The notes beneath the pieces were generated by a model that did no database searches, was not told the DNA's origin, and saw only the letters and a list, made by a program, of their open reading frames with translations. A stretch of 43,817 bases of DNA from the IMG/VR virus record IMGVR_UViG_3300048893_000075, positions 1 through 43,817 of that record; one strand, 5' to 3'. The stretch comes from a virus (lineage: Duplodnaviria; Caudoviricetes). Positions 1-43,817 of the stretch are shown one piece after another. Positions within the stretch are counted from its first letter, which is position 1. Every line of letters starts with the position of its first letter. The position numbers were made by a program, and so were the translations under genes.

Positions 1-127
1 GCATAGGTGGCGCACCTCAGCAGTGTACATACCCTAGGCTTTATACCTTGGCGGCATGCAGGATGACTATACGAGTACATCTACCTTAACTAGGTAGCTC
101 TGAGCAACAGCACGGCGCGCTTCGCAA
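1..127. repeat. Terminal direct repeat (identical to 43691-43817); circular assembly overlap
   Basis: Exact 127-bp match of the window start and end; 127 is a common assembler k-mer size. Confidence 0.95.
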
Positions 128-219
128 GATGATCGAGTCGGTCTCGTTAAAGCATAGTGCTTAAAATAGTTGTCTCGGTCAAATCCCTGCCTTACTACCG
201 CATTGCATGCGTTCTCTAC
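1..219 (+). ncRNA. 3' part of stem-closed RNA domain G (starts at 43627, spans the junction, about 283 nt)
   Basis: 191-213 CTTACTACCGCATTGCATGCGTT pairs with 43632-43654 (23 bp, one G-U); no credible ORF. Confidence 0.6.
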
Positions 220-226
220 TTGTACA

Positions 227-393
227 TACATCAAGCTAGCTGGCTGCATAAGTGTCTAGGCTCCATGCCTATAGAACTGGTAAGTGTGTCTCCAGTCTTA
301 TGCAGTCAATACTGGCGGCGAGAAGGCACAAGAAGCGGTTACGCGCCGAATATGCAACGTAACATTGCCGCCAGTACCAGCCAGCTTGATGTA
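227..393 (+). ncRNA. Stem-closed RNA domain H (three-way junction)
   Basis: TACATCAAGCTaGCTGG pairs with CCAGCcAGCTTGATGTA; inner stems CTGCATAAG/CTTATGCAG and TACTGGCGGC/GCCGCCAGTA. Confidence 0.6.
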
Positions 394-398
394 CACCC

Positions 399-582
399 GA
401 GGGTATAGGGTTGGTCACAAAAAAATAGGTCAACTACCACATCGCCGTGAGTTGTTATGCGAAATGGGCGGCAAGTGAGCAATCGCCTTTCACGTCGGAG
501 CCTATGACAGCGAATAGTTCTTAAGCAAGGCGGTTTGTGGGGTGGCTCGCCTACTTGCCATTGTGACCAGCTCCATACCCTC
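399..582 (+). ncRNA. Stem-closed RNA domain I
   Basis: 399-420 pairs with 561-582 (22 bp, two G-U, one A-C); inner stem GGCAAGT/ACTTGCC. Confidence 0.6.
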
Positions 583-610
583 ACTAATAGCGAAAATTAA
601 GGAGATATTT

Positions 611-1078
611 ATGGGAAACCAGGAGTTCTTGAGCGACGTGGTTGCTACCACTGATGAGTATTGGGTAGTAGCTAAGCAGTGCTTTAACCGAGTGTACTTT
701 GAAACGAAACGTACTGATGACAGCATATTGTTGATTTCTATACCGCAGTTTGAGAGAGGTAGAAACTTCGAGGAGCTAACAGTCAGAGAAGTGCGCCAGA
801 TTGAGAATATGCCCGTAGATACGAACATACCACTATCAGATAGTTACTCACCATTCCAATGGGGTTATAGAATGAAAGATTTCTATAGAGGATTTAGAGT
901 ACGCGGTAATTGCAGAGAGTTCCTAATCAAAGCACTGCAACTAGACTCATCAGATATACACGAGTATGAGAGCCTGATGCTAGAGCTGGTGAAAGCGCAA
1001 GAAGCTGACACACAGGGTAACGACTTGGCTACGACCGACCCAGAAGCTACGACCGACGTGACCAATCCGCCCAAATAA
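611..1078 (+). CDS. Hypothetical protein
   Basis: TAAGGAG ribosome-binding site before ATG 611; the longer ORF from 542 overlaps RNA domain I. Confidence 0.75.
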   Translation: MGNQEFLSDVVATTDEYWVVAKQCFNRVYFETKRTDDSILLISIPQFERGRNFEELTVREVRQIENMPVDTNIPLSDSYSPFQWGYRMKDFYRGFRVRGNCREFLIKALQLDSSDIHEYESLMLELVKAQEADTQGNDLATTDPEATTDVTNPPK

Positions 1079-1120
1079 CAGAAGTAACCCCCACCACATA
1101 AACCATATAAGGAGGCCAAT

Positions 1121-1303
1121 ATGCCGAAACTAAGCGATGACGCCGTTAAATTCATAGAAGACAGATCAATTATTGATAAGTTTGAGACATTAGCCGAGTA
1201 TATCCCCAAAGAATTTCAGACTGGGCATATACCAGGACTGCGGGAAGAAGTTGACGACTTTATCCAAGAGCTAAAAGAACTAGTTGATGAAGCGAAAAGC
1301 TAG
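1121..1303 (+). CDS. Hypothetical protein
   Basis: TAAGGAGG ribosome-binding site; 60 aa. Confidence 0.75.
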   Translation: MPKLSDDAVKFIEDRSIIDKFETLAEYIPKEFQTGHIPGLREEVDDFIQELKELVDEAKS

Positions 1304-1313
1304 TAGGCCATAC

Positions 1314-1556
1314 ATGGCAAAACACCCAAAAGCAGACAAAAAGTTTGCAGACAGCTTTACAAAGAATGTTAACGAAAGTGATAGCTTCCCGGACTTCTTC
1401 GCAAGGATGTTAGGGGAACACTCTACCAAACCAGAAGAACCCACCAAAAGATGTGCATGCGATTATTGCCTGGTTATGCCTCACGCATCAGATTGCAATT
1501 TACATAATGGCGAGCTAATGACAGGTCGGGGCTGCACATGCCAAAGTTCAAAGTAG
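1314..1556 (+). CDS. Small Cys/His-rich hypothetical protein
   Basis: CACDYC...H..DC..H...C.C; fits the operon packing. Confidence 0.6.
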   Translation: MAKHPKADKKFADSFTKNVNESDSFPDFFARMLGEHSTKPEEPTKRCACDYCLVMPHASDCNLHNGELMTGRGCTCQSSK

Positions 1557-1720
1557 GCCAGAAAGTATACATACTGGGTACGGTATTTGCCGAGGAGGCA
1601 ACAATAAAGGCCGTGTTACCAAAAAGGCGATTCTTCAGACAGAGATACCTCGTGCTAGAGAATGTACTTAGCAATTACCCAAAAACATTAAGTGAAACAA
1701 GATTAATTGAACGTCAATAA
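1538..1720 (+). CDS. Small SH3/KOW-like hypothetical protein
   Basis: N-terminus PKFKVGQKVY is typical of small phage beta-barrel proteins. Confidence 0.6.
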   Translation: MPKFKVGQKVYILGTVFAEEATIKAVLPKRRFFRQRYLVLENVLSNYPKTLSETRLIERQ

Positions 1721-1815
1721 CCCCCCACAAGCCCCTAAATAGTACAGGAAACAAAACAGCACCATTGTGGTCGCTCCTGTACTGCTTAAGGGCTTGTGGT
1801 GTTAGAGAGGAATAT

Positions 1816-2184
1816 ATGAGAGAGATTAAATTCAGAGCTTGGGTAAGAGCAGGCAAAAATATCCCCTATGTGATGTACCAGGATCGAGACATGTCTTTGG
1901 TGTTTAAGCTCGACAATAAGGGCGGCTTTGAAAAGTACCACGCCGAAGATTACGCACTTATGCAATACACAGGCCTAAAAGATAAGAACGGGACAGACAT
2001 CTACGAGGGCGACATTGTAACCCCAGTAAGAGGGGCCGTACAGCACATAATCGAATGGCAAGCAGAGGGCGCGGGCTATATAGCTATACCCATACGTGGC
2101 CCCGGAGCCAAGTCACTAGTAAATGCTGCTACACGGTTTGTGGTTGTGGGTAATATTCACGAAAATCCGGAGCTGTTGAAATGA
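1816..2184 (+). CDS. YopX family protein
   Basis: MREIKFRAW...LMQYTGLKDKNG..IYEGDIV...VVGNIHENPELL signature; GAGG site before ATG 1816. Confidence 0.92.
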   Translation: MREIKFRAWVRAGKNIPYVMYQDRDMSLVFKLDNKGGFEKYHAEDYALMQYTGLKDKNGTDIYEGDIVTPVRGAVQHIIEWQAEGAGYIAIPIRGPGAKSLVNAATRFVVVGNIHENPELLK

Positions 2185-2351
2185 GCAGACTAGATGATTA
2201 CGCTATAGCTAATAAGAACGGGATTGTAGTAATTGAGCTTTCAGAGCTTAAAGAACTCATGTCCGAACTTTGGGTGTCAGCTATGACTGAGGCGCACGTA
2301 AAGGACAAAAACGAAGAAGATACCTTCGATAAGTTCGTGGCAGAATTATGA
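2181..2351 (+). CDS. Hypothetical protein (56 aa, not in ORF track)
   Basis: ATGA overlap with the YopX gene stop; MSRLDDYAIANKNG...FVAEL. Confidence 0.6.
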   Translation: MSRLDDYAIANKNGIVVIELSELKELMSELWVSAMTEAHVKDKNEEDTFDKFVAEL

Positions 2352-2439
2352 CCTCCCTATCATCCCTATATAAAGAAACAATAGCGCCCCTCAATAAAGA
2401 GCTTGGGCGCTTATTAAATCCAACGAAAGAGAAATAACT

Positions 2440-2739
2440 ATGAGTAAAGAATTACCCAAAGGGGAAGCCAAAGAGCTTCTAAAAGATTTACATAAGAACG
2501 ATAACGCAACATTCAAAACCTACTGGAACGGTGCAAAGAAAACCGCTAAGACCCTAAGCCAAATGGTCATCGGTGCAGCAGCAGTAGCTACACTCGCCAC
2601 ATCAGCCCTAGAAATTAAGGGCTACGATTACCACTATCCCCAACTAGTAATGTACGCCCTGTGTGTAGCCTGGGGCCTTATGGCAGCAGTAGCCTTAAAA
2701 GTACTAGGTAAGTATCTGTACGAGCAGGGGAGCAAGTAA
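2440..2739 (+). CDS. Membrane protein (two transmembrane segments)
   Basis: Two hydrophobic segments. Confidence 0.7.
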   Translation: MSKELPKGEAKELLKDLHKNDNATFKTYWNGAKKTAKTLSQMVIGAAAVATLATSALEIKGYDYHYPQLVMYALCVAWGLMAAVALKVLGKYLYEQGSK

Positions 2740-2860
2740 TGGCTACTAAAATAACCGTTGTTGATGAGTCTAAGACAGAAAATTACATAACCCTACTAAC
2801 TGATGGCGGTGTGTTCCGTGAACTAGATGGACGCATAAAACTTTATTGGGAGGCATTCTA

Positions 2861-3121
2861 ATGCAAGCTTGGCAAAAGGCAGAAATGGAAAAAGCCATGG
2901 GTGGCTTAAAGAGCGTACCCATAACCGTACATAAGGCATATGTAGCCTGGCAGAATCCAGCAGATGCAAACCACAAGCTCTGGCGATTAGTAGCCGAAAA
3001 AGATGGCCAACTTGTCGAACTGCACACTTACACAGAATCACTAACTAAAGAAGGCAGGCACGACGTCGAAATGTACAAAGATACATATATGCGGCGGTGT
3101 GTGCGTAACCCGAAAGGATAA
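2861..3121 (+). CDS. Hypothetical protein
   Basis: GGAGG site before ATG 2861. Confidence 0.7.
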   Translation: MQAWQKAEMEKAMGGLKSVPITVHKAYVAWQNPADANHKLWRLVAEKDGQLVELHTYTESLTKEGRHDVEMYKDTYMRRCVRNPKG

Positions 3122-3122
3122 T

Positions 3123-3641
3123 ATGGCAGAGTTAAGTATCCGTGAACGGCTACAAATGCCTTTCGACCCATCAGATATTGAGTGGCGCATCCAGCAGGCA
3201 GGCATTAAACAAATGGGTAATGCTGACGGCTGGGCCATGGTCTTGGCCTATGTGACTAACCGAGCTATCCAAGAGCGCCTAGATGACGTATTCGGCATAG
3301 AGGGTTGGCGCAACGAGTTCAAACAGGCTCCTGACGGCGGCACACTCTGCGGCATATCCGTTAAGTTTGGTGAAGAGTGGATAACCAAGTGGGACGGCGC
3401 AGAGAATACCCAGGTAGAAGCTGTAAAGGGTGGCCTATCTGGAGCTATGAAACGCGCAGGCGTGCAATGGGGTATCGGTCGCTACCTATACAACCTTGAG
3501 AGTAACTTCATAAAGCTATACCGCGAACGCGATGAGCACACAGAAAGTTACTATCACAAGGAAACGAAAACCAAGTATTACTGGTCCCCGCCTAACTTAC
3601 CAAAGTGGGCACTACCAGCCGTTGTTGAGAGTCAAAAATGA
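3123..3641 (+). CDS. sak: Rad52/Rad22-family (Sak-like) single-strand annealing protein
   Basis: PF...IEWR, LAYV..RAIQERLDDVFG..GW, KGG.S.AMKRA.VQWGIGRYLY motifs. Confidence 0.9.
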   Translation: MAELSIRERLQMPFDPSDIEWRIQQAGIKQMGNADGWAMVLAYVTNRAIQERLDDVFGIEGWRNEFKQAPDGGTLCGISVKFGEEWITKWDGAENTQVEAVKGGLSGAMKRAGVQWGIGRYLYNLESNFIKLYRERDEHTESYYHKETKTKYYWSPPNLPKWALPAVVESQK

Positions 3642-3982
3642 AAGTACAGCTAAGTGCTCAGCTTTTAAAAGTAGAGAGCAGAGCAGACAGAACATATAAG
3701 TTAATCTTCAACACTCAGGAACTAAAAGGGGAAGAGGCCGCAAAGCTTCTCCCCCTTTTATTAAGCCAAGGATGGTTGCTGTTCTCGCCAACCGAGCTAG
3801 AAGCAACTGATGTGCCTGACTATAAGCCGGACGGACTGACAGGGCAAAAGAGTCAAGCGCAGCGCATCCGCGGCGCATTGTACCGCAAATGGGAACAGCA
3901 GGGTAAAAAGGGTGACTTTGAAACGTTCTACACAATTGCCACTGAGCGGTTTATAGATCAGATCAAAGCAACTCTTGAATGA
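3638..3982 (+). CDS. Hypothetical protein
   Basis: ATGA-coupled to sak; 114 aa. Confidence 0.75.
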   Translation: MKVQLSAQLLKVESRADRTYKLIFNTQELKGEEAAKLLPLLLSQGWLLFSPTELEATDVPDYKPDGLTGQKSQAQRIRGALYRKWEQQGKKGDFETFYTIATERFIDQIKATLE

Positions 3983-4013
3983 ATCTAACGATCAATTAGA
4001 GCAGGGGATATAC

Positions 4014-4217
4014 ATGGGTAAATACATTTGCCAATTTAAAACAACGATACGGGGCGAGCTGACTATAGACGCGCCTAGCATAGAAGACGCTGACGCTATG
4101 GCTGAGGATATGGCCGCTGACACATTAAGCTACGAAGACCTGACTAGCGGCGGCAAATATGTGCCAGACGTTGAGACTGAGTTCGAGAACATTTACGAGC
4201 AGGATACGGCTGCATGA
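4014..4217 (+). CDS. Acidic hypothetical protein
   Basis: ORF in operon; start could also be 3975. Confidence 0.6.
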   Translation: MGKYICQFKTTIRGELTIDAPSIEDADAMAEDMAADTLSYEDLTSGGKYVPDVETEFENIYEQDTAA

Positions 4218-4483
4218 ACGCACCACAGACAATGCTAGACCTCTTTGCCCAAAGCAAGGAGCAATGGCTAGCAGAAGCACGGAAAACAGCTAGGGAGCTG
4301 CTCAAAACACGCTTGGCGATAACTATCGAGGATGTGCTAGAAGTTTGCCCTAAACCCGCTTATTTGCATAGAAACACAATCGGCGGGGTATTCCAGCACT
4401 CCGACTTTCGGGTGTGCGGGTATGCATTGGCTAAAAAGCCAAGTTCACATAAACGGCTTATTAGGCTATGGGGGTTGAAATGA
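4214..4483 (+). CDS. Hypothetical protein, possibly winged-helix DNA-binding
   Basis: ATGA-coupled; the fold is a guess from the helix/strand pattern. Confidence 0.6.
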   Translation: MNAPQTMLDLFAQSKEQWLAEARKTARELLKTRLAITIEDVLEVCPKPAYLHRNTIGGVFQHSDFRVCGYALAKKPSSHKRLIRLWGLK

Positions 4484-4653
4484 TACAAGAGTTACTCGCT
4501 TACTGGAAAGAATATCAAGCGCTTGATGATTACAGGCTGTCCATTGACTACAAATCATATGATCCTACCGCATATGACGGTCAGGGCGCGTATCACAAAA
4601 GCGTAGATGGTTTTATGAACTGGCTAGCTGATACGTATAAGGGGGAGAAATGA
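4480..4653 (+). CDS. Hypothetical protein
   Basis: ATGA-coupled. Confidence 0.6.
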   Translation: MIQELLAYWKEYQALDDYRLSIDYKSYDPTAYDGQGAYHKSVDGFMNWLADTYKGEK

Positions 4654-4730
4654 GCGACCTCCCCAAATCAATAAGAGCCTATCGCCGTCGAGACCTGGAA
4701 GAATATGGTGATTCATAGGTGGTGCCCTAA

Positions 4731-5117
4731 ATGTGGCAAAGAAAAAGGCAAGCCAAGGGGGTGCAAATGCAAGGATTGAAAACCAAGCCCTGCAAACTTT
4801 GTGGTGGAAACTCACACACAACCATGCAGTGCTTCTTGCAGCCTAGAAAGCAGATGAAGCCAAGCAAGCCCATGAAGCCACAAGGCAAAATAGGTAAGAA
4901 GCTATCAGCCCAAAGCCAACAGTGGCGCAAAGACAACCCTCCAAATCACGAGGGTTTTTATATTTGCTACATGTGCGACAAGTGGATAACGCCCGAAGAA
5001 ATGGATGTCGAGCACACCAAAAGCAAGGCACGGAATCCACAACACAGATTTACTAAAGAACTATTAAAGCCCTCGTGTGGCACTTGTAATGCCCTAAAGG
5101 GTAGTAAGGACAATTAG
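4731..5117 (+). CDS. HNH endonuclease with N-terminal zinc knuckle
   Basis: CYMC...MDVEH...CGTCNALKG and CKLCGGNSH....C; start uncertain. Confidence 0.85.
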   Translation: MWQRKRQAKGVQMQGLKTKPCKLCGGNSHTTMQCFLQPRKQMKPSKPMKPQGKIGKKLSAQSQQWRKDNPPNHEGFYICYMCDKWITPEEMDVEHTKSKARNPQHRFTKELLKPSCGTCNALKGSKDN

Positions 5118-5378
5118 ATGGCAGGAACAACAGAAGGTGGTCAAAGCGCCCGGGACACTAACACTAAGAGATATGGCCCCGACTACTACAGGCGCATTGG
5201 CGCAATAGGTGGCCGCAAGGGTACAACTGGCGGCTTCTATGCGAACCGTGAATTAGCTAGGGAGGCCGGGCAAAGAGGCGGCAGAAAGTCAAAACGAACC
5301 TACACCAACCCACAGCGTGAAGCTAAATCAAAGATGATGAAGCAGCTCTGGGCAGATTACAAACTTAAGAAGGATTAA
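5118..5378 (+). CDS. KGG-repeat (stress-induced-like) small basic protein
   Basis: MAGT..GG...YY.RIG..GG.KG.TGGF.AN.ELAR.AG..GG..S. Confidence 0.8.
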   Translation: MAGTTEGGQSARDTNTKRYGPDYYRRIGAIGGRKGTTGGFYANRELAREAGQRGGRKSKRTYTNPQREAKSKMMKQLWADYKLKKD

Positions 5379-5382
5379 CAAT

Positions 5383-5526
5383 ATGCAACCAACAAACCAA
5401 CCAGTAAAGAAACTACGCGGCCTAGCAGCCGCATCACCCGAAACTCGTAGGCGTGTTGCCAGCCTAGGCGGCAAGAAGTCGAAGGGCGGGGGACGGAAAC
5501 CACAAGATGACAGTAACCAAAACTAA
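5383..5526 (+). CDS. Second KGG-like protein (47 aa, not in ORF track)
   Basis: Translates as MQPTNQPVKKLRGLAAASPETRRRVASLGGKKSKGGGRKPQDDSNQN; AAGGA site upstream. Confidence 0.65.
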   Translation: MQPTNQPVKKLRGLAAASPETRRRVASLGGKKSKGGGRKPQDDSNQN

Positions 5527-5734
5527 AAGGGAATGGTGGAATGGCTACATCGAACCCAAACAAACTAAAAAAGATAGGCGCAGCATTCATCTTGATACTC
5601 GTGATTGGTATATGCGTACTTGCGATATGGTTCTATCTATTTCTCGCAGGATACGTAGATTGGCATCCAATGTGGCGGTAAAAGTAAGTAATAAACAAGC
5701 CCATCCCTGGAGGGATAAGTGGCCTAAGGAGTAG
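5507..5734 (+). CDS. Basic hypothetical protein
   Basis: ORF in operon. Confidence 0.5.
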   Translation: MTVTKTKREWWNGYIEPKQTKKDRRSIHLDTRDWYMRTCDMVLSISRRIRRLASNVAVKVSNKQAHPWRDKWPKE

Positions 5735-5736
5735 GT

Positions 5737-6069
5737 ATGCCTAGATTCTATTTAGACGATGAAGAAATCCCGAAAAATACCTGGGTAGACTACCTGGTAA
5801 TGGCCATCGTAATTTCGTCTCTAGTTTCGTTTGTAATCTGGATAGCGTGGTTCTTTGGTGGTGGTTACAAGAAGACATGTATAAGTACTCAGAAGATAAC
5901 TGAGGTACAAGCAGTAGGGCACAAGTACGACACATCCTACTACATACGTGGCGATGGTGGTGGCGTGCTCAATACTGACGAGCTTGTACAGGTCGGTCAA
6001 ACGTACTGCTTCGCTGACAAAACAGAGGCAACACAACGCGAGCCTTTTAGGGAGTGGATCAAACCCTAA
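5737..6069 (+). CDS. Single-pass membrane protein
   Basis: AAGGAG site; hydrophobic segment at aa 20-40. Confidence 0.7.
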   Translation: MPRFYLDDEEIPKNTWVDYLVMAIVISSLVSFVIWIAWFFGGGYKKTCISTQKITEVQAVGHKYDTSYYIRGDGGGVLNTDELVQVGQTYCFADKTEATQREPFREWIKP

Positions 6070-6154
6070 CCAAACACCTCTCCCCACCCCACTACCAAAG
6101 GTGGGGAGAATACCATATAGAGCGTTTACAGCAGCCAGCGAGTAAGGAGTGATT

Positions 6155-6394
6155 ATGGATTCAGAAAACAGCCGCGAATCAACCTTTGGCGAAAAAGCCG
6201 TAGGTGTTGGTTTTAACCCCTCAAAGAATGAAAAGGTTGACAAACTTAAAGAGCACTACGCTGCAATCATTGACATCCTAAACAGTGACCGTGGTGAAAA
6301 CCGTGACGAACGCGCCCGTCTCGCTTCCGTGGCCATTACCGAAGCACAAGGCGCTCAAATGTGGGCTGTCAAAGCAGTCACCTTTACACGCTAA
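6155..6394 (+). CDS. Acb2/Tad1-like helical hairpin protein (candidate nucleotide-signal sponge)
   Basis: FNPS...VD.LK...A.IID...RLASVAITEAQGAQMWAVKA resembles the C-terminal helix of Tad1/Acb2-type proteins; TAAGGAG site. Confidence 0.55.
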   Translation: MDSENSRESTFGEKAVGVGFNPSKNEKVDKLKEHYAAIIDILNSDRGENRDERARLASVAITEAQGAQMWAVKAVTFTR

Positions 6395-6459
6395 TAAGTT
6401 AACACGTCGCTGGCCGCTGCTAGCGCTCTAAGAACCATAGAACAAATAAAGGAGTTTAT

Positions 6460-6612
6460 ATGAACACCACCATCAAGATAACCCTTGAGTTCCTACTCTA
6501 TATAGCAATTTTCGCATTTATTGATTGGACCACACCACTTGATTACACGGGAATGATAGCAGGAGCAGGACTTTTCCTAGCAATTAAACATGAGTATAAG
6601 GAACACAAATGA
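6460..6612 (+). CDS. Small membrane protein (50 aa, not in ORF track)
   Basis: AAGGAG site; hydrophobic; ATGA-coupled to the next gene. Confidence 0.55.
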   Translation: MNTTIKITLEFLLYIAIFAFIDWTTPLDYTGMIAGAGLFLAIKHEYKEHK

Positions 6613-6842
6613 TCACCCCACAAAAACTACTAGAAGACTTCACTAAAGATATTGTAGCCAACCCTGGTAGCCGTCCAGAACTAATAGCAGGCTACGCTTC
6701 CACCCTACAGAGTAGAGATGATGCTATTAGGAGAGAAACGCTTATGTTCGCCCTAGATGCCTGTGGTGGGCAGAATATCTGGATAAAAGAGCGTCTCGCT
6801 GAACTTGAGGCTATCCATGCCAAACCAGACCCCAGACCATAA
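6609..6842 (+). CDS. Hypothetical protein
   Basis: ORF in operon. Confidence 0.65.
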   Translation: MITPQKLLEDFTKDIVANPGSRPELIAGYASTLQSRDDAIRRETLMFALDACGGQNIWIKERLAELEAIHAKPDPRP

Positions 6843-6986
6843 ACACCAATACAAACGAGTCTATCAAACCCGCCTCATACACAGTCAAACCAGGTATGTA
6901 CTCTTTTGGATATGTGACATACCTGGCTGTAGTTATAGGGAGGCGACAGATTTAGTGGCTGAGAAGCCAGGAACGGAGAAATAAGA

Positions 6987-7241
6987 ATGGGATTTTTTAA
7001 ATCAATCAAACCAGAAATTAAAGTAATCTCGGTTAAACATGAAAAGCGTACCTTTACAGAGAGCGACGACTTCAGTGATTTTTCCTATGGAACATTAGGA
7101 CACCAGACATCGCGTAATAATACAAAAACCTACACACATAATGTCACGATTGTCCTCTTGGCTAAAGACGGTGAGCTTACTTACAAGGAATTCAACGGTA
7201 AGTGGGATCTTGATGAGGTTAAAAAGTGGGAGGAGCTATGA
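6987..7241 (+). CDS. Hypothetical protein
   Basis: GGAG site; 84 aa. Confidence 0.7.
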   Translation: MGFFKSIKPEIKVISVKHEKRTFTESDDFSDFSYGTLGHQTSRNNTKTYTHNVTIVLLAKDGELTYKEFNGKWDLDEVKKWEEL

Positions 7242-7819
7242 CCATCCACACTAACCCATCCAAAGCCCACGGCTGCCCTTGTGCTGCTTGCAACCAAAAA
7301 GTAACCCTATCAGACGTAGCAAGCCCAAATCCCAGCCCAGAAGCTAGCAAAGTACTAGACAGAGCTATCCAGCGCTCTATTGATGAGCAGAATAGTATGA
7401 GTAGTGAAGCTCAGTCAGTTACGGATACACCAAAAACGTATCCGACTGGGGGTGAGCGCGACGAGTTGCACCAAGCCCGATTTTCAAATCTAGCATCAAT
7501 TGTAGAGGGTGGCTTAGCTGAGTGGGGTTGGGATCTTGTAACGGCAGATGAGGCAATCAAGAATATCGTAAGTGAGGTTATGATCTATTGCGACCAGTAC
7601 ATGCTACCTAGAACAGAGGTTGCAGCCCAACTTGAAGCAGCCAAGGCAGAGGCACGGCTGGAAGAACGGAACGCAGCCACAGCCTTCCTAAACAAACTTG
7701 TCGATAACGATGTAGATAATGAACTTGAGGCAACAGATGTTGTAGCCTGCTTTGAACAGAGCTACATCAAGAACGCCCTCACCACCCCTGTATATAAGCC
7801 TAATGAAGGAAAGCTATGA
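7238..7819 (+). CDS. Hypothetical protein
   Basis: GGAGG site; ATGA-coupled. Confidence 0.7.
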   Translation: MTIHTNPSKAHGCPCAACNQKVTLSDVASPNPSPEASKVLDRAIQRSIDEQNSMSSEAQSVTDTPKTYPTGGERDELHQARFSNLASIVEGGLAEWGWDLVTADEAIKNIVSEVMIYCDQYMLPRTEVAAQLEAAKAEARLEERNAATAFLNKLVDNDVDNELEATDVVACFEQSYIKNALTTPVYKPNEGKL

Positions 7820-8070
7820 AAGTATCAGTTTACGCCGACACCTTCAATAGCCGCAATGAATCCACTCTTGTTTGGGAAGGTGACATGTCGTGCATACCAC
7901 GAGAGGGTGACATTATATTCATCATTGAAGGCTGGGGCGGTGCACGAGTGACGCATGTCTACTGGGAGCTTACCAATAATTCCGTGGAGCTGCATATAGA
8001 CGACCAGAACGAGGCATACAAACGCCACTTTGATTCCAAGAACACTGTAGTGCCCCCACATAACCAATAA
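7816..8070 (+). CDS. Hypothetical protein
   Basis: ATGA-coupled. Confidence 0.7.
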   Translation: MKVSVYADTFNSRNESTLVWEGDMSCIPREGDIIFIIEGWGGARVTHVYWELTNNSVELHIDDQNEAYKRHFDSKNTVVPPHNQ

Positions 8071-8080
8071 GGAGATAGAT

Positions 8081-8407
8081 ATGGAAGAAAGACGGGTAAT
8101 TTATACCTCGAAACCACGCACAGTTATCGACAAATATGAGACTGAGTTTATAGCTCCAGAAAACTGGGGCACGTTTGGAGAATTCATAGGGGCACGTCGT
8201 CCTAAGCAGCATAGCCGATACAGCCCCGAAGAAAGAGAGGCCAAAGACCGCCGCAAGTACGGCAAATGCCCAGGATGCCAGAAGAAACACGCCGATGACG
8301 ACAAAATCTATTTTGCCCAGTCAGTCTACAAAAACGGTAAGTGCTTAGGCAACCTATTTGCATGCGAAGCTTGTGCCCTAGCATTTAACGGGAGTTTGAA
8401 GTCATGA
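8081..8407 (+). CDS. Zinc-finger hypothetical protein
   Basis: CPGC...CEAC; TAAGGAG site. Confidence 0.7.
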   Translation: MEERRVIYTSKPRTVIDKYETEFIAPENWGTFGEFIGARRPKQHSRYSPEEREAKDRRKYGKCPGCQKKHADDDKIYFAQSVYKNGKCLGNLFACEACALAFNGSLKS

Positions 8408-8742
8408 CTACTAACACCAACCAGGACAGTACAGAAGATCTACGGGAGCAAATAGCACAGCTAGTAGATCGCGCCAAGGGCTACGGCTACCCCATGACAA
8501 CCAATGATGCGACTGATGCCATCATGTCCCTCTTCACCAATCAACTCACGGTAAGGGAGAAGCACACAATACCCGATGATCTAGTGACTCCGATCAAGGA
8601 TATGTTCGACTGGGTTCATGAGCACAGCAGCTACTTTGAGGATACCTATGGCGGTAAGAATTTTGCCGTACCCGGAAGCGTAGACTGGAGAATCCAAGAA
8701 TTTCTAGAACAGGCCACCTTGCCAGAGCAGGAGCGATTATGA
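8404..8742 (+). CDS. Hypothetical protein
   Basis: ATGA-coupled. Confidence 0.7.
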   Translation: MTTNTNQDSTEDLREQIAQLVDRAKGYGYPMTTNDATDAIMSLFTNQLTVREKHTIPDDLVTPIKDMFDWVHEHSSYFEDTYGGKNFAVPGSVDWRIQEFLEQATLPEQERL

Positions 8743-8896
8743 GCAAAATGACGTATAGTCTGCCGGCATACACGGTAGTCGCTATTACTATATCGGCGGC
8801 ATTCATATATGTAGGCTTTGTTAAAAGAGATGCCGTAATGGTGGTGACGCTCTTTGCAGTTGCACTTGTGCTGATATATTGCGGAAAGGTTGAAGT

Positions 8897-9415
8897 ATGA
8901 GCAACGACTGGGAGCCAGAAAGTCCACTGGCATGCGAAGAAGAACAGCGGTGGATGGCCGACCAAGCGGAGCAAGATGAAGCTGAGGCTACCCCTCCTCC
9001 AGTATTAGGAGAAGAAGACAATCCACGCCTCCAATGCGAGCGTTGCGGAAAATGGCGCAGGCTAATCACAAAGGGTGAGCAGATAATGTTTCCCTACTAC
9101 GTGGAAGGGGCTGATGGCGAGTGGGTTGACTGTCTATATGATAACCTCTGTGAGCCGTGCCGGACTGTGCTCGACCAATGCAAGAAGGAGTTCACCAAGA
9201 TTGCATTAGGCCGCGAGATCGACCGCCAACAAACCCGCTCCCAGGTATTGAGTGAGGTAGCTGAGAAAGTCATCGGCATGAATGTACTTCATGAACCTGA
9301 TTGCCCTCGATGGCAGGACGAACCGAATTGTGGCCCACAGTGCGTTTCTAAGGCTATGAATCGTATGCTTCACAAGCAGCGCATTGCCCTGGATAAGCTA
9401 GAAGAAGGTAAATAG
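8897..9415 (+). CDS. Zinc-finger hypothetical protein
   Basis: CERC...CEPC plus a C-terminal Cys/His cluster. Confidence 0.7.
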   Translation: MSNDWEPESPLACEEEQRWMADQAEQDEAEATPPPVLGEEDNPRLQCERCGKWRRLITKGEQIMFPYYVEGADGEWVDCLYDNLCEPCRTVLDQCKKEFTKIALGREIDRQQTRSQVLSEVAEKVIGMNVLHEPDCPRWQDEPNCGPQCVSKAMNRMLHKQRIALDKLEEGK

Positions 9416-9964
9416 ATGGATAAGCAAACAACAGACGAAATACGCCACATCATCCAAAGCGCCAAATACTCTGAAAAGAGCGGCATAGCAGAGGATGAGG
9501 CTGTTGCCGCTATACAGCAGATCATCAATACAGAACTTAAGGCAGAGCTAAAAGGCATCGTAGCTTTTCAGAGCGCTATGAATGACGATATGCCCTACAG
9601 CATCGGCGTAGGCCCTTATATAAAAGGCCGCCTAGCCAAGCTTGCTACCCCGCCTATACCAGAACAGAAAGAGAGTAGACCTGTAGCCATCAGTAAACAA
9701 GAATACGTCAAATTAGCAAAGGAAGTAGAAGCGATTGTAGATGAGGAGGCAGACAAGCTCGATAAGATCCTTCACGTCCAAAACGCAGTAATAGCAGTGG
9801 CAAACAGGCTTAACGAGCTTATAGCCGCCCATAACCACCATATAGAAACCTGTCACCTAGAAGTGCCACAACAACCTGTAAAATGTGGTCGATGCGCAGA
9901 ATCACCGTACTATGCGAGTGTCAAAGACCTCATGCTACACAATAAAACAGTTCACGGACTTTAA
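9416..9964 (+). CDS. Hypothetical protein with C-terminal C2H2 zinc finger
   Basis: CGRC...LMLHNKTVH. Confidence 0.7.
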   Translation: MDKQTTDEIRHIIQSAKYSEKSGIAEDEAVAAIQQIINTELKAELKGIVAFQSAMNDDMPYSIGVGPYIKGRLAKLATPPIPEQKESRPVAISKQEYVKLAKEVEAIVDEEADKLDKILHVQNAVIAVANRLNELIAAHNHHIETCHLEVPQQPVKCGRCAESPYYASVKDLMLHNKTVHGL

Positions 9965-10011
9965 AGGATTTCTTTAAAGCTGTGGATAACTAACTATAGG
10001 AATAGAAATAT

Positions 10012-10215
10012 ATGCCAGTAGATTCAAGCACTTACACAGGTGCGTACCCTAGCGTAGTAGCTGATACGACATGCCGCTGTTCAAACAGACGCTACGGCAT
10101 ACATACGGAGGGTTGCATAAGAAAGCCGGCAAAACTACATAAACCATCGCCTTGTGCGACCAAAAGACAATGGCGCAAATATGAATCAGGCAGGCTAGCC
10201 CCTCCCTCTATATAA
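10012..10215 (+). CDS. Hypothetical protein
   Basis: AGGA site; 67 aa. Confidence 0.5.
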   Translation: MPVDSSTYTGAYPSVVADTTCRCSNRRYGIHTEGCIRKPAKLHKPSPCATKRQWRKYESGRLAPPSI

Positions 10216-10230
10216 GAAAGGAAAGACGAA

Positions 10231-10446
10231 ATGTATAACACAGATAAATTGTGGTGGCTTCTGTGCGCCATAGTCGCTGTATTCATATGTCTTTGGATAA
10301 CTATAGGAGCTCTAAACTCTATACTCGATAACACACGACATTCACCTGATAAGTTCGAGAGCGCCCACCAACAGTGCATAGATCAGGGCGGTGTGCCAAT
10401 ATATGATGGACACAAGATGGAGGACTGCAAGAGACTGGGGGACTAA
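10231..10446 (+). CDS. Small membrane-anchored protein
   Basis: N-terminal hydrophobic segment; C..QGG.P....C motif. Confidence 0.65.
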   Translation: MYNTDKLWWLLCAIVAVFICLWITIGALNSILDNTRHSPDKFESAHQQCIDQGGVPIYDGHKMEDCKRLGD

Positions 10447-10601
10447 TGCTTGATACGATAACCCTGCTACAATAAGCGAATGAACAATAGAAGGAAAAAA
10501 GATGCCTAAATGCCACATATGTAACACAATCGGCTGGATGCCAAGTGACATCGATCTACACATCAAAAGCCACGGTACGAAGCCTAATAAGTAACAGGAA
10601 A

Positions 10602-10761
10602 TGGTATAATATAAGCACCGTAACTCATACGTGTTCTATGGTTGTACGTCACCTCGAAAGGGGTACTGGCTCTACCAGGTAACTCAGGCTCAAGCTAGAT
10701 ACCGATGAAAGTCTAGCAACTGAATCACCCCGCGTTAGCTCAAGCTTCAGCGGGGCTTTTT
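10602..10761 (+). ncRNA. Promoter- and terminator-bounded multi-hairpin small RNA or attenuated leader
   Basis: TGGTATAAT 10602-10610; hairpins CCTC-GAAA-GGGG and GCTAGA/TCTAGC; CCCCGC/GCGGGG followed by a T run. Confidence 0.5.
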
Positions 10762-10935
10762 GTTAAATCCCAGTCACATAAAATGATACATCCCAAACCA
10801 AGAACAACAGGGGTAGATGTTAAATGTTACTTACATGGCAGTTACATAACGTAAACAAAAACCCCAAAACAGTTCACATTCACTACAAAGATGTGAACTG
10901 TTTCAAAGTAAACTAATATGGAGGATACTTAGCAT

Positions 10936-11214
10936 ATGAGCGAAGATAAAACCGTTCGAGGCAGTAACATTGCGCAGGATGACCATTTCCACCTCCGTGA
11001 GTACGGCGATGCATTTGGCTTCACACTACCAGCCGACACAAAGCTACTGGCTCCAAAGGAAAAGCCAAAACTATGCATATACTGCAACGCACCTTGGACG
11101 GAACGCATGGAAACAATCTATATAGAGTCCGGTTATTGCGAGAGTTGTTACGATAGCGAAGCGACTAATGTAATCGTCTGCGATAAGTGTAATAGAATTG
11201 TATATGCCAAGTGA
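10936..11214 (+). CDS. Zinc-ribbon protein
   Basis: CIYC, CESC and CDKC; GGAGG site. Confidence 0.7.
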   Translation: MSEDKTVRGSNIAQDDHFHLREYGDAFGFTLPADTKLLAPKEKPKLCIYCNAPWTERMETIYIESGYCESCYDSEATNVIVCDKCNRIVYAK

Positions 11215-11236
11215 GAGGCTAGGAGCTACTACGTAT

Positions 11237-11428
11237 ATGAGCAAAGAAGAACTGCCAAAGATCATTCACATTGAGCATAGGGACATAGGCGGCAGCATGT
11301 TTGTCTGTTTATACGATGATAAGGGCAACAAATACCTTAAACTTGAGGAGCCAAAGCTAGACTTTACACCTAGGTTTACTGATGCAGACGCAAAGACACC
11401 ACTTTGCCCCCATCTTTATACCATATAG
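11237..11428 (+). CDS. Hypothetical protein
   Basis: AGGAG site before ATG 11237. Confidence 0.55.
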   Translation: MSKEELPKIIHIEHRDIGGSMFVCLYDDKGNKYLKLEEPKLDFTPRFTDADAKTPLCPHLYTI

Positions 11429-11578
11429 AGCATAAATCTAGGGCTTTCAACAACCTCAGTGCTTCAAAAGACGCGGAAACACTTATAGCGTATATCACAA
11501 CCAGCATCAGCTATAATAAATAGCGTACAAAGTTCCATAAGTTTGATATTCCTTTTGTTGTTAGGCTATACTAACAGA

Positions 11579-11708
11579 GTCTAGACTGAAAATAACCATA
11601 GTGCCCTTTAGGGCGGCTTGTACTCGAAAAGGGGCAACCGCCTATAAAGATAGTGAGCGCAAGCTTGTTATTTCGGTCTAGACAATCGTAGAGCGGTTGT
11701 CCTTTTTT
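11579..11708 (+). ncRNA. Stem-closed small RNA with its own promoter and terminator
   Basis: TTGATA(11543)-18 bp-TATACT(11567); GTCTAGACTGAAAATAAC pairs with GTTATTTCGGTCTAGAC; GACAATCG/CGGTTGTC hairpin plus T6. Confidence 0.55.
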
Positions 11709-11756
11709 ATTTATGGACACCAGATAATACCAAACCAAATCAAAGAGGTGTCCAGT

Positions 11757-11969
11757 ATGAAGATTGTACGTTTGTCAGGTATGAGTTTCCGATTTACCGC
11801 AGAGAATACAGAAGACGTAGCAGAGGCATTCCATATCTCCCATAAGCTACAGCGTGGAGAGACCTATACATTTGATTGTGAAGGAAAGACATACAATATG
11901 TTAGGCATTGATCATGAAACGTTTGAATCAGATGACCTAAACTATTTAGTAACGGCAGTGAAGGCGTAA
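11757..11969 (+). CDS. Hypothetical protein
   Basis: GAGGTG site before ATG 11757; followed by a terminator at about 11991-12016. Confidence 0.65.
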   Translation: MKIVRLSGMSFRFTAENTEDVAEAFHISHKLQRGETYTFDCEGKTYNMLGIDHETFESDDLNYLVTAVKA

Positions 11970-12069
11970 GGTTGGAAAAACAAAAACAGGAGAGGCGGCT
12001 TAACGGCCGTCTTTTTGTATGGCTATAGTATAGTATAATAGAAGCAACACAGGCTGGTAGGGAGACACA

Positions 12070-12204
12070 ATGTCTTACACCACAATTACAGTCCTACCAA
12101 ATGGTAACGGCTACACACTATTTACTATATCCAGTAACGGTATTGTCTGGGCTTATAACTCACAACGGCGCTGCTGGATAGAACACAGTAGGTTGCCAAA
12201 ATAA
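12070..12204 (+). CDS. Small hypothetical protein (44 aa) in its own transcription unit
   Basis: TATAAT upstream, GGAG site, and terminator GCGGAG/CTCCGC plus T run downstream. Confidence 0.5.
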   Translation: MSYTTITVLPNGNGYTLFTISSNGIVWAYNSQRRCWIEHSRLPK

Positions 12205-12248
12205 GGGAAGCGGAGCTAACTACTCCGCTTTTTCTATGCACCGTAAAA

Positions 12249-12443
12249 TGGTATAATGTACCTAACAAAAGGGTCCGGTGCAAATAGACTTGTAGCGAGG
12301 TGTGTTAACCACATCTTTGCACTTTTTTAGTGCACCGTCCCCCATATTGTTGCGGGAAGCTTAATGCTTCTCGCTATGAGTCTCTATACGAAAATCACAA
12401 ACAAGCCAAGGGCGAAACGGTACGCTTCGGTTAAGGGTATCTA
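12249..12443 (+). promoter_or_regulatory. Extended -10 promoter and structured leader of the packaging operon
   Basis: TGGTATAAT 12249-12257; crossing helices 12276-12282/12331-12337 and 12286-12299/12370-12383. Confidence 0.6.
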
Positions 12444-12821
12444 ATGGCAAGTAAGGCACCCAAGATAACAGTCAAACAGGCAAAGTTTGTTAAGGGAATC
12501 GCTGAGGGTAAAAAGAAGCGCGATGCAGCACGTGATGCTGGATACTCAGGCAGCCCTGAGACTCTATCCGTTACAGCCAGCGAGGTACTAAGAAAGCCTA
12601 ATGTGCAAGAGGCGTTGCAGTCAGAGCTTGAAAAACAAGGTATTACCCTTGAAAAGATCATAAAGCCAATTACTAATGCTTTAAACAGCGACAGTGTTGA
12701 AACACAACTTAAAGGTCACGACCGTGCAATGAGAATTGTTGCGCCTCGTATGGACACGCCTACCTTTAATTTTAATTTCGGTACTGTCGTAAATGGTGAT
12801 AGGGAAAAGTATGGAATATAA
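12444..12821 (+). CDS. terS: Terminase small subunit
   Basis: T.KQ.KF...AARDAGYS.......ASE.L.KP.V helix-turn-helix signature; directly upstream of TerL. Confidence 0.88.
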   Translation: MASKAPKITVKQAKFVKGIAEGKKKRDAARDAGYSGSPETLSVTASEVLRKPNVQEALQSELEKQGITLEKIIKPITNALNSDSVETQLKGHDRAMRIVAPRMDTPTFNFNFGTVVNGDREKYGI

Positions 12822-13713
12822 ACCATACAAAGGCCTGAATTCCCTACAGAATAATGAGCCTAGGGGCCATACAGGCTTTAACTGGCGCGGTTACAGCGAC
12901 TTTATGTCTGACCGCTTCACTATTGTGGACAAAAAGAAGCAAGAGGTGCCATTCACACAGCAGCCCGCACAAGATGACTTCTTGTACTGGATGAGTGTTT
13001 ACTTAAATATCTTGATTCTCAAGGCTCGCAAGATGGGCTTTAGTTCTACCGCTCTAGGTGTAGGTACGACCAAGTTTATAAATGGCAAGAATGAAAAATG
13101 TGTCTCTATGTCTTTTGATGCCGATGCTTCGGTTAAACAGCTGGCGAGAGCTAAGCATTACATTAAGAGCTATGAGCGCAAGAAATCCCTGGAACTACAA
13201 CAAGAGTTTAAACTACCACTCAAATACAATTCAAAGAAAGAGTTGGTACTTGAATGCAAAGACGAGGAAACGGGTGAGGAGTGGATTAATACATTGCGTG
13301 TCGGTACGGCCAAGTCTACCTCTTTTGGACGTGGTGATGACATTACATTCTTGCACCTTACAGAGGTTGCATTTTGTGATGATGTAGAGGTGTTGCTGGC
13401 TGGTGTGGGCGAGGCATTAGTAGATGGTGCACATACTATATTTGAAACAACTGCTAATGGATTTAATTCATATAAGGCGTTCTGGGATGCCGCAATTCTA
13501 AACAAGAAGGGTTTTGCTGCGCTATTCTATTCGCCCATGTGGGAGTACGACCAAGAGTATTTAGACAACCGCGAGAAGAAGCTAGGCAGACTATTTACGC
13601 AAGAGTATCCAATGACCCCACAAGACGCGTTCCTTACATCTGGCTTACCCTACTTTGATACATACGCGATGCGCGACTACCTCAAGAGAGTACAGAAAGC
13701 TATGGCTCTATGA
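12811..13713 (+). CDS. terL: Terminase large subunit, ATPase half
   Basis: Walker A LKARKMGFSS, Walker B LHLTEVAF, coupling motif ETTANG; alternative start 12793. Confidence 0.9.
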   Translation: MEYKPYKGLNSLQNNEPRGHTGFNWRGYSDFMSDRFTIVDKKKQEVPFTQQPAQDDFLYWMSVYLNILILKARKMGFSSTALGVGTTKFINGKNEKCVSMSFDADASVKQLARAKHYIKSYERKKSLELQQEFKLPLKYNSKKELVLECKDEETGEEWINTLRVGTAKSTSFGRGDDITFLHLTEVAFCDDVEVLLAGVGEALVDGAHTIFETTANGFNSYKAFWDAAILNKKGFAALFYSPMWEYDQEYLDNREKKLGRLFTQEYPMTPQDAFLTSGLPYFDTYAMRDYLKRVQKAMAL

Positions 13714-14459
13714 ATCCGCTAGATAAAGACATGTTTAGGCAATACAGGGAGTTACGTAAGGGCGAGTTTATTATCGTGTTCGTAGATACAGCCGGGGAAG
13801 GTAGCGACTGGAATGCCGCCCACTTCTTGAGTAGGGAAGCCTTAGACATACCCATAGTGCTGCACTATGAAGGCTCGATAGTCGATGTGACCCCGAAGCT
13901 CAAGAATGCCCTGGAATGGATACACGACCAGACTGGTATCAAGCCAGTGGTAGCATACGAGACAAACAACGGTGGTGGCTACGAGCTTGAACGGCTGGCC
14001 AGGCTTAACAAATACGAGAAGTTTATAATATACCGCCAATACAAACTTGACGAACACGGCAAATTAAAGCGCAGTGACAAATTGGGCTGGAATACTAATT
14101 CAGCTACGCGCCCGGCAATGTTGTCAGGAGTGGAAGACCTAATTAATAACATGCTCGTGACTATCTATGATGAACCTACAGTTAACGAGATGTTCAGCTT
14201 TGTAAAGCACAAAACCCCGAGCGGTTGGCGGGCCGAGGCAGAAGAAGGCTCGACTGACGACCTTATTCTATCGCTCGCTGGAGTATGGCAATTGTACCAG
14301 ACAGAGAAACCGCAGCCCAATGGGCAGACAGGCGGTCGTGTAGTAAGAACCAACGTGAACAACGGCCGTATGCCCCCCATGACAGTTAACCCCGATGGAA
14401 CAATGAGATTAAATCTAGACTTTAGGAGAGCACATGCTAAAAAGTCCTTTCGCCGATAA
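13710..14459 (+). CDS. terL: Terminase large subunit, RNase H-like nuclease half
   Basis: FVDTAGEGSD, YETNNGG, GW.TN..TRP, DDLILSLA motifs. Confidence 0.88.
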   Translation: MNPLDKDMFRQYRELRKGEFIIVFVDTAGEGSDWNAAHFLSREALDIPIVLHYEGSIVDVTPKLKNALEWIHDQTGIKPVVAYETNNGGGYELERLARLNKYEKFIIYRQYKLDEHGKLKRSDKLGWNTNSATRPAMLSGVEDLINNMLVTIYDEPTVNEMFSFVKHKTPSGWRAEAEEGSTDDLILSLAGVWQLYQTEKPQPNGQTGGRVVRTNVNNGRMPPMTVNPDGTMRLNLDFRRAHAKKSFRR

Positions 14460-14931
14460 GCCTATATCCTTATCGCTACGTGCAATAGACGGTATGCGCT
14501 ACCGACTCATTAGCTGCTTTGAGTGCGGCAGGGAAGTGTTGGAGCGTAATGGCGACCAGATATTTCGCCTAGGGGTTAATGACATGCCTGGCGAGGTTCA
14601 TGTAGGCTCTGATGGCCAAATACGCTCGCACTGTGGCAAGTGTTCCCAACAGTACATCGTATCCATTGCTATGCAAGTAGAACGCGGCAAGATCACTATG
14701 GAGCTAAACAAGCAGCCCCAGACTATCTATGTGACAGCTGAGGCAACCAAACAACTACGTGACGTTTATTGCTATGAGTGCGGCAAGGCATTCTTTAGCA
14801 TCAGTGACCGCATTACGTCCGTAGTTGATGACATAGTACCGCTGAATATGATTGAGCAAACCAGGATCGGCCCTTTAGAGGCTCGGTGTAGGTTTCAGCA
14901 TTGTAAGCAAAGGTTTCACGTTAGGGTTTAA
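14434..14931 (+). CDS. Tandem zinc-ribbon protein (Mu Com-like repeats)
   Basis: Two repeats: CFECGR...CGKC and CYECGK...CRFQHC. Confidence 0.6.
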   Translation: MLKSPFADKPISLSLRAIDGMRYRLISCFECGREVLERNGDQIFRLGVNDMPGEVHVGSDGQIRSHCGKCSQQYIVSIAMQVERGKITMELNKQPQTIYVTAEATKQLRDVYCYECGKAFFSISDRITSVVDDIVPLNMIEQTRIGPLEARCRFQHCKQRFHVRV

Positions 14932-14944
14932 AAGGAGATGAGAC

Positions 14945-15331
14945 ATGTTAGCAAATAAATACCACAATGAGATAGTTTTTAGTAAATATCGTAAAGAGAA
15001 TGTACGGCCAGTCGCTAATGATGAATGGAGTGCTGAGGTGTTGATGGCCTACGCTGTATTGTATCTTGTGTCACCCTTGGACGAATCACAGCCAGACGCT
15101 ATGCCTAAGTCCATTGGCTGGCGAATACAAACCATACTACCCGTGGGTGCTGATAACACACTAAAACGTGCTGGATTGACTTACGCAAAGAACCGTCTTA
15201 TCCAGGAATTTGATCTTGATACCGCATTGAACAATGAGGATATCGAGATGAGTGAGTATGAAAAGTCATGCCTAGAATCTTTTGGGTTTCCAGGCATGAC
15301 CAGCGACATTCATGAAGCGATTAAGGAGTAA
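14945..15331 (+). CDS. Hypothetical protein
   Basis: AAGGAG site. Confidence 0.75.
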   Translation: MLANKYHNEIVFSKYRKENVRPVANDEWSAEVLMAYAVLYLVSPLDESQPDAMPKSIGWRIQTILPVGADNTLKRAGLTYAKNRLIQEFDLDTALNNEDIEMSEYEKSCLESFGFPGMTSDIHEAIKE

Positions 15332-15334
15332 AGC

Positions 15335-15649
15335 ATGTATAAACCACACTTCAACCACGTACTAGTGGAGTTAGAAATAGATAAATGGGCCAGGGGTAGC
15401 GACGATAGCTTTGGCGGCGAGGTATATCGGGAGGGGAAGGTTACTGATGTTGGGGGCATAATGTCCGTTCGAGATTACCCTGTACCAGATGAAGATCTTG
15501 GAGATATTCGACAGTACTTTTTGGATATGATTGGCAAAACCATCATGTGGAACGAAGGCCACGAAGCAGGCAAGGTGTTCGAGCATGACGGTAAGAAGTA
15601 CGCGCTCATTTACTGGTGGGATATTGTAGGCGTTAAAGATGAGCAATAA
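15335..15649 (+). CDS. groES: GroES-like co-chaperonin
   Basis: KP.FNHVLVE, EGKV.DVG, IGK.IMW, DGKKYALI...DIVGV follow the GroES strand pattern; lies upstream of GroEL. Confidence 0.75.
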   Translation: MYKPHFNHVLVELEIDKWARGSDDSFGGEVYREGKVTDVGGIMSVRDYPVPDEDLGDIRQYFLDMIGKTIMWNEGHEAGKVFEHDGKKYALIYWWDIVGVKDEQ

Positions 15650-15794
15650 ACAAGCTAGAGCCACTAACCGAGTCATCCTGAAAGCAATAACCGTAACCCT
15701 GGAGAATGGCACGGAACTTAACCTAGACATTCACAGGGTTGATCTAATAGACAAGAGTACAAAGAAAAGATTATTTAAACTGGAGAGCAAGTGA
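15639..15794 (+). CDS. Small hypothetical protein (51 aa, not in ORF track)
   Basis: MSNKQARATNRVILKAITV...; overlaps both neighbouring genes. Confidence 0.55.
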   Translation: MSNKQARATNRVILKAITVTLENGTELNLDIHRVDLIDKSTKKRLFKLESK

Positions 15795-17377
15795 TGCAAG
15801 ATAAGACCGTAGATATTCAATTTGATGCAAATGCACACCGCGAAATAGCCCGGGGTGTTGAAATGATCAGCAAGGCGGTGGCTTCAACATATGGCCCTGG
15901 TGGCCGTACCGTGCTTATCAAGAAGCGCTATGTTGACCCAATGACTACTCGTGACGGTGTGACAGTAGCCCTTAACATTGCTGGCCCTGGCAAGAAGCTA
16001 GACACTGAACTAGCTACCATGGGTGCAAAACTCGTATACCAAGCAAGCAACAAGACTGCTAAAACTGCTGGTGACGGCACAACTGCAACTACCATTCTTA
16101 TGGCCGAACTATACAAATCAGGCTATAAGCAAATCGTAGCCGGCACGGATGCAACCGAAGTCGTAGCTAGTCTGAACAAAGACCGCGACACTATTGTTAA
16201 GTATGTTGAATCCAAGTCTAAGAAGTGTGATAAAAAGATGCTCGATCAGGTAGCTACTATCTCATGCCGTGACGATCAGCTAGGCCAGATGATCAGTGAC
16301 TTAGTGTGGGATGTTGGCGCAGACGGTGCTATTAACCTGGAATATCAGAACGCTCCACTTGTTGAAGTAGACAAGATAACTGGCTATATGTTTAGCAGCG
16401 GCTTCAAAGACCTTACAGCACGCGCAATACTAGGCGACCCGACTATACTTGTCACGCAAAAACCTTTGCGCTCACGTTCTGATATACTCCCCTTACTCGA
16501 CCTGCTTATCAAACAAGACAACCCATCTGTCATTATCGGCGACGTATCGAGTGCAGCTTACGAAACACTGCTATGGGCACTCAGCAACGATATTAATCTA
16601 GAGGATGGTTCGGTACGCCGTCTGACGTGCTTGGTGGTGCCTCCCCCTGCATATGGCAGCGATGGGCATGACTACTTTGAAGATATTGCTACGTATACAG
16701 GCGCACGGCTCATACTAGAGTCTGACGAGTTCAAGCAGGTTACATCTGCCCACTTCGGCACAGCTAAGGGCGCTATTATCGAGCGCCACAAGGCCGTGAT
16801 CTTTGGCGACAACAAAACTGGCGACGAGATAGCTGAGCGCATTAAGACTATTAAAACTCTAATGGCTGACACCGACATTAGCCCTAGCCAAAAAGAAGCA
16901 TACGAGCAGCGTTTAGCTAAGCTGGCTGGCAAGGTGTCCATCCTCAAGATCGGTGCCGCAACCGATGTAGAGCGTGAGGAGTTATTCTTTAGGGTTGAGG
17001 ATGCAGTAGAGGCTTGCAAGTCAGCATTAAGCAGTGGTGTCGTTGCTGGTGGTGCTACTACCTTACTGTTTGCTAGTCAGCTAGAGATTGAGCGGTTCGT
17101 AAGTGACGCACTACAAAAGCCATTCAAGCTACTCATGGAACATTCAGCAGAAGATAGCGGCCTACGCAAGCAGCAGATTCTAAAGGCTGGCTATGGCAAA
17201 GGCTTCAACCTGAAAGCTATGACCGATGAGCCTACTGATCTTAATGAAAGCGGCGTAGTTGACCCAACCAAGGTTGTATTACAGACAGTCAAGAATGCGT
17301 TTGCTAACGCCGGGGCTTTGCTTACTATGGGCACTACTATTACAGAGGTTGAAGAAGATGAAGCTACCAATAAATAA
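15794..17377 (+). CDS. groEL: GroEL-like chaperonin
   Basis: YGPGG, TRDGVTVA, AGDGTT, RLAKLAG, RVEDAV, GVVAGG, GVVDPTKV. Confidence 0.95.
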   Translation: MQDKTVDIQFDANAHREIARGVEMISKAVASTYGPGGRTVLIKKRYVDPMTTRDGVTVALNIAGPGKKLDTELATMGAKLVYQASNKTAKTAGDGTTATTILMAELYKSGYKQIVAGTDATEVVASLNKDRDTIVKYVESKSKKCDKKMLDQVATISCRDDQLGQMISDLVWDVGADGAINLEYQNAPLVEVDKITGYMFSSGFKDLTARAILGDPTILVTQKPLRSRSDILPLLDLLIKQDNPSVIIGDVSSAAYETLLWALSNDINLEDGSVRRLTCLVVPPPAYGSDGHDYFEDIATYTGARLILESDEFKQVTSAHFGTAKGAIIERHKAVIFGDNKTGDEIAERIKTIKTLMADTDISPSQKEAYEQRLAKLAGKVSILKIGAATDVEREELFFRVEDAVEACKSALSSGVVAGGATTLLFASQLEIERFVSDALQKPFKLLMEHSAEDSGLRKQQILKAGYGKGFNLKAMTDEPTDLNESGVVDPTKVVLQTVKNAFANAGALLTMGTTITEVEEDEATNK

Positions 17378-17624
17378 GCAGTGGTGGCAGTTCTGGTTGC
17401 CTAGGTACGCTGATATAGATGCCAGCATAGTTGAAAACGCGATTACGCCAAAGAGACTGGACAGCATCCTAAAAGGCGAGCAGTTGCAAGGCCGGGTGGT
17501 TAAGTCTTTTTCTCCACCCGCCTACGACCCAAAGCATGTAACCCGCAAAGGTGGCAAGGTGTTGAAGATTATGCCCCGGCAATTGAAGAAAATTAAAGAG
17601 GCGCAGGAAATTCATGACCTGTAG
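17358..17624 (+). CDS. Hypothetical protein
   Basis: ATG 17358 overlaps the groEL end. Confidence 0.6.
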   Translation: MKLPINKQWWQFWLPRYADIDASIVENAITPKRLDSILKGEQLQGRVVKSFSPPAYDPKHVTRKGGKVLKIMPRQLKKIKEAQEIHDL

Positions 17625-17901
17625 TGAGTGTGGCCAATGCGAACCCGTAAGTGTTTACATAGATGGCAAGTACTACCCAAATATGTGCGCCAGCAAACGC
17701 CTTGAAGTAGTCACGGATGGTAGGCCGCTAGGTTCGATTGCCAGCTTCGACCGCCGCAGGCAATACGAAGAACACGCACAGGATACAGTGCAGCCATACA
17801 ATGCTATCGGCCCTAACGCAGAGTTTTATAGGCTGTACCCCAAACAAGCTGAAAAGATATTTACTAAGGATGAGCTAGAATACGTTAAAAGACAGCTCTA
17901 G
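17614..17901 (+). CDS. Hypothetical protein with N-terminal CxxC
   Basis: AGGA site; 95 aa. Confidence 0.7.
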   Translation: MTCSECGQCEPVSVYIDGKYYPNMCASKRLEVVTDGRPLGSIASFDRRRQYEEHAQDTVQPYNAIGPNAEFYRLYPKQAEKIFTKDELEYVKRQL

Positions 17902-17903
17902 TA

Positions 17904-17992
17904 TGGTATAATGTAGTTACATAGAAACGGAGATGGTACTAGCTTAAGCAACCCGAAGTACCACCCAGGCACAGGCCTGGGTTTTCTTTTTT
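17904..17992 (+). promoter_or_regulatory. Promoter, short hairpin RNA and terminator
   Basis: TGGTATAAT; TGGTACT/AGTACCA; CCCAGG/CCTGGG plus T run. Confidence 0.55.
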
Positions 17993-17994
17993 CG

Positions 17995-18058
17995 TGGTAT
18001 AATACCAGCAAGCAGCTTATTACAGCTCTCAAGTCTTAATTGACTTGGGGGCTTTTTT
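17995..18058 (+). promoter_or_regulatory. Late promoter-leader-terminator unit (portal)
   Basis: TGGTATAAT-N7-AGCAGCTTATTACAGCTCTC, hairpin, GGGGGCTTTTTT. Confidence 0.75.
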
Positions 18059-18064
18059 ATTTAT

Positions 18065-20056
18065 ATGAAAAACGACGACCAGACCAACGACGAGCCTAAA
18101 GTACTTAACCTCCAGCAGAACGGCGCAGAGCTTGTTGAAATGCTTGATCGTCGTATTACCGCCTCTAAAGAACACTGGGATAGCAAGTATAAGCTCGATA
18201 AGGTTACCAAGGAAAACACAAAACTTTACCTAGGTGAAATGCCTGAAGATGATGAGGATAACGAAGAACGTGCTCTTGATAACCGTATCTTTAGCTCGGT
18301 TCGCACAATTGTGCCGTATGTGACGAGCCGCATTACTGAACCCGAAGTATATCCAAGCTCAACGGCACAAGCAGCTACTAAGTTTGCCGAGGACATCGAG
18401 AAGGCTTTGTATATTAAGGCCAAAACTGAGAAGGTAAGGGAAAAGGCAAAGTTTGCCCTAGAAGATGCAATGATTGTTCGCCGTGGTTATCTGAAGCTGC
18501 GCTATGATGCTATGCGCCGTAACTTCTGCACGGTTGAATACGTACCCGCTGAATCTATTATCATTGACCACAAAGCCAAGCCATACGAAGAGCCTCGATA
18601 CTTCCGCCATTGCCTAGACAAGAGCGTAGAGGATTTGCTAACCATGTTCCCCGACATGGAAAAACAGATCAAAGAAGCCTTCAAGATTGACAACAATACA
18701 CCCAAACAAGAGCTTGAGCAAGAGCACGTCATTCATGAAGACTGGTTGTTTGTCCCTGATAAAGAGGAAGGTCTAGACCTCGTAGTCGTATGGAGCTACA
18801 ACGGTATGTACTTAGGTGGCATGCGTGATCCTAACTGGCGCTATGGACAAACAAACTTCCTAGACTTTCACATGATGCCACTCGTATGTTTCAACGTCCT
18901 AAATGATGGCCGTTCCTTTATCGACAAGACATCTTTTGTAGAGCAAGCTAAATATCTACAGAAGAATGTAGACACACGCAGCGAACAGATATCTAAAAAT
19001 GCTGGGCTGGGTAGTGTTGGTATGCCTGTGGTGGCGAGTGGAGCACTGGGGGATGATCAATCGCAGTTCTTGCAGTTCGAGGGTGATACGGTACTCGAAC
19101 TGGATGTATCTAATACAGAATCCCGAAGCATCCGAGACGTGTTCGATGTTTGGAAGGCTGACCGCCTGCAACCGGAAGTGTATGAGGATAAGATTGATTC
19201 TCGTAACGGCATAGATAACGCTTTTGGTACGCCCAACGTATTCCGTGGCGAGCAGTCCAAAAACAACACGCTTGGCCAAGATGTATTGGTACGTGATCAG
19301 GCATTCGGTCGTCAGCAAGAGATCGTAGACGCTATTGACTCGGGGATGTCACGGCTCTATCCCCTCATGGCTCAATTCCTGCTCGTGTATGGCAATGAAG
19401 AGGAACTATTCAGATTTACAGGTGAGAACAGCCAATTTGATTACGTGTTAATCAACACTGCCGAATTAGACACTAACGTGCAAATCCAAGTCAAGGCTGG
19501 CACATCTATGCCTATTGACCGTGCACAACGCCGTGCAACCGCTGACAAAGCCGCCAGCCAAAAGATGATCGATCCATTAACATACTGGGAAATCATGGAC
19601 GAGGGCAACGCTGAGAAATACGCTAAGCGAGTTGTTGAATATACGCTTGATCCGGCAGCTTATATGAAAGATTCCAAAGACGAAGTATTTAACCGCGATG
19701 CGTTTGTAGACATTCAGCTCGTGAAGACTGGCCAACAGCCACCATTCCGCGAGAGCCTACCCAAAGAATACTTTGATTACCTCAACAAATATATTCTCGA
19801 TGGCAACCTAAATAACCCAAACATGGATGAAGGCACAAAGGCTGAACTTACCCAGTTTATAGACGCTCAATTACAGCGTGGTCAAGCATCCCTTGGTGTA
19901 ATGGAGACTCAGTTACCAACCCCGGAAGAAGTACAGATGGGCAATGAGCAAATTGACCAAGAGAATGCGGTCGCCCAACAGAGTCAGCAGGCTGAACAGC
20001 AAGCTAAAGCAGCCCAAGGCCCCCAACCAACGATTAATCAGCCGGCAGCGGCATAA
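18065..20056 (+). CDS. Portal protein (P22-like)
   Basis: 663 aa; position between terminase and scaffold/capsid; Gln-rich C-terminal tail; G.LKLRYD strand. Confidence 0.8.
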   Translation: MKNDDQTNDEPKVLNLQQNGAELVEMLDRRITASKEHWDSKYKLDKVTKENTKLYLGEMPEDDEDNEERALDNRIFSSVRTIVPYVTSRITEPEVYPSSTAQAATKFAEDIEKALYIKAKTEKVREKAKFALEDAMIVRRGYLKLRYDAMRRNFCTVEYVPAESIIIDHKAKPYEEPRYFRHCLDKSVEDLLTMFPDMEKQIKEAFKIDNNTPKQELEQEHVIHEDWLFVPDKEEGLDLVVVWSYNGMYLGGMRDPNWRYGQTNFLDFHMMPLVCFNVLNDGRSFIDKTSFVEQAKYLQKNVDTRSEQISKNAGLGSVGMPVVASGALGDDQSQFLQFEGDTVLELDVSNTESRSIRDVFDVWKADRLQPEVYEDKIDSRNGIDNAFGTPNVFRGEQSKNNTLGQDVLVRDQAFGRQQEIVDAIDSGMSRLYPLMAQFLLVYGNEEELFRFTGENSQFDYVLINTAELDTNVQIQVKAGTSMPIDRAQRRATADKAASQKMIDPLTYWEIMDEGNAEKYAKRVVEYTLDPAAYMKDSKDEVFNRDAFVDIQLVKTGQQPPFRESLPKEYFDYLNKYILDGNLNNPNMDEGTKAELTQFIDAQLQRGQASLGVMETQLPTPEEVQMGNEQIDQENAVAQQSQQAEQQAKAAQGPQPTINQPAAA

Positions 20057-20072
20057 ATAAGGAGATAAAAGC

Positions 20073-20963
20073 ATGAACGAAGACGGAACAGCTGTAGTAG
20101 ATACTAGCAATGGCGAGGAAGGTCAGGAAACAGCAACCTCGGAAGAAGTAGCGGAAGTATTGGGGCTTAACAAACCTGAAACTGTCACGGAAGAAGAGTT
20201 AAACACTGAAACCGAAGAGGAAGTTAAAAATGAGACCGATGGAAGTGATAGCAATACTGAACAATCTGAAGCCGGAGCTGGTCAGGGAGGCGAAGAGACA
20301 GCTGCTAGCAACGAATCCAATAGCACAGCGAGCACTGGCACAGAAGCCGAAGAAGCGCCAAGCTTTGCTCTCGAAGTAGAAGACGCTAACGGCGAGAAAA
20401 TCACCATAAACCCTGGCGATAACCTAGAGGAAGTACTAAAGGACTTTGAGCCAAAGACAAATGGTCAGATTTTCCAGATCATTAAAGATGTGATGAAAAT
20501 GGAATCGGACAAAGAAGCATATGACGCCGATCAAAAAACAGCCGCACAGGAAGCAGCTCATGCCGAAACCCTAGCGAATATACATGCTGGTTGGGATAAA
20601 GAAATCTCTACGCTGCAGGCCGACAAGCGAATGCCCGTGTCTGCTGATCCAAACAATCCTAGCAAAGAGTTCACAGAGCGTCGTGATGCAGTATTCAAGT
20701 TTATGGCCGAGGAGAACGACAAACGCAGAGAAGACGGTCGCCCACTTCTCCAAAGCTTTGAGGATGCACTTGATAAGCTAGAGAACCGTGAAGCTAAGGA
20801 GTCCAAGATTGAGGCTGCCAAAAAAGAAAAGGAATTGGCTAGAGAACGAGGTGGTATGATTGGCGGCTCAAGTGCTCCTGCTGGTAGTAGCTCTCCAGTG
20901 TATCGTCCAGGCTCTGCACGCAATGCTAACGAAGCCCTAAGTGTTATGGGCATAACAGGGTAA
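20073..20963 (+). CDS. Capsid scaffolding protein
   Basis: Very acidic N-terminus, coiled coil, lies between portal and capsid. Confidence 0.75.
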   Translation: MNEDGTAVVDTSNGEEGQETATSEEVAEVLGLNKPETVTEEELNTETEEEVKNETDGSDSNTEQSEAGAGQGGEETAASNESNSTASTGTEAEEAPSFALEVEDANGEKITINPGDNLEEVLKDFEPKTNGQIFQIIKDVMKMESDKEAYDADQKTAAQEAAHAETLANIHAGWDKEISTLQADKRMPVSADPNNPSKEFTERRDAVFKFMAEENDKRREDGRPLLQSFEDALDKLENREAKESKIEAAKKEKELARERGGMIGGSSAPAGSSSPVYRPGSARNANEALSVMGITG

Positions 20964-20966
20964 ATA

Positions 20967-21038
20967 TTGCAGCACATACCACTGTTGTGTTATTATGCAA
21001 GCAACGGAATTAACGTCCTCCCTGTGAGGGCGTTTTTT
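20967..21038 (+). promoter_or_regulatory. Promoter and attenuator upstream of the major capsid gene
   Basis: TTGCAG...TGTTATTAT; AACGTCCTC/GAGGGCGTT plus T run. Confidence 0.6.
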
Positions 21039-21099
21039 CATGCTTTAAATCTCCTGTAATAGGGAGTGCGTAATCCGAAAAAAATTAATCGGAGTAATT

Positions 21100-22158
21100 A
21101 TGGATTACGCAGGTATTCTTACCACTACTGCACAGAGTCTCGCACCCTACGTAGTAGATGGTATCCACAACGGCAGCGTACTACCAGCTCGTTTCATGAC
21201 ACGTACAGTGGATTGGGATGAAGGCCAGTACATGCAGCAACCTATTCAGGTTGAAGAAAACGACAACGGTGGATCATTCGTTGGCATGCCCGTCTTTGAC
21301 GTAGCAGCACAAAACACTGATCAGAACCTTAAATGGCTTCCAAAGGGTGAGCGCCAAAGTATCGTTATCCCTTGGGCTGAAATCGCCGTCAACAAGACTA
21401 AGGCTGGGGTTATCAAGCTCGCTGGTCGCAAGATCGACGTAGCTAAGAACTCGCTTAAGAACCGTCTTGCTACTCGTCTAACCGGGCTAGGCCAGGGTGA
21501 CGACATCGAGGGCTTGGACCTCATGACTGACGATGGCACATTGGGTACTACTTCGTACGGTACCCTTAGCCGGACTACGTATGGTTCGGTCATTAACGGT
21601 AAAGCAACGCCTGTTACGACTCTTACACTCGCAAGCCTTGGTACACAGATTGACCTGTGTTCTCCTGCGAACACTAACGAAGGCACGGACATCATGATCA
21701 CAACAAAGACCATTTGGGGCAATGTTGAATCACTGCTTGATCCTAAAACCCGTCAGATGTACGAAAACATCCCAAGCTACGTAACCCCATACACCGAAAG
21801 CGGTGCAACGGTTAAGGCAGCCGAAAAGGGTGCAGCATCAGGCTTTACTGCAATCTTCCACCGTGGCATCCCACTGGTTAAAGATGAAAAGATCGCTACG
21901 GGCAAGATTTACACACTTAACGAACGCAGCATCGAATTTGCTCGCCTAGACTTCCCACAGATGAAGGCTATCAAGTTGAGCAATGAAGTAACTCGCGGTG
22001 TGTTCTCCAAAGAACCATCTCCAAGTGCTTTCCAAATGACCGAAATGATGAACCCATACAACCAGCTTGGTGATATCGGCCACATCATTGCCTACGGTCA
22101 GCTTATTAACCGTAACCCTGTCCGCTCCGGTGTTATCTACGGCGTAACAGGCATCTAA
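21100..22158 (+). CDS. Major capsid protein (HK97 fold)
   Basis: 352 aa after the scaffold; DIEGL, DIMITT..IW, GF.AI..RGIP.V.D, G.IY.LN motifs. Confidence 0.85.
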   Translation: MDYAGILTTTAQSLAPYVVDGIHNGSVLPARFMTRTVDWDEGQYMQQPIQVEENDNGGSFVGMPVFDVAAQNTDQNLKWLPKGERQSIVIPWAEIAVNKTKAGVIKLAGRKIDVAKNSLKNRLATRLTGLGQGDDIEGLDLMTDDGTLGTTSYGTLSRTTYGSVINGKATPVTTLTLASLGTQIDLCSPANTNEGTDIMITTKTIWGNVESLLDPKTRQMYENIPSYVTPYTESGATVKAAEKGAASGFTAIFHRGIPLVKDEKIATGKIYTLNERSIEFARLDFPQMKAIKLSNEVTRGVFSKEPSPSAFQMTEMMNPYNQLGDIGHIIAYGQLINRNPVRSGVIYGVTGI

Positions 22159-22168
22159 GGAGAATAAG

Positions 22169-22897
22169 ATGATTACACAAAGACTTTCATTGAGTGCCCA
22201 AGACCTTCGCAAAGTAAGCTCTACGAAGCTTCACCGCCTAGGCTCTATCGGCGAATCAGCAGATGGACGCGTATACCGCTATGCTCGTGCTGGCGCTTCT
22301 AACTTAGTAGCAGGAAACCTCCAAGTTAACGCTGACTTAGTAGCTAACCACACCAATCGTACAGTAGCAGCTACCGTAGCAGCAGGAGCCACCACGGTTT
22401 CTGTAAACTATGGCGCAACTGCTGTTACCTCCGACCAGTACGCTGACGGTTTCATGACCGTTAACGATGCTACAGGCGAAGGCATCCAATACGGTGTGCG
22501 CGGTAACGCTGCTAATGCTGGCTCACTAGCCGGCAACGTTTACCTGTTCGATGACGAACCACTGCTGGTCGGTCTTACCGTATCAGTTAGTGAAGTAACT
22601 CTGAAGAAAAACCCATGGGCAGACACAGTAATTTCAGCAACTGACCAAGCAGATCTACCCGTAGGCGTGTCCAACGTAGCTGTAACAGCGACTTACTACT
22701 ACTGGGCACAGGTTGGTGGTGAGTGTTCGGTACTTGCTGACGCTTCAACAATGACTAAGGGTGTTGAGCTGACCATTAGCGCAGCTACAGCTGGTGCAGT
22801 TGGCCTCAAAGACGCAGCTGGTGAGGCTAAGGTGGGAGTTGCTTCTGAAGCACTCACATCTACCGAAAACCGCGCAGCTTACCTAACAATGTTCTAA
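22169..22897 (+). CDS. Capsid decoration/cement protein
   Basis: DGRVYRYARAG...YYYWAQVGG; directly after the capsid gene. Confidence 0.65.
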   Translation: MITQRLSLSAQDLRKVSSTKLHRLGSIGESADGRVYRYARAGASNLVAGNLQVNADLVANHTNRTVAATVAAGATTVSVNYGATAVTSDQYADGFMTVNDATGEGIQYGVRGNAANAGSLAGNVYLFDDEPLLVGLTVSVSEVTLKKNPWADTVISATDQADLPVGVSNVAVTATYYYWAQVGGECSVLADASTMTKGVELTISAATAGAVGLKDAAGEAKVGVASEALTSTENRAAYLTMF

Positions 22898-22906
22898 GGA
22901 GGATAT

Positions 22907-23254
22907 ATGGCACGAAAAATAGAGGACTATCTGCCTCCTGTCAAAGAAGATGGTCTTATCACTGATAAGGCAGCAACTTTTGGTAGCACTGTTACCTCAA
23001 CCGGAAATCAAAGCTCGGCTGGTGTTCAGGTAAGCAAAAGTGGCGCATCTGCAACTGCTGGTGGTGCCGAAGCATTGCGTATCGGCACAGGCGCGGCTGG
23101 TGTCGTAGGCATTTACTTTGGCTCTGGTGCACCAAGCATTACTGCCCCACAAGGCAGCCTGTACTTGCGTACAGATGGCTCCAGTACTTCCACGCGTTTG
23201 TATGTAAATACAACTGGTTCAACGACCTGGACTAACGTAACAACGGCAGCCTAA
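22907..23254 (+). CDS. Virion structural protein (head fibre-like)
   Basis: GSGAP...APQGSLYLRTDG.....LYVN....W motif. Confidence 0.6.
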   Translation: MARKIEDYLPPVKEDGLITDKAATFGSTVTSTGNQSSAGVQVSKSGASATAGGAEALRIGTGAAGVVGIYFGSGAPSITAPQGSLYLRTDGSSTSTRLYVNTTGSTTWTNVTTAA

Positions 23255-23277
23255 ACAAAACAAACATACAGCTTTCG

Positions 23278-23333
23278 TGGTATAATAGCCACAGCAGCTT
23301 ATACAGCTCCCAACATTCGTTGGGGGCTTTTTT
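23278..23333 (+). promoter_or_regulatory. Late promoter-leader-terminator unit
   Basis: TGGTATAAT-N6-AGCAGCTTATACAGCTCCC, hairpin, GGGGGCTTTTTT. Confidence 0.75.
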
Positions 23334-23349
23334 AATACAAGGAGAAAGC

Positions 23350-23706
23350 ATGAACCCCAAAGAGTTTGACTGGAGAGAAGACCAGCAAGTAACCGTAACT
23401 AACCCTACAGCAGCCGACTTTCTGTTTCAGGGAGTAAATAAAAAGTTTGTCGTAAAAGCAGGTCAGACGGTCAAGCTTAATGGATATGTGGCCATGCTCT
23501 TTGTATACAAATTAGCCATTCAAATGGCCCAGAATGACGGTCAATTCATTAACTTCATTGATGAGGACTTTCGAAAGAAATACTACGACAAGCTTGTTGT
23601 GGGAGTAGACGAGGATGTGCAGATTGTTGACGTGCAACCCATAAACGAAGCGCCGATGGCGCTTAACACAGGATCAGGCAAACGTGGCCGACCTGCAAGC
23701 TCTTAA
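23350..23706 (+). CDS. Hypothetical protein
   Basis: AAGGAG site before ATG 23350. Confidence 0.75.
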   Translation: MNPKEFDWREDQQVTVTNPTAADFLFQGVNKKFVVKAGQTVKLNGYVAMLFVYKLAIQMAQNDGQFINFIDEDFRKKYYDKLVVGVDEDVQIVDVQPINEAPMALNTGSGKRGRPASS

Positions 23707-24460
23707 GGGGCTATTAGAACAAGCAGAGGGGCTTGAGGTAGCTGTAGCTCAGCTATCCAAATCCAAAGAGTCGCTAGAGAGCGATAATATTTCGCTGACT
23801 GCAAAAAACAAGTACCTAAGTGAAGCTATCGAGTCTAAGACTTCTCGGCTTGAACTACTTAATAAGAACCATTCAGATACTGTTGCTAGCCAGAAGCAAC
23901 AAATACGGTCATTAGACAACGAGAATGAGGTCAAACAAACTGAACTTCACGAAGTGACTGTTGCCCTAGGTAAAATGCAGACGAAGTTTGACGCGGATGT
24001 GCAAGAAAAAGAGTCAGAGCTTAATGTTCTTACGACCCAAACAACCAACCTGAATGCTGAAATATCTGTACTGCAGACAAGACAAAACAAGCTACTACTC
24101 TCGATTAGCGAGCTTGAGAAAACAAAGGCCCAGCTCGAAGCCGAAATTGCAGCACCCAAGCAACAGGAACAGGGAGCGCCACCAGCCACCACTATAGAGC
24201 CAACAGATGAGCAGGAATGGCTACGGCTCCAGGAAAAATTAACAGACGGAAACAACAAGCTAGAAAAGGTTTTGGTGCTTCTAGACTCAGCAACAACCGC
24301 ACTTGCTCAGGCAAAGCTAGAGCATCAAAACCTCAAGGATTATGAGAGGCGAGCAACAAAAATGCTTGAGTCCAGGGAGACATCTTTACTTGAGCGTGAA
24401 AAGCAATTGCAGGAAGCCCAGAGTATGGCTCAGAGGCGCAATAGGATATTGGACAAATAA
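23684..24460 (+). CDS. Coiled-coil protein
   Basis: Heptad-rich, 258 aa. Confidence 0.75.
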   Translation: MADLQALKGLLEQAEGLEVAVAQLSKSKESLESDNISLTAKNKYLSEAIESKTSRLELLNKNHSDTVASQKQQIRSLDNENEVKQTELHEVTVALGKMQTKFDADVQEKESELNVLTTQTTNLNAEISVLQTRQNKLLLSISELEKTKAQLEAEIAAPKQQEQGAPPATTIEPTDEQEWLRLQEKLTDGNNKLEKVLVLLDSATTALAQAKLEHQNLKDYERRATKMLESRETSLLEREKQLQEAQSMAQRRNRILDK

Positions 24461-25446
24461 TGACAAACGCAGTAACTGATGAAAACTGGAGGCATAGTCT
24501 CATAGGCGTAAGTTCTGCTAATGGCACTACGCCTGTTCCAGTAGAGGTTGATCCAGTGACGGGGCGTACTCTCGTAGATGCAGAAGTATCAGCAACTGGG
24601 TCGGATTACCAGACAGGATTCTCGGCATCTACACTTAACTCAAATGTGTTCACTATTGACGTATCAAATTACCGGTCCTTCGCTATCCAACTTACGGGTA
24701 CGTGGTCTGCAACCGTAACCATACAAGGCTCAATAGACAACGTAGACTTTCGAGCCATTGGCGCAAAGTACTCTAACTCCCTATCCCAGATGTATACCAG
24801 CACCTTTACCGGGCTAGGCATGATAGAAGGCCCTATATTCTTTAGGTATCTTCGCCTCCGCGTAACATCTTACGGCAGTGGGACGGTTGAAGCCGCTACA
24901 TTTTTATCCACATCTCCTCATTTCGCCACTTCCGTAGGTATTGATACAGAGCTACCAGGAGCGGGTACTGCAAGTGATACTATGACTAACCCATCGGCCC
25001 CATTTGTACTTTCGGCAAATTCCTTCTACAACCCTACAGCAGACAGGTGGGAGCGTGGACGCAACAATAACGAGGGAACTGTACTGGCTAGTCTCGCCCG
25101 TACGGCAACACAAAATAGCCCTGACCAAGCTAACTACAATGCTAGAGGAGTACAACTTATCCTGAACGTAACCGCTCAACCTGGTGGGGCTGAAACCTTG
25201 GGAGTGAAGATACAGGCAAAAGACCCCGTCTCAGGAGGTTACGTAGACATTGTAGACTCAGGTGTCTTATTTACTGCCGCCACGGGAGCGAAAGCACTTA
25301 CACTGTATCCTGGCGTTCTATCTACTGATCTAGCAGCAGGGTATGTTGGTAAGTCTGGCGCATTGCCAAGAATTTGGCGTGCAGTTGTTACGCATTCGGC
25401 GAGTGGCAGCTGGACATATTCATTAGGTTTTAGCTTAATTTTATAA
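24460..25446 (+). CDS. Virion structural/tail appendage protein
   Basis: Ser/Thr/Gly-rich, two beta-sandwich-like domains (FRYLRL; LPRIWR). Confidence 0.6.
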   Translation: MTNAVTDENWRHSLIGVSSANGTTPVPVEVDPVTGRTLVDAEVSATGSDYQTGFSASTLNSNVFTIDVSNYRSFAIQLTGTWSATVTIQGSIDNVDFRAIGAKYSNSLSQMYTSTFTGLGMIEGPIFFRYLRLRVTSYGSGTVEAATFLSTSPHFATSVGIDTELPGAGTASDTMTNPSAPFVLSANSFYNPTADRWERGRNNNEGTVLASLARTATQNSPDQANYNARGVQLILNVTAQPGGAETLGVKIQAKDPVSGGYVDIVDSGVLFTAATGAKALTLYPGVLSTDLAAGYVGKSGALPRIWRAVVTHSASGSWTYSLGFSLIL

Positions 25447-25458
25447 AAGGAGAATAGT

Positions 25459-25746
25459 ATGGCATTAGTACACATGTGGGATGGGACGGAATGTCTCATG
25501 ACCGTAACAGGTCAACCAACATTAACATCACAGGATTACCAAGATTATCCCATGAACCAGATGACGGGCGAGGTAACGGCTGTAAATTGCACTTACTGTG
25601 GAGATGGGATGTGGTTCCAGCCAGCAGCTAATTCAGTGATTGCAGATACCAATATCCGTCCAGCTGTCCATGATAGCTATGAGGAATGCCCTAACTTGCC
25701 CGGGCCTGAAACAGATCCACATTGGGTTGAGCCACAACACGGCTGA
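25459..25746 (+). CDS. Hypothetical protein, possibly zinc-binding
   Basis: AAGGAG site; CTYC...H....C. Confidence 0.65.
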   Translation: MALVHMWDGTECLMTVTGQPTLTSQDYQDYPMNQMTGEVTAVNCTYCGDGMWFQPAANSVIADTNIRPAVHDSYEECPNLPGPETDPHWVEPQHG

Positions 25747-25760
25747 TCAGCACGGTAATA

Positions 25761-25828
25761 TGATATAATACACGTAGCAGCTAAACAGCTCCCAAGTGGA
25801 GCTGTTTTTGCTTTTCTTGGGAGCTTTT
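25761..25828 (+). promoter_or_regulatory. Late promoter-leader-terminator unit with two alternative terminators
   Basis: TGATATAAT-N6-AGCAGCTAAACAGCTCCC; the left arm can pair with GGAGCTGTTT or CTTGGGAGCT. Confidence 0.7.
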
Positions 25829-25847
25829 CATATACAAAGGAAGCTCC

Positions 25848-26087
25848 ATGATTCACATCACAGATACTAGTCCAGCAACGATAGGCAAGACATACGGGAT
25901 TCTTATCACCGTAAATACTGGGTTCACGGGCACGCTAACCGTAAACGATGACAGCTTCGCAAAAGCCGTTATAACCAATCCTGTCGTAGGTAACTCATTC
26001 CGATACTTCGGCTTTACGGGTTCTGTCAGTGTTACCGCAAGCGCAACTGGGGACACTACGGTCAGTGCTCTAAATCATCAAGGATAG
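25848..26087 (+). CDS. Small virion structural protein
   Basis: Thr-rich beta protein; AAGGA site. Confidence 0.65.
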   Translation: MIHITDTSPATIGKTYGILITVNTGFTGTLTVNDDSFAKAVITNPVVGNSFRYFGFTGSVSVTASATGDTTVSALNHQG

Positions 26088-26089
26088 AC

Positions 26090-26257
26090 ATGAAAAATCC
26101 CACACATTGGAGCGGAAACCCCTCAGCAGAAGCCAATGAGTATACGTATGACTCATCTACTGATGCCTATGATTCAACTACAAGGAACTATGACGGCGTT
26201 GTAGACAGTGACTTAGCTGATACCGAGAAACAGCCCACAGAATGGGAGGATGCGTAA
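26090..26257 (+). CDS. Small acidic protein (55 aa, not in ORF track)
   Basis: MKNPTHWSG...EWEDA; TAATG-coupled to the next gene. Confidence 0.6.
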   Translation: MKNPTHWSGNPSAEANEYTYDSSTDAYDSTTRNYDGVVDSDLADTEKQPTEWEDA

Positions 26258-27123
26258 TGGCTACAAACTTCCCGGCGTCTGCAGATGACGGCACGACACT
26301 TCCTAATCCAAGTGCTGTTAATAAGACCAATAGCCCGTCTTTATCAAGTGGTCAGTCAAATCAGAATGATGCTATTAAGGCTATCGAGGCAAAGCTAGGA
26401 ACAGGCGCATCTACCCCGGCCAATAACACATTTCTTATCGGGAATGGTTCGGGTACAAGCGCTTACAGTGGGCTTACTTCCGCCCAACTAGCCGCCCGGC
26501 TAAGTGATGAAACTGGCACGGGTGCCGCTGTCTTCGGGAGCACCCCCACACTCGTAACACCACAAGTCGACACGATTAACGAAAGTACGCCAGCTAATGG
26601 CGTGACTATAGACGGTCTGAATATAAAAGATGGCCATGTTGCACCAGACAGCGTACGGGGCACTGAAATACAGCTCGCTAACAATGATAACTTGTATGCA
26701 CTCAATGCGTCATCCTCAGAGAAGATGCTAATGAAGTTAGCCACCGACAACACTATTCGTCTTGGCCAAATTTACAGCAAGGTGATAGCTACCTCCACAA
26801 TTCAAGAAAACTTCCTTATTCAGACTGGCTTTGATTTTGTAACCGGGAACGGAACAGCCGCAAATTCAAGTGCAAAAACAATAACCTTTCCTGTCACTTA
26901 CTCGACCGTCTTGGGCGTTATCATTGGTCACTGTGGTGGTATATCAGGTAGTGACCCAACGGGCGTAACAAGTCTTAACGCTGGGTCAAATGAGCTTCTT
27001 CACGCAAACAATACTACAACCTCCGGCTTCACTGTCGGATGGTCTAGCCGTGATTCCGGTACAACCATCCCAAACACCTTTCGTATGGGCTTCACCTGGA
27101 TAGCAATAGGGTTAAAGGTCTAG
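26257..27123 (+). CDS. Tail fibre / receptor-binding protein
   Basis: N-terminal AI.AIE.KLG anchor; SDETGTG..VF..TPTL.TP fibre motif; C-terminal IQTG...ITFP..Y...WIAIG domain. Confidence 0.7.
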   Translation: MATNFPASADDGTTLPNPSAVNKTNSPSLSSGQSNQNDAIKAIEAKLGTGASTPANNTFLIGNGSGTSAYSGLTSAQLAARLSDETGTGAAVFGSTPTLVTPQVDTINESTPANGVTIDGLNIKDGHVAPDSVRGTEIQLANNDNLYALNASSSEKMLMKLATDNTIRLGQIYSKVIATSTIQENFLIQTGFDFVTGNGTAANSSAKTITFPVTYSTVLGVIIGHCGGISGSDPTGVTSLNAGSNELLHANNTTTSGFTVGWSSRDSGTTIPNTFRMGFTWIAIGLKV

Positions 27124-27129
27124 CTTGCA

Positions 27130-28023
27130 ATGCTCACGTTTGAAGATCAAACGGTAATGTACCAGCAAATAACCGGAGACTATTCTGCGGCTGGATTGAT
27201 TATTGCCAAGAGAGACATTAACGAGGGCGGTACGATGTTTCTAAACCGCCTTGGCCGGAAGTTCAACAAGAAGTATAAGAGAGCCGACTTGGAAGCTGAC
27301 AGGCAATACTACCAGTTTCCGGCTGACGTAGTACGCATATCGGCCATTAGATGCCTACATGGCACATTCTGGTATACGCCCGAACTTGTGACATCGGAAG
27401 AAGAATGGAATAACCTTAACGCCACTGCCATTACAGGCAACTATCCAACGCATTACTTTATCCGAGGATTTAACGAGGTTGGCCTGCTCCCTATTCCATC
27501 CGCTAATGTGGCTGGTGGATTGGAAGTATCACACGAGCCACAACAAATTGAGTTCACTGCCAATGACTTCACAACGGGTACGATCACCGTAGCCAACGAC
27601 TCAGTATCTATCACACACTCAGGCACCAGCTTTACTCCCCAGATGGTGGGTAGGTGGCTACAGGTTACGGATGGCACTGATGGCAGATGGTATAGGATTG
27701 CAGCATATGTTTCTACGTCGGAGCTTGAATTAGAGAACTTCTACGAGGGCATTAGCGGTAGTACCCGATCATTCCGCATAGGCCAGGTTATGGATATTCC
27801 GCCAGCATACCAGGATGCCCCGGTTTACTATGCCGTCGAACGTTTTTATCTAATGCAGAATGACCAGAAAACAGCGGTACAATTTGGCGCTCGTTTCGAT
27901 GCAAAGGTGAAGTCTGCCAAGGAAACATACGGCCGCTCAACCTCAAGGATGGGAGTCAAGACACGACCCAATACTCGCCGCGCACGCTGGATTGATTTAA
28001 CACCCCCAGTCATATACCCATGA
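27130..28023 (+). CDS. Head-tail adaptor protein
   Basis: QYYQFP.D, G.PT.YFI, L.PIP, IP..YQDA.VYYA motifs; position. Confidence 0.65.
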   Translation: MLTFEDQTVMYQQITGDYSAAGLIIAKRDINEGGTMFLNRLGRKFNKKYKRADLEADRQYYQFPADVVRISAIRCLHGTFWYTPELVTSEEEWNNLNATAITGNYPTHYFIRGFNEVGLLPIPSANVAGGLEVSHEPQQIEFTANDFTTGTITVANDSVSITHSGTSFTPQMVGRWLQVTDGTDGRWYRIAAYVSTSELELENFYEGISGSTRSFRIGQVMDIPPAYQDAPVYYAVERFYLMQNDQKTAVQFGARFDAKVKSAKETYGRSTSRMGVKTRPNTRRARWIDLTPPVIYP

Positions 28024-29897
28024 GCGACACACAGAAAAGGGTTATCAGTGTAGAGAAATTCTACGGTGGGGAGTCGAGTGACCGTGCAGTTGGCCCCACT
28101 GCCTCTTTTGGTGCGTCCCAGGCGTTAGAGTTCCGACGTGACCCCTCGCGACTAACCGTCTTACCTGGCCCGCGTAAAATATCGGCTGGTGTTATCCAAG
28201 ACCTCATATTGAACATGACACAAGTACAGAATGGCAATCGGTATGCACTGGGTGATCAGGGACATTTCTATAAGATTGATACCAATAACGTAGTTACCTA
28301 TGTCAGAAAGCTTGAGGATGGCACCGATGGGCTTTTATACAGGGAGGATACTGACGCAATATATGCAGCCCTACCTACAAAGGTGCGGCGCATGTACCCG
28401 ATGTCGGGTAATCCGCAATTTGATGTAACATATGGCGAGTCACGTTCGACAGATGGTAACGCCTACCGTACAGGAGGCACACAGACCTACTCCGTACCTA
28501 CTGCGATTGATGAAGCGCAGGCTTGCTACTTCCAGCCAGACATTGAGCCGTTCTATTCGATCAAGGTAAACATAATAACGCCCGGTACAGGAGACTGGAC
28601 GCTCACCCTACACGACGGGCTAAACAATGTACTGGCATCCGTAACAAAAGCGAATGTTACGGTTTCTGCTGGTACCACTGAGTTTCTATTCACCTCACAG
28701 GTCAGGGCGTTAGTTAAGCCAAATGCACGAACATATCATTTCCATTTGACCTCAACCGTTGCAGATGGCACAGTGGCATGTTCAACAGCAGGCACGCTAA
28801 ATACTGCTGACTTTGAATTATGGGCCTATCGGCTAGTTGATACTGCTAACAGGCTACACCCTATGGCACAGTTCCAGCAATTCACCCTAATAGGAAATGG
28901 AAACTATCTTGCTGTGTGGGAGCCTCTAACAGGGGATAACCCACCTAATAACGAATTCCAGCGCCACCGTCTAGTGTTTCCTGCTGGCTTCATGGTATGC
29001 GGTATTGCCGTCACAGACGAGTTCGCCGTGATAGCCTGCGAAAAACGTTCGACAGATGGTAACAAGGACTTCCAGGAAGGAAAACTTTTTATCTGGGATG
29101 GAACGGCACAGGCACCCAACCAGATAATTGATGTGTCCGGTGGTTCACCGCAGGGAATACATACCTTTGAAAACTTCCCTTACTTCTTCGTGAACGGGGC
29201 ACTTTGTGCGTGGGCTGGTGGCAAAAACATTATTAAGGTTCGTACTCTAGCCAATACAAGCACTGCCTATCGGGATACTGTAGACGACACAAATGTATAT
29301 CCTAACATGATGACTGTTCGTGACAACCTGCTTCATCTAGGATACCCGTCCTACACGTCAAACACGGCTATCAAATATGGAGTATATACCTGGGGTTCAT
29401 TAGATAAAGACTACCCCTCATCCTTTGGTTACTCGTATGTAATCTCTACGCAGACAAATCTCAACACTTCCGGCACATTACAGCTTGGTATGGTACGTAA
29501 TTATGGAGACGAGATGTATATCTCCTGGAAAGACGGCACTAGCTACGGCCTTGATATCGTGGACAGTTATTGTGACCCAGCCCCCGTATTTAAGTTCCGT
29601 GCTCTTGAGTTCAATGCTCGGGCCAGATTTAAGGATAAACAAGCCACTCGTCTGGGCATATTTACCGAGACGCTCCCAGCCGGAGTAAGCATTACACCCG
29701 TGCATAGCATTAACGGTGCGGCTGATGTCACCCACGATCCTATGACCAGCGGAGAGGAAATTGTATCCACTATTCAGCAGGGCGTCTTTAAAAATATTGT
29801 TTATGGGTTTGATGGAACCTGTGAAGGCGAGACACCCCCAGTTATTTTGGCGAATGCCCTTGAGTGGGACCCGCTGGCAGAAAGGAAATCCTTCTAA
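28020..29897 (+). CDS. Tail nozzle/stabilisation protein (beta-propeller-like)
   Basis: 625 aa after the adaptor; N-terminal F.GG motif. Confidence 0.6.
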   Translation: MSDTQKRVISVEKFYGGESSDRAVGPTASFGASQALEFRRDPSRLTVLPGPRKISAGVIQDLILNMTQVQNGNRYALGDQGHFYKIDTNNVVTYVRKLEDGTDGLLYREDTDAIYAALPTKVRRMYPMSGNPQFDVTYGESRSTDGNAYRTGGTQTYSVPTAIDEAQACYFQPDIEPFYSIKVNIITPGTGDWTLTLHDGLNNVLASVTKANVTVSAGTTEFLFTSQVRALVKPNARTYHFHLTSTVADGTVACSTAGTLNTADFELWAYRLVDTANRLHPMAQFQQFTLIGNGNYLAVWEPLTGDNPPNNEFQRHRLVFPAGFMVCGIAVTDEFAVIACEKRSTDGNKDFQEGKLFIWDGTAQAPNQIIDVSGGSPQGIHTFENFPYFFVNGALCAWAGGKNIIKVRTLANTSTAYRDTVDDTNVYPNMMTVRDNLLHLGYPSYTSNTAIKYGVYTWGSLDKDYPSSFGYSYVISTQTNLNTSGTLQLGMVRNYGDEMYISWKDGTSYGLDIVDSYCDPAPVFKFRALEFNARARFKDKQATRLGIFTETLPAGVSITPVHSINGAADVTHDPMTSGEEIVSTIQQGVFKNIVYGFDGTCEGETPPVILANALEWDPLAERKSF

Positions 29898-30307
29898 TGG
29901 ACGACTTCTTCGGCGCACCCACTAGCAAGATAGACGACCCTTTATTGGTAGATCTCAAAAATGAATTTGATACCTTCTCTACGCGGAGTGTGCAGGACAT
30001 GGCGCAATCGAACCGTGTCATACCCCGCCAGGTCACTACTGGTGTCCTTCGAGGTACGCAGAGAATTGTTAATACAGATGGGTCATTTATTACACTCGGG
30101 GTATTACCTGATGGCAACGGGGAATTCGGCATTGGTTATTATGACGCAGCTGGAACAAGGCAAAAAGTTGAAACCTCAGAAACACGCTACCTGTACGATA
30201 CTCAGGGCAATATATCATACGCAGATGGTTACCTGATAGCAGGTGAGGAGCCAATTGTAATCATTGTGAAAGAAGGTTACGATGCCCTTGAATCCGTCGA
30301 AAGTTAA
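29897..30307 (+). CDS. Tail-associated protein
   Basis: TAATG-coupled; position. Confidence 0.65.
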   Translation: MDDFFGAPTSKIDDPLLVDLKNEFDTFSTRSVQDMAQSNRVIPRQVTTGVLRGTQRIVNTDGSFITLGVLPDGNGEFGIGYYDAAGTRQKVETSETRYLYDTQGNISYADGYLIAGEEPIVIIVKEGYDALESVES

Positions 30308-31010
30308 AGACCAGGCACAGCTTTTAAGTAGCTTAAATGTTGATAAAGTAGTGCGAGTATTTGAGGATTCATTTAATGCCTCCACAGATGTTATTACAGT
30401 AAATTATACGTTTCTTGGCTTTCCGAACCCTATAGAGATGTATAGATTTGCTCATGGCCTACCGAGGCCTGTTTTCTGTGATTTGTTATGGTCTCTTAAT
30501 GGGAGTACTTTTTACGATGGCGGGAGTGGGGGAAATTCTACTAATACAACTATAGCTTTTTCAGACGATACGTATATTTACATCCCTCGCCCAGTTACTA
30601 CGGGCACCGTCTACTACAAAGTTATATGCACATGGATAGACAGCTACGATACTACTAATCCTTTTATTGAGAGTATTATGTATCGAAATAAGTCTTTCTC
30701 ATTAGACAGTAGGCTCAATTATCAAAAGATATTCGATCAGGATGTGGACAATGTAACAGCCTCAGGACTGCGCACAATAGTGCACCCCTTAAAATATGCC
30801 CCCAACGCAAAGGTATTTATAGAAGCTCTGCCTAATCAGGTATGGCCGCTTAATTTTGGCGGTACAGCCGGCAATCCGTTTCTATATGATGACAATCAGA
30901 TCGAGGTACAGTTATTTATTGAGAATAGCGACATAATTATGGACGTCACCTATCCGTTCTCTGCAAGTGGGGCGCGACGTTTATGGTACAGGATTTACTA
31001 CGATGACTAG
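30282..31010 (+). CDS. Tail-associated protein
   Basis: Two H.L...P repeats; position. Confidence 0.65.
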   Translation: MPLNPSKVKDQAQLLSSLNVDKVVRVFEDSFNASTDVITVNYTFLGFPNPIEMYRFAHGLPRPVFCDLLWSLNGSTFYDGGSGGNSTNTTIAFSDDTYIYIPRPVTTGTVYYKVICTWIDSYDTTNPFIESIMYRNKSFSLDSRLNYQKIFDQDVDNVTASGLRTIVHPLKYAPNAKVFIEALPNQVWPLNFGGTAGNPFLYDDNQIEVQLFIENSDIIMDVTYPFSASGARRLWYRIYYDD

Positions 31011-31431
31011 GATTAGGCCAGATGCAATTGTATTCAGCAACCTCACTGAGGCATTCCTTAACTACGATCGCATTGTTAGGCCAATAGACATTACTGCGAC
31101 CGTTGTACCTAACGGAAGCAATACGCTGTTCCAAGCAGACCTGCCATATTCACGTACGGGTACTATAGCCAATCTCTACCTCCAACGCCCGGATACTGGC
31201 CTAAAGGTTCCTGCTAATGCAGGTAAGCGGCTAGCTACTTCCTTACCTAACTATACTGTCTACCAGTACAAAAGCACCGAGATAGTCGAGATATATATAG
31301 CTTATTCCTCGACCACAATTTCTATAGGCCTAAACATCATTAATACTACAGGCTCAAGCATCATCCTTAACGCCCAAACAATTAACGCCATAGCCATTCA
31401 GTATGATGCTCCGATTACTCCTATACCCTAG
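31003..31431 (+). CDS. Tail-associated protein
   Basis: ATG 31003 overlaps the previous stop. Confidence 0.65.
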   Translation: MTRIRPDAIVFSNLTEAFLNYDRIVRPIDITATVVPNGSNTLFQADLPYSRTGTIANLYLQRPDTGLKVPANAGKRLATSLPNYTVYQYKSTEIVEIYIAYSSTTISIGLNIINTTGSSIILNAQTINAIAIQYDAPITPIP

Positions 31432-31439
31432 GCATTTTA

Positions 31440-31515
31440 TGGTATAATCCGAGTAGCAGCTAAACACAGCTCCCCTATGGGGCTGTTTTTCATATATCCC
31501 CAAGGGGGGCTTTTT
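31440..31515 (+). promoter_or_regulatory. Late promoter-leader-terminator unit
   Basis: TGGTATAAT-N6-AGCAGCTAAACACAGCTCCC; GGGGCTGTTTTT and GGGGGGCTTTTT. Confidence 0.75.
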
Positions 31516-31519
31516 ATAT

Positions 31520-32281
31520 ATGGAAAACAGTCAACAACTAGCCCAACAACTCGCCGATTACGACAGCAAACGTAAAAGCTCTGCTGATGTCCTCAACGAG
31601 GCCATGGGCAAGTATGGAATACCTGAGATTCGATCACGAGTTGCTGGCCTTCGTACCACTCTTACAAATACCGAAAATGCACTTAACGCAGTAGACCCCT
31701 CAGTTACTGGTCGTACGCAGGGTAGTCTTGTCACAGAGGCACAACGGCAAAAACAGGTAGCTAACGAACGAGCTCCTATTGCTGAGCAATATGGTTCGCT
31801 ATCTCGTAGCCTGGGTGATGCACAATCTAATCTAAGCGATCAAGAAAGAGCAGCTCAGATGTTAGCCGAGGGGCAGCTTAACGACTATAGTGCTGGACGC
31901 GAGGCGCTGTCCACCAGATATAATCTTGCCCTCGGTCGAGAGACTGAAGATCGTCGAAGGCTTGAAGCAGATAGGGCTTTCCAGCTTGAACAACAACGTG
32001 CCGCTGACGCGAGGCGTGCTGCGGCTGCATCTATTGCTACACCTACACTAGGAAAGACTACGGCCACCCCGGCCCAGCAACAATCTGGCCTATCTGATAG
32101 TGATAAACAACGCGCATTCCAAAAAGTTCAAGAACTACTAAGCCTAAAAGATAACGGACGAATTATGGAAACCTACCAGGCAATCAAAAAGAGCGCCGCC
32201 AAAGGTAACCTCTACGATCAGGCAAAACTTGAACTACTTAACAGAGCAGGCGTATTTGATAACCAAAGGCTACAATTCTAA
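31520..32281 (+). CDS. Internal virion/ejection protein
   Basis: Ala/Gln-rich helical protein after the tail genes. Confidence 0.6.
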   Translation: MENSQQLAQQLADYDSKRKSSADVLNEAMGKYGIPEIRSRVAGLRTTLTNTENALNAVDPSVTGRTQGSLVTEAQRQKQVANERAPIAEQYGSLSRSLGDAQSNLSDQERAAQMLAEGQLNDYSAGREALSTRYNLALGRETEDRRRLEADRAFQLEQQRAADARRAAAASIATPTLGKTTATPAQQQSGLSDSDKQRAFQKVQELLSLKDNGRIMETYQAIKKSAAKGNLYDQAKLELLNRAGVFDNQRLQF

Positions 32282-34482
32282 TGGCAATTTTTAGTGACGA
32301 CGAAGTGGCCGGGCTGCAGAGCGCCTACGAAAAGAACCGCAACAAGAAGAAAAAAGTAAGCAGCCGAGGTGGTACGGCTACATCTCTAATTTCTGAGGGA
32401 GGCGCAACTGGTGGTGCTATTGGGGGCGCTGCATTAGGCACAGCCCTTTTACCTGGTATCGGTACTGTTTTGGGTGCTGGCATCGGCGGGCTGGTTGGCG
32501 GCCTAGGAGGTAGCGCAGCAGAGCAAAAGGTACGCGACGACAAAGTAAACTGGAAAAAGGCTGCAGCAGAGGGCGTTATCAGTGGGGCTACTGGCGCCAT
32601 TGCTCCCGGGGGTGCATTAGTTAAGGGATCACTTAAGGGTGGATCTAGGGCAGTATCTAAAAAGCGGGCCACCGATCCGATCATGAGCGGAGTGGACCAG
32701 GTAGCCCAAGAGCGCCAGATACCAGTTAAATTCCTGGATGATACCAATATCACAGGCGGCGGGGTGCCAATTAAACAAACTGCTAACAAAACACTAACTA
32801 ACCCTACTCTTAGCGATATGGAGCTTGCCAGCTCCCAACTAGCCAGTCAGGGTTACAAAGTTAGCAGTAAAGTTGGGAGCACTTCAGGACGAAAGAGCAC
32901 TCCAGGCGGTGGGGCCTCTTTGTTCCAGCCCGCACCAAAACAATCAGTGGTTCAAATGCAAGGCACTCGCACAAAAATACCTGTTGCAAGTGGCAACGGT
33001 TATGAAAGATCACAACAGGCGGTGTCCCGGGCAATACCAGAAGCTGCGCAAGCAAGTACACAGGTAGTTAAAACAGCCGCACAAAACACTCCCTCACTAC
33101 TCAGTAAATTCTCCCGCAACGCAACAAGATCAGGTAGCGGCCTTAAGACAGGCGGTGGAGTAGGTGATATAAATCGAGTTGATGATGCAGTAGAAGTGCT
33201 AAACCGTTACAAAATTTCCGGCACTCCCACGAAGCAACTGCGTCAGGTAGATGAGACTATGGGCAAACTCGGCGGACAAGTTGATGACATACTCAGTAAA
33301 TCACCAGTGCCACTTAGCGGAGCTAACGTACGCGCTTCTGTCCAGAAGGCTGTTGATGACCCCCTCAAGTACGCCGACCTTGATCTAACGACGACAGGCG
33401 CACAACGTAACTTACAAGCACATTTGAATAAATTCGAAGGTGCCACCAGTGCAAAGGAAATAAACGACTACATTAAGACCCTTAACCCTATAGCAAAGCG
33501 AGCACAAGACAAAATAGCTCGGGGCGTTGCCTTAACTGACAAAGAAGCCGCTGTGCTCGCTGCGAAAAGGGCGGGGGACGACGTACTAAGTGAGATACCA
33601 GAAATTCGATCATTTAAACGCGATATGGCTATATTGTTTGAACGCAACCCAGAAATAACCAAACTTTCTGAGGAGAGTGTTGGCATTCCTATTCTTGGCG
33701 TTAAATCACGAGCACTCAAACAGGCGACCGTTGGCGCACAGAGCAAGATAGGGCAAGTGACTGCGCGAAACAGTGATAAGGTTACGAGTGGTACAATTAT
33801 GGATAAGTTCAGAAACCGCTCAGCGACTATCAACCCCGGCATCGCGCAGGTTGGCGGTAGCATCGTAGCTAATCAGGTTGTACCCGACGAAGCGGCAGGG
33901 GAGAATATAGCGACCCCAGAGGATACAGTACTAATTGATGATACTACCGACATTGCAGAACCCATCAGCCCTTACCCACGTGAGAACTTTTTAGCTGACA
34001 TCAAACGCGATCCTGAAAACGCCAAAAAATATGCTGAGCTATACGAAATGTATGCGATGGCCAGCGGAGGCGGTGCAGCCGAAAAGCCGTTAAGTGCTGA
34101 AGCTAGCAAGATCATAAGTAATGCACAGACCGGAATCCAGGCTATTGATGACTTCGAGAACGCTATAGCGGAAGACCCAAGTGTGCTCGCTAAACGCGTC
34201 ATACCTGGACGCGGAGCGTTCGGTGGTGCAGTCGGCGGCGTTTTAGGCACATCAGGAGCAGACGCTGCGGCACAGCAGATTATTGACGTTATTGCCCGTT
34301 TGCGTACTGGTGCAGCCATTACAAACGATGAAGCTAAGCGATTCGAGCGCTTCATTCCACAAGCCGCAGACCCTGAACGGGTGAGGCAGCAAAAATTAGG
34401 ATATCTGCGCAATCAATTCCAAATGGTAGCTAACCGCTCTGGTACTGCCGGAACTGACGTAGAGTCAGCCGTCGGGCTTTAG
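32281..34482 (+). CDS. Large ejection/DNA-transfer protein
   Basis: 733 aa; glycine-zipper segments; C-terminal R.RTGAAIT..E..RF...IP...D motif. Confidence 0.65.
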   Translation: MAIFSDDEVAGLQSAYEKNRNKKKKVSSRGGTATSLISEGGATGGAIGGAALGTALLPGIGTVLGAGIGGLVGGLGGSAAEQKVRDDKVNWKKAAAEGVISGATGAIAPGGALVKGSLKGGSRAVSKKRATDPIMSGVDQVAQERQIPVKFLDDTNITGGGVPIKQTANKTLTNPTLSDMELASSQLASQGYKVSSKVGSTSGRKSTPGGGASLFQPAPKQSVVQMQGTRTKIPVASGNGYERSQQAVSRAIPEAAQASTQVVKTAAQNTPSLLSKFSRNATRSGSGLKTGGGVGDINRVDDAVEVLNRYKISGTPTKQLRQVDETMGKLGGQVDDILSKSPVPLSGANVRASVQKAVDDPLKYADLDLTTTGAQRNLQAHLNKFEGATSAKEINDYIKTLNPIAKRAQDKIARGVALTDKEAAVLAAKRAGDDVLSEIPEIRSFKRDMAILFERNPEITKLSEESVGIPILGVKSRALKQATVGAQSKIGQVTARNSDKVTSGTIMDKFRNRSATINPGIAQVGGSIVANQVVPDEAAGENIATPEDTVLIDDTTDIAEPISPYPRENFLADIKRDPENAKKYAELYEMYAMASGGGAAEKPLSAEASKIISNAQTGIQAIDDFENAIAEDPSVLAKRVIPGRGAFGGAVGGVLGTSGADAAAQQIIDVIARLRTGAAITNDEAKRFERFIPQAADPERVRQQKLGYLRNQFQMVANRSGTAGTDVESAVGL

Positions 34483-34694
34483 CTAGATAGTGCGCTTATG
34501 GATGCTACAAGCACCCATACAATAAGTACTATTACGGCTAGCCGTTTTATAACAGAGCCAACAGATGACACCTCATGTCGAACTCTATTATTTCCAATAA
34601 TACTAAGCGTACCCATCAGGACCCAGCATCCTGCGATGACAATAACAGGTACTAGCATAAGTACAAATACAATAAGAAGCACAGTACCCACCAT
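34479..34694 (-). CDS. Small two-pass membrane protein (moron)
   Basis: TAATG-coupled to the upstream minus-strand gene; hydrophobic. Confidence 0.6.
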   Translation of the reverse strand: MVGTVLLIVFVLMLVPVIVIAGCWVLMGTLSIIGNNRVRHEVSSVGSVIKRLAVIVLIVWVLVASISALSS

Positions 34695-35251
34695 TAGTAT
34701 ATCCTCCAGAAGTATTTGTTATCGGAAGTCCCAAGATACATGCAATTTACGCCCACAGCTAGTTTTACATCTCTTTTCTCGTATGGAGAAAGGATCAGGG
34801 GCTGAGCAGGTATGGCCGTGTGCGCATATGGCTTGTCTTTAGCGGAGCAGCCAATCGTTACGGCGGCCGAGTCCTGCACGGTGATGTCTTTATTTGCCGT
34901 ATTATATAGTTTTACTAAATAGGTATCTGGCCCCAGCGCTGGATTATTGCTCGTATTGATAACTAGTTTTTCTATGCTGTATTGCACTTCTTTTTCTGTA
35001 TATATTTTATAGAAGGCCCGCTGCTCTTTGGCTGGTGCCGGATAGGCTGAATCTGGGGGTATAATCTTCTGCAGATCAGGAATGGCCTGGTCATACGTAT
35101 TAGTGGGCACTACGTTCTGGCTAGTAGGTTCCGTATCACTTCCACGGATAAATGACATCACAGCAAACACGCTAACAGCAATTAAAATCAATATGCCGAT
35201 AATGATTGCCCAATCCATATGAGCACGTAGGAAGTTTATTCTAGCACGCAT
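34694..35251 (-). CDS. Membrane-anchored exported protein (moron; candidate superinfection exclusion)
   Basis: N-terminal hydrophobic segment; minus-strand TGCTAAAAT promoter at about 35287-35295. Confidence 0.7.
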   Translation of the reverse strand: MRARINFLRAHMDWAIIIGILILIAVSVFAVMSFIRGSDTEPTSQNVVPTNTYDQAIPDLQKIIPPDSAYPAPAKEQRAFYKIYTEKEVQYSIEKLVINTSNNPALGPDTYLVKLYNTANKDITVQDSAAVTIGCSAKDKPYAHTAIPAQPLILSPYEKRDVKLAVGVNCMYLGTSDNKYFWRIY

Positions 35252-35318
35252 TCAGTCGCTCTAGGTTTCTATCTCTTAATAGCTGCATTTTAGCACAAAC
35301 GTTGTAAAAAATCAACTA

Positions 35319-35377
35319 TGGTATAATGTACACAGCGACTAAGTCAGTCCCCGCTCCTAGGAGTTGGGGGCTTTTTT
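35319..35377 (+). promoter_or_regulatory. Late promoter-leader-terminator unit (lysis block), variant leader
   Basis: TGGTATAAT-N6-AGCGACTAAGTCAGTCCCC...GGGGGCTTTTTT. Confidence 0.7.
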
Positions 35378-35575
35378 ATTGGAAAAATATGCACAGTCAC
35401 AGATCACTTATCACCTCTAACATAAATCATGCATAGCTGGTGTGTACCCTAATTGAGGCAATATAAAAATGGAAAGCGCAGAAAGACTAGCGGTGATAAA
35501 ACGCAAAACCGACTCCCAAGGCAACAAGCTCATCCGCTATCAAGGAGATGACTTCTGGCAGGTGGAGGCAAAGTA

Positions 35576-35947
35576 ATGGGTGTACTTACACAAGGATACC
35601 TAACACTTGGAACTACAGGCCTGGTTACTTACAACCTTGGCTTGTCTACTCCGGCAACTTGGGTTGAGATTATCTTTAGTGAAAAGAACGGCGGTGATAC
35701 TGTAAGCCATACCTCTTCCGGCATGGCTACGGCTACCAAACAATTCTGCTATTCCACATATAGCGATGGAGCGATTGCAAATACATTCAAGACAAACGCC
35801 TACTTTGCCCGCCACTACGAAATGGTAGGCGGCCTATTAGTCCCTGTCGTATCCACCCAATTCGATAGCTTTACTGCTACAGGAATCAAATTAAATACAG
35901 GTATAGCCAACACGGCATATCAGGCATTCGTACGAGCAGGTAATTAG
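35576..35947 (+). CDS. Hypothetical beta-rich protein, possibly virion
   Basis: GGAGG site; 123 aa. Confidence 0.7.
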   Translation: MGVLTQGYLTLGTTGLVTYNLGLSTPATWVEIIFSEKNGGDTVSHTSSGMATATKQFCYSTYSDGAIANTFKTNAYFARHYEMVGGLLVPVVSTQFDSFTATGIKLNTGIANTAYQAFVRAGN

Positions 35948-35948
35948 T

Positions 35949-36407
35949 ATGAATGACAAGCAGTACAAGAAACTTATGCGCTGGTTTACTATCGCTTGGT
36001 TTTCGCTGCTTGTCCTTATCGTTGTCATGATCTATACGTCGTACCAGGGCAGCACTCGGGAAATGCGTAATTACGTTAACCAGCAGATCGACCCAAAGAA
36101 GCTCATGGAGACTATAGAGGTACCCGAACCTGTTCCCGGCGTAAAAGGGGAAAAGGGTGAGGATGGGACTACGACCATTATCGAAAAGAAGACTGTCGTG
36201 CACGAAATTCTTCCCGGTGAAAAAGGCGAGAAGGGTGACAAGGGTGACAGGGGAGAGAAGGGCGAAAAAGGTGATCCCGGTACTGTCATAGACGTACGCA
36301 TAAACCCTGTTACGGGTGACTTGGAAAAACTGTACGTTAACGATGACTTCGCTGAGGTGCTTGTACCCTGCGAACGGCTCTTAATCGGCTGTGGGGCGAG
36401 GCAATGA
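35949..36407 (+). CDS. Membrane-anchored collagen-repeat protein
   Basis: N-terminal hydrophobic segment; GEK/GDK Gly-X-Y repeats. Confidence 0.8.
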   Translation: MNDKQYKKLMRWFTIAWFSLLVLIVVMIYTSYQGSTREMRNYVNQQIDPKKLMETIEVPEPVPGVKGEKGEDGTTTIIEKKTVVHEILPGEKGEKGDKGDRGEKGEKGDPGTVIDVRINPVTGDLEKLYVNDDFAEVLVPCERLLIGCGARQ

Positions 36408-36655
36408 TCTTTGCCCAAACACAAGTAGTAGAAAGCGGCCTAAGCAGCCTCATGAAGGAGGGTGTGCTGGGCATCATGCTGGCAATCGCCCTTGTACTGG
36501 TATTCATCCTGGGCAAACTCCTCCTAACAGAAAAAGACAAACGTATTGAAGATGCAGGGAAGTACCAAACAGATCTTGTTAAGCCAATTGCCGACATGGG
36601 TAAAACCCTGGAGCGTATTGAAGAAAAGACACTTGTTGCTAAAGGGAGACGGTAA
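36404..36655 (+). CDS. Single-pass membrane protein, holin-like
   Basis: One hydrophobic segment plus coiled coil in the lysis region. Confidence 0.55.
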   Translation: MIFAQTQVVESGLSSLMKEGVLGIMLAIALVLVFILGKLLLTEKDKRIEDAGKYQTDLVKPIADMGKTLERIEEKTLVAKGRR

Positions 36656-36846
36656 TGCTTCGTTTACTCAAGAAAATGTTCATACCAGCCGAGACAGACA
36701 GACAGGTTGACGCAATCCATGCCGAAACTAAGGCCATGCTCGAAGACACCAGCAGGACGGCTATGCGGCACAAGAAGCTTTTAGACAAGAACGGCTTTAC
36801 CTTACGCATATATATAGCCACAGGGGGGGATCATCGTGGAAATTAA
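36655..36846 (+). CDS. Hypothetical protein
   Basis: TAATG-coupled. Confidence 0.6.
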   Translation: MLRLLKKMFIPAETDRQVDAIHAETKAMLEDTSRTAMRHKKLLDKNGFTLRIYIATGGDHRGN

Positions 36847-37153
36847 CATATACAACTTATTCTCACTTATTGCGGCAGTCGTTGCTATCTTCCTGATGCT
36901 CTACATTATCCCAAAGCAGGTTAATGAAATACGACGGCCCAAGAATGGGTTTACCGCACTACGCTGGCGGCTCTTAGCACTTCCGACGTTATACATCCTC
37001 TGTGTTTTGCCTCGCGTTCCCTTACTTGCCGGAAGGCTGCATGTGCCACCTACGAGCGATCTGGCGGCATTTACTTCAGTGAGCACCAGTATTGGGCTAC
37101 TAACTTTCGCCGTCTTTATGGTGCTTATTTATACGTATAAGGAGAAGAAATGA
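36836..37153 (+). CDS. Three-pass membrane protein, holin-like
   Basis: Three hydrophobic segments; upstream of the lysin. Confidence 0.55.
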   Translation: MEINIYNLFSLIAAVVAIFLMLYIIPKQVNEIRRPKNGFTALRWRLLALPTLYILCVLPRVPLLAGRLHVPPTSDLAAFTSVSTSIGLLTFAVFMVLIYTYKEKK

Positions 37154-37836
37154 ACTACGAATGGATAGCCTCCCCAAACTTCCAAAAGGGAAGAACCCAG
37201 CCTATTAGGTACATCGTCATCCATCACTGGGATGATCCAGCTAAGAAACCAAAGATTGATGGCGTCATTAACCACTTCAAAGATCCCAAGGTGCAAGTAT
37301 CAGCTCACTACATAGTCTCAGGTGATAGGGTCGTGAAAATGGTTCAGGAGGCAGATACCGCCTGGCATGCCAAACAAGCTAACCCTTACACCATAGGCAT
37401 TGAGGTAGACCCGCAGGTACCTGGTAACACATACAAAACCCTCGCCGCACTTGTCCGGGATATCCGGACACGTCACGGTGATTTACCACTTAAGAAGCAT
37501 AGTGACTTTAACCAGACCAGCTGCCCAGGCAATTTAGACCTGCCCCGTATAGATAAAGAAGCACAAGGAGAAGACATGAAGCTAACCGTAGGCGAAATGG
37601 ACGCGATGAAATGGATTGCTACCCGCCAGAAAATAACTAAGCCTGAAATAGAGAAATACCAAGACAATTTAGGTGAATTCATCCAATACCTCACCCGCGT
37701 ACAGTCCGAGCATGGCGTAGCCCCCGTAGTTCTTGAACAGTATGAACGGAACCGTGGGGCAGGGCAGGCTGCTACGCCTAAGCAAATAGCAGCAGAGCAG
37801 GCTATGAATAAGATTAAGGAGTTTATACAGCTATGA
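37150..37836 (+). CDS. Endolysin, N-acetylmuramoyl-L-alanine amidase (Amidase_2)
   Basis: IVIHH, VSAHY, AWHA, IGIE, H......T.CPG. Confidence 0.92.
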   Translation: MNYEWIASPNFQKGRTQPIRYIVIHHWDDPAKKPKIDGVINHFKDPKVQVSAHYIVSGDRVVKMVQEADTAWHAKQANPYTIGIEVDPQVPGNTYKTLAALVRDIRTRHGDLPLKKHSDFNQTSCPGNLDLPRIDKEAQGEDMKLTVGEMDAMKWIATRQKITKPEIEKYQDNLGEFIQYLTRVQSEHGVAPVVLEQYERNRGAGQAATPKQIAAEQAMNKIKEFIQL

Positions 37837-38021
37837 GTATCACCGCATATATACAAGACATCTTCAACAACCCAGGTAAATACCAGAAGTTCTGGATAGC
37901 ACTTGCTGGTTTTGCAATTACCACGCTCACCACTTACTTTCCTGATGCTAGCTGGCTTACCCCACTTACGGCATTCCTGACAGCTATAGGGGTTCTACAA
38001 ATACCTAATAAGAAAGGGTAA
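37833..38021 (+). CDS. Holin
   Basis: KF..A, two hydrophobic segments, C-terminal GV..IPN; directly after the lysin. Confidence 0.7.
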   Translation: MSITAYIQDIFNNPGKYQKFWIALAGFAITTLTTYFPDASWLTPLTAFLTAIGVLQIPNKKG

Positions 38022-38023
38022 CT

Positions 38024-38182
38024 ATGATACTGCTACTTAACTTAATATTCGCAATACTAGCTTTCTTCTTCACAAGGTACGTTATGCTTGAATGTAAAGC
38101 CACTCCTGTAGTAGCTACTGTTGTAGGTGTACTTATGGGGATAGTAGTGTTTCTGGCTAATTTGGGCGCACAGGTAGTATAA
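38024..38182 (+). CDS. Small two-pass membrane protein (52 aa, not in ORF track)
   Basis: MILLLNLIFAILAFFF...LANLGAQVV. Confidence 0.55.
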   Translation: MILLLNLIFAILAFFFTRYVMLECKATPVVATVVGVLMGIVVFLANLGAQVV

Positions 38183-38200
38183 TAAGAGTAATGGTTGACC

Positions 38201-38238
38201 TAACAGCAATTGACATAAACAACCATTAGTGCTAAGAT
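38201..38238 (+). promoter_or_regulatory. Sigma70-type promoter; copy 1 of a 29-bp direct repeat
   Basis: TTGACA(38210)-17 bp-TAAGAT(38233); 38201-38229 matches 40881-40909 at 28/29. Confidence 0.7.
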
Positions 38239-38273
38239 TGAACCAATCAAACAGAGATGTTTGACCCGCGAAG

Positions 38274-38320
38274 GAAATAAATAAACCCCAACCAATTCGG
38301 AAGGGGTTTATTTATTTTTT
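38274..38320. terminator. Bidirectional intrinsic terminator
   Basis: AAATAAATAAACCCC...GGGGTTTATTTATTT between convergent transcripts. Confidence 0.7.
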
Positions 38321-38329
38321 GAGTATTTT

Positions 38330-38415
38330 TGGTGGAGGGTGCGGGGGTCGAACCCGCTCTCCCGCGAAGGAATCCGTTTTACAGACGGTTGCATTAACCG
38401 TTCTGCCAACCCCCC
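38330..38415 (-). tRNA. tRNA-Tyr(GTA)
   Basis: Reverse complement gives acceptor GGGGGGT/ACCCTCC-A-CCA, anticodon loop CTGTAAA, long variable arm, GGTTCGA T arm; minus-strand GGTATAAT at 38522-38529. Confidence 0.9.
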
Positions 38416-38562
38416 ATAACCAGAAAAGCACCCATGAGCAAGGTGGGAATTCTACAAACCACCAAGCTCAAGGATGCTCTTAGATGTAAGGTACGTAGAA
38501 TTTTTTACCTTGTCACTCGCTATTATACCGTAACGCTGGTGCTTACGCAAATGCTGCTAGCT

Positions 38563-38643
38563 GCTATAATAGTAAGTACTTTTGCCAAAGGAAAGTGTGC
38601 TACGAAACAGAAAACCGCCCCAATGTACACAGGGCGGTTTTTC
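38563..38643 (+). promoter_or_regulatory. Promoter, short RNA and terminator
   Basis: TGCTATAAT; AAAACCGCCC/GGGCGGTTTT. Confidence 0.5.
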
Positions 38644-38729
38644 ATTTTGTCTACACCTACTCTAAAGAGTAGAGGCTGGAGAAGCATAACATAGGTTGGT
38701 TAGGAGTACTAGGGGTTTTTATTGTTGTT

Positions 38730-38849
38730 TGGTATACTGGCAGTGTCTAGGTACAAGGTAGTGTGTTCGAACAAGGATTGGGGTACTTCCCGAAAGAGGT
38801 TCGAACACCTTTGTACCTAGACAGTGCTAGGGGAGTGCCCCAATTTTTA
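38730..38849 (+). ncRNA. Small RNA with a long hairpin and a competing 15-bp loop-tail helix
   Basis: TGGTATACT promoter; 38744-38758/38809-38823, 38763-38772/38799-38808 and 38777-38791/38830-38844 pairings. Confidence 0.6.
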
Positions 38850-38864
38850 TTTATAGTCATTTCG

Positions 38865-38972
38865 TGTTACAATAAAGGTCTGGTCACAGGGAGCTGCCGT
38901 GGTCTAGAGTAATCTAGGCCTGGTATGTCGTGGCTATCTATGACTTCCAGGATATTCTTGGAAGTCTTTTTT
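38865..38972 (+). ncRNA. Candidate trans-acting antisense sRNA (about 90 nt)
   Basis: TGTTACAAT promoter; central hairpin GGTCTAGA-GTAA-TCTAGGCC; terminator GACTTCCA/TGGAAGTC plus T6; complementary to 41134-41160. Confidence 0.65.
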
Positions 38973-39128
38973 ATGACTGTCAAGTATTTTCCTTAGATTC
39001 TCTAGCCCACGGGCAACCATCGCTTACTGTTGTGCGTACAACAACATGAGCACCAACAGAAGAACCCGCCAGTGTACGGGGTGTGTTTGCTGTTGTCTAA
39101 ATTTTGGAAGATATGGGGAATTAAGGAT

Positions 39129-39629
39129 ATGAATTTAGGTGAAGCATTAAAAGAACGTTACGCTTCTATAGAAAAGAGAGGTAATAAACCTCCTGTTACT
39201 TCTATAGAACTGCCAGCTGAAATAGAAAGCTTAATAACGGGTAGTGACTACTGGCGTAAGGCCAAGGTCAACCGTTACAAGAAGCTTATCCGTGAGGGTC
39301 ATCTTGACGACTTGCTGGAACTCGCGAAACAGGCGTTAGCCAAAGACACGCCCGCTAACTGGTTTGCACGAGTGGCATCCAAGGCGCAATGGCAACGAAC
39401 ACTAGACTGGCTCGCTAAGCTACGAGAAGTGGCACAGAACGCCGTCGAAGTAGCAAAACGGTTAGGAGTCGTGCCCGAGCAGATGAAAGCCGTATACAAG
39501 GCATGCTGGCGCTTTGGTGACTCTGTAATTAGCAAGGCCGTTACAGCCGAGGAAACAGGTAGGGATAAGTTTAAGTACTTCAATTGGCTATGCAGGTACG
39601 AGGGTATGCCACATGGAAAACGCAGCTAA
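39129..39629 (+). CDS. Hypothetical helical protein (possible replication or regulatory protein)
   Basis: TAAGGA site before ATG 39129; two similar P..WF / ..YFNW helical units; function is a guess. Confidence 0.65.
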   Translation: MNLGEALKERYASIEKRGNKPPVTSIELPAEIESLITGSDYWRKAKVNRYKKLIREGHLDDLLELAKQALAKDTPANWFARVASKAQWQRTLDWLAKLREVAQNAVEVAKRLGVVPEQMKAVYKACWRFGDSVISKAVTAEETGRDKFKYFNWLCRYEGMPHGKRS

Positions 39630-39819
39630 AAGTATCGAGGTCTTATTTGCAGAGCCATTTGAACCTCAGTGGATGAAACAGCGCCAACAGGATGAGGCAT
39701 TGGCTGAAGTTCAGGAGTTAAACGATATGCTGACACGCAATGATTTCAATTGGAAAGAGTCAGCAAAAGAGTCGAGGGAGCGCATAGCCGCAAAGTTTAG
39801 CCAACGAACAAATAGTTAA
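39613..39819 (+). CDS. Hypothetical protein
   Basis: GAGG site; overlaps the previous gene. Confidence 0.6.
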   Translation: MENAAKSIEVLFAEPFEPQWMKQRQQDEALAEVQELNDMLTRNDFNWKESAKESRERIAAKFSQRTNS

Positions 39820-39967
39820 GTAAGCATAAACTTTACAGTTTTGCAACAATAGTGACTCAATCATATCACGTTTTGGGTAAGCGCCGCAGTGCGCTTTATC
39901 CAGTTTACAAGGGGAGGTATAAGGAACAACAATAACTAAAGTACTGTCTAGGAAAAGGTGTGGAAGT

Positions 39968-40870
39968 ATGAGTATCAGCGAGGCGTTTGACCTGTACCGT
40001 TTGGACTACATTATATACAATAATCAGTCCGAAAAAACCTTGGATGCACACAATTGTGCGCTCAGGTTCCTACTTGATTTTTTGGGCGAAGACATACAAA
40101 TCGAAGATCTGACGCTGCCTCAGGTAAAAGCTTGGAAACGTTCTTTGGATGATGGGCGTTTAGTCGGGACGGTACGTGAGTACTTAACCCGTCTTAGAAT
40201 GGTATTGAAATACCAGCGCATAGAAGGGAATAACGATGTAATAAGCTTTGAGCGTATTACCCTACCACCTAGGGATGATCCAGATCCCCAGTTCTTGACC
40301 GTTGACCAGGTTGAGGAATTAATCAGGGTCATGTTTAAGCCCACTCGGGGGTACTCAAAGCTAAATAGGTATCGAAATCGTGCACTGATAAGTCTGTTAT
40401 TCGCAGCTGGCTTGCGGTCTGCTGAGATACGTAAAATGGATAGGAATAGCATACGGACGGATGGAACATTTACCATTAAAGGTAAAAAGAAGCGAAAGCG
40501 CCTTTGCTTTACAGATGAGGCCACTCTCATATATATACGAGAGTACTTAGCGATGCGCACAGACAGCAATCCTGCATTATTTATTGCTAACCAGAATGGT
40601 AAAAGACTATCTAAAAACGCTTTTCAGCGTATCTTTGAGAATGCACGCCGTAAGGTGGATTTTGACGTGTTTGTCCATGGTCACACGTTAAGACACAGCT
40701 TTGCTACCGATTTGTTACGCAACAACGCAAACATGCGTTACGTGCAGGCAATGCTCGGCCACTCATCAATACAAACCACTCAGATTTATACTCATGTGGT
40801 AGACATAGATTTAGAGGGAGCGCATAAAAAACATCATACGCGGCTACCCCTTATAACAAATACTTTTTGA
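39968..40870 (+). CDS. int: Tyrosine recombinase/integrase (XerC/D-like)
   Basis: GLRSAE, KGKK, HTLRHSFAT, LGH, TTQIY catalytic set. Confidence 0.95.
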   Translation: MSISEAFDLYRLDYIIYNNQSEKTLDAHNCALRFLLDFLGEDIQIEDLTLPQVKAWKRSLDDGRLVGTVREYLTRLRMVLKYQRIEGNNDVISFERITLPPRDDPDPQFLTVDQVEELIRVMFKPTRGYSKLNRYRNRALISLLFAAGLRSAEIRKMDRNSIRTDGTFTIKGKKKRKRLCFTDEATLIYIREYLAMRTDSNPALFIANQNGKRLSKNAFQRIFENARRKVDFDVFVHGHTLRHSFATDLLRNNANMRYVQAMLGHSSIQTTQIYTHVVDIDLEGAHKKHHTRLPLITNTF

Positions 40871-40880
40871 AAAAACGGCG

Positions 40881-40918
40881 TAACAACAATTGACATAAAC
40901 AACCATTAGGAGTACTAT
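40881..40918 (+). promoter_or_regulatory. Main early promoter candidate; copy 2 of the 29-bp repeat
   Basis: TTGACA(40890)-17 bp-TACTAT(40913). Confidence 0.75.
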
Positions 40919-40993
40919 AGGGATAGTTAATTGAACTTTCACATAGCTACAGCGAAGATTACACATCAGAAGGTGTAGCTAAAAATAGCCCGT

Positions 40994-41072
40994 GCGGGCT
41001 TTCGAGCCTAACGCTTAGAGCGCATCCTTGCCAAGGATGAGGCCAGGGGTTAGAGTCCCCTGACCCGCACCA
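40994..41072 (+). tRNA. tRNA-Gly(GCC)-like sequence with degenerate 5'/D arm; probable attP core (about 41015-41072)
   Basis: CATCC-TTGCCAA-GGATG anticodon arm, CAGGG/CCCTG T arm, CCCGC-A-CCA end; adjacent to the integrase. Confidence 0.75.
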
Positions 41073-41090
41073 CATATTTTTAGCCATTAT

Positions 41091-41125
41091 AAACCCTTCT
41101 GATGAAGAATCAGGAGGGTTTTTTT
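41091..41125 (+). terminator. Intrinsic terminator after attP
   Basis: AAACCCTTCTGAT/ATCAGGAGGGTTT plus T run. Confidence 0.8.
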
Positions 41126-41366
41126 GTTACCTCTTTAGGCCACGACACATCCCTGTGACCTAAAGAGCCCGATAACGAAACTTATCGCGCAGTTAGCGGT
41201 CGTCCCCGTTCAAGGACGCAAGCGTTTGAATGATCTGATAAAAGCTTTGAGTGTCTACTCGTTAGAAGCTTCCAGATCAACTAGCTTGAGAGATTCATCT
41301 CCGAGGTGGAGATACAACGGTTCTTTTACAACTTATATCGGGATTGTCACTAATAAGGAGACAATC

Positions 41367-41732
41367 ATGCAATACATTTTCGTTATGCCTAACGGTAAAG
41401 AGATTCGCATGGATAAGACTTACTTTGAAAAGCACATGCCAAAATCGAATATCAAATACCACCCCTACGGCGTTAGTGGCGACGGGTACATCCACCCTGA
41501 TGATATCGACAAGATATTTAGCCGTCACAGCCGTAAGGTAAAAACGATCTTTGACACCGCCAAAAAGCTCTACAAAGAATACGAGGGCAAAAACTGGCTT
41601 GGCTTACCCGAAACAGTACGCGATCTGGTATGGATTCAGCACCAAACTGCGGAAGAGGAACAGCAGAGCCGCCAGGAAGACCTACGATTCTTTAGGAGCT
41701 ACGAGCTAGGTGTACGTGCAGTAGCAGCATAG
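41367..41732 (+). CDS. Hypothetical protein, first early gene
   Basis: TAAGGAG site before ATG 41367, held in hairpin GATTGTC/GACAATC. Confidence 0.75.
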   Translation: MQYIFVMPNGKEIRMDKTYFEKHMPKSNIKYHPYGVSGDGYIHPDDIDKIFSRHSRKVKTIFDTAKKLYKEYEGKNWLGLPETVRDLVWIQHQTAEEEQQSRQEDLRFFRSYELGVRAVAA

Positions 41733-41801
41733 ATATGTCCAGCATTTATTGCTGGCAACCCCGATATAAGAAGCAAAAGACCAAAACCAGAAGGAGCGCA
41801 T

Positions 41802-42386
41802 ATGAAGGGACTCATAAAAGCCCTAAGTATCGCCCTGTTAAGTGCGGCCTTAATCAGCCTAGCACCTAACAAGGAAGCTCCGGCGCAACTTAACAATTCA
41901 ACTCAACCAACGAGTAGTTCGGTAATTCCGGACAACTCGGAACCAGAGACACAGCGAACACGAGCACCAATTCAACAGGACAAACGCGACGAAAAGGTAG
42001 CAGTGAAAACTGAAACAGAGTTGAAGCCGGAGAGTACGGCCAGGCAAGTAAAACCCGCCGTACCAAGTAATACACAAGGATGCGAACAATACCGTCACCT
42101 ATTCGAACAATACGCTTGGCCTGTTAATACCGCCTTGGCTATATGCCAGGCAGAGAGTAGCGGAAACATACAGGCTGTGAACTGGGGAGATAACCACGGC
42201 AAGTGTAAGGGGAGTTTTTCCCTTATGCAAGTCGGCTGTTTCTGGTACCCACATTTTGGATATTCTGAAGCAGATAGGTACAAACCAGAAGTAAACGTAA
42301 AAATAGCATATCAGATATATGAACGTCAGAAGTCTTTCGGGGCGTGGACTACATATACTGGTGGGCGGTATCTCAAGTTCTTGTAG
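41802..42386 (+). CDS. Secreted lytic transglycosylase (SLT/lysozyme-like)
   Basis: Signal peptide, low-complexity linker, AESSGN catalytic Glu, SLMQV, NV..AY.IY, AW..Y. Confidence 0.85.
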   Translation: MKGLIKALSIALLSAALISLAPNKEAPAQLNNSTQPTSSSVIPDNSEPETQRTRAPIQQDKRDEKVAVKTETELKPESTARQVKPAVPSNTQGCEQYRHLFEQYAWPVNTALAICQAESSGNIQAVNWGDNHGKCKGSFSLMQVGCFWYPHFGYSEADRYKPEVNVKIAYQIYERQKSFGAWTTYTGGRYLKFL

Positions 42387-42541
42387 GTTAAGGACGGATA
42401 GCTAGTAGCAATGGCCGAATTTAGTAGGCTATGCCGATTGAGGAATGTAACGGCACCTGATGAGAGATTCTAGAGAGTGCTCATTAAGGCGGCGATCCGC
42501 GCAACAGTTACATCATTGCTACTAGCTATCCGTCCTTAACC
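42386..42541 (+). ncRNA. Stem-closed RNA domain A
   Basis: Perfect 28-bp inverted repeat 42386-42413/42514-42541; inner stems ATGTAAC/GTTACAT and TGATGAG/CTCATTA. Confidence 0.65.
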
Positions 42542-42544
42542 AAC

Positions 42545-42676
42545 CCCTAGCGCCTACTCAAGCGGTCACAAGGAGCATCAATACTTGAACGGATTAACGG
42601 TCAACAATAGCCGCCGCAGGTATTGTGCTGGGCACAGCTTAAACGGTTCACACAACCGCTTGCGTGGGCGCTAGGG
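42545..42676 (+). ncRNA. Stem-closed RNA domain B
   Basis: 42545-42566/42655-42676 (22 bp, one mismatch, one G-U); inner CAATACTTG/CAGGTATTG; followed by a C(UUCG)G hairpin. Confidence 0.6.
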
Positions 42677-42698
42677 TGGAGGCTTCGGCCTTCTATAT

Positions 42699-42775
42699 GC
42701 GGCAGTACATGGCACAAGCAAGGTCTTTGGAATTGTACCTATGCTTGCCAGTTCGAATCTGGAACTGCCGCAACT
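42699..42775 (+). ncRNA. tRNA-like RNA C (no D arm, long central arm)
   Basis: GCGGCAGT/ACTGCCGC stem, CCAG-TTCGAAT-CTGG T arm, CAAGCA/TGCTTG arm; no encoded CCA. Confidence 0.6.
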
Positions 42776-42779
42776 ATAT

Positions 42780-42857
42780 GGGGTGCTTAACAAGGATGTT
42801 AGCCAGGGGTTTACGTTCCCTGGGGCAGTTAGGTTCGATTCCTAAAGCCCCCCGCCA
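42780..42857 (+). tRNA. Non-canonical tRNA-like RNA D (8/5 fold, possible TAC anticodon)
   Basis: GGGGTGCT/AGCCCCCC-G-CCA, TAACA/TGTTA, CCAGGG/CCCTGG, TTAGG-TTCGATT-CCTAA. Confidence 0.65.
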
Positions 42858-42873
42858 AACTATATAAACCAAC

Positions 42874-43046
42874 AAGGGCAGGAATCCGGTAGCAAGGCTC
42901 GAATCTAAGGACGAATTTATAAAGTGCTCGTTCAGCGTCGCCCTACCTATACCAAGCACGTAGGTGGTAGGGAATCAGCGTAAGATTGGCAGCGTAAACG
43001 TCGTTGGGGTTTCGCCAACCCTACTTGCTATCGGTTTTATGCCCTT
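42874..43046 (+). ncRNA. Stem-closed RNA domain E
   Basis: AAGGGCA/TGCCCTT plus CCGGTAGCAAG/CTTGCTATCGG; inner CCCTACC/GGTAGGG and GTTGG/CCAAC. Confidence 0.6.
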
Positions 43047-43073
43047 ACATAAGTAAATAGAAGGAGTGGAGAT

Positions 43074-43304
43074 ATGGAATACAGAGATAAGGTAAAAAGC
43101 TACCTTGAAAATATTGGGGTGACTGTTCAGCGTATTGAGCAAGAAGGTGATACAGAGTCTGTGGTCTGCCATATATCATCAATCGACAAACAAAAAATAA
43201 TAGATGCACAAACAAAAATCGAGGACGACCTTAACTCTGTTGTGCAGCTTAGCGATATGTTCGGCATGAATGTAGTTATCGTTGAATCAAATGATCTTGA
43301 ATAA
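43074..43304 (+). CDS. Hypothetical acidic protein inside the RNA array
   Basis: GGAG site; 76 aa. Confidence 0.7.
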   Translation: MEYRDKVKSYLENIGVTVQRIEQEGDTESVVCHISSIDKQKIIDAQTKIEDDLNSVVQLSDMFGMNVVIVESNDLE

Positions 43305-43336
43305 CCACTCTTAATCACATAGGAAGGGAGAGAGAT

Positions 43337-43504
43337 ATGGGAAAGAGAATTAGTTTAAGTGACGTCGAGGTACAGTTTTTACTGAGACTCTGTCTTAGGG
43401 AGGATAGAATCCGTAACACAGCAGACGCTTCTACGGTGTTTGCCGAGGAATCCCTAGATAAGCTTATCCAAAAGCTTGACTCGACTGTAAAGGAAGAGGG
43501 CTAA
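43337..43504 (+). CDS. Hypothetical protein (55 aa, not in ORF track) inside the RNA array
   Basis: GGAG site; MGKRISLSDVEVQFLLRL...VKEEG. Confidence 0.6.
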   Translation: MGKRISLSDVEVQFLLRLCLREDRIRNTADASTVFAEESLDKLIQKLDSTVKEEG

Positions 43505-43523
43505 CCACCCTTTAACCAAATAA

Positions 43524-43625
43524 GTAAGAGCCAACTAGCTGCCGGGGAGTCTGTAGATAAGGACACCTGAACGTGAGGCCGTCAACTACATGCGCAAGAT
43601 TCGCCGGTGTGTAGTTGGCTCTTAC
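43524..43625 (+). ncRNA. Stem-closed RNA domain F
   Basis: Perfect 14-bp GTAAGAGCCAACTA/TAGTTGGCTCTTAC; inner GCCGG/CCGGT, GAGTCT/AGATTC, TGTAG/CTACA. Confidence 0.6.
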
Positions 43626-43626
43626 G

Positions 43627-43817
43627 GTAGAAACGCATGTAATGCGGTAGTAAGTGGCGGAATAGGTAGACGTTATCGACGCCATAACAAGCATAGGTGG
43701 CGCACCTCAGCAGTGTACATACCCTAGGCTTTATACCTTGGCGGCATGCAGGATGACTATACGAGTACATCTACCTTAACTAGGTAGCTCTGAGCAACAG
43801 CACGGCGCGCTTCGCAA
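43627..43817 (+). ncRNA. 5' part of stem-closed RNA domain G (continues to 219)
   Basis: 43627-43654 pairs with 191-219 across the junction. Confidence 0.6.
43691..43817. repeat. Terminal direct repeat (identical to 1-127)
   Basis: Exact match to 1-127. Confidence 0.95.

What the first reader, a model, noticed from the sequence alone, without database searches (positions are those of the whole stretch)
38865..38972. sRNA with two arms complementary to an early-leader hairpin 2.2 kb away
Seen: GGTCACAGGGA (38882-38892) is the exact complement of TCCCTGTGACC (41150-41160). TGTCGTGGCT (38926-38935) pairs with GGCCACGACA (41138-41147; one G-U). The two arms flank a central hairpin and their targets are 2 nt apart, which would form a three-way junction on hairpin 41131-41167 just after the attP terminator. 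Alternatively, 38882-38908 pairs with 41134-41160 at 24 of 27 positions including two G-U. Established: the P1 C4 and P4 CI RNAs regulate immunity through bipartite antisense pairing. Inference: an RNA-based immunity or early-gene regulator.
Basis: partly seen in the sequence, partly recalled or inferred. Interest (0 to 1): 0.82.

Follow-up and report, generated by a model that had tools for sequence, protein, structure and literature searches.

The report
RNA-pair lysogeny switch in Saccharibacteria phages
In a family of temperate viruses that likely infect tiny Saccharibacteria, a short RNA element in front of the integrase genes and a hairpin in front of the early genes are always each other's complement although their sequences differ from virus to virus, and the two RNAs likely decide between dormancy and lysis in place of the usual repressor protein.

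Summary
The complementarity is real and conserved. The window is a circular temperate phage whose attP matches Saccharibacteria tRNA-Gly. The 'sRNA' is the terminated 5' leader (about 38880-38972) of the ORF166-ORF68-integrase operon. Its first ~28 nt are the best genome-wide partner of hairpin 41131-41167, behind attP and a terminator.

Relatives give 32 distinct leader/target pairs in 19 guide-sequence groups. Each leader pairs best with its own target (32 of 32), with many compensatory changes. The duplex starts at the leader's +1 and, in 28 of 32, covers the 5' strand of the leader's terminator, the geometry of engineered STAR antiterminators. This window seems to use a relay helix instead, which folding supports only before the terminator is complete. 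The target precedes a host-type boxA in 24 of 32 (not here). In proviruses the partners lie 30+ kb apart, so pairing is in trans. No CI-like protein was found.

Likely mechanism: terminated leader RNA neutralises the early transcript (immunity), and excess early transcript antiterminates rep-int. It is not a C4 or CI family member. Expression and direction of control are untested.

The parts
38865..38873 (+). P1: extended -10 promoter element (TG-n-TACAAT) of the leader RNA; weak -35
   Evidence: Sequence. A -10 hexamer lies 5-11 nt before the duplex in 31 of 32 leaders (1 nt in L287); score >=10 in 30 of 32
38880..38972 (+). Leader RNA (~93 nt): the 'sRNA'; 5' leader of the ORF166-ORF68-int operon
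   Evidence: Fold z -4.9 to -5.7, 0 of 200 shuffles as stable; start inferred from P1; expression untested
38882..38909 (+). 5' antisense segment complementary to 41133-41160 (conserved contiguous mode)
   Evidence: same position in 32 leaders
38919..38951 (+). Predicted relay/antiterminator helix (38919-38923 with 38947-38951, plus an inner stem) that forms when the 5' segment is occupied
   Evidence: Constraint folding: dominates only while the terminator is incomplete
38926..38935 (+). Second arm; pairs 41138-41147 in the three-way-junction mode of the full-length RNA (this genome only)
38942..38972 (+). T1: intrinsic terminator of the leader (11 bp, U6)
39129..39629 (+). ORF166, all-helical protein, possibly DnaD-like replication protein (function not established)
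   Evidence: No Pfam/PHROG hit; model pLDDT 85; best fold matches Z 5-6.6, inconclusive; C-terminal repeat related to the ~100-aa gene in the same slot of relatives, E 1e-4; in L063/L066 the slot holds an HTH_36 protein and a DnaB helicase
39613..39819 (+). ORF68, unknown
   Evidence: No family hit
39968..40870 (+). Tyrosine integrase, 300 aa
   Evidence: PF00589 E 2.6e-35; phrog_1
40890..40918 (+). P2: sigma70-type promoter reading through attP towards the early genes
   Evidence: equivalent found in 31 of 32 loci
40994..41072 (+). tRNA-Gly(GCC)-like attP; 41015-41072 is the putative core shared with the host tRNA
   Evidence: Rfam tRNA 33.6 bits; 98% over 58 nt to genomes G327, G451 of the Saccharibacteria family searched
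41091..41126 (+). T2: intrinsic terminator behind attP
   Evidence: equivalent 6-45 nt before the target in 30 of 32 loci
41131..41167 (+). H1: target/trigger hairpin at the head of the early-gene leader
   Evidence: Fold z -6.3; stem covaries in 13 relatives, with G-U pairs on the + strand
41320..41334 (+). boxA-like motif, 160 nt after the duplex, at the start of a 35-nt long-range helix with 41746-41780
   Evidence: imperfect match, weaker than in most relatives
41367..41732 (+). First early gene (121 aa from the ATG with RBS), unknown
   Evidence: no family hit

Best explanation
The element is the terminated 5' leader of the phage's integrase operon, its first ~28 nt are complementary to the hairpin at the head of the early-gene leader, and the two RNAs likely pair in trans as a repressor-free lysis/lysogeny switch. 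Shown by sequence: the order P1 - antisense segment - terminator T1 - rep-like gene - int - P2 - attP tRNA - terminator T2 - hairpin H1 - (boxA) - early genes, the strict co-variation of the pair, and their separation to opposite prophage ends on integration. Inferred step 1: P1 is constitutive, so the lysogen accumulates terminated leader RNA, which binds any transcript leaking through T2 (from a host tRNA promoter or from P2 of a superinfecting phage), opens H1 and inactivates it, by RNase III cleavage of the duplex or by refolding next to boxA; this would give sequence-specific immunity. Inferred step 2: when H1-containing RNA exceeds this sink it binds nascent leaders, blocks T1 (directly in most relatives, through a relay helix here) and turns on rep-int; excision rejoins P2 to H1 and gives positive feedback. 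Odds: selected RNA-RNA pairing about 0.92; leader represses early transcript about 0.65; early transcript antiterminates rep-int about 0.6; both about 0.45.
For: 53 of 121 scored integrase loci (duplicates and distant integrases included) have an ungapped duplex score >=17, against 1 of 121 shuffles; they reduce to 32 distinct leaders in 19 guide groups; cognate target best in 32 of 32, mean -41.9 vs -13.7 kcal/mol between groups. Within groups 46, 14 and 4 two-sided compensatory cells vs 10, 2 and 0 broken. Duplex begins 5-11 nt after a -10 hexamer in 31 of 32 and covers 6-14 bp of the T1 5' strand in 28 of 32. No other promoter-like site between T1 and int in 28 of 32 (4 have a score-10 site), none within 95 nt before the target in 32 of 32. 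T2 in 30 of 32; boxA-type TTAA[AC]AA[TC] within 70 nt after the duplex in 24 of 32 vs mean 0.34, max 3 in 500 shuffles; the same motif follows a hairpin in 19 of 19 host rRNA leaders inspected. H1 and an overlapping hairpin H2 both covary and share 3 nt. Provirus G408: target right behind host tRNA-Ala and a terminator, leader 31 kb away; same split in G417, G418, G419. Five host-family genomes: NusB 5 of 5, RNase III 5 of 5, Hfq 0 of 5, Rho 0 of 5. No HTH/CI Pfam hit among 66 + 128 window ORFs or 131 ORFs of three relatives.
Against: No expression or binding data. In this window T1 is not overlapped by the duplex; with the 5' segment blocked the complete terminator still forms at equilibrium (P 0.92-0.99); the relay helix wins only 4 nt before completion (0.91 to 0.00); L001 0.44 to 0.02, L320 0.77 to 0.32, L150 no effect (0.49 to 0.60). 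The trigger is itself a hairpin (45-76% paired), which would slow co-transcriptional binding. boxA accessibility barely changes on blocking (0.67 to 0.72); this window and L001 have no exact boxA near H1; a strict search found a downstream terminator within 2.5 kb in only 1 of 9 loci, so what a boxA complex would read through is unclear. Overlap with the T1 stem could also be explained by the need to open the H1 base. Absence of a Pfam repressor hit is weak in such unannotated genomes, and ORF166 could be a regulator. Several integrase relatives show no pair (G001, G404, G405, G411, G413, G414, G415; G406 and G416 unresolved). In relatives with a reversed tRNA fragment at attP no host promoter would face the target.
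Confidence: 0.55

Rival explanations
1. One-way repression only: the terminated leader RNA silences the early transcript (RNase III cleavage or refolding of H1/H2 beside boxA); rep-int is expressed by leak or upstream read-through, not by RNA antitermination.
For: Strong constitutive-looking P1 and self-contained short RNA; H1/H2 switch and boxA; RNase III present, Hfq not found; in this window the full-length RNA binds as a three-way junction that leaves T1 intact; terminator survives blocking at equilibrium in the four long leaders.
Against: Duplex covers the T1 5' strand in 28 of 32; no second promoter before int in 28 of 32, even where the operon carries a DnaB helicase; relay helix effect in 3 of 4 long leaders.
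Confidence: 0.2
2. One-way activation only: the early leader is a natural STAR that couples rep-int expression to early transcription; the terminated RNA is a by-product and immunity comes from something else (for example separation of P2 from the early genes by integration).
For: STAR geometry; integration separates P2 from H1; little predicted change in boxA accessibility.
Against: An abundant terminated RNA with a 22-31 bp complement would bind the early leader anyway (net -9 to -28 kcal/mol in 8 loci); 19 guide groups look like immunity-type diversification; no repressor found.
Confidence: 0.13
3. The leader RNA activates early transcription: by opening H1 it lets H2 fold just before boxA, mimicking the host rRNA hairpin-boxA signal.
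For: H1 and H2 share 3 nt and both covary; host rRNA leaders have a hairpin directly before boxA.
Against: A constitutive activator would make lysogens unstable; short-type loci (L014, L025, L304, L310, L311, L357) have boxA 14-24 nt after the duplex, so H1 itself sits in the hairpin position.
Confidence: 0.05
4. DNA-level sites: inverted repeats for inversion or integrase binding, or an RNA guide forming an R-loop on the attP arm (RNA-guided directionality factor).
For: The repeats flank an integrase and lie 60-90 nt from attP; 17 A-C mismatches would be G-T pairs on the other strands; a 5' guide followed by a hairpin and a small unknown protein resembles guide/effector layouts (recalled).
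Against: All 32 loci are in one orientation with the promoter before the guide; no shared sequence between groups for a protein to read; H1 covaries with G-U pairs on the + strand; minus-strand promoter-like sites face the leader in only 4 of 32 and the target in 3 of 32; central mismatches in 7 of 19 groups would hinder strand exchange.
Confidence: 0.04
5. Type I toxin-antitoxin-like translational control of the first early ORF, which is a small hydrophobic protein in several relatives.
For: First ORFs of L001, L006, L011, L015, L016, L018 are short and hydrophobic.
Against: Not so in this window, L009, L012, L025; the target lies about 200 nt or more upstream of the first start codon; does not explain the position of the RNA as int-operon leader.
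Confidence: 0.03

Closest known systems
Small transcription activating RNAs (STARs), engineered (bioRxiv 10.1101/022772, passages read)
   Same: A trans RNA complementary to the 5' strand of an intrinsic terminator placed before a gene; exactly the geometry of 28 of 32 leaders.
   Different: STARs are synthetic; here the trigger is a structured part of another phage leader, the terminated target would act back on it, and this window uses a relay helix. Activation not shown.
Phage P4 CI RNA immunity (described in passages of PMC4825925)
   Same: RNA, not protein, as immunity factor acting on the leader of a lytic operon.
   Different: CI is processed from the transcript that carries its targets seqA and seqC; here the RNAs have separate promoters, lie 0.7-3 kb apart in the circle and 30+ kb apart in the prophage, and pair in one long helix; no Rfam match.
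Phage P1/P7 C4 RNA (passage of review PMC12197685)
   Same: Trans-encoded antisense RNA whose sequence changes can define heteroimmunity; this window can form a bipartite complex.
   Different: C4 blocks a ribosome-binding site of the antirepressor operon beside a protein repressor; here the target is about 200 nt before the first start codon, bipartite pairing is not conserved, no repressor is found.
pT181/pIP501 antisense attenuators (recalled; search listing only)
   Same: Short antisense RNA, RNA-RNA pairing decides termination before a replication gene.
   Different: Those RNAs are cis-encoded from the opposite strand and cause termination; here both RNAs are on one strand at separate loci and pairing would prevent termination.
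rRNA-leader and lambda nut boxB-boxA antitermination signals (abstracts)
   Same: Hairpin followed by boxA in a leader; host has NusB.
   Different: No antisense control of those signals is described in the abstracts seen; Rho was not found in 5 host genomes.

Membership tests
C4 antisense RNA (P1/P7; Rfam C4-type families) | Match to the Rfam covariance models | tested here: not met
   Only tRNA at gathering threshold in the whole window; no match over 38880-38972 up to E 5
C4 antisense RNA (P1/P7; Rfam C4-type families) | Two separate loop segments pair with bipartite targets | tested here: inconclusive
   Cofold minimum in this genome only; L001 and L320 pair contiguously; the short leaders have one segment
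C4 antisense RNA (P1/P7; Rfam C4-type families) | Target overlaps a ribosome-binding site of an antirepressor operon | tested here: not met
   Target ends at 41160, first RBS at about 41355; no antirepressor family hit
P4 CI RNA | Processed from the same transcript that carries its targets upstream and downstream | tested here: not met
   Own promoter and terminator; target 31 kb away and upstream in provirus G408
P4 CI RNA | Causes premature termination of the lytic operon | not testable with these tools
   No expression data; Rho not found in 5 of 5 host-family genomes; strict terminator search positive in 1 of 9 loci
STAR-type trans antiterminator | Trans RNA complementary to the 5' strand of an intrinsic terminator upstream of genes | tested here: met
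   28 of 32 leaders, 6-14 bp overlap; not in this window, where the link is indirect
STAR-type trans antiterminator | In this window: binding prevents the terminator | tested here: inconclusive
   Relay helix dominates before completion (0.91 to 0.00) but not at equilibrium (0.99 vs 0.92)
STAR-type trans antiterminator | Measured increase of read-through | not testable with these tools
   Needs in vitro transcription or reporter
pT181-type plasmid attenuator | Antisense RNA transcribed from the opposite strand of its target | tested here: not met
   Both partners on the + strand at separate loci; minus-strand promoter-like sites in 3-4 of 32 only
rrn/nut boxA antitermination leader | boxA motif of host type behind a hairpin | tested here: inconclusive
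   Met in 24 of 32 loci and 19 of 19 host rRNA leaders; only an imperfect, distant copy in this window
Invertible DNA segment / integrase arm sites | Both orientations found, conserved site sequence | tested here: not met
   One orientation in 32 of 32, 19 sequence groups; read-level inversion could not be examined

The most novel reading that the evidence does not exclude
A widespread clade of Saccharibacteria temperate phages runs its lysis/lysogeny decision and superinfection immunity with two mutually antagonistic RNAs and no repressor protein: the early-gene leader is a natural STAR that antiterminates the replication-integrase operon, while the terminated leader is the immunity factor that titrates it and disables a phage copy of the host rRNA boxA signal; integration rewires the circuit by cutting P2 from the trigger, and guide sequence defines immunity groups.
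Probability: 0.42. Interest if true: 0.92.

Novelty: new variant of a known kind. Interest (0 to 1): 0.8.

Why it matters
It would explain how temperate phages of a lineage with minimal genomes, no Hfq and no Rho found keep a prophage quiet without a CI repressor. It would supply natural trans-acting RNA antiterminators of intrinsic terminators, a design I found only as engineered STARs in the searches run. At least 19 naturally diversified, largely orthogonal pairs can be tested at once in E. coli or B. subtilis reporters or with purified RNA polymerase, so the question does not wait for a cultured host. The guide sequence would also predict immunity groups directly from genomes.

Tried and rejected
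Single-protein searches of viral contigs with the integrase and ORF166 gave no loci; alignments were needed. Exact search for a 15-mer of the L001 guide gave 112 mostly chance matches, a paired copy only in L001's own contig. 78 of 80 metagenome loci of ORF166 homologues besides L150, and L083-L086, have no integrase on the locus (only L001/L002, L082, L150 carry both) and were not informative. Four weak genome hits of the ~100-aa gene (G305, G047, G044, G261) showed no duplex above 16 and look like other elements; G001 (L082) has the gene order but no partner in 43 kb (best 14). Automatic terminator calling picked the wrong hairpin for the window, L001, L150, L320 and none for L013; redone by hand. 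Automatic promoter choice was wrong for G403, G406, G419, G420; redone: G403, G419, G420 then gave the expected site, G406 did not; G423 is marginal (-21.2 vs -20.1). G412 had no integrase match and was not analysed; G409 is cut inside the leader. Test whether pair-negative relatives carry repressors: one weak winged-HTH hit near int in G413 among 49 ORFs, inconclusive. ORF166 fold: no match above Z 6.6; DnaD-like domains Z 5.3 and 4.8, PHAX-type RNA-binding domains Z 6.0-6.6; Atlas hits only unnamed clusters. Sequencing runs: no RNA holder listed; strain variation and inversion in reads were not examined. Earlier scan notes: nothing found. Literature: searches listed no description of this system; the library lacks most subscription papers, and the supplements of the catalogue of phage candidate structured RNAs (PMC10690425, listing only) were not examined and may hold these hairpins as anonymous motifs. 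PMC13401043 and PMC7157519 were seen as abstract and outline only; PMC12647753 as passages (no 'antisense' or 'small RNA' in its text).

Full report
Setting. The window is a whole circular phage genome (127-nt terminal repeat) with terminase, portal, capsid, amidase, ERF-like annealing protein and a tyrosine integrase, all called genes on the + strand. Behind the integrase lies a tRNA-Gly(GCC)-like sequence whose 3' 58 nt match genomes of the Saccharibacteria family of G001 at up to 98% (36 of 41 genomes matched; that tally includes two unpublished genomes, G283 and G434, on which no claim rests). The nearest genome-encoded relative of the gene after the RNA is in a Saccharibacteria MAG. The host is therefore inferred to be a Saccharibacterium.

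Observation. The RNA starts near 38880 behind an extended -10 element and ends in an 11-bp terminator. Its first 31 nt find hairpin 41131-41167 as best partner among 3613 plus-strand windows (-43.7 vs -36.0 kcal/mol), though a looser 61-nt scan ranked a site near 4111 slightly higher. The three-way junction is the predicted minimum for the finished RNA; the 45-nt nascent RNA pairs contiguously over about 28 nt.

Conservation. Integrase and ORF166 alignments fetched relatives. An ungapped antisense scan of the DNA upstream against the DNA downstream of the integrase scored >=17 in 20 of 65 loci at first and in 53 of 121 in the larger set, against 1 of 121 shuffles; loci with short flanks were dropped, duplicates and distant integrases are in the denominators. 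The 53 reduce to 32 distinct leaders in 19 groups at 70% guide identity. Each pairs best with its own target (32 of 32; mean -41.9 vs -13.7 between groups, though the strongest between-group value is -43.1, so some groups would cross-react). Within groups, two-sided compensatory changes outnumber broken pairs 46:10, 14:2 and 4:0 (cells, not independent events). Over 31 duplexes there are 750 Watson-Crick, 24 G-U, 17 A-C and 4 other positions; my scoring favoured G-U, and most A-C lie at positions 12-15.

Anatomy. The duplex starts 5-11 nt after a -10 hexamer in 31 of 32 leaders, that is at the RNA's 5' end, and covers 6-14 bp of the 5' strand of the leader's terminator in 28 of 32; no terminator was called in L013, and the window, L001 and L320 have a longer leader without overlap. 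Downstream come a small helical protein related to ORF166, or an HTH protein and DnaB helicase in L063/L066, and the integrase; 28 of 32 have no further promoter-like site before int. On the other side, a strong promoter P2 follows int in 31 of 32, then the tRNA fragment, a terminator T2 (30 of 32), the target hairpin H1, and within 70 nt a TTAA[AC]AA[TC] motif in 24 of 32 (shuffles: mean 0.34, max 3). The same motif follows a hairpin in 19 of 19 host rRNA leaders inspected (pattern written after seeing them), which marks it as boxA; NusB and RNase III were found in 5 of 5 host-family genomes, Hfq and Rho in 0 of 5. In 13 aligned targets H1 and an overlapping hairpin H2 both covary and share three nucleotides, and H1 uses G-U pairs on the + strand. 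This window has only an imperfect boxA 160 nt downstream.

Integrated state. In provirus G408 the target follows host tRNA-Ala and a terminator at one end and the leader lies 31 kb downstream beside int. G417, G418 and G419 show the same split with shorter, bulged duplexes. L150, in a 1.07-Mb contig, has the leader but no target behind its att site. Pairing must therefore be in trans, and integration separates P2 from the early leader.

Mechanism. Two directions follow from the anatomy. (a) Early leader on nascent P1 RNA: binding the terminator's 5' strand is the STAR design (10.1101/022772, passages). In this window blocking the 5' segment frees 38919-38923 to pair with the terminator arm; terminator probability falls from 0.91 to 0.00 four nucleotides before completion but recovers to 0.92-0.99 once complete; L001 and L320 behave alike, L150 does not. 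So here the effect would be kinetic and is not shown. (b) Finished RNA on the early leader: net binding is -9 to -28 kcal/mol in 8 loci tested, -14 here; it would open H1, allow H2 and create a 22-31 bp RNase III substrate. Predicted boxA accessibility hardly changes (0.67 to 0.72) and downstream terminators were found in 1 of 9 loci, so the route of repression is open. No HTH or CI family was hit among 194 window ORFs or 131 ORFs of G407, G408 and G410, weak evidence in poorly annotated genomes. I commit to a mutual sink-and-trigger switch (0.55 for the statement as a whole, 0.45 for both directions acting), with one-way models next.

Rejected readings. Inversion ends or integrase sites: one orientation in all 32, no shared sequence, central mismatches in 7 of 19 groups; reads were not examined. 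Minus-strand RNAs: promoter-like sites in only 3-4 of 32. The pair is not universal: none found in G001, G404, G405, G411, G413, G414, G415; G406 and G416 unresolved.

Known systems. It works like P4 CI and P1 C4 in being RNA-based control of a phage leader (passages of PMC4825925 and PMC12197685) but fails their membership tests (no Rfam match; separate transcripts; no RBS overlap). It has the geometry of engineered STARs and the logic of pT181-type attenuators (recalled) with the sign reversed and in trans. Nine literature searches listed no description; coverage is limited to open-access papers and supplements were not read.

Verdict. A real, widespread, co-varying RNA pair in Saccharibacteria temperate phages; new variant of antisense control, categorically new if the two-way switch holds. 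Interest 0.8.

Noticed in passing
window 38201-38320 (+): 29-nt near-exact copy of promoter P2 (97% to 40881-40909), followed by a small hairpin, an 8-nt copy of the tRNA-Gly 3' end and a strong terminator (fold z -7.0): a second small RNA or a relic of the P2-attP-T2 unit.
   Followed up: partly
window 38735-38835 (+): Very stable 100-nt branched hairpin (z -8.2) just upstream of P1, no Rfam match.
   Followed up: no
window 38330-38415 (-): tRNA-Tyr(GTA), the only element called on the minus strand.
   Followed up: no
window 41216-42676: Nested long-range helices (41322-41356/41746-41780 around the first early ORF; 42383-42413/42514-42544; 42545-42566/42655-42676; 41216-41242/42639-42665; -22 to -53 kcal/mol), like RNase III processing stems of an rRNA precursor.
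   Followed up: partly
window 42698-42858: Two tRNA-like elements not called by ARAGORN (one weak tRNA-Sec model hit, E 0.049); a further tRNA-like start near 43660.
   Followed up: partly
window 6149-6394, 15791-17377, 12793-14459: Acb2/Tad1-type anti-defence protein, a phage GroEL, and a large terminase apparently in two ORFs.
   Followed up: no
window 38983-38954 (-): Promoter-like site (10 of 12) pointing back through the leader RNA; similar in only 4 of 32 loci.
   Followed up: partly
L016 5595-5624, L018 5587-5616, L032, L006 (attP regions): These attP regions carry the 5' half of a tRNA in reverse orientation with a minus-strand promoter, around a palindromic anticodon-loop core: integration that restores the tRNA's 5' end and promoter.
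   Followed up: no
G419:C1 and G420:C1, about 880 and 1340 nt upstream of int: A second promoter-short RNA-terminator unit with a 16-nt complement about 470 nt upstream; perhaps another antisense pair.
   Followed up: no
L001 6100-6400: A pseudo-tRNA, then a full tRNA-Gly and two terminators before the target hairpin.
   Followed up: no
32 leader/target duplexes: A recurrent unpaired position near the middle of the duplex (mostly A-C, 7 of 19 guide groups), possibly tuning RNase III cleavage.
   Followed up: partly
G358, G393, G385, G194, G438: nusB lies about 1.1 kb from the RNase III gene in all five, and these genomes keep NusB and rRNA boxA although no Rho was found.
   Followed up: no
L084-L086 and most of L087-L166: A second large subfamily of ORF166 homologues (some in Chloroflexota MAGs) occurs without the integrase on the locus.
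   Followed up: no

Follow-up and report, generated by a model that had tools for sequence, protein, structure and literature searches.

An attachment site within the early leader as a possible recombination-operated lysis–lysogeny switch in a phage of likely Saccharibacteria hosts

How can a temperate phage keep its lytic genes silent when no repressor is recognised in its genome and when the site at which it recombines with its host lies between an early promoter and the first terminator? This question is raised by IMGVR_UViG_3300048893_000075, a viral record analysed here over its entire length of 43,817 nt (hereafter, the window). The original prediction, made from the letters of the sequence, proposed an attP inside an antiterminator and a repressor-free lytic switch operated by integration. 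We examined the locus, its relatives and their prophages.

The Phage and Its Likely Host

The window is the whole record, with a 127-nt terminal repeat at its ends; the phage is temperate, and its genome is complete and circular (43.7 kb). A PHROG profile search recognised a terminase, a portal, a major head protein, an endolysin and a tyrosine integrase, and nearly all genes lie on the + strand. These are virion genes, unlike the conjugation genes that define a conjugative element (ICE). Elsewhere in the window, we noted a GroEL (15791-17377), an Acb2/Tad1-like anti-defence protein (6149-6394) and possibly the large terminase in two ORFs (12793-14459).

A 30-nt pattern taken from the tRNA remnant that follows the integrase gene matched 43 genome loci, the titles of which read Saccharibacteria or Saccharimonad- in 30 cases, Patescibacteria in three, unnamed bacterium in seven and something else in three. 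Positions 41015-41072 are letter-identical to the 3' part of tRNA-Gly(GCC) in 11 of these 43 loci. From this identity and from the titles, the host is likely a Saccharibacterium, and 41015-41072 the attP common core. Genome searches found no prophage of the phage itself; in 401 and 310 further genomes (711 in total), none of its own clade and none closer turned up at E<=1e-85, and the four DNA runs examined showed no att junction.

Integrase and Attachment Site

The recombination module consists of two adjoining elements:

39968..40870, + strand: tyrosine integrase, 300 aa (PHROG 1, E 9e-47; PF00589; weak SAM-like domain)
41015..41072, + strand: attP common core, the 3' 58 nt of the host tRNA-Gly(GCC), by sequence identity

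An integrase gene next to a segment identical to a host tRNA is what is expected of tyrosine integrases that target tRNA genes. No N-terminal arm-binding domain was recognised in this integrase by family profile search, and no Xis was recognised in the phage. The tRNA remnant scores 33.6 bits against RF00005 and is missed by ARAGORN; its 5' side (40992-41014) only mimics a tRNA, with the acceptor pairing restored and the D arm altered. Sequence comparison places the likely crossover in the anticodon loop (41028-41034). The cores of other relatives end within that loop, and L045, an attR from a closer relative that has this Gly core too, is identical to the window only from 41026 on, so its crossover lies in or after the anticodon stem. 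Another locus, L034, is an attL resembling L044.

No ORF of at least 50 aa overlaps 40871-41225, and attP is thus not carried inside a repressor gene in the manner of mycobacteriophage BPs. A tRNA-sensing attenuator of the T-box kind is not suggested either: the T-box leader family gave no match in Rfam, and the tRNA-like part differs in isotype and orientation between relatives.

A Long Predicted Helix Encloses the Core and Competes with the Terminator

Between the integrase stop and the early genes, the following elements were delineated:

40890..40918, + strand: sigma-70 promoter TTGACA-17-TACTAT of the early (lytic) transcript (promoter scan; same position after int in relatives)
40944..40981, + strand: rival leader hairpin, 40944-40951 being the complement of 40974-40981
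40957..40977, + strand: antiterminator arm, with its core at 40964-40973, pairing with the terminator left arm and loop flank
40978..40998, + strand: clamp arm (40978-40987), then the pseudo acceptor arm (40992-40998); together they close the helix around the att core
41075..41084, + strand: clamp partner strand, complement of 40978-40987
41091..41125, + strand: intrinsic terminator T1 (hairpin 41091-41121 and T run)

Transcription probably starts near 40925. The promoter and the terminator behind the tRNA-Gly remnant, both part of the original prediction, are present, and the predicted pairings are exact throughout: 40964-40973 with 41095-41104, 40978-40987 with 41075-41084, and the two sides of the rival hairpin. 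The helix is in fact longer than first reported, with about 35 bp in five nested stems that reach from the pseudo acceptor stem to the loop of the terminator (40957-60/41108-11, 40964-73/41095-104, 40974-77/41088-91, 40978-87/41075-84 and 40992-98/41064-70). In 20,000 dinucleotide-shuffled leaders, a 10-nt complement was obtained 4 times for the terminator, 9 times for the spacer and 0 times for both together.

That this helix excludes the terminator, as had been claimed, holds only for part of the life of the transcript. Predicted folding along the growing RNA lets the antiterminator helix dominate only for RNA 3' ends from about 41101 to 41117 (its probability being 0.99 over 41104-41116), but the terminator is favoured from 41119 on and is the more stable fold of the finished transcript by ~4-6 kcal/mol. 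The same holds at equilibrium in most relatives, where the terminator wins by a median of 4.7 kcal/mol. A heuristic path search predicts barriers of 3.8-4.8 kcal/mol from rival hairpin to antiterminator and of ~15 kcal/mol from antiterminator to terminator. The model therefore depends on kinetics estimated by this heuristic search: the antiterminator is predicted to be a kinetic trap, not the equilibrium fold, which is the terminator. The rival hairpin would fold first, the clamp would displace it, and the arm would then pair with the left arm of the terminator while the right arm has yet to emerge. As to the rival hairpin in relatives, at least half of the arm pairs within the leader in 15 of 26 clusters, which is hardly more than the leader background.

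Relatives and the Layout of Their Prophages

Integrase homologs were used to fetch viral and genome loci; 29 of 401 genomes passed the threshold, many of them with host XerD-like matches. A metagenome scan (1/64 parts) matched mostly host XerD-like genes as well, and a single-protein search of viral contigs returned 0 loci. Out of 127 distinct regions, we kept 47 natural attP, 6 rebuilt attP, 23 attR, 6 attL and 5 attB rows. Regions under 330 nt were dropped, as were those without a tRNA anchor or a terminator (for example, L047, L048, L055, L056, L081, L091, L208, L209, L210, L218, L221, L378 and L399), two ambiguous ones (L059 and L377) and 12 small tRNA-Val elements with leaders of at most 24 nt. 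During hand curation, twelve rows were corrected and nine classed as attP. In the duplex, left-arm and ranking counts below, L084 stands with a misassigned promoter. The 53 attP rows fall into 33 clusters by shared 13-mers, which are still kin, and many of the 23 attR control rows are near relatives of one another.

The order of elements behind the integrase stop is conserved in otherwise unrelated sequences: a strong promoter, a leader, a tRNA core and a terminator. The cores derive from tRNA-Gly(GCC), Thr(GGT), Ala(GGC), Ala(CGC) or His, in either orientation, and consist of 3' halves, 5' halves or short cores adjoining a whole tRNA. Two core copies 28-34 kb apart on one contig were found in 5/5 genomes tested for the Gly core and in one for the Ala core.

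How integration cuts the locus can be seen in six complete prophages whose integrases are related (G216, G180, G243, G326, G330 and G356). The int end (attR) of all six carries the promoter and the leader followed by host DNA, and the other end (attL) carries the host-side tRNA followed by the phage terminator and the early genes; the two core copies bound the prophage, and an intact tRNA is rebuilt at one end. A TTAACAATT-type motif lies within 86-205 nt of the phage terminator at attL in each of them. The separation of promoter and antiterminator from terminator and early genes by a crossover in the tRNA, until then a prediction, is therefore seen in these relatives, and all six are bounded by the tRNA core. 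A promoter with an antiterminating element at one end and a terminator at the other, joined only at attP, is also the arrangement of ICEKp1 and Tn916.

Several other features of the relatives were recorded. In some, the att core is short and lies next to a whole tRNA of that isotype (Gly, His, Ala: L044:6030-6175; L400, L401, L221; L059, L077, L093), which recalls the tRNA-dependent lysogeny of actinophages as excerpted from PMC10865867. Either half of the tRNA can make up the core, and in either orientation (L053, L084, L060, L049 and others); at the loop, the Thr and Ala cores both have the palindrome CCATGG, which may permit orientation switching. Small elements with a related integrase and almost no leader sit at tRNA-Val(GAC) (L212, L214, L222, L380-L398; viral records mostly of 6-7 kb). 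On one contig (G265:C22; L256, L257), two related integrases are spaced 30 kb apart and each precedes a Gly core, as in tandem prophages or a circular contig, and the G330 prophage (L482, L483) has a large gene block on the opposite strand.

Leader and Terminator Complementarity across the Family

The duplex of the leader with the terminator arm and loop beats shuffles (p<0.05) in 16/47 natural and 4/6 rebuilt attP rows, against 2/23 attR, 0/6 attL and 0/5 attB rows. Random leaders commonly pair with a terminator arm, so that nascent folds have to be read against expectation: at least half of the left arm is paired with the leader in 34 of 47 natural attP rows (17.8 expected) and in all 6 rebuilt ones (3.0 expected), the controls giving 5/23 for attR (8.7 expected), 3/6 for attL (1.9) and 1/5 for attB (1.6). 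At least six terminator bases, in a count that takes in three bases past the loop, are paired with the leader side of the nascent fold in 26/33 attP clusters, 8/23 attR, 1/6 attL and 0/5 attB rows. In 20 of the 33 clusters, the own leader is in the top quarter when ranked against foreign leaders and likewise against foreign terminators.

Position matters as well. Significant complementarity to the leader (p<=0.05) is found on the terminator arm and loop in 14/33 clusters and on the spacer in 9/32, then falls to 3/33 in the 25 nt past the terminator and 2/33 in the following stretch; untranscribed upstream DNA gives 1/32 and host terminators at attR 0/23. The covariation that had been proposed as a check is there: the arm covaries with the terminator across the 33 clusters, and both change jointly between close relatives (L070 v L071, L400 v L401). 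The fit is uneven across the family. The arm of some relatives reaches over the loop and the beginning of the right arm and not over the left arm; others have spacer-only clamps, and seven of the 33 clusters (L080, L088, L093, L103, L256, L364 and L366) show little or no pairing. L044, whose integrase is the nearest among the loci, fails two of three pairing measures, and rebuilt G330 fails one.

Complementary segments could also be inverted repeats in DNA that serve recombination, by binding the integrase or accessory proteins or by forming cruciforms. The repeats are symmetric about the core, and G-U pairs in the leader helix are about as frequent as A-C mismatches (10 v 9), as would suit such repeats; raw duplex energies favour the sense strand in only 13/33 clusters, a figure confounded by composition. 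With no G-U bias, the strand test does not separate RNA pairing from DNA repeats. What separates them are the bounds of the signal, which runs from the start site to the terminator, and the fact that the sequences are not conserved among related integrases, both of which make the recombination reading very improbable.

Transcription Downstream of T1

A promoter matrix was trained on the promoters of 31 relatives; shuffles give ~1 site above 14 bits and ~5 above 11. Only three sites in the window exceed 14 bits, at 38210 (+), 40890 (+) and 35315 (-), and no + strand site exceeds 11 bits with this matrix between T1 (41125) and 38210. A separate early promoter downstream of 41125, which would argue against the switch, was sought and no strong one was seen with this matrix; a looser scan gave three candidates (41551, 11543 and 17885), so there may be weak internal promoters, and the candidate at 41551 failed the family matrix. 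Sixteen + strand terminator-like hairpins lie between 3728 and 35347 with no strong + promoter among them, and a transcript of this length would need processive antitermination to cross them.

Two features follow T1 in the early region:

41322..41334, + strand: imperfect boxA-like site, the only site above 4 bits in 40920-41400
41367..41732, + strand: first early ORF, matched by no family

The motif found after the phage terminators matches one in 3/3 host 16S leaders, which we take to be the rrn boxA. NusB was found in 5/5 hosts. Having passed T1, the polymerase would thus meet an rRNA-type boxA, could load host NusB/NusE-type factors there and read through many terminators.

These observations allow another reading, in which promoter separation together with Nus/boxA antitermination makes the switch, as in Tn916, and the helix mainly hides or processes the tRNA half with little effect on T1. 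It would account for a terminator that is the equilibrium fold, for the spacer-only clamps and for the seven clusters without arm pairing, and a boxA-like motif precedes att in 12/33 leaders, where it could aid read-through of T1 without the helix. Yet the window's own leader has no boxA-like site, complementarity peaks on the terminator and stops there, and arm and terminator change together in the two pairs of close relatives, so that we consider this reading rather unlikely and prefer a helix that would act on T1.

Other structures of the early region are listed for completeness. The first early protein ends in AVAA, which presumably resembles a ClpXP degradation tag. Three segments with long stems (42385-42545, 42545-42682 and 42872-43050; -65 to -77 kcal/mol) accompany two tRNA-like elements (42698-42772 and 42780-42853, the second a weak tRNA-Sec match), and L046 has similar long stems at the same place as window 42385-43050. 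A degenerate tRNA-Leu-like start with hairpins was seen by eye across the contig join (43640-43800), with an unconvincing fold.

A Predicted Small RNA Antisense to the Hairpin behind T1

Upstream of the integrase, a second RNA element faces a target just behind T1:

38865..38972, + strand: small antisense RNA gene (extended -10 at 38865-38873; antisense segment 38882-38909; terminator 38942-38966)
41131..41167, + strand: hairpin H1 after T1, of which 41131-41158 is the antisense RNA target

The predicted promoter-driven transcript covers 38880-38972, and its segment 38882-38909 forms a duplex of -44.3 kcal/mol with 41131-41158. Relatives have the same arrangement: a promoter upstream of the conserved gene that precedes int runs into a terminator after 40-90 nt, and with its first 20-30 nt the RNA is complementary to the loop and 5' arm of the hairpin just downstream of T1. 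This complementarity is found in 25 of 32 testable clusters, against 0/23 attR controls and 2/756 non-cognate pairs; four further rows have weaker matches, and in most rows the RNA begins at its promoter and ends in its terminator. G-U pairs and A-C mismatches are equally frequent in this helix (15 v 15). A repeat ~2 kb from att, lying between a promoter and a terminator of its own, is a further point against inverted repeats that serve recombination.

Small-RNA gene and target lie at opposite prophage ends in G356 and G243, so the RNA must act in trans. When 16 relatives are aligned, two-sided changes occur at 12/15 pairs of H1 and at 3/6 of a mutually exclusive helix, H2, both structures having been drawn by hand from the same 16 sequences that were scored. 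Folding with the target blocked favours H2 in many rows; no canonical terminator was formed and boxA accessibility was unchanged. Judging from its position and by analogy with P4, whose CI RNA is likewise complementary to an early leader, the small RNA would repress rather than activate and is likely a second lock in place of a repressor protein. No CI or seqA RNA family was matched in Rfam over 38000-43817 at E<=1. Immunity through the P4 CI RNA is Rho-dependent, whereas Rho was over the cut-off in 0/5 hosts here.

The neighbourhood of this gene has other features. A second copy of the att promoter (~29 nt nearly identical) drives an 80-nt RNA into a two-way terminator (38202-38325); by eye, this RNA repeats 12 nt of the variable arm of the neighbouring tRNA-Tyr, and no antisense partner for it was found in the genome (best score 10). 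The intact tRNA-Tyr(GTA) at 38330-38415 (-) has a promoter of its own at 38983 (-); between the tRNA and the small RNA gene lies a long hairpin of very high stability (38741-38826).

Is There a Protein Repressor?

No repressor family was recognised among the window ORFs (63 scans against Pfam and 86 against PHROGs) or among 147 ORFs (55-420 aa) of four prophages, a search that is weak because most ORFs belong to no family. One ORF deserves attention:

39129..39629, + strand: helical protein conserved between small RNA and int in most relatives (homolog and profile comparison)

It is a candidate replication protein, directionality factor or regulator; PDB, PHROGs, Pfam and NCBIfam gave nothing firm for it. 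Were it a repressor, its targets might be the promoters at 38210 and 40890, which are nearly identical, and the RNA elements would only insulate and fine-tune. The ~29 nt common to these promoters would fit, as would the presence of such a gene before int in most relatives, its place on the attR side in prophages and a weak TrmB HTH match in 2 of 24 family members (E 0.0056). Against this, no HTH family passed the threshold, the nearest named Atlas clusters are DnaD/helicase-loader-like (a lead only), no common operator is evident by eye in the aligned promoters, and the covarying small RNA would be left unexplained. We therefore regard a protein repressor as unlikely. The term "repressor-free" should be replaced: what holds is that no protein repressor was recognised, and the antisense RNA likely plays the repressor's part.

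A Model for the Switch

With att inside the leader, recombination splits the antiterminator arm from T1. Probably, the attP helix traps T1 in the circular phage, integration leaves T1 unopposed, and the small RNA blocks transcripts that escape. On the circle, transcription would run from the promoter through the helix across attP, past T1, H1 and boxA, and on as one long transcript. In the prophage, the leader at attR would face a host terminator, and T1, placed behind the host tRNA promoter at attL, would end the rebuilt tRNA transcript. The small RNA, whose gene stays with int at attR, would open H1 in trans, permit H2 and silence an excised circle or a superinfecting phage; induction would then need both excision and loss of the small RNA.

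Extended to the family, the proposal becomes more tentative. A widespread group of Saccharibacteria phages may decide between lysis and lysogeny without a protein repressor, by a recombination-cut antiterminator and a ~50-90-nt antisense RNA that flips a two-helix switch before a borrowed rRNA boxA; we see this as a serious possibility that falls somewhat short of probable. The immunity type would then amount to ~25 freely changeable bases, and the genome would hang on one promoter.

Relation to Known Systems

Lambda sib destabilises the int mRNA and, unlike the switch proposed here, does not gate lytic genes. The likeness is that att recombination separates an RNA structure from a transcript (excerpts of PMC6379469). 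Mycobacteriophage BPs, the precedent first invoked, remains apt in that integration itself is the switch, and excerpts of PMC3694055 also describe a short integrase without arm-binding domain and with no Xis recognised, as in our phage; but what BPs splits is a protein repressor gene, whereas in our phage an RNA structure is divided by att and no repressor gene extends across it, and ICEKp1 and Tn916 are closer.

ICEKp1 integrates into a tRNA and has, at one end, a promoter that is joined across attP to terminator-like stem-loops; a 15-bp end segment across attP relieves termination in reporters, and pairing with stem-loop SL3 was proposed (excerpts of PMC13023037). As far as these excerpts go, ICEKp1 controls the int of a conjugative element, whereas the phage switch would control the whole lytic transcript, with int upstream of the promoter, and differs by a ~35-bp helix that covaries across many unrelated sequences and by the added antisense RNA. 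In Tn916, integration parts a promoter and an antiterminator (canT) from the insulating end terminator T1, and excision rejoins them; canT, a large RNA, has a processive effect on heterologous terminators and is proposed to target the polymerase (PMC11658703 and bioRxiv 10.64898/2026.10.01.756105, in excerpt). The phage arm, by contrast, has a single cognate terminator as its complement, and boxA/Nus is the predicted source of processivity (compare the excerpts of PMC11658703); judging from the pairing, its action appears cognate-specific, unlike the heterologous action of canT. The silencing of lytic transcription through the early leader by a small antisense RNA, not a protein, would resemble P4 CI, with the difference that P4 CI is processed from the same transcript and the phage RNA has its own promoter across att (PMC4825925, in excerpt). 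The phage switch would work like ICEKp1 or Tn916 with P4 added and is a member of neither group.

Saccharibacteria prophages were catalogued without regulation in the excerpted part of PMC10746230. In the literature searched, which did not extend to subscription papers, we found neither a phage paper on an att-split antiterminator arrangement nor a description of how temperate Patescibacteria phages are silenced.

Significance

For Patescibacteria prophages, the locus offers a compact answer to how silence is kept: a switch of less than 250 nt from DNA state to RNA fold, and a small RNA lock. It would extend to phages a principle that has until now been shown in conjugative elements, and would stand as a minimal lysogeny circuit. 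It would also allow immunity groups to be predicted by rule from sequence, and its parts could serve for integration and expression in a group of bacteria that has hardly any genetic tools.

Follow-up and report, generated by a model that had tools for sequence, protein, structure and literature searches.

A row of stem-closed RNA units in a phage genome and a tRNA-end-like handle in other phages

We found that a phage genome carries a row of structured units, each closed by its own long terminal stem, and that two kinds of element related to this row occur in other phages: a tRNA-end-like handle enclosing unrelated cargos, and a family of tRNA-framed RNAs to which one unit belongs. With confidence little better than even, we favour exchangeable stem-closed cassettes that would be cotranscribed and cut by host tRNA- and rRNA-processing enzymes into stable RNAs.

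Stem-closed units across the genome junction

The window analysed was the whole 43,817-nt IMG/VR record IMGVR_UViG_3300048893_000075 (Caudoviricetes), which comes from a soil phage whose host group is likely Saccharibacteria. Because positions 1-127 repeat 43691-43817, the record represents a 43,690-nt circle. A 43,720-nt Logan contig, possibly from the same sample, reads across the junction and places the 3' arm of unit G at the expected offset.

The row of stem-closed units described in the initial annotation was confirmed. All seven units (A, B, E, F, G, H and I) were present where it had placed them (Table 1), with the spacing it gave between close neighbours (3, 1, 7 and 5 nt). Compared with 100 dinucleotide shuffles of each unit, folding z-scores on the + strand were -9.3 for A, -7.3 for B, -4.3 for E, -5.9 for F, -5.1 for G, -6.2 for H and -4.9 for I. 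The 1895-nt block contained 7 long-range stems scoring at least 15 and the remaining 41.8 kb contained 6; the chance level in 200 resampled blocks was 0.055 on average and 1 at most. An RNase III cleavage site lies within duplex amounting to some two helical turns, a length that the terminal stems of A, B, E and G (22-31 bp) reach. The interiors proved non-coding, as had been proposed, the longest ATG-to-stop frame within any unit being 21 aa.

Table 1. Coordinates of the units, genes and other features in the window
Feature	Positions	Strand	Description
Terminal direct repeat	1..127	.	identical to 43691-43817
Unit G, 3' part	128..219	+	ends insert 2, then T-loop end and stems
Unit H	227..393	+	two arms within outer stem
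Unit I	399..582	+	outer stem
Lone stem-bracketed cassette	6118..6430	+	Acb2/Tad1-family gene 6191-6394
Sigma-70-type promoter match	40890..40918	+	10/12 letters, after integrase
Stem-bracketed cassette	41332..41770	+	Shine-Dalgarno and 121-aa ORF 41367-41732, no family
Lytic-transglycosylase-like gene (SLT_3)	41802..42386	+	
Unit A	42386..42541	+	terminal stem of about 26 bp
Unit B	42545..42676	+	22-bp terminal stem, branched interior
Unit C, tRNA-like RNA	42689..42781	+	core 42699-42772 inside extended stem
Unit D, irregular tRNA-like RNA	42780..42857	+	ends GCCA; 9-nt loop at anticodon position
Unit E	42874..43046	+	23-bp terminal stem
76-aa ORF	43074..43304	+	Shine-Dalgarno, no bracket, no family, retained in a relative
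55-aa ORF	43337..43504	+	Shine-Dalgarno, no bracket, no family
Unit F	43524..43625	+	long, interrupted terminal stem
Unit G, 5' part	43627..43817	+	283 nt in all, continues at 128-219

Folds of G, H and I were equal or better on the - strand, so the sense strand is fixed by tRNA-type motifs and not by energy. Energies that favour neither strand, an integrase gene 1.5 kb upstream of the array and interiors swapped at the stems would also suit inverted repeats that act as DNA, either as folded recombination sites or as termini of non-autonomous mobile elements that the tyrosine recombinase nearby would move. We regard this as very improbable: each unit has a different repeat, no common core site or flanking duplication was seen, and the conserved G·U pairs, CCA and D-/T-arm motifs are RNA signatures. 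An integron cassette array was rejected on the differing repeats and on the integrase, which scored 73.5 against an integron-model cut-off of 265. The claim that most stem imperfections are G-U stood in part. Counted in a strand-neutral way, G-U was the largest class and made up only about half (9 G-U, 2 A-C and 6 other); in the arrays of 33 relatives, G-U outnumbered A-C by 87 to 53.

Small + strand genes, in a long run, begin just beyond the block. Immediately before unit A there is no consensus promoter, and the upstream promoter match would reach the array by read-through only, because a terminator-like hairpin (41091-41121) follows it. The final base of the SLT_3 stop codon doubles as the first base of unit A.

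Two tRNA-like RNAs had been counted in the block; we count three, because G is also tRNA-framed. Unit C has an acceptor-like stem and a canonical T-loop hairpin and lacks a D-arm; in a relative, a different yet fully paired hairpin with a 7-nt loop occupies the T-arm position. Unit D matched the tRNA-Sec model weakly (26.5 bits; cut-off 47), received no ARAGORN call and folded no better than shuffles (z -0.6 to -0.9). In unit H, arm 1 (about 240-308) forms a three-way junction, relatives of which lie next to G-type RNAs in other phages; in arm 2 (311-375), ACCA (376-379) comes directly after an 11-bp helix. Similarly, unit I has a G-started inner helix of 11 bp (410-571) and then UCCA (572-575). 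Units B, E, F and I are without family-level support. B was also found in one relative, where a single substitution breaks a stem pair; a pattern search with E revealed no family (9 of 9 matches were ordinary tRNAs or chance); short motifs of A, B, F and I gave no convincing match in related loci; and 0 of 71 matches to an A-slot pattern were real. By these searches, the interiors of A and I have no homologue.

A tRNA-end-like handle and its cargos

The units had been said to share no obvious primary sequence, but the inner-stem arms of A, E and G are related, of the GUAGYAA / UURCUAY type. A search with the 5' stem arm alone recovered 18 distinct cassettes, those of L228 and L291 included, with one common handle, composed of an outer helix of about 10 bp, a GUA/CA internal loop, U-1, G1-C72, a 12-bp helix and ACCA. 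Its total duplex (10 bp, loop and 14 bp) is also of the length required by RNase III. The tail was ACCA in 16 of the 18, ACAA in one and GCCA in one; two further matches, L255 and L265, were dropped as chance (partner 492 nt away, tail CGTG), and with them the count would be 16 of 20. The CA faces GUA, and pairing does not demand CA at this place. Wobble pairs were found at G4·U in all 18 and at U9·G in 14. The outer stem was 87% paired, compared with 70±2% for shuffled partners, a control that leaves relatedness among cassettes uncorrected. The enclosed cargos, RNAs or a small gene, measured 36-211 nt and were nearly all unrelated; only 2 of 153 cargo pairs were clearly related and one further pair shared 13 nt.

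Determinants of RNase P cleavage described in PMC11143913 include U-1, G+1/C+72, RCCA, a 12-bp ruler and hairpin substrates. U-1, G1-C72 and the 12-bp register were present in 18 of 18 cassettes (the last pair being G-A in 3), and RCCA in 17. The conserved element thus resembles a tRNA end, and its letters point to RNase P cleavage and CCA maturation in addition to RNase III. Agreement was partial in this genome, where NCCA terminates D, I and arm 2 of H but is missing from A, E and G. The inner 12 bp of unit A (42401-42412 / 42515-42526) agreed with the handle consensus in 22 of 24 letters and were followed by UAUC in place of ACCA; the handle-like inner arms of E agreed in 18 of 24. E, G, H and I scored 17-18 of 24 in all, and because four stems outside the array scored 15-18, only A matches the handle beyond the level of this genome's long stems.

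Most brackets here and in the related loci L006, L016, L019 and L069 lack NCCA. This feature would fit separate stable RNAs in whose making tRNA enzymes play a minor part: single-strand endonucleases at A/C-rich linkers, or RNase III in the stems, would release the units, exonucleases would be stopped by the paired ends, and the handle, a legacy of a tRNA end, would be conserved mainly as a recombination anchor. The short linkers (1-7 nt) and a Rad52/Erf-like annealing protein encoded by the phage are consistent with this account, which we hold to be unlikely though credible. A pure anchor needs no unpaired CA, no fixed 12-bp length and no invariant wobble.

Arrays of abutting units were also found in L006, L016, L052/L054, L058, L069, L086/L087, L231, L245, L270, L271 and L291, and the number, order and interior of the units vary freely among phages. 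Cassette-like variation, which had been suggested, was observed: stems were retained and interiors differed between relatives. For example, L014 and L082 differ by a swapped cargo within retained stem ends. In an independent run, a close relative shared the stem of A up to 42397 and F only up to 43530, and diverged thereafter. Where relatives exist, covariation was observed, in G, the handle outer stem, H arm 1 and the T-arm of C. T-loop hairpins were not clearly enriched in the relatives' arrays (1 in 7.0 kb versus 1 in 40.3 kb). The array is accessory, being absent from the named TM7 phage and from most loci with SLT. In a blastn search the block had no match among 50,697 phage records, the integrase as bait recovered 0 loci in viral contigs, and SLT alignment in species genomes produced a single unrelated match. 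The arrays are likely a natural plug-in system of swappable RNA and gene cassettes.

Besides RNAs, the bracket design encloses two protein genes beyond the range first described (Table 1, 41332..41770 and 6118..6430). The product of the latter matched PF24729 (E 7e-10), and the bracket in L025 likewise holds an Acb2/Tad1-like gene; an Atlas search for the 121-aa protein gave no usable match. Among nine bracketed ORFs scanned, six had no informative family, two were Acb2/Tad1-like and one, in L082, was an HNH nuclease gene. The link to defence comes from two genes, one of them below the Pfam cut-off, since the others were uninformative or HNH. The HNH gene, the irregular tRNAs C and D and the accessory nature of the arrays might instead indicate selfish or decayed tRNA-derived passengers, useless to the phage, at a tolerant site. 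This appears quite improbable, as pairing is preserved through many two-sided changes in phages of different hosts, and relatives of H arm 1 keep the junction letters while two helices change.

The tRNA-framed family of unit G

Unit G begins with an outer stem, an 11-bp extended acceptor and a Leu-type D-arm (43657-43673). Insert 1 replaces the anticodon and variable arms, insert 2 sits within the T-loop and spans the circle junction, the T-stem is formed by 43748-43753 and 185-190, and the 3' strand of the acceptor lies at 191-201; CCA is not encoded. We found that G is one member of a tRNA-framed family that is unannotated, has hypervariable inserts and covaries strongly. In an alignment of 35 cores, T-stem pairing was 96.7% and acceptor pairing 90.5%, compared with 76.8±2.1% and 53.9±2.9% for shuffled partners, which again leave relatedness among the cores uncorrected. 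The first six acceptor pairs were formed in 35 of 35 cores, with several pair types. For lack of the T-loop anchor, 12 of 70 D-arm matches were omitted from this alignment; some of these are ordinary tRNA-Leu genes, others contig ends or variants of the anchor.

The stretch between D-arm and T-arm measured 29 to 191 nt in the family and was of unrelated sequence, and the T-loop often carried an insert of 45-115 nt after UG. The T-stem is 6 bp with a UGCAAAU loop rather than one of the UUC type, the acceptor is 7 or 11-13 bp, unlike the 7/5 acceptor branch of canonical tRNA, and G lacks the 5-bp anticodon arm and its 7-nt loop. Six of the nine G-type RNAs with a 7-bp acceptor have A73. Three readings were rejected. 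Group I intron motifs, considered for G, had no Rfam support, and the T-loop insert explains the same letters; a bulge-helix-bulge intron predicts a spliced loop that differs from the loop of insert-free members; and rliG is no expression proxy, as its model, in one Listeria phage, matched the leader that precedes a G-type RNA and lost alignment at the RNA. PMC7397523 reports lysogeny expression at the same genomic slot, not of the G-type RNA itself.

G-type RNAs occur in nine cultured Firmicutes phages, including phages of lactic acid bacteria and Bacillus such as Lactobacillus phage Lenus and Bacillus phage KLEB27-1; an exact 25-nt search from G gave 0 matches. In other phages they sit inside the ACCA handle or solitary within tRNA clusters. 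These occurrences bear on whether the block could be one long cis-acting leader, acting as an antitermination scaffold or in translational control of early genes or bracketed ORFs. The block directly precedes the run of small genes, and in the ORF brackets the Shine-Dalgarno sequence adjoins the 5' arm, with an alternative local hairpin in the 3' arm. A leader is nevertheless improbable given solitary G-type RNAs and the free variation of the units, including the order of H, which comes after G here but before it in the gut-type group.

Proposed maturation and known systems

If the favoured account of exchangeable cassettes is correct, the block would likely be transcribed as a single RNA. RNase III might cut at the internal loop between the helices, where the CA of ACCA would form its usual 2-nt 3' overhang, and RNase P might trim the 5' side to G1, giving a product whose ends are protected like those of a mature tRNA and whose interior is arbitrary. 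Because the handle is degenerate here, some units may be freed by stem cleavage alone or may need CCA addition. The conserved arms could double as recombination anchors for cargo exchange. The initial proposal of a polycistronic set of non-coding RNAs released by RNase III survived as RNA-level, non-coding and cassette-like, and was changed by the RNase P/CCA handle and by genes among the cargos; processing into discrete products is predicted from sequence. Most units here do not encode ACCA, and in a precursor ACCA is partly paired with the outer helix alongside, which should hinder RNase P before another cut. Cargos as decoys against host defences are our guess; fast-changing ones might act on host defences that bind RNA or target tRNA, in parallel with the bracketed Acb2/Tad1 genes at the protein level. 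More speculatively, and doubtfully, the whole might be a general phage RNA expression vector, with the 12-bp helix and ACCA as a handle through which any enclosed sequence would pass for a tRNA in the host, arrays of shuffled stable decoy RNAs and single-gene messages directed at host defences, and the G family as a display scaffold with two hypervariable loops.

We know of few cases of RNA-based counter-defence, and to our knowledge phage tRNA-framed RNAs like T4 rnaC have had no assigned role for decades. The handle is searchable, so that candidate phage small RNAs can be flagged by the dozen, and it gives a precise biochemical prediction, namely cleavage by RNase III and then RNase P to leave termini at G1 and CCA; if it works as predicted, it would be a natural counterpart to engineered tRNA scaffolds. 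Members of the G family in cultured lactic-acid-bacteria and Bacillus phages are open to deletion and assay. No description of the array, handle or G family was found in the open-access literature, although G or the handle could be among the unnamed viral RNA motifs of PMC10690425, the largest such catalogue.

At the Rfam gathering score the whole window returned two tRNAs only. Over the block, with G scanned in two parts, E values up to 10 added a weak tRNA-Sec match at D and otherwise chance; 60 scans of related loci returned only ordinary tRNAs, rliG, mcrA and one chance miRNA match. Other candidates were also rejected: tmRNA (no ARAGORN or Rfam call; G has a D-stem; handle wobble at 4, not G3·U70), retron msr-msd (no reverse transcriptase among 73 ORFs), Listeria rliG (RNA itself unmatched by the model), allo-tRNA (8/4 or 9/3 branch with anticodon and long V-arm; G is 11+6; the tRNA-Sec score of D is below threshold) and ribozymes considered on the basis of motifs (hammerhead in A and H, HDV-like, pistol, twister; no Rfam support).

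Long helices also bracket products for a host nuclease in the RNase III stalks around 16S and 23S rRNA, and RNase III sites split the single T7 early transcript. Here, in contrast, there is one stalk per unit, it may end in the 12-bp helix and ACCA, and the content is exchanged. Engineered tRNA-scaffold expression and the P1/P7 C4 RNA, a natural non-tRNA substrate of RNase P, likewise give arbitrary RNA stable host-made ends from tRNA-like termini. The same applies to pre-4.5S RNA, which PMC11143913 treats, with hairpins, among natural non-tRNA substrates. The present handle differs from all three in being at once natural, repeated and conserved in sequence, with many unrelated cargos including a gene.

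GOLLD and ROOL, described in the part of 10.1101/2024.12.08.627333 that concerns them as single large conserved folds of phages and prophages, often near tRNAs and with role unassigned, are similar as structured phage RNAs; here the units are short and independent, without Rfam match. T4 species 1 and 2 RNAs (rnaC, rnaD) are given no role in the sections of PMC3014915 and PMC9697503 that treat them. The likeness of rnaC to G is one of architecture only (tRNA-like frame, canonical T-arm, enlarged non-decoding middle). By eye, rnaC and rnaD lack the Leu-type D-arm, 6-bp T-stem and UGCAAAU loop of G as well as the handle; they lie among working tRNAs and, in the stretch examined, neither is enclosed by its own long outer stem.

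Non-canonical tRNA-like RNAs in rows, some outside translation, are also represented by allo-tRNA and irregular-tRNA polycistrons (PMC5389517) and by B. cereus tRNA-Other (PMC3399842). These retain a cloverleaf that includes an anticodon, and their 12-bp branch divides as 8/4 or 9/3. In G, by contrast, 7 or 11-13 bp combine with 6 bp and the anticodon arm is missing, and the majority of units form no cloverleaf. YrlA, in the account of PMC4201824, has paired ends and a tRNA-like D/T module, and one YrlA is cut by RNase P and gains CCA. G resembles it in the paired ends and the D/T module, but has the D-arm before the T-arm, open acceptor ends and no GNCGAAN0-1G motif; no TROVE match was found among the 73 ORFs scanned to suggest the Ro60 gene that accompanies YrlA within 4 kb on the same strand. 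Unit A carries GCCGAA, that is, the Y RNA motif minus its closing G.

Stem-closed units and the conserved handle

Re-reading of the block from 42386 to 582 across the circular junction gave the seven stem-closed units (A, B, E, F, G, H and I), stems and gaps as the initial annotation had described them. Each unit folded (z-scores −4.3 to −9.3). The block contained 7 long-range stems (resampled sequence: mean 0.055, maximum 1 in 200), and the other 41.8 kb contained 6 versus 0–1 in four resamplings. The units appeared non-coding, with a longest ATG-to-stop frame of 21 aa within any unit, and Rfam scans gave no family accounting for any of the seven. The earlier proposal that most stem imperfections were G-U on the + strand held in part: G-U was the largest class (9, versus 2 A-C and 6 other) but made up only about half, and G, H and I folded equally well on the other strand.

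Viral contigs were scanned with a 17-letter pattern from one 5' arm alone. Among 111 matches, 22 (20 distinct) had the 12-nt partner; two distinct matches were rejected as chance and 18 were kept. All 18 had a tRNA-end-like bracket, here called the handle, with a ~10-bp outer helix, GUA/CA internal loop, GU/AC and a 12-bp helix from G1-C72, followed by ACCA (16), ACAA (1) or GCCA (1). Wobbles were G4·U (18/18) and U9·G (14/18). The outer helix was 87% paired, compared with 70±2% with shuffled partners (14 distinct arms), so covariation was present. The enclosed cargos (36–211 nt) showed clear kinship only for L249/L270 and L276/L279, and one was a 64-aa gene. Many of these loci were also arrays, and the records of two of the loci had no tested protein in common with the window. 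RNase P determinants named in PMC11143913 are U-1, G+1/C+72, RCCA and a 12-bp helix; cleavage of simple hairpins is also described there. In the window, unit A matched 22/24 handle letters (0/300 random pieces reached 22) and ended in UAUC, whereas E, G, H arm 2 and I matched 17–18/24, a level that other long stems in the genome also reached (15–18). NCCA ends occurred in tRNA-like unit D, H arm 2 and I.

G-type RNAs and cargo exchange

A D-arm pattern from unit G matched 120 loci. In an alignment anchored on sequence motifs only, the T-loop motif was present in 58 of 70 distinct matches, yielding 35 cores. Covariation was again found: the 6-bp T-stem was 96.7% paired (shuffled 76.8±2.1%, maximum 85.7%) and the 12 acceptor positions 90.5% (shuffled 53.9±2.9%, maximum 64.5%), in a shuffle taking no account of relatedness among the cores. 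The inner six acceptor pairs were formed in 35/35, with up to five pair types. In these tRNA-framed, G-type RNAs, 29–191 nt of unrelated sequence took the place of the anticodon arm and the variable arm. The T-loop of 37/58 contained a further insert, and L133, L194, L199 and L214 had the full handle with ACCA.

We examined nine of 21 named phage records matching the D-arm pattern, from Latilactobacillus, Weissella, Listeria, Lactobacillus, Brochothrix, Enterococcus, Bacillus and Lacticaseibacillus. All nine parsed as G-type, with a ~7-bp acceptor, A73 in 6/9 and no encoded CCA; none was annotated as RNA. Since, within one Firmicutes class, 5/401 genomes carried the D-arm motif (G-type in three, an ordinary tRNA-Leu in one and an unclear case in one), the G-type RNA is accessory. 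Bacterial LeuRS ignores the anticodon, and leucylation of the 7-bp form is therefore testable. In temperate Firmicutes phages (L218–L226) the G-type RNA often lay 3' of an ArpU/LmaC activator gene, a slot holding rliG in other Listeria phages.

T4 rnaC and unit G were alike in frame only; PMC3014915 and PMC9697503 give the roles of such RNAs as unknown. Readings as Y RNA (compared with PMC4201824), allo-tRNA (PMC5389517), tmRNA, GOLLD/ROOL (10.1101/2024.12.08.627333), retron or integron were rejected, as the units did not qualify as members. The comparison also took in PMC7397523, PMC3399842 and PMC10690425; six supplementary files of the last contained no match.

In a second phage group, seven near-identical relatives of H arm 1 adjoined G-type RNAs; junction letters and one hairpin were kept, and the other two helices changed yet stayed paired. 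These represent two lineages, not a deep family. Pattern and motif searches found no relatives of E, F, I or the interior of A.

Units varied as cassettes among relatives. A relative from an independent DNA run carried the lytic-transglycosylase-like SLT gene upstream of A with 14 differences in 391 nt; the A outer stem was the same up to 42397, with other sequence beyond. It retained unit B, with one stem pair broken by a change, and the 76-aa ORF; the T-arm of tRNA-like unit C was replaced by a different, fully paired hairpin, and it departed from F after 43530. It was the one relative found for B and for C. Also, an A-like outer stem enclosed a G-type RNA in L035, and a bracket common to L014 and L082 held a 60-nt RNA in the former and an HNH gene in the latter.

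Recurrence of arrays and bracketed genes

With the SLT gene as bait, 84 loci had enough downstream DNA. In 11 of them (six distinct sequence types) a long stem began no more than 35 nt after the SLT gene ended; most, like the TM7 phage DolZOral124_53_65, had none there. Three to five units abutted in a row in L006, L016, L052/L054, L058, L069 and L086/L087; the L016 record, with a five-unit row, had 14/37 proteins in common with the window, including virion genes. A Shine-Dalgarno and one small ORF lay inside a bracket in L006, L019, L025 and twice in the window. Among nine bracketed ORFs scanned, two were Acb2/Tad1-like (E 7e-10, and 8e-6, just under the cut-off), one was an HNH nuclease and six had no informative match. 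The alternative hairpin in three ORF brackets could act as a switch.

Coordinates of features in the window and in related loci
Record	Position	Strand	Feature
Window	6118-6430		bracketed small ORF
Window	41332-41770		bracketed small ORF
Window	12286-12383		stem-closed non-coding unit outside array, ~95 nt
Window	38737-38848		as above; near tRNA-Tyr
Window	38330-38415	-	tRNA-Tyr
Window	12793-13713		large terminase, first ORF (306 aa)
Window	13710-14459		large terminase, second, overlapping ORF (249 aa)
Window	15791-17377		GroEL-type chaperonin in head module; same placement in TM7 phage
Window	40957-41121		tRNA-Gly(GCC)-like; ACCA end, rebuilt 5' part, enclosed by extra stems; directly after integrase, between strong promoter match and terminator-like hairpin
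L006	1846-3178		ORF bracket; common non-canonical stretch in stem, alternative local hairpin in 3' arm
L019	1195-1708		as L006
L026	1513-1989		as L006
L021	462-775		HNH-like ORF with paired ends splitting last SLT codons; absent in near-identical L019
L014	6412		second small cargo family: conserved 15-letter core, three unrelated arrays, no Rfam match
L214	214		as L014
L240	181	-	as L014
L084	10969-11399		nested array: three to four inner units in one outer stem; also many of L098-L217 (a large set of near-identical phages); two G-type inserts in mixed combinations
L096	6426-6874		as L084

Proposed processing and likely host

We suggest that the block is transcribed as one RNA, because gaps between units are only 1–7 nt; the sole strong promoter match upstream of the block was followed by a terminator-like hairpin. 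Units would be released by RNase III and RNase P, and cargos swapped by recombination at the stem arms. RNase III requires a duplex of roughly two helical turns, and its products carry a 2-nt 3' overhang; a double cut by this enzyme at the GUA/CA loop would leave exactly CA unpaired. We rate this whole account, a cassette array with one transcript, such release and exchange at the arms, at slightly better than even; that the units become separate stable RNAs by some route is quite probable. A counter-defence role is a guess, drawn from hypervariability, from accessory status and from the two sponge-family genes found in brackets, and a decoy library among the cargos seems rather unlikely.

A 127-nt terminal repeat indicated a whole circular phage, with nearly all genes on the + strand, including integrase, SU10-type portal and adaptor, chaperonin, amidase, Rad52/Erf-like protein, YopX, Acb2/Tad1 and SLT-domain genes. 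The best named capsid match was the TM7 phage (36.5%), which matched 9/37 proteins tested, and the sole organism-named integrase relative was from Ca. Moranbacteria (37%); a Saccharibacteria host is therefore likely. For relatives this host is not certain, because one handle-bearing proviral record had a GC-rich half and a weak WhiB match (E 5e-3). The tRNA-Gly(GCC)-like gene may be the attachment site, since over its 3' 64 nt it shared 88% identity with stretches of L080 and L094 that are tRNA-like.
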